Source: an uncultured Clostridia bacterium
Lineage (GTDB): Bacteria; Bacillota; Clostridia; Christensenellales; CAG-138
Length of the DNA: 64,000 nucleotides
NCBI GenBank assembly: GCA_937915925.1
Contig: CALGGM010000042.1
Location: forward strand, 21,791 to 85,790
Direction: 5' to 3'
Shown: positions 1 through 64,000 of the stretch, one piece after another
Numbering within the stretch: position 1 is the stretch's first letter
Layout of the letters: every line of letters starts with the position of its first letter
Position numbers and translations under genes: made by a program
The notes under the pieces: generated by a model
Seen by the model: only the letters and a program-made list of their open reading frames with translations
Databases searched by the model: none
Told to the model about the DNA's origin: nothing

Positions 1-2
1 AT

Positions 3-1394
3 ATGTCCCACATCGCGCATTACGGGACCTACCGCGAGATCGGCGTCGCGTCGCTGAAGATCGAGGGTCGGCTGAAATCGCCGGAGTACGTTGCCGCCAC
101 CGTCGACGCGGTGCGCCGCGTGCGCGACGGAGAGCCGTATTCCGAACAGGTCCTGCGGGACGTTTTTTCACGCGGCGGCTTTACCGAGGGATATTACACG
201 GGCAAGCGCAACCATACCATGTTCGGCGTGCGCACGCAGGAGGACGCGAAGCGCGCTCAGTCGGTGCTGTCCGGCGTACGGGAGCTCTATCGCGGACCGA
301 GACCCGCGATCCCCGTTTCCATGCATGCCGCGATCAAAGCGGACGTGCCGTCCGTGCTGTCGGTCGACGACGGAACGCACCGCGTCGCCGTGGAAGGCAG
401 CGTTCCGGAAGCCGCGCTGCGCGTTTCGTTAAGCGCCGAAGCGGTCGAAAAGAGCCTGCGCAAGACGGGCGGAACGCCGTTTGCGGTTCAATCTGTCGGT
501 TCGGAGATCGACGACGGGCTGATGCTGCCCGCGTCCGCGCTGAACGCGCTGAGACGTGCGGGGCTCGACGCTCTGTATGATGCACGCGCCGCCGTACAGG
601 AACGCGCGATCCATTCGCCCGATCTTTCCGTTCATGCGGAGCGGCGCAATGCAAAGCCCGCATTGTTCGTTCGCTATGCGTCCGCCGGGCAGGTGACGCC
701 CGATCCTTCGATAGATCGGTACAGCCTGCCGATCGAAGAACTGTATCGGCATCCCGAATACATCAGCGAAAAAGTCGCGGGCGAGATCCCGGTGCTCGTT
801 TATCCGGACGATGAGGAGCGGACGGAAGCGATCCTGCGCGAACTAAAGGCGCAGGGGCTTCGCTATGCGCTTGTGGAAAACATTGGCGCGATCCGGATGG
901 CGAAGGCGGCGGGGCTGATCCCGATCGGCGGAAGCCTTTTAAACGTCACCAACAGCGACGCGATCGAAGCGTATCACGAGATGGGCGTTGAAGCGCTGTT
1001 CATTTCGTTTGAACTGTCCGCGCCGAAAGCGCGCGATCTTAAAAGCCGGCTACCGCTCGGCATGATCGTTGCGGGCAGGCTCCCGCTGATGCAGCTTCGT
1101 TCCTGTCCCGCAAGGACCGACAAGGGCTGCGGCTCGTGCGACGGACGTCCGATGCTGACCGACCGCAAGGACGCGGCGTTCCCGATCGCTTGTCAAAACC
1201 GGCGGTACTCGACGCTTTACAACAGCGTTCCTCTGTACATCGCCGATAAGCCGCTGCCGCCGCTGGATCTTTACGGCGTGTATCTGACCGTGGAAACAAA
1301 GGCGGAAGCGCTTGATCTGATCCGATCCGTAAAGGCGAGCGAACCGCCGAAATCGCCGCACACGACGGGCGCGGCGTTCCGAAAGCTCTTATAA
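3..1394 (+). CDS. Peptidase U32 family protein, 5' end cut by window edge
   Basis: The ORF is open to the window start. The block LKIEGRLKSPEYVAATV is typical of U32 (collagenase-like) family proteins. There is a C-terminal Cys cluster, CPARTDKGCGSCDG. Confidence 0.8.
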   Translation: MSHIAHYGTYREIGVASLKIEGRLKSPEYVAATVDAVRRVRDGEPYSEQVLRDVFSRGGFTEGYYTGKRNHTMFGVRTQEDAKRAQSVLSGVRELYRGPRPAIPVSMHAAIKADVPSVLSVDDGTHRVAVEGSVPEAALRVSLSAEAVEKSLRKTGGTPFAVQSVGSEIDDGLMLPASALNALRRAGLDALYDARAAVQERAIHSPDLSVHAERRNAKPALFVRYASAGQVTPDPSIDRYSLPIEELYRHPEYISEKVAGEIPVLVYPDDEERTEAILRELKAQGLRYALVENIGAIRMAKAAGLIPIGGSLLNVTNSDAIEAYHEMGVEALFISFELSAPKARDLKSRLPLGMIVAGRLPLMQLRSCPARTDKGCGSCDGRPMLTDRKDAAFPIACQNRRYSTLYNSVPLYIADKPLPPLDLYGVYLTVETKAEALDLIRSVKASEPPKSPHTTGAAFRKLL

Positions 1395-1410
1395 TCGCAT
1401 ACGATCCTTA

Positions 1411-1443
1411 CGCCGTTCGACGGACTTCGTCGGACGGCGTTTT
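1411..1443 (+). terminator. Rho-independent terminator after the U32 gene
   Basis: Hairpin cgccgttcgac / gtcggacggcg (11 bp, one G-U pair, 7-nt loop) followed by TTTT. Confidence 0.7.
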
Positions 1444-1471
1444 CATATCCCGCTGCATCCATGCATACAGT
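1443..1471 (+). promoter_or_regulatory. Sigma-E-type (mother-cell) promoter of the spoIIIA operon
   Basis: TCATATC, a 14-nt spacer, then CATACAGT. As I recall it, the B. subtilis sigma-E consensus is -35 kmATAww, ~14-nt spacer, -10 CATACAmT. It lies ~20 nt upstream of the spoIIIAA ATG. spoIIIA is sigma-E dependent in B. subtilis. Confidence 0.7.
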
Positions 1472-1491
1472 TGAAAACGGGAGGGACGAGC

Positions 1492-2415
1492 ATGGAGCAC
1501 TGGAAAAAGCAATGGACGGCGCTGATGCCGAAAAACGTCGCGGAGGTGCTGAACGGACTTTCCGACGACGCGCCGCTACTTGAGATCCGGCTTCGGCGCG
1601 ACGAACCGCTGGAGCTCGTGTTCGACGGAAGCGACCGCATCGTGTTCGGGAACAACGGCGCGCCGATGGTGACGGAGGAGGACCTGAAAAGCCTGACGTC
1701 CCGGCTTTCGGCATATTCGGCGTACGCGTGGGATCACGAACGTAGAAACGGATTTATCACCGTCGGCGGCTGCCGCGTCGGGCTTTCGGGACGGATGGTC
1801 CGCGCGGACGGAAACGTGCTCGGCTTTTCCACGGTCGCGGGCGTATGCATCCGCATCGTGCGGGAGGTCCGCGACTGCGCAAGACCGCTGCTTCCGCGGC
1901 TGTCGGATGGCGGAAGGCTTCTGTCAACGCTGCTCGTTTCGCCGCCGGGCTTCGGGAAAACGACGGTTCTGCGCGATCTGATCCGGATCGCGGCGGACGG
2001 GCTGCACGGCATCGACGCGTCGCGCGTAGGCGTTGCGGATGAGCGGTTCGAGCTGTCCGGCGACGCTTCGGGACAAAAGGCGTTCGATCTCGGTATGCGC
2101 ACCGACGTGATCTCCGGCGTCTCAAAGTCCGACGCGGCGGTGCGGATCGTGTCCACACTGTCGCCGCAGATCCTTGCGATGGATGAGCTGAACGACGCGC
2201 GGGACGCGGAGGCGATCACGGATGCGCGGGGAAAGGGCGTGACGGTGCTTGCCACCGCGCACGGCGCGTCGACGGAGGATCTTCGCCTGCGCCCGGCGAT
2301 CCGCACGCTTCTCTCGGAGCATGTGTTCCAAAGGATCGCGATCCTTCGCGGGATCGGAACGGGCGCGGACGTTTTCGATGCGGACGGCGAGCGCGTGGGC
2401 GGAGTGGACGCGTGA
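1492..2415 (+). CDS. spoIIIAA: Stage III sporulation protein AA (ATPase)
   Basis: Walker A motif SPPGFGKTT. It is the first gene of an 8-gene spoIIIA-ordered operon. I chose the ATG at 1492 (RBS GGGAGGGA) because the TTG at 1471 lies inside the predicted -10 box. Confidence 0.9.
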   Translation: MEHWKKQWTALMPKNVAEVLNGLSDDAPLLEIRLRRDEPLELVFDGSDRIVFGNNGAPMVTEEDLKSLTSRLSAYSAYAWDHERRNGFITVGGCRVGLSGRMVRADGNVLGFSTVAGVCIRIVREVRDCARPLLPRLSDGGRLLSTLLVSPPGFGKTTVLRDLIRIAADGLHGIDASRVGVADERFELSGDASGQKAFDLGMRTDVISGVSKSDAAVRIVSTLSPQILAMDELNDARDAEAITDARGKGVTVLATAHGASTEDLRLRPAIRTLLSEHVFQRIAILRGIGTGADVFDADGERVGGVDA

Positions 2416-2891
2416 GAGAGCTCGGGCTTGCCATGCTGTTCGGGCTGTGCTGCGCGGTCGGGATGCGGCTCGGCGCGCAGAAGACGGCAAGGCTCAAAAC
2501 CGTCCGTTCGCTGATCGACGGGCTTCGGCTGTTTCGCGAGCGCATCGGCGCGGGACAGGAGCGACTTTCCAAAATCGCGGCGGAGGACGGCGTACTGTTT
2601 GACTGCCTTCGAAGTTATCTCGACGCCTTGGAACGCGGACGGTCGGAGGCGGACGCCGCAAACGAAGCGATCGAATCGCTGAAAAGCAACAGCGCGGAGG
2701 CGACCGGCGTGCGCGCGTTTTTTTACGGGCTGTCCGAAACGTCGCGAAACGATCTTTTGCTCCGCGTTCAGGCGCTCGAATCGGCATTGGAACGGGCGGC
2801 GGAGGAGGCGGAGAGCGGCGCAAAGCAGGCGCGGGTGCTGCGGCTTTCCGGCGCGCTGGTCGGCGCGGGGTTGACGATTCTGTTACTGTAG
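2412..2891 (+). CDS. spoIIIAB: Stage III sporulation protein AB
   Basis: GTGA start/stop overlap with spoIIIAA. The N-terminal TM segment, size (~159 aa) and operon position fit SpoIIIAB. Confidence 0.8.
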   Translation: MRELGLAMLFGLCCAVGMRLGAQKTARLKTVRSLIDGLRLFRERIGAGQERLSKIAAEDGVLFDCLRSYLDALERGRSEADAANEAIESLKSNSAEATGVRAFFYGLSETSRNDLLLRVQALESALERAAEEAESGAKQARVLRLSGALVGAGLTILLL

Positions 2892-2898
2892 GTGGGAT

Positions 2899-3096
2899 AT
2901 GGACATCAATCTGCTATTCAAGATCGCGGGGATCGGCATTCTGGTTGCCGTGATCGTACAGCTGCTTCGTCAGAACGGACGGGAGGAGCTTGCGACCGTC
3001 GCGGCGATCGCGGGGCTGGTCCTTGCGACGATGCTTGTGCTCTCCATGATCGCGTCGCTCCTTGAGACGGTGCAGCGGACCTTCTCCCTGTACTGA
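2899..3096 (+). CDS. spoIIIAC: Stage III sporulation protein AC
   Basis: 65-aa two-TM protein, MDINLLFKIAGIGILVAVIVQLLRQNGREE..., typical of SpoIIIAC. Confidence 0.9.
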   Translation: MDINLLFKIAGIGILVAVIVQLLRQNGREELATVAAIAGLVLATMLVLSMIASLLETVQRTFSLY

Positions 3097-3097
3097 G

Positions 3098-3490
3098 ATG
3101 GGCAGGCTGTTTTTGATTGCGCTGATCGGTTCCGCCGCGGCGATCGAGCTGCGGGCGGTCCGGCAGGAATACGCGATCCTGATCGGAAGCGCGACGGCGG
3201 CGATCCTGCTCGTCGAGATTGTCTTCCATCTCACGGGACTGTCCGAAGCGTTCCGGAGGATGCTGGACGAATACGGCGTTTCCTCGGAAGCGTTCGGCGT
3301 GGTCCTGAAGATCCTCGGGATCGCGTATCTTACGGATCTAGGCGTGAACATCGCAAGGGACGCGGGACAGCAGGCGATCGCAGGCGCGCTGGAAACCGGA
3401 GGCAGGGTGCTGATTCTGTCGTGCGCGCTGCCTGCCGCGATCACGCTGCTGGAGACCGGCGTGTCGCTGATCCGGGGGACGGCGCAATGA
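3098..3490 (+). CDS. spoIIIAD: Stage III sporulation protein AD
   Basis: The ATG lies 1 nt after the spoIIIAC stop. It is a ~130-aa polytopic membrane protein with SpoIIIAC/AD-family similarity (LKILGIAYLTDLGVNIARDAG). Confidence 0.88.
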   Translation: MGRLFLIALIGSAAAIELRAVRQEYAILIGSATAAILLVEIVFHLTGLSEAFRRMLDEYGVSSEAFGVVLKILGIAYLTDLGVNIARDAGQQAIAGALETGGRVLILSCALPAAITLLETGVSLIRGTAQ

Positions 3491-4596
3491 AGCGGCTTGC
3501 ATTGTTTACGGTGATGCTGCTGACGCCGCTGCTGCTCTTTTCGGACTCGGACGAGGCGAGGGATGGGATCGACGCGCTGATCGGCACGGTCGATCTTTCG
3601 GAATGGGACGAATGGCTTTGCGAAACGGATTCCTATGACGGGATGCTGCCTTCGGAGTGGCTTCGGACGCTGTCGGGACTGAACGGGCTTCCGGCGGAGA
3701 CGGTCACGCTCGGCGCGATCGGGGAGAAGCTCTTACCGACGGCAAAGAGCGCGGCGGGCAAAATGGCGCTTCTGATGGGACTTGCCGTGCTCGGCGCTGC
3801 GGTGCAGGGCGTTTCGACCGCCTCCTCGATCGGGGAGGCGGCGCGGACGGCGTTTCGTATCACGGCATCCGGAATCGTGCTCGTGCTCGTGCTTCGCGAG
3901 ATCCGCACGGCGACCGATGCGATCGCGTCGATCGAACGCAGTGCGGAGGTGATCATGCCCGTGCTGACCGGATTTCTGATGCTCGGCGGGTTCGAGAACA
4001 CGGCGGGACTGCTTCCGATTTCGCAGGCGCTGCTATCCGACGTTGTGCTTCGTGTGATTGGCGACGTCGCGGTGCCTGCGTCGGTGCTCGGCGGAGTGCT
4101 GCTGACGCTGGACACGGACGGCACGGGGCGGCTCTGCGCGATCGGAAGGCTTTTACAGCGCGCGGGAAAATGGACGCTCGGCGCAGTGTGCTCCCTGTTT
4201 ATGCTGATCACGTCGATCCGCTCCGTCGCGGCGGTAAGCGCGGACGGATTGCTGCTGAAAACGACGCGGCTTGCGGCGGGCAGCATTCCGGCGGTCGGAC
4301 AGCTGTTGTCGGAATCGGTCGATACGGCGCTGCAATGCCTGAAGCTCGTCAAAAACGCGCTCGGTCTGACCGGATGCATCGTGATCCTGTCGGTCGCGGC
4401 AAGACCGATCGTCTCGGTCGCGGTGTGCAGAGCGGCGGTCCGCGCGTCGTCGCTGCTGTCCGAGCCGCTTGCGGGAAAGCCCTATGCGGACCTCTTACGC
4501 GGCATGGGAGACACGCTGCAGCTTCTGCTGCTTTCGGAACTTGCGTCGGCGGCGATGCTGCTGTTTCTGATCGCGCCCGCGCTGCTCCCGTCGTGA
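3487..4596 (+). CDS. spoIIIAE: Stage III sporulation protein AE
   Basis: ATGA overlap with spoIIIAD. It has a signal-like N-terminus, a soluble segment and then multiple TM helices. Size and position match SpoIIIAE. Confidence 0.88.
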   Translation: MKRLALFTVMLLTPLLLFSDSDEARDGIDALIGTVDLSEWDEWLCETDSYDGMLPSEWLRTLSGLNGLPAETVTLGAIGEKLLPTAKSAAGKMALLMGLAVLGAAVQGVSTASSIGEAARTAFRITASGIVLVLVLREIRTATDAIASIERSAEVIMPVLTGFLMLGGFENTAGLLPISQALLSDVVLRVIGDVAVPASVLGGVLLTLDTDGTGRLCAIGRLLQRAGKWTLGAVCSLFMLITSIRSVAAVSADGLLLKTTRLAAGSIPAVGQLLSESVDTALQCLKLVKNALGLTGCIVILSVAARPIVSVAVCRAAVRASSLLSEPLAGKPYADLLRGMGDTLQLLLLSELASAAMLLFLIAPALLPS

Positions 4597-4601
4597 CGCC
4601 T

Positions 4602-4769
4602 ATGGAACGGCTGATCCGCGCCTGCGTACTGCTCGGCGCTTACGGTCTGATCCTTGCAATGACGGAGTTTCTGCTGCCGGAGGCGGGCGTGAAACGAACG
4701 GCGAGGGCGGCGGTCGGACTGCTGTTTCTGAAACTGCTCGCCGAAGAGATGCTCGGCATATTCCGCTGA
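4602..4769 (+). CDS. spoIIIAF: Stage III sporulation protein AF, unusually short (two-TM N-terminal module only)
   Basis: The 55-aa product LIRACVLLGAYGLILAMTEFLLPEAGVKRTARAAVGLLFLKLL aligns by eye to the N-terminal TM hairpin of B. subtilis SpoIIIAF (..IVIDMLLPSSSMQKYAKMVVSLLLIVV..). Its position between AE and AG also fits. It stops 14 nt before spoIIIAG. Confidence 0.65.
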   Translation: MERLIRACVLLGAYGLILAMTEFLLPEAGVKRTARAAVGLLFLKLLAEEMLGIFR

Positions 4770-4782
4770 AGGGAGGACTATA

Positions 4783-5379
4783 ATGCAAAAGAAGGACGGC
4801 GGCGCGGTCGCGGCATGGTGGAAGGCGCGCGTCAAAAAGAACCCCGGACTTGCGTACGGCATTTATGCGGCGATCGGTCTTGCCGCCGTTCTCTTCTACC
4901 TCCTCGGCAGCGGCGTTCAATGCCGGACGAATGCGGCGGAGGCGCCGAAGGAAAGCGCTTCCGAAGCGAGACAGGCGGGGGAGCGCGACGCGCTTGAGCA
5001 AAGGCTGATCGAGGTGCTGTCAAAGATCCGCGGAGCGGGCAGGGTGGATGTGCTGGTGACGTACGAGACGAACGGGGAGATCGTCACGGCTACCGTACGG
5101 CAGACCGATGAGGACGTGCGGGATGCAAGCGGAACGGCAGGAAACGAGACCTCGCGATCCATGCGCGAGGTCACCGAGCCCGCGACGGTGGAGACCGACA
5201 GCGGACATGTACCGATCGTGCTGTACGAAAAGGAGCCGGTCGTGCGGGGCGTGATCGTGGTGGCGGAGGGCGCGTCGGATTTTTCGGTCCGGCAGAAGCT
5301 CCAGTCCGCCGTGCATGCGGCGACCGGCATTCCGATCGAGCGGATCGAAGTGTTTGAAATGTCTTATGACGGATCATAA
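4783..5379 (+). CDS. spoIIIAG: Stage III sporulation protein AG
   Basis: RBS GGGAGG. N-terminal TM segment. The C-terminal block VRGVIVVAEGASDFSVRQKLQSAVHAATGIPIERIEVFEM is typical of SpoIIIAG. Confidence 0.9.
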   Translation: MQKKDGGAVAAWWKARVKKNPGLAYGIYAAIGLAAVLFYLLGSGVQCRTNAAEAPKESASEARQAGERDALEQRLIEVLSKIRGAGRVDVLVTYETNGEIVTATVRQTDEDVRDASGTAGNETSRSMREVTEPATVETDSGHVPIVLYEKEPVVRGVIVVAEGASDFSVRQKLQSAVHAATGIPIERIEVFEMSYDGS

Positions 5380-5402
5380 ATACATCATGCAGGAGGGATC
5401 AT

Positions 5403-5942
5403 ATGAAAGAACTGATTCGACGCTACGGAAAATGGCTGAACAAACGCGTGCTGACGGCTGTCGGGCTTTGCCTGCTGCTCGCCGCGGCGGTGCTCACGAA
5501 CATTCTGGTCAACAAGGGAAAGACGGACACGGCGGAGACCGGCGCGAACAGGACGGAATCGGTCACGCAGGTATCCGCGCAGAGCGGTTCTATGGACGCA
5601 AACTTCTTCGCGTCGTATCGTGAGGAGCGGGACAACGTTCGCACGCAGGAGCTTGCGTATCTCGACGCGATCGTTTCGCAGGGCGCGGACGCGGAGACGC
5701 TGTCCGATGCGCAGCAGCAGAAGCTGGAACTGGTGAACGCGATGGAAACGGAGCTGACGGTCGAAAACCTCGTCCGCGCAAAGGGCTTCGACGACGTGAT
5801 CGTTTCGATCCACAAGGGAAACATCAACGTCGTGGTCGGTGCGGACGCGCTGAACGACGAGCAGGTCGCGCAGATTTTGGACATCGTACTGCGCGAGACG
5901 GGAAAGAGCGCGGAGAACGTCAAGATCAGCACGACGCTGTAA
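5403..5942 (+). CDS. spoIIIAH: Stage III sporulation protein AH
   Basis: N-terminal TM segment, FFASYREERDNVRTQE block and a C-terminal YscJ/FliF-like domain. It is the last gene of the operon. Confidence 0.88.
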   Translation: MKELIRRYGKWLNKRVLTAVGLCLLLAAAVLTNILVNKGKTDTAETGANRTESVTQVSAQSGSMDANFFASYREERDNVRTQELAYLDAIVSQGADAETLSDAQQQKLELVNAMETELTVENLVRAKGFDDVIVSIHKGNINVVVGADALNDEQVAQILDIVLRETGKSAENVKISTTL

Positions 5943-5963
5943 GCGCGAAATCTCTTTCATGGG

Positions 5964-5992
5964 TTTACTTTTTGGAAAATTGATGGTATACT
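5964..5992 (+). promoter_or_regulatory. Sigma-A-type promoter for the asp23 operon
   Basis: TTTACT, a 17-nt spacer, then TATACT with an upstream TGg (extended -10). Confidence 0.6.
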
Positions 5993-6035
5993 GTCTCTAT
6001 ATATCGGGGATCCGAAAAAACACGGGAGGTGCTTT

Positions 6036-6449
6036 ATGAGCGAATATAAGGATATTACCATCGAATCCGAAGAGAACGGCGGAAAAGTAGTTTTCGCAGA
6101 AGACGTCGTCGCAACGATCGCAACGCTGGCTGCCGCGGAGGTGGAAGGCGTATACGGAATGAGCGGTTCCGCGTTTGAAGGGATCGGCGAAAAGCTCGGC
6201 AAAAAGAATTATACCAAGGGCATCAAGGTCGAGGTCGGCTCCGTCGAGTGCGCGGTCGACATGAACATCATCGTGCGTTACGGCTTCCGCATTCAGGAGG
6301 TCTGCCACAACGTGCAGGAGTCCGTCAAGAACGCTATCGAGACGATGACGGGTCTCAAGGTCGTTCAGGTCAATATCGTCGTCAGCTCGATCGTTTTCGC
6401 AAAGGAAACGCCGGTCGAGCCGCCGAAGCCCGAAAACCGCGTCAAGTGA
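6036..6449 (+). CDS. Asp23/Gls24 family alkaline-shock/envelope stress protein
   Basis: VVFAEDVVATIATLAAAEVEGVYGM and the VVSSI..-type C-terminus are typical of Asp23. RBS GGGAGG. Confidence 0.9.
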   Translation: MSEYKDITIESEENGGKVVFAEDVVATIATLAAAEVEGVYGMSGSAFEGIGEKLGKKNYTKGIKVEVGSVECAVDMNIIVRYGFRIQEVCHNVQESVKNAIETMTGLKVVQVNIVVSSIVFAKETPVEPPKPENRVK

Positions 6450-6513
6450 TCCGTTGCCGAAGCATCAGCTTCGGTAACGCAAAGCGGACAAGCAGAGAAC
6501 AAAGGAGCATTTC

Positions 6514-7059
6514 ATGAAGCGAACAGTCGGGATCCTTTCCGGGATTCTTGCGTTTTTCGCGCTGGTATTCGGCGCCGTTCTGATCCTGATCGTGATCGGA
6601 TGGCCGATCTCCGAGGCGCAGCTTGCGGCATTGGCGGCGCAGACGCACCGCATGCCCGGCGCGTTGATCCTTCTTCTTGTCGCCTTTGTGTGTATCGCGA
6701 TCGGCATTGTGGTATTGTACGGTATGATAGGACGGCATCTGAATCGCAGAACGACGGCGCTGCTGGAAAAGAACGCGCTCGGCGAGACCGCCGTTTCGTT
6801 CTCCGCGCTGAAGGAGATCGCGGAGCGCACGGTGAAATCGCGCTGCGACGTCGGGTCCTGCAAAACGAAGGTGCATGCGCTCGGCAACAGCGTGCGCATC
6901 GATGTGCGCGTCGTGACGGCTCCGACGGTTTCCCTTCTGGAGCTGACGCATACGCTGCAGGACATGATCCGCGACGCGATCCTGACGCTTTGCGGAACGG
7001 AGGTCGCAGTTGTCGACGTGACCGTCGACCAGACGGAAGCGCCGTCGAAAAGAGCTTAA
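6514..7059 (+). CDS. amaP: Alkaline shock response membrane anchor protein AmaP
   Basis: Two N-terminal TM helices plus a soluble C-terminal domain. The gene is adjacent to asp23 and a DUF2273 gene, which is the classic asp23 operon composition. Confidence 0.75.
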   Translation: MKRTVGILSGILAFFALVFGAVLILIVIGWPISEAQLAALAAQTHRMPGALILLLVAFVCIAIGIVVLYGMIGRHLNRRTTALLEKNALGETAVSFSALKEIAERTVKSRCDVGSCKTKVHALGNSVRIDVRVVTAPTVSLLELTHTLQDMIRDAILTLCGTEVAVVDVTVDQTEAPSKRA

Positions 7060-7086
7060 CCGAACGGAACGGAGGTTGGAGGTTCC

Positions 7087-7299
7087 ATGAAAGAGTTTTT
7101 CCAGAATCATAAGTGGGCGGTCATGCTCAGCATCCTTGCCCTGATCATCGTGCTGCTGATCTATTTGATCGGCTGGTGGACGCTGCTTGCCGCCGTTTTT
7201 GTGGCGATCGCGATCTTCTTCGGACGCCTGATCGATCGCGGCGGTCTCGAAGCCGTCAAGGATTTCTTCCGCAGCCTGTTCAGGGGGAAGCGCGCATGA
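7087..7299 (+). CDS. DUF2273 small membrane protein
   Basis: 70-aa two-TM protein in the Asp23/AmaP operon context. Confidence 0.75.
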   Translation: MKEFFQNHKWAVMLSILALIIVLLIYLIGWWTLLAAVFVAIAIFFGRLIDRGGLEAVKDFFRSLFRGKRA

Positions 7300-7694
7300 G
7301 CCATACGCTGTCAAGAGAAATCGCGATGAAGCGGCTCTATGCCGAGACGGTCGGCGGCGTCGACACCGTGGAGGACGCGCTCGAGCAGTCCGAGCACGCG
7401 GCGCTGTCGGACGAGGACGCGCTCTTTTCCGATCACCTGTATGAGGGCGTTTCGGCGCATCTGTCCGAGATCGACGCAGAGATCGAGTCGCACGCAAAGG
7501 ACTGGTCGATCGGGAGGATCGCGAAGGTCGATCTTTCGATCCTGCGCGTCGCCGTCTACGAGCTTCTTTACGAACGCAATATTCCGGTCGGCGCGACCGT
7601 GAACGAGGCGGTCGAGCTTGCAAAGGTCTTCGGCGGAGAAAAGTCCGCGGGCTTTATCAACGGCGTCCTCGGCGCCGTAGCAAAGGTGCATTGA
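7296..7694 (+). CDS. nusB: Transcription antitermination factor NusB
   Basis: ATGA overlap with the upstream gene. Blocks IGRIAKVDLSILRVAVYELLY and VNEAVELAKVFGGEKSAGFINGVL are typical of NusB. Confidence 0.92.
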   Translation: MSHTLSREIAMKRLYAETVGGVDTVEDALEQSEHAALSDEDALFSDHLYEGVSAHLSEIDAEIESHAKDWSIGRIAKVDLSILRVAVYELLYERNIPVGATVNEAVELAKVFGGEKSAGFINGVLGAVAKVH

Positions 7695-7696
7695 GC

Positions 7697-8650
7697 ATGC
7701 GGGATACGCTGAGTCTCGGGATCGACACGAGCTGTTATACAACGTCGGTCGCCTGTACGGATGGAAAGAGCATCGTCTTCCGAAAAGGGACGATGCTTTC
7801 CGTAGCTTTTGGAGATCGCGGGCTTCGTCAATCCGAGGGACTGTTTCAGCATGTGAAGCAGCTTTCGCCGCTTTTGATGGAACTCCTTTCGACCGTGGAC
7901 AAAAGGCGGATCGCCTGCGTTGCGGTCAGCGCTTCGCCGACGGCAAAGGAGAACAGCTATATGCCTGTATTCCTTGCGGGTCTGCATCAGGCGGAAACGC
8001 TTGCCGCCGCGCTTGGCGTACCGCTGATCAGGACGGATCATCAGAGCGGACACATCCGCGCCGCGCTGTACGGAAACGAATCGCTGTTGGATCGCGAGCG
8101 CTTTTTCGCCGTGCATATCTCCGGCGGCACGACCGACCTGCTTCTGGTCGAGCCGAAAAAGGATGCGGCGTACCGGATCGAAACGGTCGGCACGTCGACG
8201 GACCTGCACGCGGGGCAGTTTGTCGATCGCGTGGGCGTGGCGCTGTCGCTGCCGTTTCCCGCGGGGAAGCACCTCGAAGCGCTTGCGGCGGAAGCGGTTG
8301 CTAAGGATGTGAAGCTTTCGAGCGCGGTGAAGGGCATGAACTGCTCGTTTTCCGGCGCGGAATCCGCGGCGCAGCGGCTGCTGCATACCGTTCCGGACGC
8401 GGAGCTTGCGTACGGCGTGTACGATTGTCTCGCGCGGACGCTGTCCAAAATGTTTACAAACGCCGTTGATGCGTACGGCGAGCTGCCGTTTCTCGTGTGC
8501 GGCGGCGTCGCGTCGTCAACGCTTTTACGAACGCTGCTTAAAAAGCGGTTTCACGGACGCCTGTATTTCGGAAGACCGGAGCTTTCGAGCGACAATGCGG
8601 TGGGCGTCGCGCTTCTTGGCGCAGATCGGAGCGAAGCATGGATGAATTGA
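7697..8650 (+). CDS. Divergent Kae1/TsaD (peptidase M22, ASKHA fold) family protein
   Basis: LGIDTSCYTTSVA (like the TsaD GIETSCDET block), an HQSGH (HxxxH) motif and a C-terminal GGVASS block. The start could be the TTG at 7691 or the ATG at 7697. Confidence 0.7.
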   Translation: MRDTLSLGIDTSCYTTSVACTDGKSIVFRKGTMLSVAFGDRGLRQSEGLFQHVKQLSPLLMELLSTVDKRRIACVAVSASPTAKENSYMPVFLAGLHQAETLAAALGVPLIRTDHQSGHIRAALYGNESLLDRERFFAVHISGGTTDLLLVEPKKDAAYRIETVGTSTDLHAGQFVDRVGVALSLPFPAGKHLEALAAEAVAKDVKLSSAVKGMNCSFSGAESAAQRLLHTVPDAELAYGVYDCLARTLSKMFTNAVDAYGELPFLVCGGVASSTLLRTLLKKRFHGRLYFGRPELSSDNAVGVALLGADRSEAWMN

Positions 8651-9849
8651 AGCCTGTCTTTTCGGTACATGAGCTGACCGAATACGTCGATCTGCTGCTC
8701 GGATTCGATCCGAATCTCAAGGAGCTTGCCGTGGAGGGCGAGCTTGAGGGCGTCAAGCGGCATGCCTCCGGGCATTTGTATTTTACGTTAAAGGACGAGC
8801 TTGCGTCGGTCAACTGCGTGATGTTCCGCCAGTACGTGAACGGACTTCGGTTTCTGCCGAAGGATGGACAGCGCGTGCGGCTTGCTGGCAAGGCGACGCT
8901 GTATCAGCGCGACGGACGCTTTCAGCTGATGGCGACCGGACTGGTGCAGAAGGGAAACGGATCGCTGTTTGCCGCGTTTGCCGCATATAAAGAAAAACTT
9001 TTAAAGCTCGGCTGGTTCGACGAAGCCGCGAAAAAGCCGATCCCGTTTCTGCCCCGCGCGGTCGGGCTTGTAACGAGCGCAAGCGGCGCGGCGCGGCACG
9101 ATGTGCAGACGGTGATCGGACGGCGCTTTCCTTCGATGCCGATCGTGTTCTACCCGACCGCCGTACAGGGCGAGGGCGCGGCACAGGAGATCGCGAACGC
9201 GATCGATCGCGCGGACGCCGAACAGCGTTGCGACGTGCTGATCGTCGGACGCGGCGGCGGGAGCATGGAGGACCTGTGGGCGTTCAACGAGCCGCCGGTC
9301 GCCGAAGCGATCCACCGCTGTTCGATCCCGGTGATCTCAGCGGTCGGACACGAGACCGACGTGTCCATCAGCGATTTTGTGGCGGACCTGCGCGCGGCGA
9401 CGCCGTCGGCGGCAGCAGAACTTGCCGTGCCGGAATTTGACGCGCTGACGTCGTCACTGCACGCGGTGGGGAACCGCCTGTCGAACGCGCTGCAGAACGG
9501 GTTAAATCGCAAGCGCGACCGGCTGTCGGTGCTTTGGGGCGACGCGGCGAAGCTGCGCCTTGAACGCGCGTTGGAACAGCGAAGAGTCGCCTTGGACGAT
9601 GCGCGAACGTCGATCGCAAGGAATTGCGAAAACGCGCTGCAAACGCAGCGGCACAGACTGGAGCGCGAAACGGAACGCCTCTTTGCGTACAGCCCGCAGC
9701 GCACCTTGGAACGCGGCTTTGCGTTGATCGCGAAGCCGGACGGAACGGTCGTTTCTTCCGCAAAACGGCTGGATATGAACGATGCGGTTTCGATCCGCTT
9801 TGCGGACGGAACGGCACAGGCGACGATTACCGGAAAGGAATCCGTATGA
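8638..9849 (+). CDS. xseA: Exodeoxyribonuclease VII large subunit
   Basis: N-terminal OB-fold block (VEGELEGVKRHASGHLYFTLKD), a GRGGGS block and a coiled-coil C-terminus. It is followed by xseB. Confidence 0.95.
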   Translation: MDELKPVFSVHELTEYVDLLLGFDPNLKELAVEGELEGVKRHASGHLYFTLKDELASVNCVMFRQYVNGLRFLPKDGQRVRLAGKATLYQRDGRFQLMATGLVQKGNGSLFAAFAAYKEKLLKLGWFDEAAKKPIPFLPRAVGLVTSASGAARHDVQTVIGRRFPSMPIVFYPTAVQGEGAAQEIANAIDRADAEQRCDVLIVGRGGGSMEDLWAFNEPPVAEAIHRCSIPVISAVGHETDVSISDFVADLRAATPSAAAELAVPEFDALTSSLHAVGNRLSNALQNGLNRKRDRLSVLWGDAAKLRLERALEQRRVALDDARTSIARNCENALQTQRHRLERETERLFAYSPQRTLERGFALIAKPDGTVVSSAKRLDMNDAVSIRFADGTAQATITGKESV

Positions 9850-10037
9850 ACGAACTGACTTTTGAACAGAAACAGGAACAGCTCGAGGCGATCGTTCAGA
9901 AGCTGGAGAGCGGCAACGTTCCGCTCGAGGAGATGATCCGCCTGTATGAGCAGGGCGAGGAGATCTACCGCGATTGCGCAAAGACGCTGGATGCGTACGA
10001 GAAGCGCCTCAGCGAGCTTGAAAAGGAGAACGCGTAA
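9846..10037 (+). CDS. xseB: Exodeoxyribonuclease VII small subunit
   Basis: 63 aa, FEQKQEQLEAIVQKLESGNVPLEEMIRLYEQGEE. ATGA overlap with xseA. Confidence 0.93.
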   Translation: MNELTFEQKQEQLEAIVQKLESGNVPLEEMIRLYEQGEEIYRDCAKTLDAYEKRLSELEKENA

Positions 10038-10831
10038 TGGAATCCGTGGAACGCATCGAACAGGCGCTGACCGCGTATATGGATGCGGACAGCTCTGCAC
10101 CGCTGTTGAACGAAAGCATGCGCTATAGCCTTTTAGACGGCGGCAAGCGCATCCGTCCGCGGCTGCTGCTGCTCGTGACGGAGCTTCTCGGCGGCAGGGA
10201 AGCGGACGCCATGCCGTTTGCCTGCGCGCTTGAAATGGTCCATTGCTATTCGCTGATCCACGACGATCTTCCGGCGATGGACGACGACGTGCTGCGCAGA
10301 GGCAAGCCGAGCAGTCATGTGAAATTCGGAGAGGGAAACGCGATCCTCGCGGGCGACGGGCTGCTGACAAAGGCGGGGCTTCTGCTGATGTCGCAGGACG
10401 GCTTTGACGGCGCGAAGCGTGCGATCTTCGAGGGCGCGTACGCCATGGTCAGCGGACAGAGCGACGATCTGAACCTTCAGGAACGCAGCGCCGAAACGCT
10501 CGAACGCATTCACCTGAACAAGACGGGCGCGCTGTTCCGCGCGGCGTGCGTTGCGGGCGCGTATCTTTCGGATCCGTCAAAGGCGGAAGCGATGCGTGCG
10601 TTCGGCGATACGCTCGGTCTGCTGTTCCAGATGACCGACGATCTTTTGGATGAAGCAAAGGATCGCGAAGAGGGCAAACTGACCTATGTGACCTTTTACG
10701 GACGCGAGGACACCAAGGCGTTTATCGACGACGCGGCAAAGCGCGCCGAATCGATCCTTGCGCCTTACGAGGGAGAAGCGGCGGACACGCTGCGCGCGCT
10801 GATTCTGAAACTGCGGAGTCGAACATACTGA
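10037..10831 (+). CDS. ispA: Farnesyl/geranyl diphosphate synthase (polyprenyl synthetase family)
   Basis: First Asp-rich motif LIHDDLPAMDDD and second motif FQMTDDLLD. TAATG overlap with xseB. Confidence 0.92.
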   Translation: MESVERIEQALTAYMDADSSAPLLNESMRYSLLDGGKRIRPRLLLLVTELLGGREADAMPFACALEMVHCYSLIHDDLPAMDDDVLRRGKPSSHVKFGEGNAILAGDGLLTKAGLLLMSQDGFDGAKRAIFEGAYAMVSGQSDDLNLQERSAETLERIHLNKTGALFRAACVAGAYLSDPSKAEAMRAFGDTLGLLFQMTDDLLDEAKDREEGKLTYVTFYGREDTKAFIDDAAKRAESILAPYEGEAADTLRALILKLRSRTY

Positions 10832-10832
10832 T

Positions 10833-12662
10833 ATGAGTTATCCGATTCTGGATACGATCAACGGAATACAGGATTTGAAGGCACTGCGCGAGGATCAGCT
10901 TCCCGCGCTGTGTGATGAACTACGCGATTTTTTGGTCGAGCACGTTTCAAAGACGGGCGGGCATCTCGCGTCGAGCCTCGGCGCGGTCGATCTGATCGTG
11001 GCGATGCACTACGTGTTCGACAGCCCCAAGGACAAGCTGGTCTTCGACGTCGGGCATCAGTCGTACGCGCATAAGATTTTAACGGGACGCAGGGACGCGT
11101 TTGACACGCTGCGCAAGGAGGACGGGATCTCGGGCTTTCCGAAGTTCAGCGAGAGCGAGCACGATGTCTTCAATACGGGACACGCGAGCACCGCGATTTC
11201 CGCGGCGCTCGGGCTTGCGCGCGCCATGCGACTGAACGGCGACGATCACATGGCGGTCGCCTTGGTCGGCGACGGCGCCATGACGGGCGGACTGTCGTTT
11301 GAAGGGCTTGACGACGCGGGCAGGGACAAGCTGCCGCTTCTAATCATCTTAAACGACAATCAGATGTCGATTTCGGAAAACGTTGGCGGGCTCAAGGATT
11401 CGCTTACCTCGATGCGAACGAACCGCACCTATAACGCGTTCAAACGCTGGCTTACCGGCGTGTTGGAAACGAGCCGGTTCGGAAAGTTATTAAGCCGGCA
11501 CATGGAGCATTTCAAAAACCGCGCGAAGCGGTTCTTTGCGCCCAATCTTCCATTTGAGGAATTCGGGATTCTGTATCTCGGTCCGATCGACGGACACGAC
11601 GTCAGAAAGGTCGTGAAGTATCTTCGCCGCTGCAAGGAGCTGAACAAGCCGATGATCCTGCATGCGATCACCACAAAGGGGAAGGGTTATCCGTTCGCGG
11701 TCGAGAATCCGGAGAAGTTCCACGGGATCGCGCCGTTCGAGATCATGACCGGCAAGGTCAGTCCGGAGCGGCAGAAGACCTGCTCCGAGGTGTTCGGCGA
11801 GACGATGCTGCGGCTTGCGAAGGAGAACGAAAAGCTCGTCGCGATCACCGCGGCGATGCCGAGCGGGACGGGCTTGACGCCGTTTAAGGAGACGTATCCG
11901 AACCGCTTCTTCGACGTCGGGATCGCCGAAGCGCACGCGGTCACGATGGCGGCAGGGCTTGCGCGCGGCGGGATGCGCCCGGTCGTTGCGCTGTATTCGT
12001 CGTTTTTACAGCGCGCGTACGATTCGGTTCTGCACGACGTTTGTCTGCAAAATCTTCCGGTCGTGATCGCGGTCGACCGCGCCGGACTGGTGGGAGCGGA
12101 CGGTGAAACGCATCAGGGCATCTTCGATCCGGCGTTCCTTTCCACCATGCCGAACCTCGTTGTGTACGCCCCGTCGTCGCAGGCGGAGCTTGCCGCGATG
12201 CTGGAGATGGCGGTCTCGAGAAAGGAACCGAGCGTCGTTCGCTATCCGAGAGGATCGCTGCCCGACGTACCGATGAAGAATAAGCTGTATTTTCGGGAGT
12301 GGGAGATCGCGGAGCCGCTGCAGGACGTGGTGATCGTCGCGCACGGAACGCTGCTGCCGCTTGCGCGATGGGTTGCAAAGAAGAACGGCGCGGGACTTGT
12401 GAACGCGCGGTTTTTGCAGCCGCTCGACGAGGAGATTGTCGCGTATTTCAAGGAGAATCATACAAAGCTGTTGGTATTGGAAGAGAACACCGTATCGCTC
12501 GGCGAGAAGCTTGCGCTTGCCGCAAACCCGTGCCGCGTCCGTTCCGTCGCGCTGCCGACGGAGCCGATCGCGCAGGCTTCGGTCGCAAGACAGCGCGAGA
12601 AGTACGGCTTCAATGAGGAAACGATCACAAAGGCGCTGATGGCGTTAACGGAGGAAGCATGA
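10833..12662 (+). CDS. dxs: 1-deoxy-D-xylulose-5-phosphate synthase
   Basis: 609 aa, ThDP motif GDGAMTGG...NDN and the GHQSYAHKILTGR block. Confidence 0.96.
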   Translation: MSYPILDTINGIQDLKALREDQLPALCDELRDFLVEHVSKTGGHLASSLGAVDLIVAMHYVFDSPKDKLVFDVGHQSYAHKILTGRRDAFDTLRKEDGISGFPKFSESEHDVFNTGHASTAISAALGLARAMRLNGDDHMAVALVGDGAMTGGLSFEGLDDAGRDKLPLLIILNDNQMSISENVGGLKDSLTSMRTNRTYNAFKRWLTGVLETSRFGKLLSRHMEHFKNRAKRFFAPNLPFEEFGILYLGPIDGHDVRKVVKYLRRCKELNKPMILHAITTKGKGYPFAVENPEKFHGIAPFEIMTGKVSPERQKTCSEVFGETMLRLAKENEKLVAITAAMPSGTGLTPFKETYPNRFFDVGIAEAHAVTMAAGLARGGMRPVVALYSSFLQRAYDSVLHDVCLQNLPVVIAVDRAGLVGADGETHQGIFDPAFLSTMPNLVVYAPSSQAELAAMLEMAVSRKEPSVVRYPRGSLPDVPMKNKLYFREWEIAEPLQDVVIVAHGTLLPLARWVAKKNGAGLVNARFLQPLDEEIVAYFKENHTKLLVLEENTVSLGEKLALAANPCRVRSVALPTEPIAQASVARQREKYGFNEETITKALMALTEEA

Positions 12663-13480
12663 CAAAGGTTCGTTTGGACGTCGAAATGGTCACGAGAGGA
12701 CTTTGCCCCTCGCGCGAGAAAGCGCGCGCTTTGATCCTTGCGGGGGAGGTCCGCGTGAACGGCACGCGTGCCGACAAGGCGGGACAGGAGATCCCCTCTG
12801 ACGCGGAGATCACCGTAGTCGAGGACGCGATCCCGTTCGTCAGCCGCGGCGGACTGAAGCTCGACAAGGCGATCAAGGTATTTCCGATCGACCTTCATGA
12901 TCGAGTGTGCGCGGACATCGGCGCGTCCACGGGCGGGTTTACCGACGTCATGCTGAAAAACGGCGCGAGCCATGTCTACGCGATCGACGTGGGGTACGGA
13001 CAGCTCGACTGGTCTCTGCGTAACGATCCGCGCGTCACCGTGATGGAACGCACCAACGCAAGGTTTATGACGCCGGATTGGTTCCCGACGCCGATCACGT
13101 TTGCTTCCATCGACGTCTCGTTTATCTCGCTCCGGCTGATCCTGCCGCCGCTGTTCGAAAGCCTTTCGGAGAGCGGAGAGGTCGTGGCGCTGATCAAGCC
13201 GCAGTTTGAGGCGGGACGTTCCGAGATCGGAAAAAACGGCGTCGTGCGCGATCCCGCCGTCCATGAGCGCGTGATCCGCGAGACGGTCTCGTTTGCTTCC
13301 GAAGCCGGTTTTGACGTCTCGGGGCTCTCATTTTCGCCGATCACCGGGCCGAAGGGCAATATAGAGTTCCTTTTATACATGCGCAAAGGCGGTCCCAAAA
13401 ACGACGCATCCCTGCATAAAATTTCGGAATCGATCCCGGAAGTGGTGAAAAATGCCCATCTTTTGGGAAAAAACAGTTAA
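12659..13480 (+). CDS. tlyA: TlyA family rRNA 2'-O-methyltransferase (S4 + FtsJ domains)
   Basis: RLDVEMVTRGL (S4), SRGGLKL and DIGASTGGFTDV (SAM-binding). ATGA overlap with dxs. Confidence 0.9.
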   Translation: MTKVRLDVEMVTRGLCPSREKARALILAGEVRVNGTRADKAGQEIPSDAEITVVEDAIPFVSRGGLKLDKAIKVFPIDLHDRVCADIGASTGGFTDVMLKNGASHVYAIDVGYGQLDWSLRNDPRVTVMERTNARFMTPDWFPTPITFASIDVSFISLRLILPPLFESLSESGEVVALIKPQFEAGRSEIGKNGVVRDPAVHERVIRETVSFASEAGFDVSGLSFSPITGPKGNIEFLLYMRKGGPKNDASLHKISESIPEVVKNAHLLGKNS

Positions 13481-13498
13481 AGTTTATTCATAAATTTC

Positions 13499-13527
13499 TT
13501 GCCATTTTTGATTTTCGCCTGTATAAT
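13499..13527 (+). promoter_or_regulatory. Sigma-A-type promoter for nadK-argR-recN
   Basis: TTGCCA, a 17-nt spacer, then TATAAT, 34 nt upstream of the nadK ATG (RBS AGGAGG). Confidence 0.7.
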
Positions 13528-13561
13528 GTATCCGTAATATTCACAGGTAGGAGGTTGCATT

Positions 13562-14347
13562 ATGCACCTTGTTTTTGCGGCGCACGCCCCAAAAGCATCG
13601 GTCGCGGCTACCTGCCGACGTATGATGACGATCGCCGGGAACGAAGGGTTCACATGCTCGCTGTTCGACGGCGAAGAAACTTTGAAGGATCCGGATCATT
13701 CCGTAATGATCGCCGTCGGCGGAGACGGAAACTTCATCCGTACCGCGCATGCGGCGTGCAGACTGCAGGTCCCGCTGTTCGGCGTGAACTGCGGACGCGT
13801 AGGCTTTTTGACCGAGTGGACGGAGGATCGCTTTCCGGAAGCGCTTTCGCTTTTACGGACGCAATCGTATGCGATCGAGGAGCGCGCAATGCTCTCGGTC
13901 AGCGTGAACGGGGAACCGGCGCGCAGCTGCTTCAACGATCTGCTCGTCTATAAAAGCTCGTTCTCCGGTGTCACCGAGCTCACGCTGGAGATCAACGGAC
14001 AGCAGATGGGGAACCTGTTCGGCGATGGGATCGTCGTCGCGACGTCGATCGGCTCGACCGGATATTCGCTTTCGGCGGGCGGACCGATCCTTGCGGACGG
14101 GCTCGATGCGCTTGTGGTCACGCCGATCTGCGCGCATACGCTGCATTTTCGTCCGACGGTCTGCTCCCTGGATTCGACCGTTGCGATCCGGATGGAGGGA
14201 AAGGGGTATCTGGCTGCGGACGGCGATCGCTTCGCAATGGTATCGCGCGGCGACCGTATCACCGTCACAAGGTCGGCAAGCGTCGTCAAACTGATGACGT
14301 TCCAAAAGAGAAATTTGTTCCGTTTGATTTCGGAAAAACTGATTTAA
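13562..14347 (+). CDS. nadK: NAD kinase
   Basis: GGDGN motif (AVGGDGNFIR), GVNCGRVGFL and the STGYSLSAGGPI block. Confidence 0.93.
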   Translation: MHLVFAAHAPKASVAATCRRMMTIAGNEGFTCSLFDGEETLKDPDHSVMIAVGGDGNFIRTAHAACRLQVPLFGVNCGRVGFLTEWTEDRFPEALSLLRTQSYAIEERAMLSVSVNGEPARSCFNDLLVYKSSFSGVTELTLEINGQQMGNLFGDGIVVATSIGSTGYSLSAGGPILADGLDALVVTPICAHTLHFRPTVCSLDSTVAIRMEGKGYLAADGDRFAMVSRGDRITVTRSASVVKLMTFQKRNLFRLISEKLI

Positions 14348-14365
14348 TGTTGAGGTAATGGAGTT

Positions 14366-14815
14366 ATGAAACCGAAAAGACACGCAATGATCCTGAAGCT
14401 GATCGCTGCCGAAAACATCGAGACCCAGGAGGAGCTCGCGTCGCTTCTGAGCGCGCAGGGCTTTACCGTGACGCAGGCGACCGTCTCCCGCGATATCAAG
14501 GAGCTTCGCCTCATTAAGGTGCTCACCGGCGAGGGTCGGTATAAATATGCAACCGTCGAAAAGGCGGAATCCGATCTGCAGGAGCGGTTCATCCGCCTGT
14601 TCGGAAACTGCGTCGTTTCGATCACGTCCGCGGGGAATCTGATCGTCGTGAAGACGATGGCGGGCAGCGCTGCCGTCGCGGCGGAAGCGATCGACTCGAT
14701 GAAGTGGCCCGAGATCGCGGGGTCGATCGCGGGCGACAACACCGTATTTGTCGCGGTGCGCGAAGGAAAGAACGTTTCCGATATTATTAAGAAGTTCCAG
14801 AAGATGATGAAATAA
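14366..14815 (+). CDS. argR: Arginine repressor
   Basis: RHAMILKLIAAENIETQEELASLLSAQGFTVTQATVSRDIKEL (winged helix) and a C-terminal GTIAGDDT-like block (GSIAGDNTVFV). Confidence 0.94.
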   Translation: MKPKRHAMILKLIAAENIETQEELASLLSAQGFTVTQATVSRDIKELRLIKVLTGEGRYKYATVEKAESDLQERFIRLFGNCVVSITSAGNLIVVKTMAGSAAVAAEAIDSMKWPEIAGSIAGDNTVFVAVREGKNVSDIIKKFQKMMK

Positions 14816-14826
14816 CGGAGGGCGTA

Positions 14827-16503
14827 GTGCTCACTCGTTTACATGTTCAGAATATTGCTTTGATAGATAAGTCCGACATTGCTTTCGATGCGGGCTTTTC
14901 TGTATTGACAGGCGAAACCGGCGCGGGCAAATCCATCCTCATCGAGTCGGTCAGCTTCGTGCTCGGCGAGCGCGCAAGCCGCGAGAGTATCCGCACCGGC
15001 GCGGACAAGGCGTCCGTCGAGGCGACGTTTCTGCTCGCACCCGATTCGCCGGTGAAGCGCCGTCTTGAGGAGACCGGCTTTGAACCGAGCGACGAACTGG
15101 TGCTGTACCGCGAGCTTTCGACGAGCGGACGAAACGTCTGCCGCGTGAACGGCACGCTGGTGCAGACGGCGGATCTGAAATCGATCGGGGATATTCTTGT
15201 CGACCTGCACGGTCAGCACGCGCATCAGTCGCTGCTGAACCCGGAAACGCATCTTGAACTGATCGACGCGTACGCAAAGAGCGACGCCGACGGGCTGAAA
15301 ACCGAGACGGAACGGGCACGGCAGGAAGCGATCAAGGCGGAGCACGATCTGACCGTTTTGAAGAACGGCATCCGCGAGCGCGAGCGCCGCATCGATACGC
15401 TTGGGTATCAGCTTAAAGAGATCGACGCCGTTTCTCCCGTCGAGGGAGAGGAGGAGCAACTGGAAGCGGACCGCCTGCGTATGCGCAATGCGGAGGAGAT
15501 CGTCGACGGGCTGAACGCCGCATACGACGCGCTGTTCCGCGACGGCGGCGTGCTGTCTGCGCTGACTGACGCAAGGGACGCGCTGAATCGGATCGGCGAA
15601 TACGATGAAGCATATCGGAAGCTTTCGGAGCGTACCGACGATGCGTATTATTCCTTGGAGGACGTCGCTTACGAGCTCAGAGACAGCCGCGACGCGTTCC
15701 GCTTCGATCCCATGCTGCTCGAGCAGACGGAGAGCCGCCTTGCCGCGCTGCAGGGGCTGAAGCGCAAATACGGCGCGACGGTCGCCGAGATCCTCGCGTA
15801 TCGCGAGAAGATCGAGAACGAATGGAAGCTGCTGGCTGACGGCGAGAATCAGATCGACGCATTGGAGCGCGCGTATCACGACGCGGTAAAGCGCTTCGGC
15901 ACGCTTGCGAAAAAGCTGTCCGAGCGCAGGAAAGCCGCGTCCGAGAAGCTGATGCGTGAGACGGTCGCGGAGCTGAACGACATGGGCATGCCGCACGCGT
16001 CGATGAAAACGGAGTTTACCGCGATCCCTGCGGAACAGCTTTCGGAAACGGGGATCGATTCCGTGTCGTTCCTGTTGTCCGCAAACCGCGGCGAGCCTCT
16101 AAAGCCGCTGATCAAGGTCGCAAGCGGCGGCGAAATGTCCCGCATTATGCTCGCAATGAAGGCTGCGCTGTCCGACGCGGACCGGATCGAAACGCTGATC
16201 TTCGACGAGATCGACACCGGCATCTCCGGCATGGTCGCTAACGCCGTCGCCAAGAAGATGCGTGCGCTCGGCGAAAAGCATCAGGTGCTTTGCGTCACGC
16301 ATCTGCCGCAGATCGCCGCCTGCGCTGACGCGCAGTACGTCGCCTATAAGTTCTCCGACGCCGAAAAGACGCACAGCGTCACGCGCAGGCTGACCGAGGG
16401 CGAGCGCCCGAAGGAGATTGCGCGGATCATGGGCAGCGACGAGAACGACGCCGCCGCAATGGAGCACGCAAAGCGCCTTCTGGAAACCGCCGCAAAGCAG
16501 TAA
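14827..16503 (+). CDS. recN: DNA repair protein RecN
   Basis: GTG start with RBS GGAGGG. N-terminal LTGETGAGKSI, a long coiled coil and a C-terminal ASGGEMSRIMLA...LIFDEIDTGISG block. Confidence 0.95.
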   Translation: MLTRLHVQNIALIDKSDIAFDAGFSVLTGETGAGKSILIESVSFVLGERASRESIRTGADKASVEATFLLAPDSPVKRRLEETGFEPSDELVLYRELSTSGRNVCRVNGTLVQTADLKSIGDILVDLHGQHAHQSLLNPETHLELIDAYAKSDADGLKTETERARQEAIKAEHDLTVLKNGIRERERRIDTLGYQLKEIDAVSPVEGEEEQLEADRLRMRNAEEIVDGLNAAYDALFRDGGVLSALTDARDALNRIGEYDEAYRKLSERTDDAYYSLEDVAYELRDSRDAFRFDPMLLEQTESRLAALQGLKRKYGATVAEILAYREKIENEWKLLADGENQIDALERAYHDAVKRFGTLAKKLSERRKAASEKLMRETVAELNDMGMPHASMKTEFTAIPAEQLSETGIDSVSFLLSANRGEPLKPLIKVASGGEMSRIMLAMKAALSDADRIETLIFDEIDTGISGMVANAVAKKMRALGEKHQVLCVTHLPQIAACADAQYVAYKFSDAEKTHSVTRRLTEGERPKEIARIMGSDENDAAAMEHAKRLLETAAKQ

Positions 16504-16516
16504 AACATACGGGCAG

Positions 16517-16541
16517 AAAGACCTCTTAGGAGGTCTTTTTT
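16517..16541 (+). terminator. Rho-independent terminator after recN
   Basis: aaagacctc / gaggtcttt stem with a 4-nt loop, followed by a T-run. Confidence 0.8.
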
Positions 16542-16589
16542 GTATGCTTTTTCGAAAATGAAGCACCATAGCACAAAAGGAGTGAAAAG

Positions 16590-17786
16590 ATGAAACGGAT
16601 TCTTCGTGCCGTGACCGCGGTTGCGGCGTTTCTTTTGTTGGGATGGTATGCGCTGCCGCAGGTCTATACAGCGCTGCATTTGCCGGATCGCGTATTCTCG
16701 GAGCCAGCGGTCTCTGCGCCGATGCTCTCGATGCGTCAAAGCGATGCGGCGCCGGTGCGCGGCTCGGACGATGAGCGCCTGCACCGCGCGGCAAGCGGGT
16801 CCGCGTCGGTCTCGCTGTTCGGCGTTCTGCCGCTCAAAACCGTTTCGGTGTCGGCGCATACAAAAACGGTTATGCTCGGCGGCGAAGCGGTCGGCGTCGT
16901 GCTGAAAACCGAGGGCGTACAGATCGTGGGCTTCGAGCGGGTCGAAACAGCGTGGGGCAGCGTCAGCCCCGCCGTGAGCGCAGGTCTACGGGAGGGCGAC
17001 ATGATTTGCGCGCTGAACGGACAGGCGGTCTCCGATTCCGACTCATTCGCCGCGCTCTGTGCTAAGTCGGACGGAACGTGCGTGCTGTCGTGCCTAAGGG
17101 ACGGGGAACCGTTTACGGCGTCCGTCGACCTTGCGATTGATCGGAACGGCGAGAAGCGAATCGGCGCGTGGGTGCGCGACAGCACGTCCGGGATCGGAAC
17201 GCTGTCGTTTTACGATCCGAGCTCGCGCGTTTATGCGGCGCTCGGACACGGCGTAACGGACGTCGATACGCAAAAGCTGATCGCGCCGGCGAAGGGCTTT
17301 CTGACGGAAGCCGAGATCCTTCGCATCCGAAAGGGCGATCATGAGACGGCGGGGGAGCTCGTCGGGCATTTTTCGGTGAACGCGAAGGACGCTGTCGCCA
17401 CGGTCGACCGCAATACCGAGCTCGGCATTTCCGGCACGCTCGGCGCATTTTCGGACGGGCAGGGGCGAACGGTCGAGATCGCGCCGGGCGACGCCGCGCA
17501 CAGAGGCGAAGCATACATTGTTTCGACGGTCGACGGCGAGACGAGGGCGTACGCCGTGCAGGTGATCCGCGTGGACGTGCAGTCCTCGCCGCAGACGCAG
17601 GGCATGATGATCGAGATCACGGATCCCGCGCTGCTTGAAAAGACCGGCGGCATCGTGCAGGGCATGAGTGGAAGTCCGCTTCTGCAGGACGGGCGACTCA
17701 TCGGCGTCGTCACGCATGTGTTCTTGAGCCACCCGACGCGCGGTTACTGCCTGTACGCGGAGTGGATGGCGGACGCGCTTCTTTGA
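16590..17786 (+). CDS. spoIVB: SpoIVB peptidase (S55)
   Basis: Signal-anchor N-terminus, PDZ-like segment (GLREGDMICALNG) and a GMSGSPL serine motif. The position downstream of recN matches Bacillus. Confidence 0.92.
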   Translation: MKRILRAVTAVAAFLLLGWYALPQVYTALHLPDRVFSEPAVSAPMLSMRQSDAAPVRGSDDERLHRAASGSASVSLFGVLPLKTVSVSAHTKTVMLGGEAVGVVLKTEGVQIVGFERVETAWGSVSPAVSAGLREGDMICALNGQAVSDSDSFAALCAKSDGTCVLSCLRDGEPFTASVDLAIDRNGEKRIGAWVRDSTSGIGTLSFYDPSSRVYAALGHGVTDVDTQKLIAPAKGFLTEAEILRIRKGDHETAGELVGHFSVNAKDAVATVDRNTELGISGTLGAFSDGQGRTVEIAPGDAAHRGEAYIVSTVDGETRAYAVQVIRVDVQSSPQTQGMMIEITDPALLEKTGGIVQGMSGSPLLQDGRLIGVVTHVFLSHPTRGYCLYAEWMADALL

Positions 17787-17874
17787 CTGTTCACAATTTC
17801 ACCGAGGGCGGTTACAGAATCCGGTAGACATTGCCGACCTTTTTCGGGAGAATACGGTCGAAAAGGAGAGGGAC

Positions 17875-18588
17875 ATGCGAATTCTGCTGCTGACCGCCGA
17901 CAAGATCATCACACACACCTTTTTGACCGCTTCGGAACGGATCGGCGATACGGAGCTTGTTCCGCTGACGCGGACGGAGCAGGCGTTGGAACGGCTGTTT
18001 CGCGAGCCGTTTGACGCGCTGATTACGGATCAATTCGGTATTCTGCATCCGCGCTTTTTTGAGCGTCCGATCCTGTGGCCCGAGCTGATCTTTCTTCTGC
18101 TCGGGAAATCCGGGATCCGTCTGCTGCCGAAAGCCGTGACGCACTGCTTTTCGTCCTCCGACGATCCGGAAGCGATCCTGCGCGCAGTCCGCTCCTTTTC
18201 CGGAGGACGGATGCGAAGGAACGATACGGACCTGACGGTATCGAGGCTTTTACAGCGGCTCGGTACGCCGGTCTCCCTGAACGGATTCGACTATCTCAGG
18301 GACGCGATCCTGTTGATCCTTTCGCATAACTGCATCACGGACGTTCGTCTGCTTGCCGATATCTACGGGGTGATTGCCGCGGTATACGGCGTCCGCATGA
18401 GCGCTGTCGAGCATGCCATGCGACAGGCGATCGACGCGGCGTGGGGACGCGGCGACGCGCAGACGATCGACTCATTTTTCGGCGATACGGTACATTCGGA
18501 ACGCGCCGCACCGTCCAATGCGGCGTTTCTGTTTCGGATCGCGGATCAAATACAAGTCGGATTAAGGGGGAGAACACATGTCGATTGA
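17875..18588 (+). CDS. Spo0A-like regulator: degenerate receiver-like N-terminal domain + Spo0A_C DNA-binding domain
   Basis: The C-terminal half aligns by eye to the B. subtilis Spo0A effector domain (GFDYLRDAI, SAVEHAMRQAIDAAWGRGD, PSNAAFLFRIADQI). The N-terminal ~120 aa have a REC-like layout but keep only some of the conserved residues (see finding). RBS AAGGAG. It sits in the syntenic spo0A slot after spoIVB. Confidence 0.75.
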   Translation: MRILLLTADKIITHTFLTASERIGDTELVPLTRTEQALERLFREPFDALITDQFGILHPRFFERPILWPELIFLLLGKSGIRLLPKAVTHCFSSSDDPEAILRAVRSFSGGRMRRNDTDLTVSRLLQRLGTPVSLNGFDYLRDAILLILSHNCITDVRLLADIYGVIAAVYGVRMSAVEHAMRQAIDAAWGRGDAQTIDSFFGDTVHSERAAPSNAAFLFRIADQIQVGLRGRTHVD

Positions 18589-19060
18589 AGAAATGGAACA
18601 AATGGAAGAGGAACTTCGCGCGATCTATCCGGACGAGGACTCGCTGCTGAACGGGACGATCAACACGATCATGCTTACGCTCGGCGTTCCGGCAAAACTC
18701 TTGGGGTATCGGTACATCTTTCTTGCCGTACGGTTCATCCGGACCAGACCGCCGCAGCTCCGTTCCACAACGAAAAAAGAACTGTATCCGTATCTTGCCG
18801 AAGTCTCCGGCTCGACGAAGCCCATGATCGAGCGGACGATGCGCTATGCGATCGCGCAGGCGTGGCGGCGTGCGGATCCGGATATTCTGTATTCCTATCT
18901 CGGTCTTCGCGGAAAGAACCTCAAGGATCCGCCCACAAACATCGAGTACGTGTATCTGATCGCGGAACGTGTGCGTCTGATCATCGGCGATCCTTTGTGG
19001 GAGGAGCATTATCAGCGGGTCATGGCGGGACTTCGAAACCGGTATGCTTGGTTAAATTGA
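18578..19060 (+). CDS. Receiver-less Spo0A_C domain protein
   Basis: 160 aa: a short acidic leader followed by a full Spo0A_C-like domain (GVPAKLLGYRYIFLAV, PMIERTMRYAIAQAWRR, PTNIEYVYLIAERV). Strong RBS GGGGGAG. It overlaps the upstream stop by 11 nt. Confidence 0.75.
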   Translation: MSIEEMEQMEEELRAIYPDEDSLLNGTINTIMLTLGVPAKLLGYRYIFLAVRFIRTRPPQLRSTTKKELYPYLAEVSGSTKPMIERTMRYAIAQAWRRADPDILYSYLGLRGKNLKDPPTNIEYVYLIAERVRLIIGDPLWEEHYQRVMAGLRNRYAWLN

Positions 19061-19090
19061 TTGACGAAACGGGTACGAATATGCTAAACT
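19061..19090 (+). promoter_or_regulatory. Sigma-A-type promoter for deoB-punA
   Basis: TTGACG, an 18-nt spacer, then TAAACT preceded by TGc (extended -10). It starts immediately after the stop of the upstream gene. Confidence 0.6.
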
Positions 19091-19120
19091 GATTACAAAT
19101 CAAGCATACGAGGTACAGTT

Positions 19121-20296
19121 ATGAAAAAAAGAGCAATCCTGATCGTTCTCGACAGCGCGGGGATCGGGTATCTGCCGGACGCTGCGGACTTCGGCGACGT
19201 AGGGGCAAACACCATTTGCAACATTTATGAGAAGCGCGGACGTCTCGACGTTCCGAACATGCTGAGACTGGGTCTTTCGCACATCGACGGCTGCCGTCTT
19301 CCGAAGGCGGACGGCGAGCTGATCGGAAGCTACTGTAAGTGCGCGGAGCAAACGCACGCAAAGGACACGACCTGCGGACATTGGGAGATGGCGGGTCTCG
19401 CGCTCGACGAGCCGTTCAAGACCTATCCGAACGGATTCCCGAAGGCGTTCATGGACGCGTTCGAACAGCGCATCGGCAGAGGCACGCTCGGCAATATCGT
19501 CGCGAGCGGCACGCAGATCATTCAGGAGCTCGGTGACGAGCATGTGCGCACCGGCAAGCCGATCGTCTACACCAGCGCGGACAGCGTGTTCCAGATCGCG
19601 GCGCACGAGGAGGTCATTCCGCTTCCGGAACTATACCGCATCTGCGAGATCGCGCGCGAAATGCTGACCGGCGAATATTTGGTCGGTCGCGTGATCGCAA
19701 GACCGTTCCTCGGCAGCAGCGGCGCGTATAACCGTACCGAAAACCGCAAGGACTACGCGGTCGAACCGTTCAAGGCTACGATCCTCGACGCGCTTGCCGG
19801 TAAGGGCATGGACGTCGTGGGCATCGGCAAGATCGAGGATATTTTCTGCCACAGAGGCATCACGACCGTCGATCACACCAAGAACAATCCGGACGGCATC
19901 AAGGCGACGCAGCGGTTCTTGGACGAAGGGACAGGGGATTTCATCTTTACGAACCTTGTCGACACCGATATGCTTTACGGTCACCGCAACGACTGGGAGG
20001 GCTACGGGAAAGCGCTCGAATATTTCGACGCGCATCTGCCCGAGATGTACCTTTCCATGCGAGAGGGCGACATTCTGATGATCACGGCGGACCACGGCTG
20101 CGATCCGACGTTCCCCGGAACGGATCACACGCGCGAATACATTCCGCTTCTGATCTGCGGTCAACACATCAAGCACGGCGTAAACCTCGGCATTCGCAGA
20201 CAGTTTTCCGACATCGGCGCGACGGTCTATGAATATCTGACCGGCGAGACGTGGCGTGAGGGCGAATCATTCTTAAAGGATATCTGGGAGGACTGA
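19121..20296 (+). CDS. deoB: Phosphopentomutase
   Basis: MKKRAILIVLDSAGIGYLPDA..., TSADSVFQIAAHEE and the ITADHGCDPT block. Confidence 0.95.
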   Translation: MKKRAILIVLDSAGIGYLPDAADFGDVGANTICNIYEKRGRLDVPNMLRLGLSHIDGCRLPKADGELIGSYCKCAEQTHAKDTTCGHWEMAGLALDEPFKTYPNGFPKAFMDAFEQRIGRGTLGNIVASGTQIIQELGDEHVRTGKPIVYTSADSVFQIAAHEEVIPLPELYRICEIAREMLTGEYLVGRVIARPFLGSSGAYNRTENRKDYAVEPFKATILDALAGKGMDVVGIGKIEDIFCHRGITTVDHTKNNPDGIKATQRFLDEGTGDFIFTNLVDTDMLYGHRNDWEGYGKALEYFDAHLPEMYLSMREGDILMITADHGCDPTFPGTDHTREYIPLLICGQHIKHGVNLGIRRQFSDIGATVYEYLTGETWREGESFLKDIWED

Positions 20297-20297
20297 C

Positions 20298-21122
20298 ATG
20301 GAAAACATCATGAACATCATCAACAATGCGGCTGCACTGCTGAAGGAACAGGGCGCGGACAAGGCGAAAATCGGTCTGATCCTCGGAAGCGGGCTCGGCG
20401 ATTACGCGGAAACGCTGGAGAACAAACGGTTCGTGAACTACGCGGACATCGAGGGCTATCCGGTATCCGGCGTCATCGGACACAAGAACCGGTTCGTCAT
20501 CGGCGAGAAATACGGCAAGACCGTCATCGCGATGCAGGGCAGGTTCCACTACTACGAGGGATATCCGCAGTGGATGCTTTCGCTCGGCGTGCGCACGATG
20601 AAGAAGCTCGGCGTTGAAAAGCTGCTGGTCACGAATGCGGCGGGCGGCGTGAACATGAACTTCCACGCGGGCGATCTGATGCTGATCACCGACCACATCA
20701 ACCTGTCCGGCAGCAATCCGCTGATCGGAAAGAATCTGGACGAGTTCGGACCGCGCTTCCCGGATCAGAGCAACGTGTACGACAAGGACCTTCGTGCAAA
20801 GATGGTCGAGCTGTCGATCCGCAAGGGCATTCCGATGCAGGAGGGCGTGTACCTCATGATGTCCGGTCCGTGCTACGAGACGCCTGCGGAGATTCGCATG
20901 GCACGTGTGATCGGCGCGGACGCGGTCGGCATGTCGACGATCCCGGAGACCATGTGCGCGGCGCACTGCGGCATGAAGGTCATGGGCATCAGCCTGATCA
21001 CCAACATGGCGGCGGGCGTGCTCGATCAGCCGCTTTCCCATGCGGAAGTGACCGAGACCGCGGCGCTTGCCACCGAGAAGTTCACCAAGCTCGTCGATCT
21101 GATCCTCAAAGAGATCTTCTGA
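20298..21122 (+). CDS. punA: Purine nucleoside phosphorylase (PNP/MTAP family 2, trimeric type)
   Basis: LILGSGLG, GRFHYYEG, VTNAAGG and VGMSTIPE blocks. Confidence 0.93.
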   Translation: MENIMNIINNAAALLKEQGADKAKIGLILGSGLGDYAETLENKRFVNYADIEGYPVSGVIGHKNRFVIGEKYGKTVIAMQGRFHYYEGYPQWMLSLGVRTMKKLGVEKLLVTNAAGGVNMNFHAGDLMLITDHINLSGSNPLIGKNLDEFGPRFPDQSNVYDKDLRAKMVELSIRKGIPMQEGVYLMMSGPCYETPAEIRMARVIGADAVGMSTIPETMCAAHCGMKVMGISLITNMAAGVLDQPLSHAEVTETAALATEKFTKLVDLILKEIF

Positions 21123-21141
21123 GAATTTGATACATTCAAAA

Positions 21142-21173
21142 AACGGCTGTCGCATAAGCGGCAGCCGTTTTGT
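21142..21173. terminator. Bidirectional rho-independent terminator between convergent punA and the membrane-protein gene
   Basis: aacggctgtcgc / gcggcagccgtt stem (one G-U pair) with loop ATAA. It is flanked by an A-run upstream and a T-run downstream. Confidence 0.8.
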
Positions 21174-21182
21174 ATGGTGCGA

Positions 21183-22070
21183 TTATTTCTTTTCGGTCTG
21201 TTCCGGTTCTTCGTCGTCGAAGTTGAATGCGCTCGACGGCATCGACGGACCGTGTACCTGTTCTTCTCTTGCCTTCTGCAGCTTTTCCTTATCGGTAAAC
21301 TTGCGCGTGACGATGAACAGCACGACAAGCGCCGCAACGGCGAGACCGAGGAAGACGTAGTTTAAGATCTGCAGCACGGTCGGGTCCGTGATCTCATAGA
21401 GCTTGGAGATAAACGAACCGTCGTTCGCGTCGGAACGGACATTGCCGGGGCTGGACACCCAAACGGAGTGTCCTTTTTCGAGATCCGCTTCGGTCATCGG
21501 ATAGACGGGTTCGCCCGCGTCGTCGATGAGATCGGTCTGCTCATAATACTTCGAGTAGTCCACGGAACCGCCCATGCAGCTCATCATGCCGCCGCTGGAG
21601 AGAGGGAACTTTTCCCGATCCTCGGAGTAGGCGTTGTAAGCCTTGTTGATGAACGCCGAGATCTCCTCGATCTCCATCTTTTGATTGTCGACGGAGTACG
21701 GACCGTAGGTAATCTCCTGACCTGTGGATGCAGACCCGAGACAGGACATGCCGCCCGACGCCGCTGCGGTCGTCGTGTAGGTCAGTTCGCCGTCCTCGAG
21801 CAGATCGGCGAAGGTCGTCTTATACGCATCGGTGACGCGATAATACGTGAGCTTGCCGGAATACAGGGCGGTCTGAACGCCGCTCGTCAGCGCCGTGATC
21901 AGCATGATGACGGCAAGCGCGATATAGATCAGCCGAAGAGCTTTCTTTGCCTTCGGGATCGATTCGTCCTTGAAGTTCTCCATGGAGAAAAGTCTTCCGC
22001 TGCCCTTGATTGCGCCGACCAGAACATAGATGCCCGCTGCGAGCAGAAAGATCGGTAATAAGAATCCCAT
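21183..22070 (-). CDS. Hypothetical bitopic membrane protein (two N-terminal TM helices, ~190-aa ectodomain, C-terminal TM and an acidic tail)
   Basis: It lies 30 nt downstream of the cysS stop on the same strand. I recognise no family. The motif SGGMSCLG / SGGMMSCMGG occurs twice. Confidence 0.6.
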   Translation of the reverse strand: MGFLLPIFLLAAGIYVLVGAIKGSGRLFSMENFKDESIPKAKKALRLIYIALAVIMLITALTSGVQTALYSGKLTYYRVTDAYKTTFADLLEDGELTYTTTAAASGGMSCLGSASTGQEITYGPYSVDNQKMEIEEISAFINKAYNAYSEDREKFPLSSGGMMSCMGGSVDYSKYYEQTDLIDDAGEPVYPMTEADLEKGHSVWVSSPGNVRSDANDGSFISKLYEITDPTVLQILNYVFLGLAVAALVVLFIVTRKFTDKEKLQKAREEQVHGPSMPSSAFNFDDEEPEQTEKK

Positions 22071-22100
22071 TTGTGTTCTCCTTTATGATGGTTTCGATGA

Positions 22101-23486
<1,386 letters not shown>

Positions 23487-23538
23487 ATCGTCCTCCTGAA
23501 CTGTGAAACCGCATAAGTCGATACGGTATTTCTAATCT

Positions 23539-23567
23539 ATAATAAGAAAATTCACCCGTTTTGTCAA
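23539..23567 (-). promoter_or_regulatory. Sigma-A-type promoter for cysS
   Basis: On the minus strand: TTGACA, a 17-nt spacer, then TATTAT. The leader is only ~50 nt. Confidence 0.65.
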
Positions 23568-23574
23568 TAAGGAT

Positions 23575-23603
23575 TTGACGAACGCTTCTTTTTGTACTAT
23601 AAT
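23575..23603 (+). promoter_or_regulatory. Sigma-A-type promoter for the cohesin-like gene
   Basis: TTGACG, a 17-nt spacer, then TATAAT, ~70 nt upstream of the ATG. Confidence 0.7.
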
Positions 23604-23675
23604 AATCCATACAGTTTTTGTCGGAAGAAGGAAACCGGCATTTGATCTGAAAATCCATACACGGGAGGAATATAC

Positions 23676-24749
23676 ATGAAACGCTTTTTTGCAGCGCTGA
23701 TCGCGGTTTTGCTGCTGCTTGCGATCCCGACCGTCGCGAACGCAGCGGCGGAAGAGGGCGAGATGCTGATCTCGTCGGATAAAGTCACGGGCGAGGTCGA
23801 CAGCGTCGTGAAGGTCGATTTCTATCTCTACGCGAATCTTCCGGACGGAAGACTGCTTGATTCGCTCTCCGGAACGATGAAGTTCGATCCCGAATTTTTG
23901 ACGCTCGGCGCGATCAATCAGGAGGATCCGGATCAGAATCTTGTCTCGCTGATGAAGGGCAAGGCGTCCAACTTCCAGTACAACATCAGCGAGAACGGCA
24001 CGATGAACTTTGCGTTCATCGACGCGTTCGGCGTTGAGGGAAGCGGCTTCTGGTTTCAGGCGGAGTTCCGCATCGAAAAGGAAGGCGCAACGGATTTCGT
24101 TTTCAACGGGATCTCCTACACGGGCATTGACGATGCGTATTCCACGGTGTCCTATTATATCGAACCGCGCTCGGTCGGCGGCGTCTACACCGAAGGCGAA
24201 AGCGTACCGACCGATAATGCTGTTGAGGAGACCTTTGCGCCGCTGACGCCGGCAGTCGCGACGCCGGTCGTTACGACGCCCACGCCGAAGCCCAGCAACA
24301 GCGGTCAGCAGGTTCCGGTGACCTCGACGCTCCCGACGTTCTCCGCAAATCCGTCAGCGCCGAGCGGACTTGTGACCCCGCAGCCGGCGGTCACGTCGAT
24401 GCCGATGACGACGCACGAAGCAGGCGCGTCCGCACCGACGGGAACCGAAACGGAAGCGCCTGCCGCAGAGACTGCGCCCGCAGAGGTCGTGGAGCCGACG
24501 GAAGAAGTCCCCGCGGAGGAGACGCCCGCTGCGCCTGTGGCTGAGGCCCCGGGCGATACGGCAGTGCCCGCGGAGATCACCCCCAACGATACGACCAAGA
24601 CGGAGCCTGCAGCCGTTGAAGAAACCGGCAATTCCAACACGATCCTCATCATCGGCGTCATCATCGGCATCGTCGCGGTGATCGGTCTCGGCGCGCTCGC
24701 GATCGTTCTTGTGCTGAAACGCCGCAAGATGAACGAAGAAGACGAATAA
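23676..24749 (+). CDS. Cohesin-like domain surface protein with P/T/A/E-rich linker and C-terminal TM anchor
   Basis: Signal peptide (..PTVANA). The ~150-aa domain has a cohesin-like pattern (KVTGEVDSVVKVDFYLYANLP...SGTMKFDPEFLTLGAI...FWFQAEFRIEKEG). It is followed by a low-complexity linker and then ILIIGVIIGIVAVIGLGALAIVLVLKRRK. Confidence 0.6.
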   Translation: MKRFFAALIAVLLLLAIPTVANAAAEEGEMLISSDKVTGEVDSVVKVDFYLYANLPDGRLLDSLSGTMKFDPEFLTLGAINQEDPDQNLVSLMKGKASNFQYNISENGTMNFAFIDAFGVEGSGFWFQAEFRIEKEGATDFVFNGISYTGIDDAYSTVSYYIEPRSVGGVYTEGESVPTDNAVEETFAPLTPAVATPVVTTPTPKPSNSGQQVPVTSTLPTFSANPSAPSGLVTPQPAVTSMPMTTHEAGASAPTGTETEAPAAETAPAEVVEPTEEVPAEETPAAPVAEAPGDTAVPAEITPNDTTKTEPAAVEETGNSNTILIIGVIIGIVAVIGLGALAIVLVLKRRKMNEEDE

Positions 24750-24769
24750 ACCAAAACTGTTTTGATTCG

Positions 24770-24806
24770 GAAAGCTCTCAATCTTGAGAGCTTTCTTGCG
24801 TTTTTA
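24770..24806 (+). terminator. Rho-independent terminator after the cohesin-like gene
   Basis: aaagctctcaa / ttgagagcttt inverted repeat followed by cttgcgttttt. Confidence 0.7.
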
Positions 24807-24852
24807 AAAGAAGTGTTGTATAATGACGAGGTTTGAGAAAGGGGGCGAGGGA

Positions 24853-25392
24853 ATGCGTCGGATCACAACAAGGCACCTGACGTTTGCCGCAATGTTCACC
24901 GCGCTCGCGGTGGTTTTGTCCATCTATCCGTTTACGTTCTATTTGCCGGACAGCAGCAGGATCACCTTCCGTGAGATCCCGATCTATCTGTGCTCCTTTA
25001 CGCTCGGACCCGTTTTCGGCGGGCTTTGCGCCTTTATCGCCGACCTGATCGGAACGTTCATCAGCAGCTCCGGGAACGCCTGGAACCCGCTGTTTGCGTT
25101 AAACGCCGTGCTCACCGGCGCGCTGCCGGGACTTCTGTTCCGCTTTGTGTTTAAGCGGCAGAACGGCGTGCTCTCAAAAGCACTTTCGATCATTCCCGTC
25201 AACATTCTCGTATCCCTGTTTTTAACGACGCTGTGGCTGCACGTGCTTCACTTTGACGGCGGCGTGCCGTTTTGGGCGCATCTGCTGCTGCGCATGCTTC
25301 TGGTCGCCGTGATGACGGCGGTGCAGATCCTTGCGGTCTCGGCGCTGTACCCGGTCGTTCTGAGGGGAATAGAAGGAGGAAAACAAGCATGA
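24853..25392 (+). CDS. folT: Folate-family ECF transporter S component
   Basis: Polytopic ~180-aa protein (LTFAAMFTALAVVLS..., FREIPIYL). It lies immediately upstream of folC and overlaps it. I chose the ATG at 24853 because of the GGGGGCGAGGG RBS. Confidence 0.75.
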   Translation: MRRITTRHLTFAAMFTALAVVLSIYPFTFYLPDSSRITFREIPIYLCSFTLGPVFGGLCAFIADLIGTFISSSGNAWNPLFALNAVLTGALPGLLFRFVFKRQNGVLSKALSIIPVNILVSLFLTTLWLHVLHFDGGVPFWAHLLLRMLLVAVMTAVQILAVSALYPVVLRGIEGGKQA

Positions 25393-26660
25393 CATACGAA
25401 GAAGCGATCGCCTATATCCACGGCATGTACTGGCGCGGGTCCAAGCTCGGACTGACCCGGGTCACGGAGCTTTGCCATCTTTTGGGCGATCCGCAGAACG
25501 GATTACGGTTTATCCACGTCGCAGGCACGAACGGGAAGGGCTCTACCTGCGCGATGCTTTCGAGAATCCTTTGCGCACAGGGCTATCGGACGGGTCTGTT
25601 CGTTTCGCCGTTTGTGGATCGGTTCAACGAACGCATTCAGCTGAACAATACGCCGATCCCGGACGACGATCTTGCCGAGATCGTCACGGAGATCGCGCCG
25701 ACCGTCGACGCCATGGAGCATCCCGCGACCGAGTTTGAGGTCATCACCGCGGCGGCGTTTTTGTACTACGCGCGGGAAAAGTGCGACTATGTCGTACTCG
25801 AGGTCGGGCTCGGCGGCGAGCTGGATTCCACCAACATCATTCGCACGCCGCTGCTGTCGATCATCACCGCGATCGATTACGATCATATGCACATCCTCGG
25901 CAACACGATCGAGGAGATCGCCTCCGCAAAGGCTGGCATCATCAAGGACGGCGGCACGGTGCTGTTCTACGGTCAGCATGAGAACGCGCTTCCCGTGATA
26001 GAAGCCGCCTGTGAAAAGCATCACGCGAACCTGCATGTCGTGGACCGATCCACGCTTTCAGAGGGCAGCTACGATCTGCACGGGCAGACGTTCGATTACC
26101 GAAACTATCGGAACCTTAAACTCGGGCTTTTGGGCAAGTATCAGATGCGCAACGCCGCAACCGTCATCGACGCCGTCGAGCTCTTGCGCGCGCAGGGCGT
26201 GAAGATTTCCGACAAAGCGCTGTATAAAGGACTTTCCGAAACGGTCTGGCCCGCAAGGTTTGAACTGCTTCGCGAGGATCCGCCGTTCTTTGTCGACGGC
26301 GGGCATAATCCGCACGGCGTTCGCGGCACGGTGGAAACATACCAGCGGCTGTTCCCGAATCAAAAGGCAAAGATCATCATGGGCATGATGCGCGACAAGG
26401 ACGTTTCGCAGTCGGTCGAGCTGCTGCTGCCGATCGCAAAGGAATTCTATACCGTAACGCCGAACAACGACCGCGCCATGCCGGGCGAAGAGCTGAAAGC
26501 GCTGATCGCGTCCTACGGCGCGACGGCGACGTCGTTTGCCTCCGTTGCGGATGCGGTCGACACCGCGATGCGCGGAAGTGAACCCGTGCTTGCGGTCGGG
26601 TCGCTGTATATGGCGGGCGAGGTGCATGAAGCGTTCCGCAAGGGAACGGAAAAGGAGTAA
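25389..26660 (+). CDS. folC: Bifunctional folylpolyglutamate synthase / dihydrofolate synthase
   Basis: HVAGTNGKGST P-loop, VLEVGLGG and DGGHNPHG blocks. ATGA overlap with folT. Confidence 0.93.
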   Translation: MTYEEAIAYIHGMYWRGSKLGLTRVTELCHLLGDPQNGLRFIHVAGTNGKGSTCAMLSRILCAQGYRTGLFVSPFVDRFNERIQLNNTPIPDDDLAEIVTEIAPTVDAMEHPATEFEVITAAAFLYYAREKCDYVVLEVGLGGELDSTNIIRTPLLSIITAIDYDHMHILGNTIEEIASAKAGIIKDGGTVLFYGQHENALPVIEAACEKHHANLHVVDRSTLSEGSYDLHGQTFDYRNYRNLKLGLLGKYQMRNAATVIDAVELLRAQGVKISDKALYKGLSETVWPARFELLREDPPFFVDGGHNPHGVRGTVETYQRLFPNQKAKIIMGMMRDKDVSQSVELLLPIAKEFYTVTPNNDRAMPGEELKALIASYGATATSFASVADAVDTAMRGSEPVLAVGSLYMAGEVHEAFRKGTEKE

Positions 26661-26663
26661 AAC

Positions 26664-27458
26664 ATGAAGCTGTTGGCGCTTGACATCGACGATACGCTGG
26701 TCGGCACGGGAAAGCTCCCGAGCGAGCGGCTCATTCGAGCGGTCCGTCTCGCAGAGGAAAACGGCGTTACGGTGATCCTGGCGACGGGACGCGGGTTCTT
26801 GGGAACAAAGCAGATCCGCGATTCACTGTCGCTGTATTCGCCCTTGATCCATTACGGCGGCGCCGTCGTCAGCGATGGAAGGACGGGGGAGCATCTATAT
26901 GCAAACTATCTGCGTCCACAGGACGTCGTGACTGCGATCGCCGTTGCGGATACGTTCGGCTTTCATGCGCAGATCTATGAGGAGGACACCGTGATCTTCC
27001 GCGCGCCGAACGAGTTTACGGAGCGCTACACCGGCATTTTGAATCTTCCGTATATCGTCGATCCGAACCTTCTGTACCGTCCGCTCGACAACATTCCGAA
27101 GGTCCTGTATGCGGTCGACCCTTCGCGCGAGCAGGAACTGTATCGGGAGATCCGTTCGCTTTTGCCGAAGCATCTGTCCGTGCTATGCTCGAAGCCGGGC
27201 TTCATCGAGATCGGCTCCGTTTCTTCGACCAAGGGGACCGCGCTTGAAAAGGTTGCCGCGATGCTGAACATCCCGCGCGAGGAGGTCACGGCGATTGGCG
27301 ACAACACGCTCGATCTCGACATGATCGAATGGGCGGGAACCGGCGTTTGCGTCGCGAACGCAAACCCGATCGTCAAGGAAAAGGCAGATCTGATCATCGG
27401 CGCCTGCGAGGACGAAGGCGTCGCCGCCTATCTTGAATCCTTGTTCGATCCTTCATAA
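26664..27458 (+). CDS. Cof-type HAD-IIB family hydrolase
   Basis: LALDIDDTL motif I, ATGR, and the GDNTLDLDMIEWAG motif. Confidence 0.88.
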   Translation: MKLLALDIDDTLVGTGKLPSERLIRAVRLAEENGVTVILATGRGFLGTKQIRDSLSLYSPLIHYGGAVVSDGRTGEHLYANYLRPQDVVTAIAVADTFGFHAQIYEEDTVIFRAPNEFTERYTGILNLPYIVDPNLLYRPLDNIPKVLYAVDPSREQELYREIRSLLPKHLSVLCSKPGFIEIGSVSSTKGTALEKVAAMLNIPREEVTAIGDNTLDLDMIEWAGTGVCVANANPIVKEKADLIIGACEDEGVAAYLESLFDPS

Positions 27459-27522
27459 CGCATCACAATACTTACTTTGCGATATTTGCTTCGTGACACA
27501 GATAAAGGAGAAAAAAACGAAA

Positions 27523-28149
27523 ATGAGTAAGTTTCATACAAAAAGACCGGTTGCGCTCTTGTGTATCGTGCTGATGACGATGCTGCTGCTCGGCTGCGGG
27601 CGGGAGTTTTCCTGGCAGGGCGATACGCTGACGGACGGAAATGCATCGTACCGCTATCTGGACAAGGGTTGGAGCTACAGCGGAACGTTCAAGATCCGGA
27701 TCGGCGTAAAGAAAGGCGGAAACGCATTGTACGCGTCCGATGAAACCGAATGGATGATCAAGGAACAGAAAAGCCTGCTGCAGGATATGGATTATCGGCC
27801 ACTGATCCGATCGGATATCGTGCTTCTCGATCCGGCTGACGAACACAATCGGATTCAGATCAATAACAGGTTTTTATCAGAAGCGGCGGCGACGCAGCTT
27901 CGTTCCTATAATATTGAAAATCACGGGAAACTGATCAAAAAGATCATGGGCGTGACGCCGACGTTCGTAGAAGTGATTCATCCGGAGATCGATGCACTTT
28001 ACAGCTCTTTTGATGGAGGCTGCTTTGTGCTTCAGGAAAAGACGTTGTATCTTGGGCTGTACAAAGGGTCCTATGACGGCTTTTATGCGTATGAAACGAT
28101 CCCGGAAGGGTCGGCGCTGTACCGTGAGGTTCTGGAAGTAATCAAGTGA
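27523..28149 (+). CDS. Hypothetical lipoprotein
   Basis: The signal peptide ends in the lipobox LLLGC. RBS AAGGAG. The GC content is visibly lower than in the neighbours. I recognise no family. Confidence 0.6.
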   Translation: MSKFHTKRPVALLCIVLMTMLLLGCGREFSWQGDTLTDGNASYRYLDKGWSYSGTFKIRIGVKKGGNALYASDETEWMIKEQKSLLQDMDYRPLIRSDIVLLDPADEHNRIQINNRFLSEAAATQLRSYNIENHGKLIKKIMGVTPTFVEVIHPEIDALYSSFDGGCFVLQEKTLYLGLYKGSYDGFYAYETIPEGSALYREVLEVIK

Positions 28150-28152
28150 AAT

Positions 28153-29034
28153 TTATAAGTCCACGTGATCCGAGAACGGCGGCGTGAATGAACGTCCGAC
28201 GCTGGACAGCTCCTGCGTGAAAACATTGGTAAATCCGAGCGAAATGCAGTATTCGACTGCGCTTTCGTATTCGCGCTTTGTCAGCGGGCGGTTTAGCGGC
28301 TTTACGGTGCATTCCGGGATCGGGGTAAACTGCGACATCAGCGAGATCGGGCAGTCGACGCCGAATCGATCTCTGATCGCATCAAGCACATTGCGCGTAT
28401 CGAATACGCATCCGGGCAGAACGAGGTGCCGGATGCGGACGCCTCTCGCTGCGATCCCGTTTTCATCCGTCACCATCGGACCGACCTGCCGGATCATTTC
28501 CGCGATCGCTTCGATCGCCGTTTCAAAATAGTCGGAGGCGCGGGAGAATTTCAGCGACAGCCGCGCGTCGACATATTTGAGATCGGGAAGATAGATATCG
28601 ACAAGCCCTTCGTACGCGCGGACCGTTTCGACCGATTCGTACGCGTTCGTGTTGTATACGACGGGGATGGACAGACCGGACGATTTTGCCGCGCGCAGCG
28701 CGGAAACGAGCGCGTCGCGGTGCGGCGTGGGCGTTACCAGATTGATATTGTGCGCGCTGAGCGCCTGAAGCTTTAACATCGTTTCGGTCAGCCGTTCGAC
28801 GGAAAAGACCTCGCCAAGCGTTCCGTCCGTCAAAACCATGTTCTGACAGAAAATACATTTCAGATTGCAGCCGGAAAAGAAGATCGTCCCGCTGCCGCGC
28901 GTGCCGCTGATGCTCGGCTCCTCGTCATAATGCAGCGCCGCCCGCGCAACGCGGACAACGGAAGAACAGCCGCAGAATCCTGCCGCGGCTGTTCGGTCGA
29001 TTTTACAGTTTCTCGGACAAATGCTGCATGCCAT
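28153..29034 (-). CDS. Radical SAM protein, PflX-like (pyruvate formate-lyase activase homolog)
   Basis: CX3CX2C motif (GCNLKCIFCQN) and an N-terminal Cys cluster (MACSICPRNCKIDR). The ATG overlaps the upstream TGA (TGATG). Confidence 0.8.
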   Translation of the reverse strand: MACSICPRNCKIDRTAAAGFCGCSSVVRVARAALHYDEEPSISGTRGSGTIFFSGCNLKCIFCQNMVLTDGTLGEVFSVERLTETMLKLQALSAHNINLVTPTPHRDALVSALRAAKSSGLSIPVVYNTNAYESVETVRAYEGLVDIYLPDLKYVDARLSLKFSRASDYFETAIEAIAEMIRQVGPMVTDENGIAARGVRIRHLVLPGCVFDTRNVLDAIRDRFGVDCPISLMSQFTPIPECTVKPLNRPLTKREYESAVEYCISLGFTNVFTQELSSVGRSFTPPFSDHVDL

Positions 29035-30578
29035 CAGTCGAATACGCGCCTCCCGCATACGAAGTTCCGATACCAGTAAGAGGAAAAGGAGCTCTGCACG
29101 ACCTGTCCCTTGCTTGCGCTCGCGTGGATAAACTTGCTGCCGCCGATGTAGATCGCGGTATGGTTGACCTTTTCGCTCGTATCGCTCTTGAAGAACAAAA
29201 GATCGCCCTTCTTGAGATCGTCGACGGAATCGATGCGTTTCCAGCTGTTGTTGTTGGAATACGTGTACGCGTTCCGGCGGCTGACCTTGACGCCGCATTT
29301 ATTGAGGCAGTAGTGGACCAGACCGGAACAGTCGAACGAATCGGGACCTTCGTCGCCGAGGATGTACGGGTCGCCGAGCTGGTTCTGCGCGCACTTGATC
29401 ATGCCGCTGACGCTGTGGTCATAGGATGTGTTGTCCGTGCCGGGCTTCGTCGTCGGCTTCGGGGTTGCCGTGGGCTTCGGCGTCGCGGTCGGCTTCGGCG
29501 TTGCGGTCGGCTTCGGCGTCTTGGTAGGCTTGGGGGTTGCCGTAGGCTTCGGCGTCTTGGTCGGCTTCGGCGTTGCGGTCGGCTTCGGCGTCTTCGTGGG
29601 CTTCGGCGTTGCGGTCGGCTTCGGCGTCTTCGTCGGCTTCGGCGTCGGCGTCGTCTTGCCGGACGGCTTGGGCGTCGTCTTGCTCGTGGGCTTCGGTGTT
29701 GTTTTCGCCGTCGGTTTCGGCGTCGTCTTCGTTGTAGGCTTCGGCGTTGTCTTCGCCGTGGGCTTCGGCGTCGTTTTGTTCGTCGGCTTTGCGGTCGGCT
29801 TCGGCGTCGGCTTCGGCGTGGGCGACGGGGAAGGGGTCGGCGTTGCGACGGGGATCGCCTCGTCGGAATACAGAAGATCCCAATCGTCGCGGGTGATCTG
29901 CCCGTCGACCTCGATCTCGTTCTTCGCCTGGAACCGCATGACGGCTTCCTCGGTCAGCGGACCGTAATAGCCGGTGATGCGGTCGGTATAGTAGCCGAGA
30001 TCGCGAAGCTGACGCTGTACGCTTCTTACGTCGGCGCCGCTGTCGTCGAGCTTGATCCGGTACTCCTGCGCGTCCTTCGAGAACAGAATCTCCTGCAGCC
30101 CCGCGGACGCTACGCCGGTTTGCTCCATGTCGGAAGCCCGTTGAAACAGGATGACGGCGTTTCTGGTGGATTCGTTGTACAGGGTGCCGGGTTCGTCCGC
30201 TTCCATGTAGCCGAGGTCCATCAGCTTTTGCTGCAGAGATGAAACGGATACATTGTCGTCGTTCAGCTGAAGAGTCGAATAATGCGAGATCGCAATGCGG
30301 TTATCGGTCGGCGCGGGCGTGAACAGGCTCGTCTCGGCGATCGCCATGGGCGAGGGGCTCGGCGTACTGCCGCGCAGGGAAACGGAGTCCTCGCGCGCGG
30401 TCAGGTATTCGGATTCGGTGTTGGCGGAGGGGAACGGCGAAAGCGAACGATCCCGGAGCAGCATCAAAAGACCGACGCCCATCAGCGCGGCGGCAGCGAC
30501 CAATGCGATCACGACACGCAGCGCGACCGCCATCGGACGGCGTTTCTTTCCGGGAAGCAATTTGACTTCAGAATCCAT
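29034..30578 (-). CDS. Cell-wall hydrolase: TM anchor, 2x PG_binding_1-like repeats, Pro/Thr/Lys linker, C-terminal NlpC/P60 domain
   Basis: LQQKLMDLGYM... and VQRQLRDLGYY... repeats. NlpC/P60 catalytic blocks DCSGLVHY and HTAIYIG. The TPKPT-type linker is ~130 aa long. Confidence 0.88.
   Translation of the reverse strand: MDSEVKLLPGKKRRPMAVALRVVIALVAAAALMGVGLLMLLRDRSLSPFPSANTESEYLTAREDSVSLRGSTPSPSPMAIAETSLFTPAPTDNRIAISHYSTLQLNDDNVSVSSLQQKLMDLGYMEADEPGTLYNESTRNAVILFQRASDMEQTGVASAGLQEILFSKDAQEYRIKLDDSGADVRSVQRQLRDLGYYTDRITGYYGPLTEEAVMRFQAKNEIEVDGQITRDDWDLLYSDEAIPVATPTPSPSPTPKPTPKPTAKPTNKTTPKPTAKTTPKPTTKTTPKPTAKTTPKPTSKTTPKPSGKTTPTPKPTKTPKPTATPKPTKTPKPTATPKPTKTPKPTATPKPTKTPKPTATPKPTATPKPTATPKPTTKPGTDNTSYDHSVSGMIKCAQNQLGDPYILGDEGPDSFDCSGLVHYCLNKCGVKVSRRNAYTYSNNNSWKRIDSVDDLKKGDLLFFKSDTSEKVNHTAIYIGGSKFIHASASKGQVVQSSFSSYWYRNFVCGRRVFD
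29440..29850 (-). repeat. Imperfect 18/36-nt tandem repeats encoding the (T/K)PKPTA linker of the NlpC/P60 protein
   Basis: Plus-strand reiteration of ggcttcggcgt(c/t)(g/t)(c/t)ggt(c/a), coding KPTATPKPTKTP units. Confidence 0.85.
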
Positions 30579-30631
30579 CGTTCGACTCCTTTCCGCATTT
30601 ATTATAGCATATCATATGTAACATAATCTTG

Positions 30632-30649
30632 AAATCTTTATAAAGATTT
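30632..30649. promoter_or_regulatory. Perfect 18-bp palindrome AAATCTTTATAAAGATTT (candidate operator)
   Basis: It sits in the divergent NlpC/P60 / ABC-F intergenic region, just upstream of the TGcTATAAT -10 element of the NlpC/P60 promoter on the minus strand. Confidence 0.4.
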
Positions 30650-30736
30650 TAGAAACGCTGCAAAGAAATGCGCGGCGCAGCGCTTGTTCGGACCGTTGTA
30701 CACATTGAATTGCACATCGAAATCTGCATTCCTATA

Positions 30737-30765
30737 TTTCCAAAAGGAAAAAGATGTGCTATACT
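30737..30765 (+). promoter_or_regulatory. Extended -10 promoter for the ABC-F gene (near-leaderless)
   Basis: TTTCCA, a 17-nt spacer, then TGcTATACT. Only 8 nt separate the -10 from the ATG, and there is no SD sequence. Confidence 0.5.
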
Positions 30766-30773
30766 GAATCTGT

Positions 30774-32699
30774 ATGTCATTACTGTATGTTGATCAATTA
30801 AAGAAATCATTCGCGGACCGCACGCTGTTCTCGGACGTATCCTTTGAGATCCGCCCGGGCGAGCGCGTCGGTCTGATCGGCGTGAACGGAAGCGGCAAAA
30901 CGACGCTGATGCGCATTCTGATGGGCGCAGAGCCGTACGACGGGGGATCGTTCGGCATGCGGCAAGGAGCGAAGCTTTCGTACGTCGAGCAGATCCCGAA
31001 GCTTACCGCCGATACGGATCTGTATCATTTTACGCTTGAAGCGTACCGACCGCTGCTGGACCTTGAAGCGGAGGCGGCGCGTATTCAGAAAAAACTGGAA
31101 AAGGATCCTTCGGACCGCGATCGGCTGATCGCAAGGCAGGCGGTCGTTTTGGACACGCTTGCAAGGGAGGACGGCGCGACGTTTCGCGCGCTGACGCGTT
31201 CCGCTTTGATCGGGCTCGGCTTCTCCGAGGACGATCTGACCCGCTCCGTCATGTCCTTCTCCGGCGGACAGGTCAGCAAGGCGATGCTCGCGCGGGCGAT
31301 CCTGTCCCGCGCCGACCTGCTGCTGCTCGACGAGCCGACGAACAATCTGGACGTTGCGGCGATCCGATGGCTGACGGAATTTTTGCGCCAATTCAAGGGT
31401 GCGGTGCTCGTCGTGTCCCACGACCGCGCGTTTTTGGACGATACGGTCACGCGGATGCTCGAGCTGCAGAGCGGGCGCGTCCGCGGCACGGACGGCAACT
31501 ACTCACGCTATATGGAATTGAAGCTCGACGCGCGCGAGCTCGCACGAAAGACGTATCTCAAAAAGCAAAAGGAGATCCGCCGCATCGAGGGCATCATCGA
31601 ACAGCAGAAACGCTGGAATCAGGCGCACAACTATGTGACGATCGCCTCGAAGCAAAAGCAGATCGACCGCATCAAGGCGGATATGGTCGAGCCGGAGCGC
31701 GACGAAAAGGCGATCGCGTTTCGCTTTCCGACGCCCGCGCCGACCGGAAACGAGGTATTCGTTCTGAACGACCTCGGCATGCGGTTCGGCGAGAATCGGG
31801 TCTTTTCGCATCTGAGCGGAATGATCCGCGCGGGGCAGTGCGTCTGTCTGATCGGCGCAAACGGCTGCGGGAAATCGACGCTTCTGAAGATCCTGACCGG
31901 TCAGGAACGGCAGACCGAGGGAACGTTTAAGATCGGCGCCGGCGTACGGATCGGATATTATGCGCAGAATACCTATGATCTGAACGACGCGAACACCGTG
32001 ATCGAGGAGCTCGACCGCGCGTTTCCTCTGATCGAGCGCAACACGCTGCGCGGATATCTCGGCATGTTCCTGTTCCGAAACGACGAGATCGAAAAGCGCA
32101 TCGGCTCTTTGTCAGGCGGAGAGAAGGCGAGGATCCGGCTTTTGAAGCTCGTGCTGTCCGGCGCGAACGTGCTGCTGTTGGACGAGCCGACCAACCATCT
32201 GGATATCGCATCCGCCGAGGTGCTTGAAAACGCGCTCGAGCGGTTCGAAGGGACGGTGCTGATCGTCACGCACGACCGGTACATGGTGAGACGGCTTGCC
32301 GACCGAACCGTGCTTCTGACGTCGGAAGGACTTGTGGAACCGCGCGACGAGAACGAGGACCTTTTTGAACGCATCGTGGAGCGCAGGGCGGAAAAGGTCA
32401 GGCCGCAGGCACGAACGGAACCCGACAACGCGTATCTGCGGAAGAAGGAGAACAAACAGCTTCGCGCGAAGGCGAAGCAGGAGATCTCCCGCATCGAGCG
32501 GCTGATCGGGGAGAACGAGGATGCAAAGCGCGAAGCGGAAACTGCGCTGATCGACGCGCAGACGACGAACGACTACCGGCGTATGCAGCAGCTGTACGAG
32601 ACGATCTCCGCGCTTGAAACGGAGGAAACAGACCTTTACGACCGACTGGAACGCGCGGAAGCGGCGCTTTCCGACATTGAAACGGAGGAAGAAACATGA
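30774..32699 (+). CDS. ABC-F family ATPase (two ABC domains, C-terminal coiled coil)
   Basis: Walker A motifs GVNGSGKTT and GANGCGKST, signature motifs LSGGQ and LSGGE, and no TM domain. Confidence 0.92.
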   Translation: MSLLYVDQLKKSFADRTLFSDVSFEIRPGERVGLIGVNGSGKTTLMRILMGAEPYDGGSFGMRQGAKLSYVEQIPKLTADTDLYHFTLEAYRPLLDLEAEAARIQKKLEKDPSDRDRLIARQAVVLDTLAREDGATFRALTRSALIGLGFSEDDLTRSVMSFSGGQVSKAMLARAILSRADLLLLDEPTNNLDVAAIRWLTEFLRQFKGAVLVVSHDRAFLDDTVTRMLELQSGRVRGTDGNYSRYMELKLDARELARKTYLKKQKEIRRIEGIIEQQKRWNQAHNYVTIASKQKQIDRIKADMVEPERDEKAIAFRFPTPAPTGNEVFVLNDLGMRFGENRVFSHLSGMIRAGQCVCLIGANGCGKSTLLKILTGQERQTEGTFKIGAGVRIGYYAQNTYDLNDANTVIEELDRAFPLIERNTLRGYLGMFLFRNDEIEKRIGSLSGGEKARIRLLKLVLSGANVLLLDEPTNHLDIASAEVLENALERFEGTVLIVTHDRYMVRRLADRTVLLTSEGLVEPRDENEDLFERIVERRAEKVRPQARTEPDNAYLRKKENKQLRAKAKQEISRIERLIGENEDAKREAETALIDAQTTNDYRRMQQLYETISALETEETDLYDRLERAEAALSDIETEEET

Positions 32700-34228
32700 T
32701 TTGGCATTACTTTCCGATCGGTATGCGGTTCCCCGTCGCGGACTTTTCCGAAGCCACGCGCCGCGCGTGCTGGCGCATCGCGCTCTCGGCGGCGTACGCG
32801 TCGGACGCGAGCGGCACGGGACTTTACGAGGCGTGCGAGTCCTTCGATCCGATCTCGCAAAGTCCGGTCTATACCTGTATCGTCTGCTATGTCGGCATCA
32901 AGCAGTCGCGTGCGGCGGGAAAGGCGATGCATGCGCTCGACCGCCTGATGGCAAGACTGTGCATCCATGAACCGCTTGTGCAGGCGAATTATCTCGAAGG
33001 CTTCGGACCCTATCCGATCCTTGCGGAGATCGACGCGCAGGGAAAGCTGATCCCAAACGAGCAGGGCGCGGCGTTTTTGCCGACCGAGCCGATCGAGCCG
33101 ATGCAAAAGAACGACGGATGGACGCTTCTGATCGCGCCGGATTCCATGAAGGGCGTTTGCGACGCGGAGCGGTTGACGCGCGTGCTCGGCACGGCTGCGG
33201 CGGATCACGGTCTTCGCGTCAGAAGAATGCCGATCGCGGACGGTGGCGAGGGATCGGTACGCGCATTGATCGTGGGAACGCAGGGCAGGTATGAAACGGT
33301 GCGCTGCGAGGATCTGAACGGCGCCGTCGTGAATATGACGGTCGGCGTGATCCCGGGACCGATCGCCGTGATCGAAGCGGCGGACGCGGTCGGGTTCGCG
33401 AGACGAACCGAGCAGACGCCGCCGATCGAAAAGCGAACGACCTGTGGCGTCGGCATGCTGATCAAAAAGACGCTCGATCTCGGCTATCGGAAGATATGGA
33501 TCGGGCTCGGCGGGTCGCTGACCTCCGATCTCGGGCTCGGCGCGCTTGCGGAGCTCGGCGTTCGGTTCCTTGACGCGGACGACGAATCGGTCGAACCGTG
33601 TCCGGAGAACCTTGAAAGGATCGCTGCTGTCGAGCGCGACGGATTGGATCCGCGCCTTGCGAATACCGAGCTTACACTGCTTTGCGACGTGAACGCGCCG
33701 CTGCTCGGCCGCGACGGTGCGCTCAACGTATTCGGACCGCAAAAGGGCGTGACGCCGGAGCAGATCACGGCGTGGGAAACGGCGTTCGAACGGCTCTCAA
33801 AGCGGCTCGGCGGCGATCCGAACGAACCCGGAAGCGGCGCGGCGGGCGGTCTCGGATTCGGCTTGAAGTCGATCGGCGGGACGCTGCGCTTTGGGTCGGA
33901 CCTGATCCTCGATCGGATCGGGCTCACGTTTGCAATCCGGGAAGCGGACTTCGTCATCACCGGGGAGGGCAGCTTTGACGCGCAGAGCCGACAGTTTCGC
34001 AAGGCGCCTGCCGCCGTGCTGGAACGTCTGTCCGACGGCGACCGACCGGGATGCCTTCTGGTGGGCAAGCTCGGCGTCGATGAGGACGCGCTTTTAAAGG
34101 GACAGCCGAAGCTCAAGGGCGTCGTGAAATGCCCGATCGGCGAGGAACCGTATGATCTGACGCTTACGGACGCGTTTGAACGCGCGATCCTGCCGATGAT
34201 CGGAAAAGACGTTGCCAACCGCTCCTGA
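32696..34228 (+). CDS. glxK: Glycerate kinase with ~140-aa N-terminal extension
   Basis: From about residue 143, LLIAPDSMKG, PIADGGEGSV and ITGEGSFDAQS blocks are typical of the glycerate kinase family. The upstream 140 codons are in frame, GC3-rich and overlap the ABC-F stop (ATGA). Confidence 0.8.
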   Translation: MIWHYFPIGMRFPVADFSEATRRACWRIALSAAYASDASGTGLYEACESFDPISQSPVYTCIVCYVGIKQSRAAGKAMHALDRLMARLCIHEPLVQANYLEGFGPYPILAEIDAQGKLIPNEQGAAFLPTEPIEPMQKNDGWTLLIAPDSMKGVCDAERLTRVLGTAAADHGLRVRRMPIADGGEGSVRALIVGTQGRYETVRCEDLNGAVVNMTVGVIPGPIAVIEAADAVGFARRTEQTPPIEKRTTCGVGMLIKKTLDLGYRKIWIGLGGSLTSDLGLGALAELGVRFLDADDESVEPCPENLERIAAVERDGLDPRLANTELTLLCDVNAPLLGRDGALNVFGPQKGVTPEQITAWETAFERLSKRLGGDPNEPGSGAAGGLGFGLKSIGGTLRFGSDLILDRIGLTFAIREADFVITGEGSFDAQSRQFRKAPAAVLERLSDGDRPGCLLVGKLGVDEDALLKGQPKLKGVVKCPIGEEPYDLTLTDAFERAILPMIGKDVANRS

Positions 34229-34240
34229 CCGTGATATAAT
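34212..34240 (+). promoter_or_regulatory. Sigma-A-type promoter for pdp
   Basis: TTGCCA, a 17-nt spacer, then TATAAT with TGa (extended -10). It overlaps the 3' end of glxK. Confidence 0.7.
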
Positions 34241-34270
34241 ATTCTATCTACTTTTAGGAGGAAAAACTGC

Positions 34271-35590
34271 ATGCGAATGGTCGATTTGATCGAAAAGAAG
34301 GTAACCGGGGAAGCGCTTTCCGGCGAAGAGATCCGTTTCATCGTGAACGGGTTTACCGACGGCACGATTCCCGATTACCAGATGGCGGCGTTCCAAATGG
34401 CGGTCGTGTTCAACGGCATGACCGACCGCGAGACGGCAGACCTGACGATGGCGATGATGCACTCGGGCGAGGTCGTCGATCTTTCCGACCTGCGCGGCGT
34501 GAAGGTCGACAAGCATTCCACCGGCGGCGTCGGCGACACCACGACGCTCGTCATCGCACCGCTCGTTGCGGCGTGCGGCGGCACGGTCGCAAAGATGAGC
34601 GGCAGAGGGCTCGGGCACACGGGCGGCACGCTCGACAAGCTCGAATCCATCCCCGGCGTCTGCATCGAGCAGCCGATGGAGCGGTTCAAGGAGATCGTGA
34701 ACGACATCGGCGTCGCGGTCATCGGGCAGACAGGCAACCTCGTTCCCGCCGATAAAAAGATGTACGCGCTGCGCGACGTCACCGCAACGGTCCGAAGCAT
34801 TCCGCTGATCGCGTCGAGCATCATGTCGAAGAAGCTTGCCGCGGGCACGGACGCGATCGTGCTGGACGTCAAGACGGGCACAGGCGCGTTTATGCAGACG
34901 GTGGACGAGGCGGAAAAGCTTGCGCACCTGATGGTCTCGATCGGTAAGCTCGTGGGACGCGAATGCGTCGCCGTCATTACCGACATGAATCAGCCGCTCG
35001 GCCTTGCGGTCGGCAACGCGCTGGAGGTCCGCGAGGCGATCGAGCTGCTGTCCGGCAAGATCCCGGCGGGCGATCCGCTCTATGAGGTCTGCATGCTTTT
35101 AGGCGTTCATATGATGCGTCTTTCGAAGCTTGCCGAGACGGAGGTCGAAGCGCGCGAAAAGCTCGAATCCGCGCTGCATTCCGGCGCAGGTCTTTTGAAG
35201 CTTCAAAAGATGATCGAAGCGGAGGGCGGCGATCCGTCCTACATCAGCCTCGACCGCATCGACGAGCTGTGCAAGGTCAAGACGGTTCTGAACGTCTATC
35301 CGAAGCGCGCGGGCTATATCTCTTCGATGAACGCGGAGCGCATCGGAACGGCGGCGCAGATCCTCGGCGCGGGCCGCGCAACGAAGGAAGAAAGCATCGA
35401 CCCGGCGGTCGGTCTCGTCATGAAGAAACGCCTCGGCGATTTTATCCGTGCGGACGAACCGCTCTGCGTGATGTATGTGAACGACGAATCCAAGCTCGAC
35501 GCCGCGTTTGAGATGTTCCACAGCGCGTTTGCCTACTCCGACGCTAAGCCGGATTACCGCCCGATGGTCTATGACGTCGTTCGCGCGTAA
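34271..35590 (+). CDS. pdp: Pyrimidine-nucleoside phosphorylase
   Basis: DKHSTGGVGDTT, SGRGLGHTGGTLDKLE and SIMSKKLA blocks. Confidence 0.95.
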   Translation: MRMVDLIEKKVTGEALSGEEIRFIVNGFTDGTIPDYQMAAFQMAVVFNGMTDRETADLTMAMMHSGEVVDLSDLRGVKVDKHSTGGVGDTTTLVIAPLVAACGGTVAKMSGRGLGHTGGTLDKLESIPGVCIEQPMERFKEIVNDIGVAVIGQTGNLVPADKKMYALRDVTATVRSIPLIASSIMSKKLAAGTDAIVLDVKTGTGAFMQTVDEAEKLAHLMVSIGKLVGRECVAVITDMNQPLGLAVGNALEVREAIELLSGKIPAGDPLYEVCMLLGVHMMRLSKLAETEVEAREKLESALHSGAGLLKLQKMIEAEGGDPSYISLDRIDELCKVKTVLNVYPKRAGYISSMNAERIGTAAQILGAGRATKEESIDPAVGLVMKKRLGDFIRADEPLCVMYVNDESKLDAAFEMFHSAFAYSDAKPDYRPMVYDVVRA

Positions 35591-35616
35591 CCGATTATAA
35601 ATCATTTTAACACGGT

Positions 35617-35654
35617 CCGAGACGGCGCATACGATCCCGTATGTGCCGTTTCGG
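35617..35654 (+). other. Strong 17-bp stem-loop between pdp and polA (no U-tract)
   Basis: ccgagacggcgcatacg / cgtatgtgccgtttcgg (two G-U pairs, 4-nt loop). Confidence 0.6.
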
Positions 35655-35666
35655 GAAAGGGAAGCT

Positions 35667-38222
35667 ATGGATCGTCTGCTTTTGGCAATCGACGGAAACA
35701 GCCTGCTGTTTCAGGCATATCATGCGTTTTTCAAAGCGAATCTGACCACGCGCGACGGATTTCCGACCGGCGCGCTGAAAGGCTTTTTTACAAAGCTCCT
35801 GGACCTTTTGAAACAGGAGCCGACCCATGTGCTTGTCGCGTTCGACGTGCATCAGCCTACGTTCCGACATGAGCGCTATGCGGAGTACAAGCTCGGACGC
35901 AAGGCGCCGGACGAGGACCTTGTAAAGCAGATGCCGGTCGTTCGCGAGCTTTTGAAGCGCATGGGGATCGCGGTCATCGAATGCCCGGGCTATGAAGGCG
36001 ACGACATTCTCGGAACCTTCTCGCGCCGCGCGGACGCAGCGGGTATGGACACGCTGATCGTGACCGGCGACCGCGATTCGTTTCAGCTGATCACCGATCG
36101 CACAAAGATCTATTATACAAAGGACAATTCCATCATCGACGCCGCGGCGCTGAAGGAGAAGTACGGGCTCGAACCGGACCGGATGCGCGATCTGAAGGCG
36201 CTGATGGGCGACAGCTCGGACCATATTCCGGGCGTTGCGGGCGTCGGAGAAAAGACGGCGCTGAAGCTTCTGAACGAGTACGGCGATCTCGAAGGTGTGC
36301 TTTCACATGCGGGCGAGGTCAAGGGCAAGCTCGGCGAACGGCTTGTGAACGAAGCGGAGAACGCGCGGTTTTCCTATTGGCTCGGCACGATCGTGACCGA
36401 CGCGCCGGTCAGCGAGACGCTCGACGACTGCGCGTTCTCGTTCGAATCGACCGGCGGAGCAAAGGAACGGCTGTACGAGCTTGAACTGAACAGCATCGCC
36501 GATAAGCTTCCCGGCGGAGAAGCGCCGAAGGCGGAGGAGAGCATCGCGCCCGTCGAGTCCGTTCCGATCACGGACGAGGCAGGCATGAAGGCGGCTTTGA
36601 AAACGCTGCGCTCCTGTAAAGAGATCGCGATCACCGCGTTCCCGTCGCTGGCGTTTGCCGGGAGCGCGGAACGCGCCTACGTTCTGACGGCGGGCGAAAC
36701 GCTGTTTGACGCCTGCATGGATGAGAACGAAGCGTATCGGATGCTCGGCGCGTTTATCCTCGAAACCGATAAAACGGTCCTTGCCTTCGATGCGAAGACG
36801 ATCTTCCACCGCTGCGGCTTTTCCGCAGACCGGCTTCCGAAGCTTGCGTTCGATGCGATGCTTTCGGATTATCTTTTACAGAGCAACCGCCCCGTCGAAA
36901 GCTACGAAGCGCTTTGCCGCGCGTGGTTGAAAACCGAGAAGGCGAATCCTGCGTATCTGTTCCTGCTCTGTCCGCGTATGGAAGCGGCGATCGAAGAGAA
37001 CGGGCTTGCTTCGCTTGAACGGGACGTTGAGCTTCCGCTGCTTTCCGTGCTGTACGGCATGGAGCAGGTCGGATTCAGGACCGACGAACGCGTTCTCTCC
37101 GAGCTGCACACACGCTTTTCGGAAGCGGCGAACACGCTGGAAAGTCGTATTTACGACGCGGCAGGGGAGAGGTTCAACATTCTTTCCACAAAACAGCTCG
37201 GCAGGATCCTGTTTGAAAAGCTCGGACTTCCGTCCGGAAAAAAGACCAAGACGGGCTTTTCCACCGACGCCGATACGCTCGAAGCAATCGCGCCGCTGCA
37301 TCCGATCGTGAACGACGTGCTTACCTATCGGTTTTTGACGAAGCTGGACAGCACGTTCGTCGAGGGGCTTTTAAAGCAGCGCGACGCCGAGGGACGCATC
37401 CATTCGCGGTTCATGCAGTGCGTGACGGCGACGGGACGCATCTCAAGCACGGAGCCGAATTTACAGAACATTCCGGTGCGCACGCCGGAGGGCAGGGAGA
37501 TCCGAAAGGCGTTTATCCCGAGCGAGGGGAACCTGCTGGTCGGCGCGGACTATTCGCAGATCGAGCTGAGGCTCCTTGCGCACATCAGCGGCGACGAGGA
37601 CTTTATCGCGGCGTTCAACAGCGGCGAGGACATCCACGCGCGTACCGCCGCGGAGGTCTTCCATATCCCGTCCGGCGCGGTTACGAGCGAACAGCGCAGC
37701 GCGGCGAAGGCGGTCAATTTCGGGATTGTCTACGGCATCTCCGATTTCGGGCTTGCGAAGAATTTGGGCGTGCCGGTCGCGACCGCGGCAAGCTATATCC
37801 GCCGCTATTTTGAACGCTATCCGAAGGTGCAGGAATACTTAAAGCGCAGCGTGGAAACGGCGAAGGAACGCGGCTATGCGGAAACGCTGTTCGAGCGCAA
37901 GCGCCCGCTGCCGGAGCTTTCGACAAGCAATTACAACGTCCGTCAGTTCGGCGAACGTGTCGCAATGAATATGCCGATCCAAGGGACGGCGGCGGACATC
38001 ATCAAGATCGCCATGGTGCGCGTCGACCGGGCGCTGCGGGACGGAGGCTTCAAAGCAAGGCTCGTTCTGCAGATCCACGACGAACTGATCGTCGACACGC
38101 CGAAGGACGAGGTCGAGCGCGTGAAGACGCTGATGCAGGAGACGATGGAGGGCGTCGCGGCGCTTTCCGTGCGGCTCGTTGCGGAGGCAAAATGCGGAGA
38201 AAGCTGGTTCGAGACAAAGTGA
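35667..38222 (+). CDS. polA: DNA polymerase I
   Basis: 5' nuclease N-terminus (LLAIDGNSLLFQAYHA) and polymerase motifs A DYSQIELR, B RSAAKAVNFGIVYG and C QIHDEL. I prefer the ATG at 35667 (RBS GAAAGGGAAG) because the GTG at 35643 lies inside the hairpin. Confidence 0.95.
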   Translation: MDRLLLAIDGNSLLFQAYHAFFKANLTTRDGFPTGALKGFFTKLLDLLKQEPTHVLVAFDVHQPTFRHERYAEYKLGRKAPDEDLVKQMPVVRELLKRMGIAVIECPGYEGDDILGTFSRRADAAGMDTLIVTGDRDSFQLITDRTKIYYTKDNSIIDAAALKEKYGLEPDRMRDLKALMGDSSDHIPGVAGVGEKTALKLLNEYGDLEGVLSHAGEVKGKLGERLVNEAENARFSYWLGTIVTDAPVSETLDDCAFSFESTGGAKERLYELELNSIADKLPGGEAPKAEESIAPVESVPITDEAGMKAALKTLRSCKEIAITAFPSLAFAGSAERAYVLTAGETLFDACMDENEAYRMLGAFILETDKTVLAFDAKTIFHRCGFSADRLPKLAFDAMLSDYLLQSNRPVESYEALCRAWLKTEKANPAYLFLLCPRMEAAIEENGLASLERDVELPLLSVLYGMEQVGFRTDERVLSELHTRFSEAANTLESRIYDAAGERFNILSTKQLGRILFEKLGLPSGKKTKTGFSTDADTLEAIAPLHPIVNDVLTYRFLTKLDSTFVEGLLKQRDAEGRIHSRFMQCVTATGRISSTEPNLQNIPVRTPEGREIRKAFIPSEGNLLVGADYSQIELRLLAHISGDEDFIAAFNSGEDIHARTAAEVFHIPSGAVTSEQRSAAKAVNFGIVYGISDFGLAKNLGVPVATAASYIRRYFERYPKVQEYLKRSVETAKERGYAETLFERKRPLPELSTSNYNVRQFGERVAMNMPIQGTAADIIKIAMVRVDRALRDGGFKARLVLQIHDELIVDTPKDEVERVKTLMQETMEGVAALSVRLVAEAKCGESWFETK

Positions 38223-38815
38223 CGTACATCATCGGGATCACCGGAGGCATCGGCTCCGGAAAAAGCACGCTTGCGCAATGCTTCAAGGCGCACGGCGTCC
38301 CCGTGCTCAATGCGGACGCGATCTCAAGAAGCGCGCTCTTGCCGGGTGCGGCGTGCTTTGCGGACGTCGTATCGCTGCTCGGCGACGACATTGTACTTCC
38401 GGACGGAAGTGTGGACCGCGCATTGATCGCATCGCGCGTATTTTCGGACCCCGCGCTATTGGAGGGCTTGAACGGGATCGTTCATCCGTATGTACGGGAG
38501 GAGCTTTTGAAAAACAGCGAGCGCACCGACAGCCCGCTGATCGTGTGGGACGTGCCGCTGCTGTTTGAAAGCGGGCTGGACGCGTTCTGCGCCTGCACGG
38601 TATCGGTTTTGTGCGACGAGGAGATTCGCGTTGCACGGGCGGTATTGCGCGACGGCACGGACGGGGAGAAGGTACGCGCACGGATTCGGGCGCAGATTAC
38701 GGACGTGGAGCGCGAACAGCGTTCGACCTATACGATCCGAAACGAGGGAACGGTCGAAGCGTTCATAAAGGAAGCGGACGCATTGATCGAACGGATACGG
38801 GAGGAGCTGCAATGA
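38192..38815 (+). CDS. coaE: Dephospho-CoA kinase
   Basis: IIGITGGIGSGKST P-loop. The ATG at 38192 has a GGAGG RBS and overlaps the polA 3' end. The GTG at 38219 is an alternative start. Confidence 0.9.
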   Translation: MRRKLVRDKVTYIIGITGGIGSGKSTLAQCFKAHGVPVLNADAISRSALLPGAACFADVVSLLGDDIVLPDGSVDRALIASRVFSDPALLEGLNGIVHPYVREELLKNSERTDSPLIVWDVPLLFESGLDAFCACTVSVLCDEEIRVARAVLRDGTDGEKVRARIRAQITDVEREQRSTYTIRNEGTVEAFIKEADALIERIREELQ

Positions 38816-39432
38816 ACGAAGCTGTCGAATCACAGCGAATGACCAAGAAACAAAAGACCGCGCTGATCGTGCTTTTGATGGTTGCGGTTTGTTTGGTGCT
38901 GACCGGCGTGCTGGTATTCTGGGTGCTGCCGTCAATGATGCGGTCGCGTTTTCAGCTGAAGCATCTGGACGAGATCAAGGCGTACAGCGAGGAATACAAT
39001 CTTGAACCTTCGTTCGTTGCGGGCGTCATTTATACGGAGAGCAAGTTCCGCGAGAACGCGGAGAGCCGCGCAGGCGCAAGAGGACTGATGCAGATCATGC
39101 CGGAAACGGGCAGGGAGATTGCAGAAGCGCTCGGCGAGCCGTACGACGTCAACAACCTGTTCGATGCGGAAACTTCCATCCGATACGGATGCTACTATCT
39201 GCGGCAGCAGATGGACCGCTTCGATCAGAACAAGGCGGTCACGCTCGCGGCGTACAACGCCGGTCCGGGCAAGGCAGCGCTGTGGGTCTCCGAATACGGA
39301 CTTGACGACAGCGGACGCATCCGCTATATTCCATATGAGGAAACGCGAAACTATGTCGATCGCGTGTTCCAGGCGCAGGAAAACTATGAGAGCCTCTATC
39401 CCGAGGCGTTTGCAGAAAGGACGGACGACTGA
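38812..39432 (+). CDS. Lytic transglycosylase (SLT domain), membrane-anchored
   Basis: N-terminal TM segment. YTESKFRENAESRAGARGLMQIMP and AYNAGPG blocks. ATGA overlap with coaE. Confidence 0.9.
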   Translation: MNEAVESQRMTKKQKTALIVLLMVAVCLVLTGVLVFWVLPSMMRSRFQLKHLDEIKAYSEEYNLEPSFVAGVIYTESKFRENAESRAGARGLMQIMPETGREIAEALGEPYDVNNLFDAETSIRYGCYYLRQQMDRFDQNKAVTLAAYNAGPGKAALWVSEYGLDDSGRIRYIPYEETRNYVDRVFQAQENYESLYPEAFAERTDD

Positions 39433-40164
39433 ATGCTGATTATCTTGGTTGCGCTGATCGTGCTTGCGATCGATCAGGGCGTGAAGTATTGGATCATGTA
39501 CGCGCATGTCGCGGGAACGCTGGGATATACCGGCTCGTGGTATGACGTGTCTGCGCTGCGCACGTTCCTTTCCGGAAGCGCGGTCGCGCAGCAGAACGCG
39601 ATCCCGCAGAACGGAACGTTCATCGTTTTGAGCTTTACGCCAAACGACGCCGCACTGTGGGGACTTGGCAGCGGCACGCCGTGGGCTTCAAGGCTGCTGC
39701 TTGCGCTGACCGCGGTATTTATTTTTTTGCTGATCTTCTTTTCGATCCGCGCAAGCAAAAAGCTTCCGGCGCTCTCCCGCGTGATTGTGGGTCTGCTGAT
39801 CGGCGGCTCGATCGGAAACCTCTTCGACCGCGTCGCGTTCGGATATGTGCGGGACATGATCTGCACAAAATTCATCGATTTTCCGGTGTTCAACATTGCG
39901 GACTCGGCGATCTGCATTGCGATCGCGCTGCTGCTGTTTGAGGCGTTCTTCCGGAAGCTGGGCGTGTTTGAATGCTTCGAGGACGAGTTCCGGTATCTGT
40001 TCCGCATGCCCACGCGCGAGGAAGCGGAGGCAAGGGAGAAGGAACGCAAAAAGAACAGGCTTTCCAGATTTGAAGAGCTGATCCCGGAGGAGGAAGAATC
40101 GGAGGAATCGGATGGAGACGGAAACGATCCTGCTGATCGCGGAGACGGAAGCGTCGAGAATTGA
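39433..40164 (+). CDS. lspA: Signal peptidase II with an internal insertion and an acidic C-terminal tail
   Basis: DQGVKYW, GGSIGNLFDR and FPVFNIADSAI catalytic blocks. At 243 aa it is longer than the usual ~160 aa. Confidence 0.88.
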   Translation: MLIILVALIVLAIDQGVKYWIMYAHVAGTLGYTGSWYDVSALRTFLSGSAVAQQNAIPQNGTFIVLSFTPNDAALWGLGSGTPWASRLLLALTAVFIFLLIFFSIRASKKLPALSRVIVGLLIGGSIGNLFDRVAFGYVRDMICTKFIDFPVFNIADSAICIAIALLLFEAFFRKLGVFECFEDEFRYLFRMPTREEAEAREKERKKNRLSRFEELIPEEEESEESDGDGNDPADRGDGSVEN

Positions 40165-41068
40165 CGCGTTTCTCGCGGCAAACACGGAGCTTTCGCGGTC
40201 CAAGCTGCAAAAGCTGATCCGCTCGGGAGACGTTCTGATCAACGGATCGACCTGCAAGCCGAACGCGGAGGTGCGCATAGGCGACGCGATCCGCATCCGC
40301 TTTGAACCGGAGACCGGAGACGCGCTGCCGGAGCCAGAGAACATCCCGCTCGACGTCGTGTATGAGGACGACGATCTTGCCGTCATCAATAAGCCGAAGG
40401 GCATGGTCGTGCATCCGGCGCCGGGGAATCCGTCCGGCACGCTCGTAAACGCTCTTTTGTACCGGTTTCGGGAGCTGTCGAAAAGCGGCGGCGAGATCCG
40501 GCCGGGCATCGTGCATCGGATCGATCGGCTGACAAGCGGGCTTCTGGTCGTCGCAAAAAACGACGCCGCGCACGAAGCGCTCGCAAAGCAGTTCGCGCTG
40601 CATACCGCGCACCGCGAATATCTTTGTCTGGTGCACGGGAATCTTAAGGAGGACAGCGGCACCGTCGACGCGCCGATCGGCAGACACAGGACCGACCGCA
40701 AGCGTATGGCGGTGACGGAGGACGGGCGGCGTGCTGTTACGCATTGGCGCGTGTTGCAGCGGTTCGGCACGGAAACGCTCTTGGACGTCAAGCTGGAAAC
40801 CGGACGCACGCATCAGATCCGCGTGCATATGGCGTACATCAAACATCCGATCCTCGGCGACGAGGTGTACGGCTCCGCATCGTCAAAGCTGGGACTGTCC
40901 GGACAGGCGCTGCACGGCTATCGGCTGACGTTCGTGCATCCGCGCACGGGGGAGGCGATGACCTATACCGCGCCGCTGCCGGAGGATTTTACGGTGGCGC
41001 TGAAGAAGCTCGGCGGGCGGATCCCGGACGAGCTGTTTGATACGAATTCAGATAAAGGAGAATCATAA
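40112..41068 (+). CDS. rluD: RluA-family 23S rRNA pseudouridine synthase (RluD-like)
   Basis: S4 N-terminus (RIDAFL..SRSKLQKLI), catalytic HRIDRLTSG and GRTHQIRVH. RBS GGAGG. It overlaps the lspA tail by 53 nt. Confidence 0.92.
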   Translation: METETILLIAETEASRIDAFLAANTELSRSKLQKLIRSGDVLINGSTCKPNAEVRIGDAIRIRFEPETGDALPEPENIPLDVVYEDDDLAVINKPKGMVVHPAPGNPSGTLVNALLYRFRELSKSGGEIRPGIVHRIDRLTSGLLVVAKNDAAHEALAKQFALHTAHREYLCLVHGNLKEDSGTVDAPIGRHRTDRKRMAVTEDGRRAVTHWRVLQRFGTETLLDVKLETGRTHQIRVHMAYIKHPILGDEVYGSASSKLGLSGQALHGYRLTFVHPRTGEAMTYTAPLPEDFTVALKKLGGRIPDELFDTNSDKGES

Positions 41069-41069
41069 A

Positions 41070-42926
41070 ATGAGCAGAACAAAACGAACGATTGCGTTCC
41101 TGCTGGCATGCGTTATGCTGCTCGGCACGGTCGGATGTACCTTTTTTAGAAGGAAGGAGCAGCAGACCGCTGCGCCGACCGCCGCTGTGACCGAGAGACC
41201 GACCGCAAGACCGGCGCCGACCGCTGTTGCGACCGCCGTGCCGACAGAAGCTTCTGCAACGGAAAAACCGCTGAATGAAGCGGAAGCGGCTTTCTGGGCG
41301 TTGGACGACGAGCTGTTTTTGAGCTTTGCCACCGCGGACATTACCTCTCTCGATCAGTACTGCGCGGATCCCGCAAGCTTCGGCATCGACGAATCCACCG
41401 TTCCGGTGACCCTCGGCGAGTTCACCGAGGAGGCGAACAACGAGTGGATCGAGGAGTGCTATACGTGGCGCGAGAAGCTGAACGCGATCGATCGGAGTCA
41501 GCTTTCCCCGCAGCTGCAGTTTGCGTACGATACGTACTGCCGCTATTTCGATCTTGAGATCGAGTCGAAGGACTTTTTCTACTGCTATGAGCCGCTCGAC
41601 GAATACGTCGGCCTGCACATGAACATGCCGCTGTTCTTCGGTTTGTATTCGTTCAAGGACGAGACGGACATCAAAAATTATATGACGCTGCTTGCGGACA
41701 TGCCGCGTTACTTCGGACAGGTGCTTGCGTTTGAACAGGAGCGCGCAAACCGCGGTCTGTTCATGACGGAAAAGATGCTCGACGTGATCCTTTCCGATCT
41801 GCAGACGGTTGCGGACAGCGGCGAAACCAGCTATCTGCACGGCACGTTCCGCGATGCGATGGAAAAGCAGAAATACCTGACCGACGAACAGCGCGAGGCG
41901 TATATCGCGCAGAATGACGAGCTCGTCAAAACCGCGTGGGTCGAGGCGTATCAGCTCCTGCATGACGGTCTTGAGGCGCTTCGCCCGAAATGCCGCGCGC
42001 GCGCCGGCGCGTACGAGCAGGGCGGTATTGCGTACGACTACTATTGCTGGAAGCTGCGCGCGGAAGCCGCGAACAACCGCACCGTTCCCGAGGAGATCAG
42101 CTTCCTTGAGGACTGCAACAGGACGCTCTACACCGTTCTGATGTCGTCCGTAATGAACTGCTATTCCGATATGATGGCGGTTCTTGCAGGCGAGAAGAAG
42201 CTTACCACGGGTTCTCTGGAAAGCGACGAAGCGTATCTGAGGACGCTCATGCCGCAGCTCGTTCCGCCGATGCCCGAGGTCGAAGTGACCTACACCGAGG
42301 TGCCGGAGGAGCTGCAGGACAGCTTCTCGCCCGCGGCATACCTTACGCCGCCGCTCGATGACTATCGGCACAATATCATTCTGACGAATCCGGGCGATCA
42401 GGAGGACTACACCATTTCGACGCTTGCGCATGAGGGCTTCCCGGGACATATGTTCCAGTTCACCTATCAGTATTCGCTCGGCACGATCCCGAAGTTCCAG
42501 CTGATGATCGAAACCAACGGGTATGCCGAATCATGGTCGACCAATATGGAATGGAACATCGCGCAGATCAATGAGAAATACGGCACGGATCTCTGCGTCG
42601 CGAACTTTACGAACGAATACGTGAGCTCCGTTCTGCTGATGATCGTATCGCTGAAGGTCAACGGGCAGGGCGCATCCTTGGACGAGATCAAAACGTACCT
42701 GAGCAAATGGGGACTGGATGATTACGCGGAAACATTCTACGATCACGCGATCGATCTGCCCATTTATCTGTTCAAGTATGCCGGCGGCTTCTGCGAGCTC
42801 TTCTCGCTCACCAACCGGTTCGCGGACAGCGACAAGGTCCCGTTCTTTACGGAGTATCTGAGCTGGGGCCCTGGGTATTTCGATCTGCTCGACGAGCGGA
42901 TGCAGGCTTGGGCAAGCGCAAAATAA
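41070..42926 (+). CDS. DUF885 family (metallopeptidase-like) probable lipoprotein
   Basis: Signal peptide with ..LLGTVGC. The HEGFPGHMFQ (HExxH-like) block is typical of DUF885. RBS AAGGAG. Confidence 0.8.
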   Translation: MSRTKRTIAFLLACVMLLGTVGCTFFRRKEQQTAAPTAAVTERPTARPAPTAVATAVPTEASATEKPLNEAEAAFWALDDELFLSFATADITSLDQYCADPASFGIDESTVPVTLGEFTEEANNEWIEECYTWREKLNAIDRSQLSPQLQFAYDTYCRYFDLEIESKDFFYCYEPLDEYVGLHMNMPLFFGLYSFKDETDIKNYMTLLADMPRYFGQVLAFEQERANRGLFMTEKMLDVILSDLQTVADSGETSYLHGTFRDAMEKQKYLTDEQREAYIAQNDELVKTAWVEAYQLLHDGLEALRPKCRARAGAYEQGGIAYDYYCWKLRAEAANNRTVPEEISFLEDCNRTLYTVLMSSVMNCYSDMMAVLAGEKKLTTGSLESDEAYLRTLMPQLVPPMPEVEVTYTEVPEELQDSFSPAAYLTPPLDDYRHNIILTNPGDQEDYTISTLAHEGFPGHMFQFTYQYSLGTIPKFQLMIETNGYAESWSTNMEWNIAQINEKYGTDLCVANFTNEYVSSVLLMIVSLKVNGQGASLDEIKTYLSKWGLDDYAETFYDHAIDLPIYLFKYAGGFCELFSLTNRFADSDKVPFFTEYLSWGPGYFDLLDERMQAWASAK

Positions 42927-42930
42927 ACGC

Positions 42931-42958
42931 TTGACAAGCGTGAAAAATGTGATAAACT
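42931..42958 (+). promoter_or_regulatory. Sigma-A-type promoter for the valS leader
   Basis: TTGACA, a 16-nt spacer, then TAAACT with TGa (extended -10). Confidence 0.7.
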
Positions 42959-42964
42959 GCATAA

Positions 42965-43200
42965 AAAGGCTTTGAAAAAGAGGAGTACGCGCTTTTGCCG
43001 TCAGAGATCCGTTCCATGGCTGAAAGAACGGTCGGAGATAAAACGCGGAAGGTCGCTTTTGAGCCGATGCGGCGAACGGAGTAACCGCATCCGGTCGCCC
43101 CGTTATCGGCTCAGAGAGAAACGGATTCTTTCCGTTTAACAAAGGTGGTACCGCGAACGCTCACTTCGTCCTTTGACGGAGTGAGCGTATTGATTTTAAA
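42965..43200 (+). promoter_or_regulatory. T-box riboswitch leader (tRNA-Val-sensing, inferred) with terminator/antiterminator
   Basis: The conserved T-box sequence AAAGGTGGTACCGCG lies at 43141-43155. It overlaps the 5' arm of the terminator acgctcacttcgt / acggagtgagcgt, which is followed by ATTGATTTT. An AGAGA element lies in the 5' part of the leader. Confidence 0.88.
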
Positions 43201-43212
43201 GGAGTTGGTACA

Positions 43213-45840
43213 ATGAACACAGAGATGCCGAAAACCTATGACCCCGCAAGCGTGGAGCATGTGTGGTACGAAAAGTGGGAGCGAAACGGGTATTTTCACG
43301 CCGCGCCGAACCCCGACAAGACGCCGTTTACGATCGTGATTCCGCCGCCCAACATCACGGGCAAGCTCCATATGGGGCACGCGCTGGACAACACGCTGCA
43401 GGATACGATCATTCGCTACAAGCGCATGAGCGGCTTTGAAACGCTGTGGCTTCCCGGAACGGACCACGCGTCGATCGCGACGGAGGTCAAGATCGTCGAA
43501 GCGCTCGCAAAGGAAGGTCTGACCAAGAAGGACATCGGGCGCGAAGCGTTTTTGAAGCGCGCGTGGGAATGGCGCGCCAAGTACGGCGGAACGATCGTAA
43601 AGCAGCTCCGCAAGATGGGCTCCTCGTGTGATTGGGAGCGCGAACGCTTCACGATGGACGAGGGATGCAACCGCGCCGTGGTACGCGTGTTTAAGAACCT
43701 CTACGACAAGGGCCTCATCTATCGCGGCAATCGCATCATCAACTGGTGCCCGGACTGCAAGACCGCGCTGTCCGATGCCGAGGTCGAATATGAAAGTCAG
43801 GACAGCCATCTCTGGCATATCCGCTACGACGCGCCGGACAAGTCCTATTCGATCACGGTCGCGACGACGCGTCCGGAGACGATGCTCGGCGATACCGCGA
43901 TCGCGGTGAACCCTGAGGATCCGCGCTACAGGGACATCGTCGGCAAGACCGTCGTGCTTCCGCTCGTGAACCGCGAGATCCCGATCGTCGGCGACGAATA
44001 CTGCGAGATGGAATTCGGCACCGGCGCCGTGAAGATCACGCCTGCGCATGACCCGAACGACTTCGAGGTCGGCAAGCGCCATAACCTTCCCGTGCTTCGC
44101 GTGTTCACCGACGACGGACACGTCAACGAAGAGGGCGGCAAGTACTGCGGACAGGACCGTTTCGAATGCCGCAAGAACATCGTGAACGACCTCAGGGAAA
44201 GCGGCAACCTCGTAAAGATCGAGGATTACACGCACAATGTCGGCACCTGCTACCGCTGCCATACGACGATCGAAACGATCGTTTCGAAGCAGTGGTTCGT
44301 GGATATGAAGCCGCTTGCGGAGCCCGCGCTTGAAATGGTGCGCTCCGGCAAGGTGAAATTCGTACCGGAACGGTTCGACAAGAACTATTATCATTGGATG
44401 GAGAACATCCGCGACTGGTGCATCTCGCGTCAGCTCTGGTGGGGTCACCGCATTCCGGTGTATTACTGCGACGACTGCGGCGGCACGTTCTGCGAAGAGA
44501 CCGCCCCCGAACGTTGTCCGAACTGCGGCGGAAAGCTTCGGCAGGATGAGGACGTTCTCGACACCTGGTTCTCCTCGGGGCTTTGGCCGTTCTCCACGCT
44601 CGGTTGGCCGGAGGAGACGGAGGAGCTCAAATACTTCTATCCGACCGATACGCTCGTGACCGGCTACGACATTATCACGTTCTGGATCTCCCGCATGATC
44701 ACGTTTGCGGCGGAGGTCATGAAGGAGGAGCCGTTCAAGACCGTGTATGTCCACGGGCTTGTGCGCGACAGTCTCGGCAGAAAGATGAGTAAGTCTTTGG
44801 GCAACGGCATCGATCCGCTCGACATCATCGGGAAATACGGCGCCGACTCTCTGCGCTTCTCGCTTGTCACCGGCAACGCCGCGGGCAACGATATGCGCTT
44901 CTATAATGAAAAGGTGGAAGCGGCGCGCAATTTCTGCAACAAGGTTTACAACGCCGCGCGCTTCGTGCTGATGAACATCGACGAGGACACGACGCCGGAG
45001 TTTGACGAGAGCAGGCTTTCGATCATCGACAAGTGGATCCTTGCGCAACTCGACCGCACGGTTCACGAGGTGACGGCGCATCTGGACGCGTACGATCTGA
45101 ACCTTGCCGCGGAGAAGATTTACGACTTCATCTGGGGCACACTGTGCGACTGGTACATCGAGCTTGCGAAGCCGTCCCTGTACAGTGACGACGCGGAGGA
45201 GAAGAAGCGCGTTTCGTCCGTGCTGCTCTACGTGCTGTCCACGTCGATGAAGCTGCTGCATCCGTTCATGCCGTTCATCACCGAGGAACTGTATCAGCGG
45301 CTTCCGGGACACGAAGAAACGATCATGCTTTGTGCATGGCCGAAGGCGTCCGAAACGCCGCGGTTCGAGGCGGAGGAGGCATGCACGGAAACGTTGAAGG
45401 ACGTCGTTCGCGCGATCCGCAATGTGCGCGCGGAACGCAAGGTGCCGGTAGGCTTGAAGATTCGGGCAAAGCTCGTTGTGCCGGATCCCGCTGCGTTCGG
45501 CTCGGTTGAGAAGCTTTTGATGAAGCTGATCGGCGCGGAATCGGTACAGATCACCGACGAGCGCGGCGACGTGCAGAAGACGGACGTGCATCTTGTGTGC
45601 AACGGCGCGGAGGCGTACATCCCGCTTGCCTCGCTGGTCGATCTCGATGAGGAACGCGCAAGGATCGATAAGGAGATCGAGCGCGTGAAGGGCGAGGTCG
45701 CGCGCGCCGAAGGGAAGCTCTCCAACGAGAAGTTCGTTGCGAAAGCGCCTGAAGCGGTCGTGAACGAGGAGCGCAGAAAGCTCGATGCGGCAAAGGAGAT
45801 GCTTGCGCGTCTTACGGAACGCCGTCAGGACCTGAACTGA
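43213..45840 (+). CDS. valS: Valine--tRNA ligase
   Basis: PPPNITGKLHMGHAL (HIGH) and RKMSKSLGN (KMSKS) motifs, and a C-terminal coiled coil. Confidence 0.97.
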   Translation: MNTEMPKTYDPASVEHVWYEKWERNGYFHAAPNPDKTPFTIVIPPPNITGKLHMGHALDNTLQDTIIRYKRMSGFETLWLPGTDHASIATEVKIVEALAKEGLTKKDIGREAFLKRAWEWRAKYGGTIVKQLRKMGSSCDWERERFTMDEGCNRAVVRVFKNLYDKGLIYRGNRIINWCPDCKTALSDAEVEYESQDSHLWHIRYDAPDKSYSITVATTRPETMLGDTAIAVNPEDPRYRDIVGKTVVLPLVNREIPIVGDEYCEMEFGTGAVKITPAHDPNDFEVGKRHNLPVLRVFTDDGHVNEEGGKYCGQDRFECRKNIVNDLRESGNLVKIEDYTHNVGTCYRCHTTIETIVSKQWFVDMKPLAEPALEMVRSGKVKFVPERFDKNYYHWMENIRDWCISRQLWWGHRIPVYYCDDCGGTFCEETAPERCPNCGGKLRQDEDVLDTWFSSGLWPFSTLGWPEETEELKYFYPTDTLVTGYDIITFWISRMITFAAEVMKEEPFKTVYVHGLVRDSLGRKMSKSLGNGIDPLDIIGKYGADSLRFSLVTGNAAGNDMRFYNEKVEAARNFCNKVYNAARFVLMNIDEDTTPEFDESRLSIIDKWILAQLDRTVHEVTAHLDAYDLNLAAEKIYDFIWGTLCDWYIELAKPSLYSDDAEEKKRVSSVLLYVLSTSMKLLHPFMPFITEELYQRLPGHEETIMLCAWPKASETPRFEAEEACTETLKDVVRAIRNVRAERKVPVGLKIRAKLVVPDPAAFGSVEKLLMKLIGAESVQITDERGDVQKTDVHLVCNGAEAYIPLASLVDLDEERARIDKEIERVKGEVARAEGKLSNEKFVAKAPEAVVNEERRKLDAAKEMLARLTERRQDLN

Positions 45841-45846
45841 ACGGAC

Positions 45847-45885
45847 ACGGGGGAGGAGAACACGCCTCCCCTGTATAGCATTTTT
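45847..45885 (+). terminator. Possible terminator after valS
   Basis: ggggagg / cctcccc stem. The T-run (CATTTTT) is 9 nt away, so the call is weak. Confidence 0.4.
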
Positions 45886-45907
45886 AGGCACGAAAGGAGA
45901 ACAAACC

Positions 45908-46405
45908 ATGGAAACGACCCCGATCACCGTACCGCAGGCGGATACGAACGAAAAGCTCATGCAGATGTTTGAGGAGCTTCGCACCTACGAAAAAAAGAAT
46001 CTGCGCATCAACCGCATCCGGATGCTGTGCTCCGGCTTAGGCTTGCTGATCCTGATCGTCGCGCTGATCATCGGTCTGTCTTATGTGGGAACGGTGGTGT
46101 CCAAGGTCAACGATGTGTCCAAGATCGCGATCGTGACCGTGAACAACATCAATACGATCGCGGAACAGATCACCAAGGTCGATCTTGAAAAGCTTGGCAA
46201 GTCTTTGCAGAGCATTGCGGACATGGGCGAGGTGACCTTGCGGCAGGTGAGCACCGCGACGGAAGGGCTGGACGAGCTTGTGAAGGACGCGGACGAAGCG
46301 ATGCAGCACATCAACAGCGTGAACTTTCAGGATCTGAACAACGGAATTAAAGAGCTGAACGACGTACTGGAGCCGATCGCAAAGTTTTTCAATGTGTTCC
46401 GCTGA
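45908..46405 (+). CDS. Hypothetical membrane-anchored coiled-coil protein
   Basis: RBS AAGGAG. One TM segment (LCSGLGLLILIVALIIGLSYV) followed by a helical, low-GC region. I recognise no family. Confidence 0.6.
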   Translation: METTPITVPQADTNEKLMQMFEELRTYEKKNLRINRIRMLCSGLGLLILIVALIIGLSYVGTVVSKVNDVSKIAIVTVNNINTIAEQITKVDLEKLGKSLQSIADMGEVTLRQVSTATEGLDELVKDADEAMQHINSVNFQDLNNGIKELNDVLEPIAKFFNVFR

Positions 46406-46438
46406 TCGAAAAAGATTTTGAAAAAACAAAAAAAGTTG

Positions 46439-46467
46439 TTGACATTTTCCGCAGAATGTAGTATTCT
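46439..46467 (+). promoter_or_regulatory. Strong sigma-A promoter for the tRNA cluster
   Basis: A-rich UP-like tract, then TTGACA, a 17-nt spacer and TATTCT, ~30 nt upstream of tRNA-Pro. Confidence 0.7.
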
Positions 46468-46497
46468 AATCAAGCCGTTTGAAGTTCGTGTGAGTTT

Positions 46498-46574
46498 CGG
46501 GGTGTAGCGCAGTCCGGTAGCGCACGTGCTTTGGGAGCATGGGGCCGGAGGTTCAAATCCTCTCACCCCGACCA
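46498..46574 (+). tRNA. tRNA-Pro (TGG)
   Basis: Manual cloverleaf: acceptor cggggtg/caccccg, anticodon loop tTTGGga, T-loop ttcaaat, CCA encoded. Confidence 0.93.
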
Positions 46575-46590
46575 AAACGGCTTGATGCGT

Positions 46591-46665
46591 GGTCCCGTGG
46601 TCAAGTGGTTAAGACACCGCCCTTTCACGGCGGCTACAGGAGTTCGAATCTCCTCGGGATCACCA
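46591..46665 (+). tRNA. tRNA-Glu (TTC)
   Basis: Acceptor ggtcccg/cgggatc (one G-U pair), anticodon loop cTTTCac, T-loop ttcgaat, CCA encoded. Confidence 0.93.
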
Positions 46666-46683
46666 TTTTCCTTCAGGAAACAA

Positions 46684-46760
46684 GGGCCTTTAGCTCAGTT
46701 GGTCAGAGCGGTCGGCTCATAACCGATTGGTCCGGGGTTCAAGTCCCTGAAGGCCCACCA
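46684..46760 (+). tRNA. tRNA with CAT anticodon (elongator Met, or Ile2 if lysidine-modified)
   Basis: Acceptor gggcctt/aaggccc with a paired 1:72, anticodon loop cTCATaa and no GGG/CCC anticodon stem. It is therefore not an initiator. Confidence 0.9.
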
Positions 46761-46765
46761 AGAGT

Positions 46766-46842
46766 GGCCCGGTAGTTCAGTTGGTTAGAATGCCAGCCTG
46801 TCACGCTGGAGGTCAGGGGTTCGAGCCCCCTTCGGGTCGCCA
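46766..46842 (+). tRNA. tRNA-Asp (GTC)
   Basis: Anticodon arm ccagc-cTGTCac-gctgg, T-loop ttcgagc, discriminator G, CCA encoded. Confidence 0.93.
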
Positions 46843-46850
46843 CTTTTTCT

Positions 46851-46925
46851 GCCGGCGTAGCTCAATGGCAGAGCAACTGATTTGTAATCAGTAGGTTGTT
46901 GGTTCGACTCCGATCGCCGGCTCCA
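46851..46925 (+). tRNA. tRNA-Thr (TGT)
   Basis: Acceptor gccggcg/cgccggc, anticodon arm actga-tTTGTaa-tcagt, CCA encoded. Confidence 0.93.
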
Positions 46926-46958
46926 ACACGACTTTGATAACTGAATACGGTATTTCGT

Positions 46959-47043
<85 letters not shown>

Positions 47044-47049
47044 CAATAC

Positions 47050-47136
47050 GCGGGAATGGCGGAATTGGCAGACGCGCACGGTTCAGGTCCGTGTGAAAGC
47101 AATTTCATGCAGGTTCAAGTCCTGTTTCCCGCACCA
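47050..47136 (+). tRNA. tRNA-Leu (CAG), long variable arm
   Basis: Acceptor gcgggaa/ttcccgc, anticodon arm cacgg-tTCAGgt-ccgtg, class II variable arm, CCA encoded. Confidence 0.93.
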
Positions 47137-47139
47137 ACA

Positions 47140-47179
47140 AAAACGCCTCTTTTGTCTATCAGATAAAAGGGGCGTTTTT
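47140..47179 (+). terminator. Rho-independent terminator of the tRNA cluster
   Basis: aaaacgcctctttt / aaaaggggcgtttt, a 14-bp stem ending in a T-run. Confidence 0.75.
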
Positions 47180-47274
47180 GAACGATGTCGACTACGGCAA
47201 TTGAAAGTGGCAAGCATCACTTTACGCCCTCAACTGTCGTATTTTACAGATGCTTTTGGTTTTCGGAGAACGAT

Positions 47275-48633
47275 ATGGAAAGAGAAATCAATTTTACAAA
47301 CGGAAAGATTCTGTCGCCGCTGATCAAGTTTATGCTGCCAGTGTTCTTTGCGATGCTGCTGCAGGCGATGTACGGCGCGGTCGATCTGTTGATCGTCGGG
47401 CAGTTTGCACAGTCGCTGGACGTTTCGGCGGTTTCGACCGGTTCGCAGATGATGATGACGATCACAAACCTCGTCACAAGCTTTGCCATGGGCACGACGA
47501 TCCTGCTGGCGCAGCGTATCGGCGAGGGCCGCGGCAAGGAAGGCGGGGAAGTGGTCGGCAGCAGCATCTGTCTGTTCGGCGTGATCGCGCTCACGTTTAC
47601 GGGACTTTTGCCGCTGCTCGCGGGTCCTTTGAGCAGCGTCATGAACGCGCCGGAGGAAGCGTTCGACGCGACGGTCTCCTATATCCGTATCTGCGGATTC
47701 GGCTCCGTCTTCATCATTGCGTATAATCTGATCGGCAGTATCTTCCGCGGGATCGGCGATTCGAAAACTCCGCTTATCACCGTATTGATCGCATGCGTGT
47801 GCAATATCGCGGGCGATCTGCTGCTCGTCGCCGTGTTCCACATGGGAACCGCAGGCGCGGCGATCGCAACCGTTGCAGCGCAGGCGATCAGCGTTGTGAT
47901 CTCACTTCTGATCCTGCGCAAACGCACGCTGCCGTTTTCGTTCGAGCGGAAGGACATTCGCTTCCGAGGAGGCATCATCCGTCGCGTGACCGCGCTGGGA
48001 CTTCCGATCGCGCTGCAGGATCTGCTTGTAGGAATTTCATTCCTCGTGCTGCTTGCAATCGTGAACGATCTCGGGCTGACGCCGTCCGCGGGGGTCGGCG
48101 TTGCGGAGCGCGTGTGCGGATTCATCATGCTGATTCCCGCGGCGTTCATGCAGGCGATGGCGGCTTTTGCGGCACAGAACATCGGAGCGGGGAAGTACGA
48201 CCGCGCAAAACGCGCGCTGTGGTACGCCGTCGGCGTCTCGACCGCGCTTGCCGTCGTCATGTTTGCCGTTACGTTCTGGCGCGGCGATCTGCTTGCCGGT
48301 ATCTTCTCGAACGATCCGACGGTCATTGCGGCGGGTGCGGACTATCTCAAGGCGTACGCAATCGACTGCCTTTTGACGTGCTTCCTGTTCTGCTTCATCG
48401 GGTTCTTCAACGGGCTCGGCATGACGCGGTTTGTGATGGTGCAGGGCATCGTCGGCGCGTTTCTCGTGCGTATTCCGGTAGCGTTTCTCATGAGCCGCGA
48501 AATCCCGGTGTCCATGTTCCATATCGGGCTCGCCACGCCGTGCTCCACGGTGCTGCAGGTTGCCATGTGCCTGATCTGCTTTGCGATCGTCAACAAAAAA
48601 TACAGGCGAACCATGCCGCCTGTACAGGATTAA
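47275..48633 (+). CDS. MATE family efflux transporter
   Basis: 12-TM protein with ILSPLIKFMLPVFFAMLLQAMYGAVDLLIVGQF, typical of a MATE N-terminus. I chose the ATG at 47275 because of the GGAGAA RBS. Confidence 0.9.
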   Translation: MEREINFTNGKILSPLIKFMLPVFFAMLLQAMYGAVDLLIVGQFAQSLDVSAVSTGSQMMMTITNLVTSFAMGTTILLAQRIGEGRGKEGGEVVGSSICLFGVIALTFTGLLPLLAGPLSSVMNAPEEAFDATVSYIRICGFGSVFIIAYNLIGSIFRGIGDSKTPLITVLIACVCNIAGDLLLVAVFHMGTAGAAIATVAAQAISVVISLLILRKRTLPFSFERKDIRFRGGIIRRVTALGLPIALQDLLVGISFLVLLAIVNDLGLTPSAGVGVAERVCGFIMLIPAAFMQAMAAFAAQNIGAGKYDRAKRALWYAVGVSTALAVVMFAVTFWRGDLLAGIFSNDPTVIAAGADYLKAYAIDCLLTCFLFCFIGFFNGLGMTRFVMVQGIVGAFLVRIPVAFLMSREIPVSMFHIGLATPCSTVLQVAMCLICFAIVNKKYRRTMPPVQD

Positions 48634-48641
48634 AAAATGAA

Positions 48642-48664
48642 TCCCTTTCCTGCGCGGAAAGAGA
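48642..48664. terminator. Possible bidirectional terminator between convergent MATE and gtrA genes
   Basis: ctttcc / ggaaag stem with a 5-nt loop, flanked by A-rich and T-rich tracts. The stem is short. Confidence 0.4.
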
Positions 48665-48671
48665 TTATTTA

Positions 48672-49121
48672 TTACACCTCGGGTTCGGACGTCTCGACGT
48701 CCTTCTGCGCATCCTTCGCTGCAAGATCGTTGGTATCGATCGAATTGCGGAAGACCACGAAGCGCTGGTACGGAAACTCCGTCGCAAGGTTCAGGAGCAT
48801 ATTGATGATCGTAACGAGGTATTCGTTCCAGCCGAGCTTCGTCGTCAGATAGTGCTCTAAAAGCGTTGAGAGCGGCGTAAAGACGCAATAGTACGCGAAG
48901 ACGAGCAGCATTGCCTTCGGCACGTTCGACGCGCTTTTGAACGTGTAGCGGCGGTTGATCGTGAAGTTCCAAAGCACGGACAGAACAAGCGCGATGAGAT
49001 AGCTCACCCAGTAGTTCCAGTGCAGCAGCTCGTTCATCAGCGTAAAGCTGCCGAACTCGATGAGACCCGCGGAAGCGGCGATCAGTATGTATTTGACGGT
49101 TCGTAAGAATTCTTTATGCAT
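48672..49121 (-). CDS. GtrA family membrane protein
   Basis: VKYILIAASAGLIEFGSFTLM...NFTINRRYTFKS, typical of GtrA. I chose the ATG at 49121 (GAGG 9 nt upstream). It overlaps the upstream stop by 8 nt. Confidence 0.85.
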   Translation of the reverse strand: MHKEFLRTVKYILIAASAGLIEFGSFTLMNELLHWNYWVSYLIALVLSVLWNFTINRRYTFKSASNVPKAMLLVFAYYCVFTPLSTLLEHYLTTKLGWNEYLVTIINMLLNLATEFPYQRFVVFRNSIDTNDLAAKDAQKDVETSEPEV

Positions 49122-49398
49122 GGTTTTCATCCTCAAACTGGCTCTTGAAATTGGGAGCGAGATAGCCGTCCGGCTCGCCTTCGATCGGGTCTTCGCCCTT
49201 ATGATAATCCGACGTATGGATCAGTTTGCGCCACTGATACGGCGAGATCGGGTTTTCCTTCAGCTCCTTCGCGTATGCGGCGGTCGTATGCCATACCTGA
49301 CGGCAGTTGGAACAGCGTACGATCCAGTCCCGTCCGGAGATCTTGATGACGCTCCAGTTTTCCACGTTCGGGCTCACACATTGACATTTATAGACCAT
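49114..49398 (-). CDS. Hypothetical small zinc-ribbon-like protein (CxC...CxxC)
   Basis: Perfect AAGGAG RBS 6 nt upstream of the ATG. It carries KCQC at residues 4-7 and CSNC at residues 29-32, and has an acidic C-terminus. I recognise no family. Confidence 0.65.
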   Translation of the reverse strand: MVYKCQCVSPNVENWSVIKISGRDWIVRCSNCRQVWHTTAAYAKELKENPISPYQWRKLIHTSDYHKGEDPIEGEPDGYLAPNFKSQFEDENHA

Positions 49399-49409
49399 AA
49401 TGACTCCTT

Positions 49410-50186
49410 TTACGAGATGTCGGTTTGTTTGCAGATCGGATAGATCGTATTGTTGTATTCCTCCAACGTCATCGAGTTGCAGATCGAATTCGTGCCGTAG
49501 AGAAATACGCGATCGTATTGATAGCTGTAGGCGGCGTTCTTCGAGAGGATCAGCTGATCACGCACGTCGATCTCAAGCCGCGAGCCGATCTGCTCGATCA
49601 TTTTTGCGGTCTCGATATCGTCGGACGACGGGATCAGGATGCCGGACGGATGGTTGTGTGTCAGGATCAGGAAACGCGCTTTGTGCATCAGCGCGGTCTC
49701 GATCACGCGGCGCGGTTCAAAGCTGACATGCGACAGCGTTCCGACCTGAAGCGCCTCCGTATGAAGGACATTCATGCTTGCGTCAAGACAGATGATGCGA
49801 AGCGTTTCGTAGCGGTCGCCCATGCCGAGCGCGATCGCATAGCGGCATGCCGCCTCCGGATTCTCAAGCCGCGCGGGACCGTTCAGGTTTCCTGCGGATT
49901 CCAACGCAAGCCTGCGGTGCAGATCGTAGAGGGAATGCAGATACAGCGCCGTTCTGTCGCCGACACCTTCCACGTCGGCAAGCCGAAGCGGGTCTGCCTC
50001 GAGAACGCCGGTCAGAGAACCGAACGTGTTCAACAGCCTGTGCGAAAGCTCGTTGACGTCCCTGCGCGGGATCACGTATGTGAGAAGCATCTCAAGCACA
50101 ACATGATCCGCCATTCCGTTCATGCCCTGCTTTCGGTATGCTTCCCGGAGCCGATTCCGGTGACCTTCGTGCACATTATCGCTCAT
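49410..50186 (-). CDS. radC: RadC-like JAB (JAMM) domain protein
   Basis: N-terminal HEGHRNRLRE plus an HhH-like segment, and a C-terminal LTHNHPSGILIPSSDD JAMM motif. Confidence 0.88.
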   Translation of the reverse strand: MSDNVHEGHRNRLREAYRKQGMNGMADHVVLEMLLTYVIPRRDVNELSHRLLNTFGSLTGVLEADPLRLADVEGVGDRTALYLHSLYDLHRRLALESAGNLNGPARLENPEAACRYAIALGMGDRYETLRIICLDASMNVLHTEALQVGTLSHVSFEPRRVIETALMHKARFLILTHNHPSGILIPSSDDIETAKMIEQIGSRLEIDVRDQLILSKNAAYSYQYDRVFLYGTNSICNSMTLEEYNNTIYPICKQTDIS

Positions 50187-50334
50187 GCTTTTATTTTACC
50201 TTTCTTGACAGAATTCGTCAATCACAGAGTGCAAAACGGTTTCTCCACGGATGCACCGTTCTTACAACTATTTATTATAACACGGTAAATCATACAAAAG
50301 TCCGTTAAGTTTTGAAAATTTTCGATATAATTTA

Positions 50335-50369
50335 CAAAAAAAGGAAAGAGCATGGATAAATGCCCTTTC
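50335..50369 (-). terminator. Rho-independent terminator after the PLP-enzyme gene
   Basis: On the minus strand: ggaaagggcat / atgctctttcc (11 bp, one G-U pair, 6-nt loop) followed by TTTTTT. Confidence 0.8.
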
Positions 50370-50395
50370 CGTACATCCCCTCAAAGGGGGACAAC

Positions 50396-51871
50396 TTACA
50401 GATTCTTGAGAAGACCGGTCGCCTCGTTGAACTCGTTGATGAGCGCGTCGATCTCGTCGACCTGCGCGTGCATGTCGGTCCAGTAGTGCTTGTCATACCA
50501 CTGCGCGTTGAGCTCCTTGACGTCCTTTCCCTGCTGCTCGACCCAGGTGTAATACTTGAGGTTGTGGACGCGCTTGCGGGTCTCGTAGGTGAGCTCTTCC
50601 ATCGTGTCGGTGCGTACACCGTGCAGATGCTCCGCCCAGTCCGCCGCAGCCTTCGCTTCGGTGTATACGCCGTCCGCTTCTTCAAGCTCGCGGATGCGGC
50701 TCTGATACATCTCGGCGGAGTCGGTGCCGACGGTTGCGAGGATGTCGTGCTCGTCCAGCTCGTAGTACTTCGCCATCTTGATGCAGCAGAGCATGTTCGC
50801 AATGCCGGAGATGCCGAGAAGAGAGAGCTTTTCGACGGTCTCTTCCGGAACGCCGACGACCTCTTTGAGGTACTTCAGACCGACCGGATCGTTGAAGAGA
50901 CGGAGGAGCTTCTGGCTGTCCTCATCGTCAATGGCGATGACCATGTCGGTGTTCTTGACGTTGTGGATCCACGGGACATGCTTGTCCCCGATGCCCTCGA
51001 TGCGGTGACCGCCGAAGCCGTTGTTCAGAAGCGTCGGGCACTGCAGCGCTTCGCCGACGGCGAGCTTCGCGTCCGGATACTGCTCCTTTAGGTAATCGCC
51101 TGCGCTCATCGTACCTGCGGAACCGCTGGTGAACGCCGCGCCCGCGAAACGGTCGTCCTTGCCGCGGATGCTTTCGACCGCTTCATAGATCGCTCTGCCG
51201 GTGACATTGTAATGCCAGAGCGGATTACCCATTTCCTCAAACTGGTTGAAGATCATCATCGTGGGATCCTGCCGGAGCTCCCATGTCTTGTCGAAGATTT
51301 CCTTGACGTTGGACTCGCAGCCCGGGGTAGCGATGACCTGACCCGCGATCTTCGAGAGCCATTCGAAGCGTTCTTTCGACATTTCCGCAGGAAGGATTGC
51401 GACGGAATCGCATGCCAAAAGCTTCGAGTTGAACGCGCCGCCGCGGCAGTAGTTGCCGGTGGAGGGCCATACCGCGTGATGGTAGGTCGGGTCGAACTGA
51501 CCGGTCACGAGACGCGGCACGAGGCAGCCGAAGGAAGCGCCGACCTTGTGGCAGCCGGTGGGGAACCACTTGCCGGTCAGAAGGACGATGCGTGCTTTGA
51601 CGCCGGTCAGCGAGGAAGGCAGCTCGATAAAGTTGACGTCGCCGTATTTGCCGTCGCCACCCTTTTCAACGGGGTTGTTCTTCCACGTGATGCGGAACAG
51701 ATTCAGCGGGTTCACGTCCCAAAGCCCGACGTTTGTCAGCTTGTCCTGGATCTTTTCGGGGATCTTTTTCGGATCCTCCATCTGTGCAAATGTAGGAATA
51801 ATGATGTTCTTCTCTTTCGCGCGTTCGATCGAACGGTTCAGGTTCTCGCGATGCATGGTCAGATCGATCAT
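50396..51871 (-). CDS. Atypically long PLP-dependent enzyme, fold type II (cysteine synthase / Trp-synthase-beta-like)
   Basis: FPTGCHKVGASFG (candidate PLP-Lys) and WPSTGNYCRGGAF...ILPAEMSKERFEWL align by eye with cysteine-synthase blocks (NPxGSxKDR; EPTSGNTG...MPxxMSxER). There are extra N-terminal and ~120-aa C-terminal regions. I chose the ATG at 51871 (AAGGAG RBS). Confidence 0.7.
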   Translation of the reverse strand: MIDLTMHRENLNRSIERAKEKNIIIPTFAQMEDPKKIPEKIQDKLTNVGLWDVNPLNLFRITWKNNPVEKGGDGKYGDVNFIELPSSLTGVKARIVLLTGKWFPTGCHKVGASFGCLVPRLVTGQFDPTYHHAVWPSTGNYCRGGAFNSKLLACDSVAILPAEMSKERFEWLSKIAGQVIATPGCESNVKEIFDKTWELRQDPTMMIFNQFEEMGNPLWHYNVTGRAIYEAVESIRGKDDRFAGAAFTSGSAGTMSAGDYLKEQYPDAKLAVGEALQCPTLLNNGFGGHRIEGIGDKHVPWIHNVKNTDMVIAIDDEDSQKLLRLFNDPVGLKYLKEVVGVPEETVEKLSLLGISGIANMLCCIKMAKYYELDEHDILATVGTDSAEMYQSRIRELEEADGVYTEAKAAADWAEHLHGVRTDTMEELTYETRKRVHNLKYYTWVEQQGKDVKELNAQWYDKHYWTDMHAQVDEIDALINEFNEATGLLKNL

Positions 51872-51961
51872 ATGAATTCTCCTTATCGTCAAATTGGTCG
51901 GCGGATCGACCGCTTAAAACCATCTATATCATACACGTTTTTCATTTGTTTGTAAACAGAA

Positions 51962-51975
51962 AAACGGAACCGTTT
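51962..51975. promoter_or_regulatory. 14-bp palindrome AAACGGAACCGTTT (candidate operator) in a divergent promoter region
   Basis: Perfect inverted repeat AAACGG-AA-CCGTTT between the PLP-enzyme gene (-) and the sugar-phosphate isomerase/pgi operon (+). A 5-2-5 repeat, TGTTTgtAAACA, lies adjacent. Confidence 0.35.
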
Positions 51976-52056
51976 CAAAATATTTTTTGCTCACCAAATT
52001 AATTTTTGTCTTCCTATCTTGACAAAAGAATGGTACAATCATATTCGGAGGACAAG

Positions 52057-52863
52057 ATGGTCGTTACAGGAATCTCAACCGCAAGCTTTTTCGATACGCT
52101 GATGCTGGAGGATGCACCCGCGCTGCTTCGGCGTTGGGGCGTGCGCAACGCGGAGTATTATCTGAACAGCTACTGCGAGTACGATCCCGCGTTTATCGAC
52201 CGCCTTGCCGGGGTGACGGAGGACGCCGGGATCAACGTGGTCAGCGTACATCCGATGAGCCTGCAGTACGAACCGCTTCTTTTCACGCCGCATCCGAGAC
52301 AGAGCGCGGACGCGCTGAAGGCGTACGAAATGGTGCTTCGCGCGGGCGAGCGGCTCAAAGCAGATCATTATGTGATGCACGGTCCGGTGGTGCTGAACGG
52401 CGTTGCGAAGAACCTGCAGTTTGGCAGGCTTGCGCCGATCTTCGACCGTCTGTCCGACATGGCGGAGGATCACGGCATGCATCTGACGCTCGAAAACGTC
52501 AGCTACAGCATCATGCCGACGCCGGAGATCGGGCTGACCCTGCGTGCGCTGTTAAAGCGTCCGCTTTATCATACGCTTGACGTCAAGCAGGCGATCCGCG
52601 CGGGCGTCGACCCGCTGGCGTTTGTCGAAGCGTTCGGAGAGCATATCATCGCCGTGCATGCATGCGACTGCGACCGCCGCGGCGAGAAGCCGCTTTACTG
52701 CCTCCCGCCCCGCGGCGGGTACGATTTCAAGGGACTTGTCGACGCGCTGAAGAAAAAAGGCTTTGCCGGCGCGTTTCTGCTTGAAGCATACAGCGACATG
52801 TTCCGCACAAAAGAGGAGCTATTTGACGCATACGTTGCGTTGGATCATATGATCAATTCTTAA
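52057..52863 (+). CDS. Sugar phosphate isomerase/epimerase (xylose isomerase-like TIM barrel)
   Basis: HYVMHG, LTLENV and AVHACD blocks are typical of the AP_endonuc_2 / TIM-barrel family. RBS GGAGGA. Confidence 0.8.
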   Translation: MVVTGISTASFFDTLMLEDAPALLRRWGVRNAEYYLNSYCEYDPAFIDRLAGVTEDAGINVVSVHPMSLQYEPLLFTPHPRQSADALKAYEMVLRAGERLKADHYVMHGPVVLNGVAKNLQFGRLAPIFDRLSDMAEDHGMHLTLENVSYSIMPTPEIGLTLRALLKRPLYHTLDVKQAIRAGVDPLAFVEAFGEHIIAVHACDCDRRGEKPLYCLPPRGGYDFKGLVDALKKKGFAGAFLLEAYSDMFRTKEELFDAYVALDHMINS

Positions 52864-52875
52864 GGAGGTACCAAT

Positions 52876-54291
52876 ATGGAACAAAAGACTTTCGACCGTG
52901 AAGCGATGCGCATTCGGATCGACTACAACAACATGATGCAGGAGACGCTCGGCGCGCGCGGACTTACGAAGGACGAGCTTCTTGCGCTGCCGCTCGAAAC
53001 CGCGGTGCAGGCAATGAAGACGAAGCGCGGCAGCATGAAGTGGCGCGAGCTTCCGCATAACCAGGACGAGATCGTGAAAGAGATCGAAGCGGTCGCGAAG
53101 GACGTCCGCGAACGGTTCGATAACTTCGTCGTGCTCGGCATCGGCGGAAGCGCGCTGGGTCCGATCGCGGTGCAGCAGGCGCTGTCGCATCTGCACTATA
53201 ACGATCTGCCCAAGGAAAAGCGCAACGGCCCGCGCCTTTATGTCGAGGACAACGTGGACCCGGAGCGCATGAATGCGCTGCTCGACGTCATCGATGTGAA
53301 CAAGACCTGCTTCAACGTCATCACCAAATCCGGCAGCACGTCGGAAACGATGTCGCAGCTTCTGATCGTCACGGATATTCTGCATAAGGCGCTCGGCGAG
53401 GACATCTCGACGCACCTGATCGCGACGACCGATCACGAGAAGGGCAACCTGATCAAGATCGCAAAGCGCGAAAACCTCACCACGTTCTACGTACCGGACG
53501 GCGTCGGCGGACGCTTCTCTGAGCTTTGCCCGGTCGGTCTCGTCGCGGCGGCGGTCTGCGGCATCGACATCCGCGCGCTGCTTGCGGGCGCTGCGTACAT
53601 GGACGAGCTGACGCAGAACGAGAACGTGTTCGAGAACCCGGCGTATCTGATGGCGGCGCTGCAGGTTGCGGCGATGAAGCGCGGCGCGAACATCCATGTG
53701 CTGATGCCGTATGCGGATTCTCTGAAATATATCGCGGACTGGTATGCGCAGCTTTGGGCGGAATCGCTCGGCAAGCGCGTCGGAAACGACGGCACGGAGA
53801 TCTATGCCGGACAGACGCCGGTCAAATCGCTCGGCGTGACCGATCAGCATTCGCAGGTACAGCTCTACACCGAGGGACCGTTCGACAAGGTCGTGACGTT
53901 CCTGTCCGTCGATAAGTACAGAAAGACCATGCCGATCCCGGAGGGATATCTCGACATTCCGGACGTTTCGTTCCTTTGCGGACACACGCAGAACGAGCTG
54001 ATCGCCGCGGAGGAAGCAGCGACCGAGTACGCGATCATGAAGAGCGGTCATCTGAACTACGCGATCCGCATGCCGGAAGTCAACGCGTTTACCGTGGGCG
54101 AGCTTCTGTATCTGTTCGAGGTGCAGACCGCGTTTGCGGGCGAGCTCCTTTCGCTGAACGCATTCGATCAGCCCGGCGTGGAAGAGGGCAAGAAGGCGAC
54201 CTATGCGCTTTTGGGCAAGCCCGGGTTTGCGGAGAAGAAGGCGGAGCTCGACGCGGCTCCCGCGAAGCTTGACGCGTATATCGTGAAATGA
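52876..54291 (+). CDS. pgi: Glucose-6-phosphate isomerase (short bacterial/archaeal type)
   Basis: VVLGIGGSALGP, ITKSGSTSET and GGRFSELC blocks. RBS AAGGAGG. Confidence 0.92.
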   Translation: MEQKTFDREAMRIRIDYNNMMQETLGARGLTKDELLALPLETAVQAMKTKRGSMKWRELPHNQDEIVKEIEAVAKDVRERFDNFVVLGIGGSALGPIAVQQALSHLHYNDLPKEKRNGPRLYVEDNVDPERMNALLDVIDVNKTCFNVITKSGSTSETMSQLLIVTDILHKALGEDISTHLIATTDHEKGNLIKIAKRENLTTFYVPDGVGGRFSELCPVGLVAAAVCGIDIRALLAGAAYMDELTQNENVFENPAYLMAALQVAAMKRGANIHVLMPYADSLKYIADWYAQLWAESLGKRVGNDGTEIYAGQTPVKSLGVTDQHSQVQLYTEGPFDKVVTFLSVDKYRKTMPIPEGYLDIPDVSFLCGHTQNELIAAEEAATEYAIMKSGHLNYAIRMPEVNAFTVGELLYLFEVQTAFAGELLSLNAFDQPGVEEGKKATYALLGKPGFAEKKAELDAAPAKLDAYIVK

Positions 54292-55454
54292 AACAAAGAG
54301 CCGTCGGAACCAAGGCTCCCTATCGGGTCGATATCCTTACGATCGTATTGGTAGCGGCCTTGGTTCTGTTCGGCCTCGTAACGCTTTTAAACGTGCTGTC
54401 CAACCCGTTCGACGGCACGGAAACGACGTTCGCCGCGTTCTATGACCGACTGAATTTCCAGTTCGTCACGCGACAGATCGGCAATATTCTGATCTCGCTT
54501 GCAGTGCTCGTGCCGCTTGCGATCTTCGATTACGAAAAGTACAAGCCGTTCACCAAGGTCGCGTACCTGATCTGTCTGGTCCTGCTGTTCCTTCTGATCA
54601 TCGCGGGCAAAAACACGCGCGGCGCTTTGGGCTGGTACGAGGTCGGCTCGCGCGCGTTTCAGCCGTCTGAGATCACGAAGGTCGTGCTCATCATGGTGCT
54701 CAGCAAAGCGGCGGCGGAGGCGTACGACCGGCGCGGTCCGATCAGCGCGTTCCGCGACTTTCTGAAGCTGTTTCTGTACTTCTTCGTCCCGTTCGTGCTC
54801 GTCATTTTGCAGAACGATTTCGGCACAGCGATGGTCATGCTGATCATCTTCGGCGGGATCCTGTTCTGCGTGCGCGTGCGCTGGCGGTACGTGTTCGGAG
54901 GGCTTGTCGCGCTCGGCATCGGCGGGATCCTAAGCTGGATGTTCGTCCTCACCGAGGTGCAGAAGGAGCGCATTCGCGTCTTCTTGGACCCGTCACGCAA
55001 TCCGGAGGGCTCCGGCATGAATGTACTGCACGCAAAGCAGATCATCGGCAGCGGCGGTTTCTGGGGCAAGGGCTACTTTACAAAGGGTACCTTAACGCAG
55101 ACCGGCTACGTACCGATCCGCCATTCCGACTTTATCTTTTCCGGCATCGGCGAGGGCGTTGGCTTCTTCGGCGCAATGCTTCTGATCATCGTGTTCTTTT
55201 TGCTGCTGTTCCATTGGCTGCACACCGCGCTCACCGCACGGGACACGTTCGGACGCTGCCTCGTCGTCGGCTGTACGGTCATGCTCGCGGCGCACATCTT
55301 TGAAAACGTCGCCATGAACCTCGGCGCAATGCCCGTCACCGGCATTCCGCTGCCGTTTATCAGCTACGGCGGCTCCAACATTCTTGCGTCGTTTGCGTGC
55401 GTCGGGATCGCGATGAGCGTCTATGCGCGCGCAACGGGAAGGAGGACGCTGTGA
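54288..55454 (+). CDS. FtsW/RodA/SpoVE family peptidoglycan glycosyltransferase
   Basis: 10-TM SEDS protein with FQPSEITKV, the IRHSDFIFSGIGEG block (corresponding to the family TDFIFS.IGEE motif) and PVTGIPLPFISYGGS. ATGA overlap with pgi. Confidence 0.9.
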   Translation: MKQRAVGTKAPYRVDILTIVLVAALVLFGLVTLLNVLSNPFDGTETTFAAFYDRLNFQFVTRQIGNILISLAVLVPLAIFDYEKYKPFTKVAYLICLVLLFLLIIAGKNTRGALGWYEVGSRAFQPSEITKVVLIMVLSKAAAEAYDRRGPISAFRDFLKLFLYFFVPFVLVILQNDFGTAMVMLIIFGGILFCVRVRWRYVFGGLVALGIGGILSWMFVLTEVQKERIRVFLDPSRNPEGSGMNVLHAKQIIGSGGFWGKGYFTKGTLTQTGYVPIRHSDFIFSGIGEGVGFFGAMLLIIVFFLLLFHWLHTALTARDTFGRCLVVGCTVMLAAHIFENVAMNLGAMPVTGIPLPFISYGGSNILASFACVGIAMSVYARATGRRTL

Positions 55455-56284
55455 TCCTAAGAAGAATGCAGTATGCCGACCGTGCGCAGGCGGCAAAGCT
55501 TTGGTTTGACATCTTCGGCGATACCGAAGCGTTTACCGCGTGGTACTTTGGGGAGCGGTTTTCGCCGGACGAATCCTTCGCGGCGTTCGACGGCGAACGG
55601 CTTGTCGCCATGACGCTCGGACGCGGCACGGAGATCCGCGTGGAGGGGAAGACGCACAAGGCGCTTCTGATCTCCGGCGTTTCCACGCTGCCGGACTATC
55701 GCGGAAATGGGCTGATGCATCGCCTCGTTTCCATGCAGATCGAAGATGCAAAGCAAAAGGGCTATGCGTGCTGCTATCTGCACCCGGTCGCCGAATCGCT
55801 GTACGCAAAGCTCGGTTTTCAAAACGGGACGTACGCAAGCCTCGTTCAGTCCGACCCGAACCGCACGCATGCGCCGTACACGATCCGCGTTGGCACGGAC
55901 GCGGAAACGATGCGCACCGTCTACGATTCGCTGCTTGTCCGCTATAACGGCATGCAGCTTCGCGACAAGGCGGAGATCGAGGCGCTTTTGCGGGATTACG
56001 GCGCGGACGGGTTTACCATGCTGACTGCGTATGAAAATGGAGAGCCCGTCGGTTACTGCATCGCGCTGAACGACGGAACCGTTTCCGAGCTGTTTGCGTT
56101 TTCGCCCGATGCGTACGCCGCGCTGCTCGACGAGGCGGCAAGGCGTGCGGGCACGGAGCTGACCGCCATCGCGCCGACCGACTGCGGTCTGATCGGCGAA
56201 CGCGTTTACAGTATGCAGTATCTTGTGTTCAACGATGCGTTCAGGCTGCCGCTGCAAAACGGCTTCTGCCGCCTTTCATACTGA
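55451..56284 (+). CDS. GNAT family N-acetyltransferase
   Basis: GTGA overlap with the upstream gene and RBS GGAAGGAGG. The VSTLPDYRGNGLMHRLV acetyl-CoA-binding block is present. Confidence 0.8.
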   Translation: MILRRMQYADRAQAAKLWFDIFGDTEAFTAWYFGERFSPDESFAAFDGERLVAMTLGRGTEIRVEGKTHKALLISGVSTLPDYRGNGLMHRLVSMQIEDAKQKGYACCYLHPVAESLYAKLGFQNGTYASLVQSDPNRTHAPYTIRVGTDAETMRTVYDSLLVRYNGMQLRDKAEIEALLRDYGADGFTMLTAYENGEPVGYCIALNDGTVSELFAFSPDAYAALLDEAARRAGTELTAIAPTDCGLIGERVYSMQYLVFNDAFRLPLQNGFCRLSY

Positions 56285-56298
56285 ATCAATTCACTATC

Positions 56299-56325
56299 GC
56301 ACCGGACGGAACCGGTGCTTTTTTT
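56299..56325 (+). terminator. Rho-independent terminator after the GNAT gene
   Basis: gcaccgg / ccggtgc stem followed by TTTTTTT. Confidence 0.8.
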
Positions 56326-56353
56326 CATATCCGGAACGGCGCTCGCATAGATT
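56325..56353 (+). promoter_or_regulatory. Sigma-E/sigma-K-type mother-cell promoter for the deacetylase gene
   Basis: TCATATC, a 14-nt spacer, then CATAGATT(A). The -35 heptamer is identical to that of the spoIIIA promoter at 1443. The -10 also fits CATA-N3-TA (the sigma-K form). Confidence 0.55.
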
Positions 56354-56380
56354 ACGGCAAAGGGTCGGAGGATGAGAGAT

Positions 56381-57199
56381 ATGAAGATAGTCGTCATTGG
56401 CAAACGTACTTGGGTCGCGATACTGATTTGTCTTGCACTGCTGATCGTGGGGCTTGCGGTGTTTCTGACCGCGGGGGACGATACGGGCGAGCCTGCGGCG
56501 CCGACCATGATGCGGGTCGATTCCTATGAGCTGAACGCGATCCCGGTTACCAGCCGTCTCGTTCCGGTATACCGCGTCGAACGCGCGGACAAAACGGTCG
56601 CGCTCACGATCGACGCGGCGTGGAGCGCGGACAAAACCCCGTTTATTTTGGACACGCTCGACAAATACGGGATCAAGGCAACGTTCTTTCTGTGCGGCGT
56701 GTGGGTCGATGCGTACCCCGATATGGTAAAGGAAATCGCCGCGCGCGGACATGAGATCGGAAACCATTCACTGACGCATCCGCACATGAATCGCCTTTCC
56801 GCAGAGGAAATCAAAACCGAGCTTTCCACGCTCGACGATCGGATCGAAGCGCTGACCGGCAAGCGCTGCACGCTGTTCCGTGCGCCGTTTGGTGAATACA
56901 ACGACACGGTCGTTTCCACGATCCGCGACATGGGCTATGAGGTGGTGCAGTGGAACCTCGATACGGTCGACTGGAAGGAGGGGCGAAGCGCCGACACGAT
57001 CCTGAACGCCGTGCTGCCGAAGCTTTCTGACGGAAGCATCATCCTTTCGCACAACAACGGCTACGAGATCGAAACGTACCTTCCGAAGCTGATCGAGCAG
57101 GCGCAGGGACAGGGATACCGCTTCGTTACGATCTCCGAGCTTTTGCCGGAGGGCGAACGAACCGTCGACAGCAACGGGCTCTGCAAACCGGCAGGTTGA
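56381..57199 (+). CDS. Polysaccharide deacetylase (NodB) family, PdaB-like, membrane-anchored
   Basis: N-terminal TM segment, TIDAAW (corresponding to the NodB TFDD motif position), GIKATFFLCG and HEIGNHSLTHPHM. I chose the ATG at 56381 (GGAGG 9 nt upstream). Confidence 0.85.
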   Translation: MKIVVIGKRTWVAILICLALLIVGLAVFLTAGDDTGEPAAPTMMRVDSYELNAIPVTSRLVPVYRVERADKTVALTIDAAWSADKTPFILDTLDKYGIKATFFLCGVWVDAYPDMVKEIAARGHEIGNHSLTHPHMNRLSAEEIKTELSTLDDRIEALTGKRCTLFRAPFGEYNDTVVSTIRDMGYEVVQWNLDTVDWKEGRSADTILNAVLPKLSDGSIILSHNNGYEIETYLPKLIEQAQGQGYRFVTISELLPEGERTVDSNGLCKPAG

Positions 57200-57225
57200 A
57201 AGGAAAAACGGAATACGGTATACTG

Positions 57226-57251
57226 AGAACACGATAATTCGTGTTCTTTTT
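57226..57251 (+). terminator. Rho-independent terminator after the deacetylase gene
   Basis: agaacacg / cgtgttct stem followed by TTTT. Confidence 0.75.
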
Positions 57252-57260
57252 CGGTTTCCG

Positions 57261-57298
57261 TGCAACCTTTTGCGCCTCCCAAGCATCTATAGGGTGTA
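57261..57298 (+). promoter_or_regulatory. Candidate ECF-type promoter block, module 1
   Basis: TGCAAC (an AAC-type -35, as in B. subtilis ECF promoters), a conserved TCT ~19 nt downstream and a GGGTGTA block 31 nt downstream. The same architecture recurs at 59609 and 61788. Confidence 0.5.
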
Positions 57299-57351
57299 CG
57301 ATCGAACAAACGTTCCCGCTGCCGGCGGCAGGGAACAAAAGGAGATGAATC

Positions 57352-57843
57352 ATGCACACCATGAAAGATAAGCGATGGTTTACGGCTGAGGTACGATCGA
57401 TGCTCGATACCATGTATCGGGTCGCGTTTACCATCCTGCAGAACGACGCCGATGCGCAGGACGCCGCGCAGTCCGCAATGGAACAGGCGTACATATCGCT
57501 GGACCGGCTGAAGGATCGGTCGAAGTTCCGCCCGTGGCTGTTGCGCATTCTGAAAAACGAATGCTATGTGATCCTGCGGCAGAAGAAACGCGTCATTCCG
57601 CTGGACGAACTGCCCGAGAGCGGCGAGGAACCGTTCGACGCGCTCGATCTCAAGGCCGCGTTTGCAAGGCTTTCTGCCGAAAGCAGACTTTGCATTACCC
57701 TATACTATTACGAAGGCTATAATATTTCCGAGATCGCCGCATTTTTGAACGAGCCGGAGGGCACGGTGAAAAGCCGTCTCTCCCGCGCAAGAAAAGCGAT
57801 GCGGCAGGATCTTACAGATCAGGAGGTATCCCATGGAGAATAA
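57352..57843 (+). CDS. ECF-type RNA polymerase sigma-70 family factor (module 1)
   Basis: Region 2 (DAQDAAQSAMEQAY...FRPWLLRILKN) and region 4 HTH (YYYEGYNISEIAAFLNEPEGTVKSRLSRARKAM). Confidence 0.88.
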   Translation: MHTMKDKRWFTAEVRSMLDTMYRVAFTILQNDADAQDAAQSAMEQAYISLDRLKDRSKFRPWLLRILKNECYVILRQKKRVIPLDELPESGEEPFDALDLKAAFARLSAESRLCITLYYYEGYNISEIAAFLNEPEGTVKSRLSRARKAMRQDLTDQEVSHGE

Positions 57844-59536
57844 CATGCAAAACAAAGATTTTACAACCGTATTGCCGTCGACGCCGGCAAGCTACTATAC
57901 CCGCATGGAGGACGCGCTCCTCTCGCTTCCGGTCGACCGTGTACGCACTGCGCGTCCCCGCGTGTTTTCCAAAAAACAGCTGATCGTTCTGATCGCGGCG
58001 CTGGTCGCGCTTCTGACCGTCGGTACGGCGGTCGCGGTCGCGATCTCACATATGCAGGAGCTGCGCGAAGGTGGGCTCAAGCAGCTTGAAACCTACACCG
58101 GTCTCGTATACGGAACGGTCGCGCCGGACGCGGATCTTCCGGACGATCCGACCGAAGCGCAGTTCTATGTCCCGGTCGGCTATGACGTCGGCATGAGCGA
58201 CGCGAACGGCAACTGGCAGCCGGATTATCTGGAGATTGCCGACGTATCCGCCAAAACAGACACGTTTACCGTCAGTCTGGACTATCTGCAGTACAACCCC
58301 GCAGGGGAGAAAAGCGCGCTGATTGCCGCGATTACCGTCAAAGCGAATGCAGACGTTCGATACAGCTTCTCGAATTTCACCCTGACAATGAACGGGAAAG
58401 ATACGGTTACGGACAACAGCGACATGGACTACTGGCAGCAGGCGTTCGAACTCGAGAAAACGGAGAACGGAACCTATTCCGATATGCAGGATCTGTTTTT
58501 CCAAATGTCCGAGAATCCGCTGCGTCCCGATACGACATTCACGATCGCATCGGAAATCAACGGCGAACCGTTTACGCTGACCTATACGCTGACCGGGGAT
58601 CAATTTGAAACGCTCAGACAGAACACGCTCGATATACTCAATAACTACGCAACGCTTCTGAGCGACGTTCCGACGGACACCATCCCGGTCGGCGCAGAGG
58701 CATACGGATACCGTGTCGCCGAGATCGCGGTGAAGGACCATTGGCTGTACTACACGGTGGAAAGCATTCCGGAGTACGTGGCGACGCACGAGGAGCATGA
58801 GGATGCGCCTTACGGCAAATACGATTTGAACGGCTTCTTCACCGTAGTCGACGGCATGCTCACCCGGTTCGAATTCATCAGCGGACAGCACGGCGAAGAG
58901 AAAAATGCGCTGACACAGCTGATGCGAAGCTATCTGCCGTACCCCGGCGCGCTGCCGAGAGAATCGCTCGTTTCGATCTTCGGGACGGTCTTCCACATCG
59001 AATGGGCGACCGGCGCGGTCACGCTGCCGAAGGACGAAGCGGAATACCTTGCATGGCGGCAGGAGAGCGAAGCGCTGTCCGCCGAGAACGGAGACTATGA
59101 CGCTATGTTTATCGCAAAGCCGAACGTCAAGGCAGACACCTTTACCGTCAGCGAACTGGTCTATCCGAACCGCGACTCCGCGATCGGCGGAATGTTCGGT
59201 CTGATCCTTGAGACGGACGAACCCGTACCGGATCCGTTCGATGGCAAGGAACGTCAGCCGGTCCTCACGGTGAACGGGATCACCTACGAAAGCGTAGTGT
59301 ACGGTTATGACGCGCAGGACAGGTTCTCCGGCGGTACGGAGAACGGCGGCAGACGCGTCGGGTTCCTGCTCTACGGCACGGCATACCGCCTGCTTCCGGA
59401 AACGTTTGACGTCACGGTCTCATGGAACGGCAGCAGCGTTACGTTTACGATGCACAAGTCCGATCTCGTTCGCTGCTATGACGGTGAGATCCCGACCGGA
59501 TTCGGCAAGCTCTATTCCACGCTGTTCGATCTCTGA
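57833..59536 (+). CDS. Putative anti-sigma factor: short cytoplasmic N-terminus, one TM, ~490-aa ectodomain (module 1)
   Basis: It overlaps the sigma gene stop by 11 nt. TM segment LIVLIAALVALLTVGTAVAVAI. The ectodomain is paralogous to the 60196 product. Confidence 0.7.
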   Translation: MENNMQNKDFTTVLPSTPASYYTRMEDALLSLPVDRVRTARPRVFSKKQLIVLIAALVALLTVGTAVAVAISHMQELREGGLKQLETYTGLVYGTVAPDADLPDDPTEAQFYVPVGYDVGMSDANGNWQPDYLEIADVSAKTDTFTVSLDYLQYNPAGEKSALIAAITVKANADVRYSFSNFTLTMNGKDTVTDNSDMDYWQQAFELEKTENGTYSDMQDLFFQMSENPLRPDTTFTIASEINGEPFTLTYTLTGDQFETLRQNTLDILNNYATLLSDVPTDTIPVGAEAYGYRVAEIAVKDHWLYYTVESIPEYVATHEEHEDAPYGKYDLNGFFTVVDGMLTRFEFISGQHGEEKNALTQLMRSYLPYPGALPRESLVSIFGTVFHIEWATGAVTLPKDEAEYLAWRQESEALSAENGDYDAMFIAKPNVKADTFTVSELVYPNRDSAIGGMFGLILETDEPVPDPFDGKERQPVLTVNGITYESVVYGYDAQDRFSGGTENGGRRVGFLLYGTAYRLLPETFDVTVSWNGSSVTFTMHKSDLVRCYDGEIPTGFGKLYSTLFDL

Positions 59537-59578
59537 TCCGCCGAACGGTTGAAAACCGACACAATACACGATATACTG

Positions 59579-59606
59579 AAAGCACACGGTGAAAATCGTG
59601 TGCTTT
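59579..59606 (+). terminator. Hairpin terminator after module 1
   Basis: aaagcacacg / cgtgtgcttt, a 10-bp stem. The T-run is short. Confidence 0.55.
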
Positions 59607-59608
59607 CA

Positions 59609-59647
59609 TGCAACCAAACGCGCTTTTGATCGCTCTACGAGGGTGTA
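59609..59647 (+). promoter_or_regulatory. Candidate ECF-type promoter block, module 2
   Basis: TGCAAC, 16 nt, then CGCTCT, with GGGTGTA 32 nt downstream of the start of the -35. Confidence 0.5.
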
Positions 59648-59672
59648 AGTGCTTACAGAAAGAGAAACGAGT

Positions 59673-60203
59673 ATGAACAAAAGCTATTTTGAACAGGTGT
59701 ACGAAAAGACGCACCGTTCGCTGATCCGATACGCGATCGTGCATCTCGACGACCCGACCGACGCCGAGGACGCGCTGCAGAACGTGTACGTCGATTTCTA
59801 CCGCCGCATCACGCAGTACGGACACCTCGACATTCTTTCTCCGGAGGCGTTCCTGATCAAGATGCTCAAGCGCGAGATCATCCAGAACTATCGTGAGCGC
59901 GAGCGCAGGCGGCTGCATTTTGTGGACGAGATCAAGGAGGATCGGATCCCGGAGGAACGCTTCGAGGACGTCGTGATGGATCGCGCGCTTGCGGAGGAGA
60001 TTTTGAAAAACGCAAAGCTGCTGCCGAAGGAGATGTACCGCACGTTCGTGCTGTATTACGGCTATGAGATGTCGGTATCGGAGATCGCAAAGCAGCTTGA
60101 CGTCAGCAAGGAAGCGGTGAAAAGCCGTCTTTTACGCGCAAGGAACACATTGAAACAGCGAATGGGAGAACCCGGTTCAAACGGAGGGATCAGATATGAA
60201 TGA
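59673..60203 (+). CDS. ECF-type sigma-70 family factor (module 2)
   Basis: DPTDAEDALQNVYVDFYRRI (region 2) and YGYEMSVSEIAKQLDVSKEAVKSRLLRAR (region 4). It is a close paralog of the 61850 product. Confidence 0.85.
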   Translation: MNKSYFEQVYEKTHRSLIRYAIVHLDDPTDAEDALQNVYVDFYRRITQYGHLDILSPEAFLIKMLKREIIQNYRERERRRLHFVDEIKEDRIPEERFEDVVMDRALAEEILKNAKLLPKEMYRTFVLYYGYEMSVSEIAKQLDVSKEAVKSRLLRARNTLKQRMGEPGSNGGIRYE

Positions 60204-61752
60204 CAGACAGTATTATCACGCCGCGCTCGAATGCGCGCTTTTAGAGAGCGAAGCCTTGAAACAAAACGTCGACGCACGGATCGCAAGGCTTCCGAAAAAC
60301 AAGGAGGTTCACGTTCGCTTTCCGAGGCGTCTTGTCATCGCGCTCGTCGCCGCCGCGACGCTTTTGATCGCATCGGTCGCGGTCGCCGCCGCCGTTACGC
60401 GCAATCAGGCGTTCAAGGAGCAGACGAATGCTGTGCTGGACGAAACGGTACAGACGGTGACGCAGCCGCATGACGCGGAACAGCATGAGGGCTGGCAGCC
60501 GAATCATCTGATTCTGTTTGAAGACGTCCTGTCCACCAAGGAAGACGTGCTATGCCCGGTTTCAGACGGCGTCATGCAGCTTACCGAGCTCGGCTATATC
60601 GGAAGCGAGGGGATCACGGCGGACTTCTTTTTCCACACGGAGAGCAATGTTCCCTGCAAGATCGATCATCTGACGGTCTCCGTCAACGGCGAACCGGCAC
60701 AGCGAGCATATGATGCCAACCGTCAACTCGTGTATACGGAAGGACATTACTGTGCAGGCGCGTATTTCAAATGTGACGGCAATCCGCTGTGGCCGGGAAC
60801 GACGTTTACGTTCACCGGTACCGTCAATGACGAGCCGTTTACGTTGAACTATACGTTTACCGAACAGACCTATCAGACCCTGCAGCAGAACATCGCGGAT
60901 GCGGCAAACGAGCACAAGGAGATCGTGGATCGGATTCCGGATCAAGGCACGCCGGTTGAGTATCAGGTACGGAATACGATCCTGTGCGAGGTCGCCGTCA
61001 GGGATCGGTGCATGTATTTTACAACGCAGCGCGCTCCCGACGGACAACGGTATCATCCGGACGATAAGCTTCCGTACAGCAAATACGACCGCGGACAATG
61101 GCCTGTCATTGACGGACGAACGGGAGACTTTTATTACCTCGGAACGATCGACGCCGAGAATCCGGAGGGATTTGTTCACTGCACCTATCTGCCGTACAGC
61201 GAGGGCGCATTCCCGGATACGTCGCTGATCTCGTTTGAAGGGATCGTGTTCCGATATGAATGGGCGACGGGAAATGTCACGCTTCCGAAGGACGAAGCGG
61301 AGTACGAAGCTTGGCGAAAGGAGAGCATGGAGCTTTCCGAAAAGCTATGCGATACAGACTGGATCTGGCAGTTTGACGAACCGCTCGGCGACGTACAGGT
61401 TACGGATCTCATTTTCCATACGCATTCGATGTGGAGCGATATCGGAATCGTGTTCGGATCGGAAAACGGTTTTCCGGATGGCGCGGAACTGCCGAAGGTG
61501 TGGCTGAACGGCATAGCGCTTGTGCATGTCGGCGAGATCGATCCGCTGACAGATACCGTACCTTATGTCCGATCGGACAAGAAGAAGCTCGCCTACTGCA
61601 TGGTCGGGTATTCTCCCGCCGATCTTAATGAAACGTTTACCCTGACGGTGGAATGGCAGGGCAGCAGGACGGATCTGACGCTTCGCATGTCGGATGTGAT
61701 TCGTGAGGACGCGTCGGAGATCAAGGAATACAAGGCGCTGTTCCATTACTGA
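60196..61752 (+). CDS. Putative anti-sigma factor with large ectodomain (module 2)
   Basis: 8-nt overlap with the sigma gene. TM segment LVIALVAAATLLIASVAVAAAV. It shares blocks with module 1 (EPFTLNYTFTEQTYQTLQQN; FRYEWATGNVTLPKDEAEYEAWRKES). Confidence 0.7.
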   Translation: MNDRQYYHAALECALLESEALKQNVDARIARLPKNKEVHVRFPRRLVIALVAAATLLIASVAVAAAVTRNQAFKEQTNAVLDETVQTVTQPHDAEQHEGWQPNHLILFEDVLSTKEDVLCPVSDGVMQLTELGYIGSEGITADFFFHTESNVPCKIDHLTVSVNGEPAQRAYDANRQLVYTEGHYCAGAYFKCDGNPLWPGTTFTFTGTVNDEPFTLNYTFTEQTYQTLQQNIADAANEHKEIVDRIPDQGTPVEYQVRNTILCEVAVRDRCMYFTTQRAPDGQRYHPDDKLPYSKYDRGQWPVIDGRTGDFYYLGTIDAENPEGFVHCTYLPYSEGAFPDTSLISFEGIVFRYEWATGNVTLPKDEAEYEAWRKESMELSEKLCDTDWIWQFDEPLGDVQVTDLIFHTHSMWSDIGIVFGSENGFPDGAELPKVWLNGIALVHVGEIDPLTDTVPYVRSDKKKLAYCMVGYSPADLNETFTLTVEWQGSRTDLTLRMSDVIREDASEIKEYKALFHY

Positions 61753-61760
61753 GCGATCAA

Positions 61761-61788
61761 AAGAACACGGCAGGTCCGTGTTCTTTTT
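61761..61788 (+). terminator. Rho-independent terminator after module 2
   Basis: aagaacacgg / ccgtgttctt, a 10-bp stem followed by a T-run. Confidence 0.75.
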
Positions 61789-61826
61789 GTAACCTTTTGT
61801 CAGCATTCGCTCTCTTAATGGGTGTA
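61788..61826 (+). promoter_or_regulatory. Candidate ECF-type promoter block, module 3
   Basis: TGTAAC, a conserved CGCTCT/TCT element and GGGTGTA 32 nt downstream. The following GTAAGTaCTTAC palindrome is shared with module 2. Confidence 0.5.
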
Positions 61827-61849
61827 AGTACTTACGGAAAGAGAAAAAG

Positions 61850-62392
61850 ATGAAACAATCCTATTTCGATCGGGTCTATGAATCGACCTATGACAATCTG
61901 CTTCGATACGCGATCGTGCATTTATCCGATCCGACGGACGCGGAGGACGCCGTGCAGAACGTCTACGTGCAGTTTTACCGACGCATCGAGCGTTACGGGC
62001 ACTTCGACATCCTCTCGCCGGAAGGATTCTTAAAAAAGATGCTGAAGCGCGAGATCATCAAAAACTACGCCGAGCGCGAACAGCAGCGCATCCGTATCGT
62101 CAGCGACGCGGAGGAGGATCGCATTCCGGACGACGAGGTGTTCGAGGACGTTGTCGTCAACCGCGCGCTTGCAGAGCAGGTTTTCCGCGCGGCAAAGGAA
62201 CTGCCAAGGGAGACCTATCGCACGTTCGTCCTGTTCTACGGGTACGAGCTGACCGTGCCGGAGATCGCAAAGCAGCTCGGCGTAACGAAGGAGACCGTAA
62301 AGACCCGGCTGTGCCGTGCAAGAAAGGCGCTGAAGGTGATGCTGGAGGTCGAACCCAAAGAGAGCAATCAGACAGGAAACGGAGAATACTGA
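61850..62392 (+). CDS. ECF-type sigma-70 family factor (module 3)
   Basis: DPTDAEDAVQNVYVQFYRRI and YGYELTVPEIAKQLGVTKETVKTRLCRAR. Confidence 0.85.
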   Translation: MKQSYFDRVYESTYDNLLRYAIVHLSDPTDAEDAVQNVYVQFYRRIERYGHFDILSPEGFLKKMLKREIIKNYAEREQQRIRIVSDAEEDRIPDDEVFEDVVVNRALAEQVFRAAKELPRETYRTFVLFYGYELTVPEIAKQLGVTKETVKTRLCRARKALKVMLEVEPKESNQTGNGEY

Positions 62393-62393
62393 C

Positions 62394-63788
62394 ATGAAGG
62401 AAAAAGCATTTTATCACAGCGTTTTAAAGAATACGCTGCTGGACAAAACAAACGCAAAGGCACGGATCGATGCGAGAACGCGCAGCGGTTTCACTGCCGA
62501 AAAGAAGCGCATTCATATCTCGCGCCGCGCGGTGATCGCGCTCGCGGTCGCGGCGTCTCTGCTGGTCGTCGGATCGGCGGCAGCGGCAACGTCCCTCTTT
62601 TCGCGAGAAGGATATGTCCCGGGCAGATACATTCAGAAGGATGCTGACGAGCGACAGGCGAGCGAACAGGCAATCCCGGACGTGGAGCAGGCGATCACCG
62701 CGGCAACGCCGAAGGACGTCTCCTATGAGATCCGTATGATGCCGGAGATCGACACAGATGGCAAGATCGCGGAATGGAGAGAGCAGATGGGACAGCCGGC
62801 ATACAACGAGGCGGATTGGGCATGGGTACGCGAGCTGAAGCCCACGATCGGCGACGTCCTGTACGACGGCAAAGCCTTGTACGTGACGACGTATATCGAA
62901 ACGGACCGACCGAATGTGTTCTACTACGCCGCAGATACCGAGCAGCAGGCTTGGATCGCAAGCGAGGAAGTTTCCTATACCGTACCGGGCGACGCGATGC
63001 CGCATACGCTGGAGCTGTACGGCGAGAACTGGGGAAACGAATTTACCGACCATTCCGTGAAGGTCGTTGCGGAGGGAACGACGGACGCATTCCCGGAGGA
63101 GGGGATCGTCACCATGACGCAGCGGCTGTACGTTGCGGACGCGCTTGTGGACGATATGCTGCCGACGCGCGCCGCGGTCGCGATCATCGACTTCACGTTC
63201 ACGTTCGACGCGGCGGCAGGGCGTTCCGTTGCGGAGGATGCGCACATCTCGATTCCGCTGTCCGGCGAGTATCTCATTTCGATGGAGGAATGGTGGCTTC
63301 CCGACGCCTCCGGGAACGTCTCGGGCAACGCCATCTTCAGGAACAAACCGCTGAATGTCGACGGCGTGATGCTGGACGCAAAGATCGAGTACCGCCCGGT
63401 CGGTATCTATGTGACGCTGACGGTCAAGGACGCGCCGGAAAACTGGACGCAATATGAAAAGAACTCGCTGCTTACCGCGATCAGCGACTGGTTGAGCGAG
63501 GAACCGGATATTCCGTTTACCGTTAACGGCGAGGAACCGCAGAAGCCGGAGCACATGAACTACGGCGCAAACGATGCGATCTATGTGCTTCTGCCGATCT
63601 ACCCGTCGGATTACGCATCCGTCTCGTCACTCAGGCTCGATCTTCTGATGCATCGGATCGTTTCGGCAAACGGACAGGAACCGTCCGACGACTGGACATG
63701 GGACTTTGAAAAACAGGGCGGCATCAATAAATCGATCCGCGTGTCCGAGCCGCTTGCCACGATCGAGATCCCGATCCCGAAAAACTGA
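62394..63788 (+). CDS. Putative anti-sigma factor with large, divergent ectodomain (module 3)
   Basis: It starts 1 nt after the sigma stop. The N-terminus (FYHSVLKNTLL..ARIDAR) resembles module 2 (YYHAALECALL..VDARIAR). TM segment AVIALAVAASLLVVGSAAAA. Confidence 0.7.
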   Translation: MKEKAFYHSVLKNTLLDKTNAKARIDARTRSGFTAEKKRIHISRRAVIALAVAASLLVVGSAAAATSLFSREGYVPGRYIQKDADERQASEQAIPDVEQAITAATPKDVSYEIRMMPEIDTDGKIAEWREQMGQPAYNEADWAWVRELKPTIGDVLYDGKALYVTTYIETDRPNVFYYAADTEQQAWIASEEVSYTVPGDAMPHTLELYGENWGNEFTDHSVKVVAEGTTDAFPEEGIVTMTQRLYVADALVDDMLPTRAAVAIIDFTFTFDAAAGRSVAEDAHISIPLSGEYLISMEEWWLPDASGNVSGNAIFRNKPLNVDGVMLDAKIEYRPVGIYVTLTVKDAPENWTQYEKNSLLTAISDWLSEEPDIPFTVNGEEPQKPEHMNYGANDAIYVLLPIYPSDYASVSSLRLDLLMHRIVSANGQEPSDDWTWDFEKQGGINKSIRVSEPLATIEIPIPKN

Positions 63789-63800
63789 ACAAAATCATCG

Positions 63801-63825
63801 ATCCACCGGCGACAAACCGGTGGAT
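63801..63825 (+). terminator. Terminator hairpin after module 3
   Basis: atccaccgg / ccggtggat stem followed by TATTCTAT. Confidence 0.6.
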
Positions 63826-63839
63826 TATTCTATAAAAAT

Positions 63840-63872
63840 CGTCGCCGCGAACGATGCTCGTTCGCGGCGACG
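63840..63872 (-). terminator. Rho-independent terminator of tRNA-Ser
   Basis: 14-bp stem cgtcgccgcgaacg / cgttcgcggcgacg, directly abutting the tRNA 3' end. A T-run follows on the minus strand. Confidence 0.75.
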
Positions 63873-63965
63873 TGGCGCGGAAAGTGGGATTTGAACCCAC
63901 GCACGGCTTCAGACCGTCTACTCCCTTAGCAGGGGAGCCCCTTATAGCCACTTGGGTATTTCCGC
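63873..63965 (-). tRNA. tRNA-Ser (GCT), long variable arm
   Basis: On the minus strand: acceptor gcggaaa/tttccgc, anticodon arm ctccc-cTGCTaa-gggag, class II variable arm, T-loop ttcaaat, discriminator G, CCA encoded. Confidence 0.93.
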
Positions 63966-64000
63966 GTGCTATATCGAGAAAATGGCGGAGATGGTAGGAT

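What the first reader, a model, noticed from the sequence alone, without database searches (positions are those of the whole stretch)
17875..19060. The spo0A slot holds two overlapping Spo0A_C-domain genes: a degenerate-receiver Spo0A-like protein and a receiver-less paralog
Gene order up to this point (recN-spoIVB) matches the arrangement that is followed by spo0A in Bacillus and Clostridium. Here two ORFs follow spoIVB.

ORF A (237 aa) has a C-terminal half that aligns by eye to the B. subtilis Spo0A effector domain: GFDYLRDAI vs GYLYLREAI, SAVEHAMRQAIDAAWGRGD vs SRVERAIRHAIEVAWSRGN, and PSNAAFLFRIADQI vs PTNSEFIAMVADKL. Its ~120-aa N-terminal part has a receiver-like layout. However, the acidic pair reads AD rather than DD. 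A candidate phospho-acceptor Asp is kept (DALITD). The positions of the conserved Thr and Lys read L (IFLLLGKS) and S (HCFSSSDD).

ORF B (160 aa) starts 11 nt before the ORF A stop, behind a strong GGGGGAG RBS. It has only a short acidic leader in front of a complete Spo0A_C-like domain (GYRYIFLAV, PMIERTMRYAIAQAWRR, PTNIEYVYLIAERV). ORF B keeps the E-R..R pattern of the recognition helix, whereas ORF A has E-H..R.

The Spo0A recognition-helix signature, normally very highly conserved, is altered in both. A translationally coupled pseudo-receiver Spo0A plus a stand-alone Spo0A DNA-binding domain at the master-regulator locus suggests one of two things. Sporulation entry control may be non-canonical (phosphorylation-independent or heteromeric). 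Alternatively the canonical gene may have moved elsewhere.
Basis: partly seen in the sequence, partly recalled or inferred. Interest (0 to 1): 0.7.

Follow-up and report, generated by a model that had tools for sequence, protein, structure and literature searches.

The report
Split two-headed Spo0A with dead receiver
In a group of uncultured rumen bacteria, the gene for the master switch of spore formation was duplicated in place, and the two copies are now translated together or fused, with the phosphorylation-sensing domain decayed in one copy and lost from the other, so these bacteria may start spore formation without the usual phosphate signal.

Summary
ORF A (17875-18588) and ORF B (18578-19060) overlap by 11 nt and each carries a full Spo0A_C domain. 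A's N-terminal half folds as a receiver but has lost the catalytic signature. B has no receiver.

What the comparison adds:
- The pair sits between spoIVB and deoB in at least 19 GTDB species of uncultured rumen/gut Christensenellales-like Clostridia.
- In at least three lineages A and B are fused into one 392-397 aa protein.
- A and B are sister lineages from one old tandem duplication of spo0A. An outgroup of about 13 species keeps a near-canonical receiver on gene 1 and a decayed receiver on gene 2, and the two genes are already coupled by an ATGA overlap.
- Both genes are under purifying selection: B dN/dS 0.04-0.07 in seven clade pairs (0.13-0.18 against the window), A 0.18-0.32.
- The window also keeps a near-complete spoIIIA operon and spoIVB.

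Best reading: A and B work together as a two-headed Spo0A-type transcription factor whose pairing is encoded in the genome rather than driven by phosphorylation.

Not settled: whether a canonical spo0A exists elsewhere in these genomes (whole MAGs could not be searched), whether A and B bind each other, and what DNA they bind.

Verdict: new variant of a known kind, interest 0.62.

The parts
16590..17786 (+). spoIVB (S55 signalling peptidase), the conserved upstream neighbour that marks the spo0A slot
   Evidence: Pfam Peptidase_S55 E 1e-70. TIGR02860 scores 325.7 bits against a cut-off of 305. It precedes the pair in all related loci.
17825..17853 (+). Promoter-like element TAGACA-17 nt-GAGAAT in the spoIVB-A spacer
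   Evidence: Consensus scan. It coincides with the block GGTAGAtTt...cAGAAT that is conserved in 21 related loci. Which sigma factor uses it is not established.
17856..17862 (+). GGTCGAA, a one-mismatch 0A-box-like heptamer just downstream of the -10 element
   Evidence: A CG(A/G)A core is conserved at this position across the clade. Weak evidence only.
17875..18588 (+). ORF A: pseudo-receiver plus Spo0A_C, the in-place descendant of spo0A (gene 1 lineage)
17875..18219 (+). ORF A pseudo-receiver domain (residues 1-115). D52 sits at the acceptor column. The Thr and Lys signatures and the beta3-alpha3 loop are lost, and there is no helix 4.
   Evidence: Alignment, AF2 model and Foldseek matches to receiver domains. 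No Pfam Response_reg hit. The domain is found in only 11 clusters among 1.84 billion representatives, all of them A-type or fused proteins or fragments.
18238..18552 (+). ORF A Spo0A_C DNA-binding domain (residues 122-226), recognition helix SAVEHAMRQAIDAAW (His at the R214 position)
   Evidence: Pfam, PDB profile hits to 1LQ1 and 1FC3 at E 7e-26, alignment.
18564..18572 (+). Ribosome-binding site AAGGGGGAG for ORF B, lying inside the end of ORF A
   Evidence: Sequence. Equivalent GGAGG-type sites with overlaps of 4, 11, 19 or 23 nt occur in 15 of the 16 split loci examined; L022's B start was not cleanly resolved.
18578..19060 (+). ORF B: receiver-less Spo0A_C protein (gene 2 lineage), made of an acidic leader of about 20-27 aa, the Spo0A_C domain and a C-terminal extension
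   Evidence: dN/dS is 0.04-0.07 in the seven clade pairs and 0.13-0.18 in pairs with the window.
18659..18970 (+). ORF B Spo0A_C domain (residues 28-131), recognition helix PMIERTMRYAIAQAW
   Evidence: Pfam and family alignment.
18971..19057 (+). ORF B C-terminal extension (residues 132-160). G137, D138 and E142 are invariant. Canonical Spo0A has no such tail, but gene 2 of the outgroup does.
   Evidence: It is helical in the fused-protein model. Its role is unknown.
19121..20296 (+). deoB-like phosphopentomutase, the conserved downstream neighbour
   Evidence: Pfam Metalloenzyme. About 90% identical across the clade.
1471..5942 (+). spoIIIA operon (AA, AB, AC, AD, AE, one unassigned ORF, AH): context showing that sporulation machinery is retained
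   Evidence: Pfam hits.

Best explanation
ORF A and ORF B are the two products of an old tandem duplication of spo0A, still sitting in the original slot after spoIVB. I propose they act together as one two-headed Spo0A-type transcription factor.

Shown here:
- A descends from gene 1 and B from gene 2 of a coupled pair that is ancestral to a rumen/gut Christensenellales-like lineage.
- Gene 2 lost its already decayed receiver and became B.
- Gene 1's receiver lost its catalytic signature and became A's pseudo-receiver.
- The two genes are always adjacent and either translationally coupled or fused.
- Both genes are under purifying selection.

Inferred:
- A and B form a heteromer, or a single chain where fused. 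This places two different Spo0A DNA-binding domains on a composite operator made of two unlike half-sites related to the 0A box.
- This genome-encoded pairing replaces the phosphorylation-driven dimerisation that activates canonical Spo0A.
- Activity would then be set by expression level, or by something that binds the pseudo-receiver, rather than by His-Asp phosphotransfer.
- Because the organism keeps the spoIIIA operon and spoIVB, the pair is most likely its sporulation master regulator.
For: Architecture and distribution:
- The order recN-spoIVB-A-B-deoB-PNP is found in at least 19 GTDB species, with one A and one B each.
- B starts inside the end of A behind a GGAGG-type site in 15 of the 16 split loci, with overlaps of 4, 11, 19 or 23 nt; L022's B start was not cleanly resolved.
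- A and B form a single ORF of 392-397 aa in L001-L004, L007, L015 and L018, and in 8 protein clusters. One fused protein was seen on 15 contigs from independent samples.
- The fused forms fall in three separate branches of the tree.

Origin:
- In the neighbour-joining tree of Spo0A_C domains the A lineage and the B lineage are sisters, set apart from canonical Spo0A.
- Outgroup loci L044-L049 and L122-L131 have gene 1 with a Pfam-detectable receiver (36-41 bits). It keeps the acceptor Asp in DLELPGIDG and the Lys in FLKPLD.
- Gene 2 of those loci is 265-274 aa. Its N-terminus aligns with receivers from the acceptor position to helix 5 (hhalign E 1e-4), and it starts at an ATGA overlap with gene 1.
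- L042 is intermediate, with Asn at the acceptor position and a receiver-less gene 2.

Receiver decay in A.

Selection: B dN/dS is 0.04-0.07 in the seven clade pairs (0.13-0.18 in the two pairs with the window), close to recN and deoB. A is 0.18-0.32 in those clade pairs and up to 0.45 against the window. spoIVB is 0.10-0.22.

Recognition helices: A keeps the E213 and R217 equivalents but has His at R214. B keeps R214 but varies at E213 and R217.

Sporulation genes: spoIIIAA, AB, AC, AD, AE and AH, and an intact spoIVB.

Established knowledge: canonical Spo0A needs phosphorylation-dependent dimerisation, and the isolated DNA-binding domain binds legitimate targets without phosphorylation (PMC3485338).
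Against: - No direct evidence that A and B bind each other. The AF2 model of a fused protein has pTM 0.36, so it says nothing about how the domains pack.
- An acidic residue is kept at the acceptor column in most A proteins (D52 here), and the FDAL(I/L)xD motif is conserved. Phosphorylation, or a phosphomimetic role, is therefore not excluded.
- A canonical spo0A elsewhere in these genomes could not be ruled out.
- A evolves fast (37-51% identity to the window against about 80% for recN), which would also fit a relaxed or changing role.
- Evidence for 0A-like operators upstream of A is weak. In the window itself it rests on a single one-mismatch box.
- One relative (L043) has an intact spoIVB with an empty slot, so the slot is not indispensable in every lineage.
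Confidence: 0.55

Rival explanations
1. A canonical, phosphorylatable spo0A exists elsewhere in these genomes and runs sporulation. A and B are accessory paralogs, for example modulators or competitors at 0A boxes, or regulators of another regulon, that were free to diverge.
For: - Two or three spo0A paralogs occur in about 10% of Spo0A-positive genomes, and C. thermocellum has a second Spo0A with a separate role.
- Stand-alone Spo0A_C proteins coexist with other genes in Lachnospiraceae such as Eisenbergiella tayi.
- L043 has spoIVB but nothing in the slot.
- Whole genomes were not searched.
Against: - A is the positional and phylogenetic descendant of spo0A, linked to it by a stepwise series in the same slot.
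- Outgroups carry their only detected spo0A in this slot or a few kb downstream of spoIVB.
- No second A-type or B-type locus was found in any clade genome.
- The 64 kb window has no other Spo0A-like sequence.
Confidence: 0.2
2. The lineage no longer sporulates, or is losing the ability. A and B are remnants of spo0A that now control something unrelated to sporulation, as Spo0A does in many asporogenous Clostridia.
For: - Spo0A is retained in 40 non-spore-formers, sometimes in highly degraded form.
- Cultured Christensenella species are described as non-spore-forming.
- A evolves fast and the receiver is decayed.
Against: - The window keeps a near-complete spoIIIA operon and a spoIVB that passes its equivalog cut-off.
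- spoIVB is under purifying selection (dN/dS 0.10-0.22) and B is as constrained as housekeeping genes.
- This reading does not explain the repeated fusion and the conserved coupling.
Confidence: 0.13
3. A is still a working, if unorthodox, phospho-receiver. D52, with D9 nearby, is phosphorylated by an orphan kinase, and B is a partner recruited by phosphorylated A.
For: - Asp is kept at the acceptor column in most A proteins, and the motif FDAL(I/L)xD is conserved.
- T7 and D9 are conserved in the beta1-alpha1 loop.
- Gene 1 of the outgroup looks phosphorylatable.
Against: - The Thr/Ser and Lys columns are lost or unconstrained, the PxxDG loop is deleted and helix 4 is missing.
- The acceptor column reads Glu in L005 and L012, apparently Thr in L034 (alignment register uncertain, since an Asp immediately follows the gap), and Asn in L042.
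- There is no Response_reg signal at E<=1.
Confidence: 0.1
4. B was acquired from a phage that carries a truncated spo0A, and it manipulates host sporulation.
For: Gut phages carry Spo0A_C-only homologs. A and B both hit two PHROG families of unknown function.
Against: - B is only 31-39% identical to any phage record, no closer than to canonical Spo0A.
- B groups with gene 2 of the outgroup, which still has a receiver remnant.
- B is fixed in a chromosomal housekeeping context in every species.
Confidence: 0.02

Closest known systems
Canonical Spo0A (B. subtilis, C. difficile): REC + Spo0A_C, the master regulator of sporulation entry
   Same: Same effector-domain family and fold (1FC3 and 1LQ1, TM 0.79-0.87). 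Same genomic slot after spoIVB. A descends directly from it. The organism keeps sporulation genes.
   Different: - There are two genes, or one fused gene with two effector domains, instead of one.
- The receiver is catalytically decayed in A and absent in B.
- TIGR02875 scores are 70-84 bits against a cut-off of 200.
- The normally invariant recognition helix SRVERAIRHAIEVAW is changed in both proteins.
Atypical (phosphorylation-independent) response regulators with pseudo-receivers, e.g. H. pylori HP1043, Chlamydia ChxR, actinobacterial GlnR (named from my own knowledge, not tested here)
   Same: The receiver fold is kept while conserved phosphorylation residues are lost. In those proteins the domain is thought to serve as a constitutive dimerisation or regulatory module.
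   Different: Those proteins belong to other effector families, mostly OmpR/PhoB. They act as homodimers and are not paired with a receiver-less paralog. None is a Spo0A.
Truncated spo0A homologs of human-gut phages (Spo0A_C only; PMC10294663)
   Same: B has the same receiver-less architecture. The proposed consequence is the same: DNA binding without host phosphorylation signals.
   Different: B is chromosomal, vertically inherited and translationally coupled or fused to A. It is only 31-39% identical to phage copies and derives from a full-length gene 2.
Spo0A paralogs in Clostridiales (two copies in 10 of 118 genomes, Galperin et al. 2022 preprint; C. thermocellum Clo1313_0637)
   Same: Duplication of spo0A within Clostridia. 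One Oscillospiraceae MAG (L095) even has a tandem pair after spoIVB.
   Different: - The one such pair inspected here (L095) consists of two full-length regulators that both score on Response_reg.
- Here no canonical copy is seen in the slot.
- Here the two copies are coupled or fused, and both have lost receiver function.
Stand-alone Spo0A_C proteins of Lachnospiraceae (e.g. Eisenbergiella tayi DSM 26961; found here, uncharacterised)
   Same: Short receiver-less Spo0A_C proteins of 126-178 aa. They share the R214-to-His change (VEHAIRHAI) seen in the A lineage.
   Different: They are not next to spoIVB, are not paired with an A-type gene, and are only 25-40% identical to A. Whether those genomes also have a canonical spo0A was not checked.
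Engineered isolated Spo0A DNA-binding domain (Spo0A-DBD)
   Same: A functional analogue of B: the isolated domain binds legitimate Spo0A targets and bypasses the need for phosphorylation (PMC3485338).
   Different: It is a laboratory construct with the native recognition helix. B is a natural, conserved gene with an altered helix, an acidic leader and a C-terminal extension.

Membership tests
Spo0A (TIGR02875 equivalog; REC + Spo0A_C) | C-terminal Spo0A_C effector domain (PF08769) | tested here: met
   A residues 122-226, E 6e-23. B residues 28-131, E 5e-22. The fold matches 1FC3 and 1LQ1.
Spo0A (TIGR02875 equivalog; REC + Spo0A_C) | N-terminal receiver with acidic pocket, acceptor Asp, Thr/Ser and Lys | tested here: not met
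   A has the receiver fold but no Response_reg hit. Its acidic pair is incomplete, the PxxDG loop is deleted, the Thr column is Leu, and the Lys column is Ser and variable across the family. B has no receiver at all.
Spo0A (TIGR02875 equivalog; REC + Spo0A_C) | Whole-protein score at or above the curated equivalog cut-off (200 bits) | tested here: not met
   83.5 bits for A and 69.7 bits for B.
Spo0A (TIGR02875 equivalog; REC + Spo0A_C) | Conserved recognition helix with all DNA-contacting residues (SRVERAIRHAIEVAW) | tested here: not met
   A reads SAVEHAMRQAIDAAW and B reads PMIERTMRYAIAQAW. These residues are conserved even between Bacillus and C. difficile.
Spo0A (TIGR02875 equivalog; REC + Spo0A_C) | Position immediately downstream of spoIVB, and descent from the gene in that slot | tested here: met
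   Synteny in all related loci, and a stepwise series leading to canonical Spo0A.
Spo0A (TIGR02875 equivalog; REC + Spo0A_C) | Binds 0A boxes (TGTCGAA) and is required for sporulation | not testable with these tools
   There is only weak enrichment of 0A-like boxes upstream of A: exact matches at 1.6/kb against 0.15/kb background, from related species.
Atypical response regulators with pseudo-receivers | Receiver (CheY-like) fold retained | tested here: met
   AF2 model with pLDDT 85.7. Foldseek TM 0.66-0.73 to FleR, MtrA, PhoP and RR468 receivers.
Atypical response regulators with pseudo-receivers | One or more of the conserved phosphorylation residues replaced | tested here: met
Atypical response regulators with pseudo-receivers | Activity independent of phosphorylation | not testable with these tools
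   Needs biochemistry. An Asp persists at the acceptor column in most members.
Phage-type truncated Spo0A (Spo0A_C only) | Receiver-less Spo0A_C protein | tested here: met
   B, 160 aa.
Phage-type truncated Spo0A (Spo0A_C only) | Phage or prophage context and close relationship to phage copies | tested here: not met
   Chromosomal housekeeping context in every species. Best phage identity is 31-39%. B groups with gene 2 of the outgroup.
Interacting pair inferred from gene fusion (Rosetta-stone logic) | The two separate genes occur as one fused gene in related genomes | tested here: met
   ORFs of 392-397 aa in L001-L004, L007, L015 and L018, plus 8 protein clusters, falling in at least three branches.
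Interacting pair inferred from gene fusion (Rosetta-stone logic) | Physical contact between the two parts | tested here: inconclusive
   The fused-protein model has good domains but pTM 0.36. No multimer prediction was available.

The most novel reading that the evidence does not exclude
A whole lineage of rumen/gut Christensenellales-like bacteria that keeps the sporulation machinery has no phosphorylatable Spo0A at all. The phospho-activated Spo0A homodimer has been replaced by a genome-encoded heterodimer of two diverged Spo0A DNA-binding domains, sometimes in a single chain, with a pseudo-receiver. Entry into sporulation would then be uncoupled from His-Asp phosphotransfer and would use a composite operator different from the classical 0A box.
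Probability: 0.35. Interest if true: 0.85.

Novelty: new variant of a known kind. Interest (0 to 1): 0.62.

Why it matters
Every experimentally studied spore-former starts sporulation by phosphorylating one canonical Spo0A. Genome surveys use REC + Spo0A_C as the marker for that ability.

If this lineage sporulates with a coupled or fused pair of Spo0A effector domains and a dead receiver, three things follow:
- It is a natural counter-example to the phosphorylation rule.
- It shows, step by step in living genomes, how a response regulator can swap signal-driven dimerisation for genome-encoded pairing.
- It is a practical warning: marker-based surveys that require a full-length Spo0A match (such as the TIGR02875 equivalog model) would miss these rumen taxa, and surveys that accept any Spo0A_C hit would count them as ordinary Spo0A.

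The series from the outgroup through L042 to the core clade, with both split and fused forms, gives ready-made constructs for testing how Spo0A dimerisation, inhibition by the receiver and operator choice are linked.

Tried and rejected
- Exact-sequence look-ups of window A, and of the cluster representative identical to B, found no contig on record. The source genome could not be retrieved.
- A mixed alignment of fused, A-only and B-only proteins (A4) came out misaligned. I dropped it in favour of a fused-only alignment.
- The AF2 model of a fused protein (P0003) gave good domains but pTM 0.36, so no inference on A-B packing.
- Direct profile-profile comparison of A's N-domain with canonical Spo0A receivers was weak (hhalign E 0.007, probability 5%, covering beta1 to beta3 only). 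The homology rests instead on the fold and on the intermediate gene 1 of the outgroup.
- Phage origin of B: rejected.
- 0A-box footprinting upstream of A showed a modest excess and a recurrent TTCGaCA-like element at about -70 in roughly 9 of 21 related species. The window has only a one-mismatch box, so I treat this as weak.
- A canonical spo0A elsewhere: no scan design could target the clade's MAGs. A canonical motif would hit thousands of Firmicutes and only 80 loci are returned, so I left the fourth genome scan unused.
- Literature searches for pseudo-receiver, paralogous, duplicated or truncated Spo0A found paralogs and phage truncations but no description of this pair.
Full report
**1. 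What is in the sequence**

ORF A (17875-18588, 237 aa) and ORF B (18578-19060, 160 aa) lie on the + strand directly after spoIVB (16590-17786) and before a deoB-like phosphopentomutase (19121-20296). B's ATG lies 11 nt before A's stop codon, behind AAGGGGGAG.

Pfam finds a full-length Spo0A_C domain in each (A 122-226, E 6e-23; B 28-131, E 5e-22) and no Response_reg in A even at E<=1. NCBI's Spo0A equivalog model gives 83.5 and 69.7 bits against a cut-off of 200. The two effector domains are only about 26% identical to each other. Nothing else in the 64 kb window resembles Spo0A.

**2. A's N-terminal half is a receiver that has lost its chemistry**

An AlphaFold2 model built on 25 family members is confident (pLDDT 85.7, pTM 0.77). 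It shows beta1-alpha1-beta2-alpha2-beta3, two short turns in place of helix 3, beta4, no helix 4, then beta5-alpha5, followed by the helical effector domain.

Foldseek against the PDB matches the C-terminal half to the Spo0A effector structures 1FC3 and 1LQ1 (TM 0.79-0.87). It matches the N-terminal half to genuine receiver domains (FleR, MtrA, PhoP, RR468; TM 0.66-0.73) at 12-20% identity.

In an alignment with canonical Spo0A proteins (the beta1-beta3 register is confirmed by hhalign):
- The acidic pair is incomplete.
- D52 sits at the phospho-acceptor column.
- The six-residue PxxDG loop after it is deleted.
- The Thr/Ser column is hydrophobic.
- The Lys column is Ser here and reads S, K, Q, N, R, D, F or I in relatives, so it is unconstrained.
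- The acceptor column itself is Glu in two relatives and Asn in L042. It appears as Thr in L034, but an Asp immediately follows the gap there, so that register is uncertain.

A single-sequence search of this domain against 1.84 billion representative proteins finds only 11 clusters. All are A-type (221-242 aa), fused (385-393 aa) or fragments.

**3. The pair is a conserved feature of a lineage**

Homologs of A (34 clusters) and of B (44 clusters) come from metagenomes and MAGs. The few named ones are called 'Spo0A C-terminal domain-containing protein'.

In GTDB species genomes, at least 19 species keep the order recN-spoIVB-A-B-deoB-PNP. All are uncultured rumen or gut Clostridia, some labelled Christensenellales. 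Scans with A-type and B-type patterns find one locus per genome.

In the split forms, B starts 4, 11, 19 or 23 nt inside the end of A behind a GGAGG-type site in 15 of the 16 loci examined; L022's start was not cleanly resolved.

In L001-L004, L007, L015 and L018, and in eight protein clusters, A and B are one ORF of 392-397 aa. One such protein was recovered on 15 contigs from independent samples, so this is not a sequencing artefact. The fused forms sit in three separate branches of the tree.

**4. Origin: one tandem duplication of spo0A, then stepwise loss of receivers**

Using the clade's SpoIVB as a probe gave a graded series:

| Group | What follows spoIVB | Response_reg (bits) | Spo0A_C (bits) |
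|---|---|---|---|
| Oscillospiraceae outgroups | One canonical spo0A; effector domain about 60% identical to B. subtilis | 76 | 158 |
| About 13 Christensenellales-like rumen species (L044-L049, L122-L131, L163) | Gene 1 of 259-263 aa with DLELPGIDG and FLKPLD, already with the A-type helix AEHAMRHAI | 36-41 | about 100 |
| Same group | Gene 2 of 265-274 aa, starting at an ATGA overlap with gene 1 | none | 66 |
| L042 | Gene 1 with Asn at the acceptor; gene 2 receiver-less, 129 aa | none | about 80 each |
| Core clade, including the window | A and B | none | 81 and 78 |

Gene 2 of the second group has an N-terminus that aligns to receivers from the acceptor position through the KP of beta5 to helix 5 (hhalign E 1e-4).

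A neighbour-joining tree of effector domains puts all gene 1/A proteins in one lineage and all gene 2/B proteins in a sister lineage. Together they are set apart from canonical Spo0A. B is therefore not phage-derived. Its best phage matches are 31-39% identical, no better than its match to canonical Spo0A.

**5. Both genes are functional and the organism keeps sporulation genes**

Nei-Gojobori dN/dS between close species pairs:

| Gene | dN/dS |
|---|---|
| B | 0.04-0.07 |
| recN | 0.04-0.09 |
| deoB | 0.02-0.06 |
| spoIVB | 0.10-0.22 |
| A | 0.18-0.32 |

These ranges are for the seven pairs within the clade. The two pairs that include the window are higher for most genes, notably B 0.13-0.18 and A 0.31-0.45. 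A's two domains give similar values.

The window also holds spoIIIAA, AB, AC, AD, AE and AH, and a SpoIVB that passes its equivalog cut-off.

The spacer between spoIVB and A has a conserved promoter-like element (TAGACA-17-GAGAAT at 17825-17853). 0A-box-like elements are modestly enriched there.

**6. Recognition helices**

Canonical Spo0A reads SRVERAIRHAIEVAW, and its DNA-contacting residues are conserved even between Bacillus and C. difficile.

- The A lineage has His at the R214 position (xxEHA[M/I]RHAI). This change predates the receiver decay.
- The B lineage keeps that Arg without exception, but varies at the E213 position, has His or Arg at R217, and has Tyr at H218.

The residue numbering, and the role of these three residues in base contacts, come from my memory of the 1LQ1 paper and were not re-derived here. 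The changes in the two proteins are different and partly complementary. That fits two unlike half-sites, but it does not prove them.

**7. Mechanism proposed**

Canonical Spo0A is held inactive by its receiver and binds DNA as a dimer formed on phosphorylation. The isolated effector domain binds targets without phosphorylation.

Here two effector domains are produced together, in roughly equal amounts if the overlapping start does couple their translation, or are joined in one chain. One has no receiver and the other a receiver without the catalytic signature. The simplest reading is a built-in heteromer that no longer needs phosphorylation to pair. The pseudo-receiver would be kept for another purpose, such as contact with B, a ligand or a partner protein.

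The fusion and the coupling are shown. The heteromer, the composite operator and the lack of phosphorylation are inferred.

**8. What remains open**

Whole MAGs could not be searched, so a canonical spo0A elsewhere is not excluded. That is the main rival (0.2). The others are a non-sporulation role in a lineage losing sporulation (0.13) and a still-phosphorylatable A (0.1).

L043, a relative with intact spoIVB abutting deoB and no A-type or B-type gene detected, shows that the slot can be emptied.

**9. Comparison with what is known**

Already recorded:
- Spo0A paralogs.
- Phage-borne receiver-less Spo0A.
- Stand-alone Spo0A_C proteins in Lachnospiraceae, found here. These also carry the R214-to-His change.
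- Pseudo-receiver response regulators in other families.

I did not find any description of a coupled or fused pair of Spo0A effector domains with decayed receivers in the spo0A slot of a lineage that keeps sporulation genes.

I file it as a new variant of a known kind. It is a Spo0A derivative by descent. It fails the membership tests for canonical Spo0A on receiver chemistry, equivalog score and recognition helix.

Noticed in passing
window 1471-5942 (+): Near-complete spoIIIA operon (AA, AB, AC, AD, AE, one unassigned 198-aa ORF, AH), followed by an Asp23-family gene at 6036-6449.
   Followed up: partly
L043 3577-6005 (RUG13539 MAG): A relative with SpoIVB 51% identical has spoIVB directly abutting deoB, with no Spo0A-like gene in the slot. 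No A-type or B-type pattern hit was found anywhere in that MAG, so it is a natural 'empty slot'.
   Followed up: partly
L095 5110-6960 (Oscillospiraceae MAG RGIG2756): An apparently separate tandem pair of two full-length REC+Spo0A_C genes after spoIVB. The second copy is more diverged (Spo0A_C 104 bits against 158).
   Followed up: partly
L164 2818-3339 (Eisenbergiella tayi DSM 26961); also L138-L162, L166: Lachnospiraceae encode stand-alone Spo0A_C proteins of 126-178 aa that are not next to spoIVB. Their recognition helix is VEHAIRHAI, the same Arg-to-His change as in the A lineage.
   Followed up: partly
L130 2875-3744: A gene-1-like Spo0A with the IEHAMRHAI helix and a receiver keeping Asp and Lys, with no second Spo0A_C gene, spoIVB or deoB within 3 kb. 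This is a different arrangement in a related MAG.
   Followed up: no
window 42963-43176 (+): T-box leader (127.6 bits) ahead of a + strand ORF of about 2.9 kb, presumably an aminoacyl-tRNA synthetase. The long ORF called on the - strand there has the codon-position GC pattern of a shadow frame.
   Followed up: no
window 46498-47133 (+) and 63876-63965 (-): A cluster of eight tRNA genes, and one further tRNA on the other strand.
   Followed up: no
window 17875-19060: Third-position GC of A (0.69) and B (0.66) is somewhat lower than in neighbouring genes (0.72-0.84).
   Followed up: no
window 21183-22070 (-); L001 13307-14164 (-): A conserved ORF of 285-295 aa after the PNP gene with no Pfam hit and a hydrophobic N-terminus. 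It keeps the same position in a related locus (L001).
   Followed up: no
window 18971-19057; L044 about 6940-7056: The B lineage carries a conserved C-terminal extension (invariant G137, D138 and E142) beyond the Spo0A_C domain. Gene 2 of the outgroup has a comparable tail, but canonical Spo0A does not. It may be an interaction element.
   Followed up: partly
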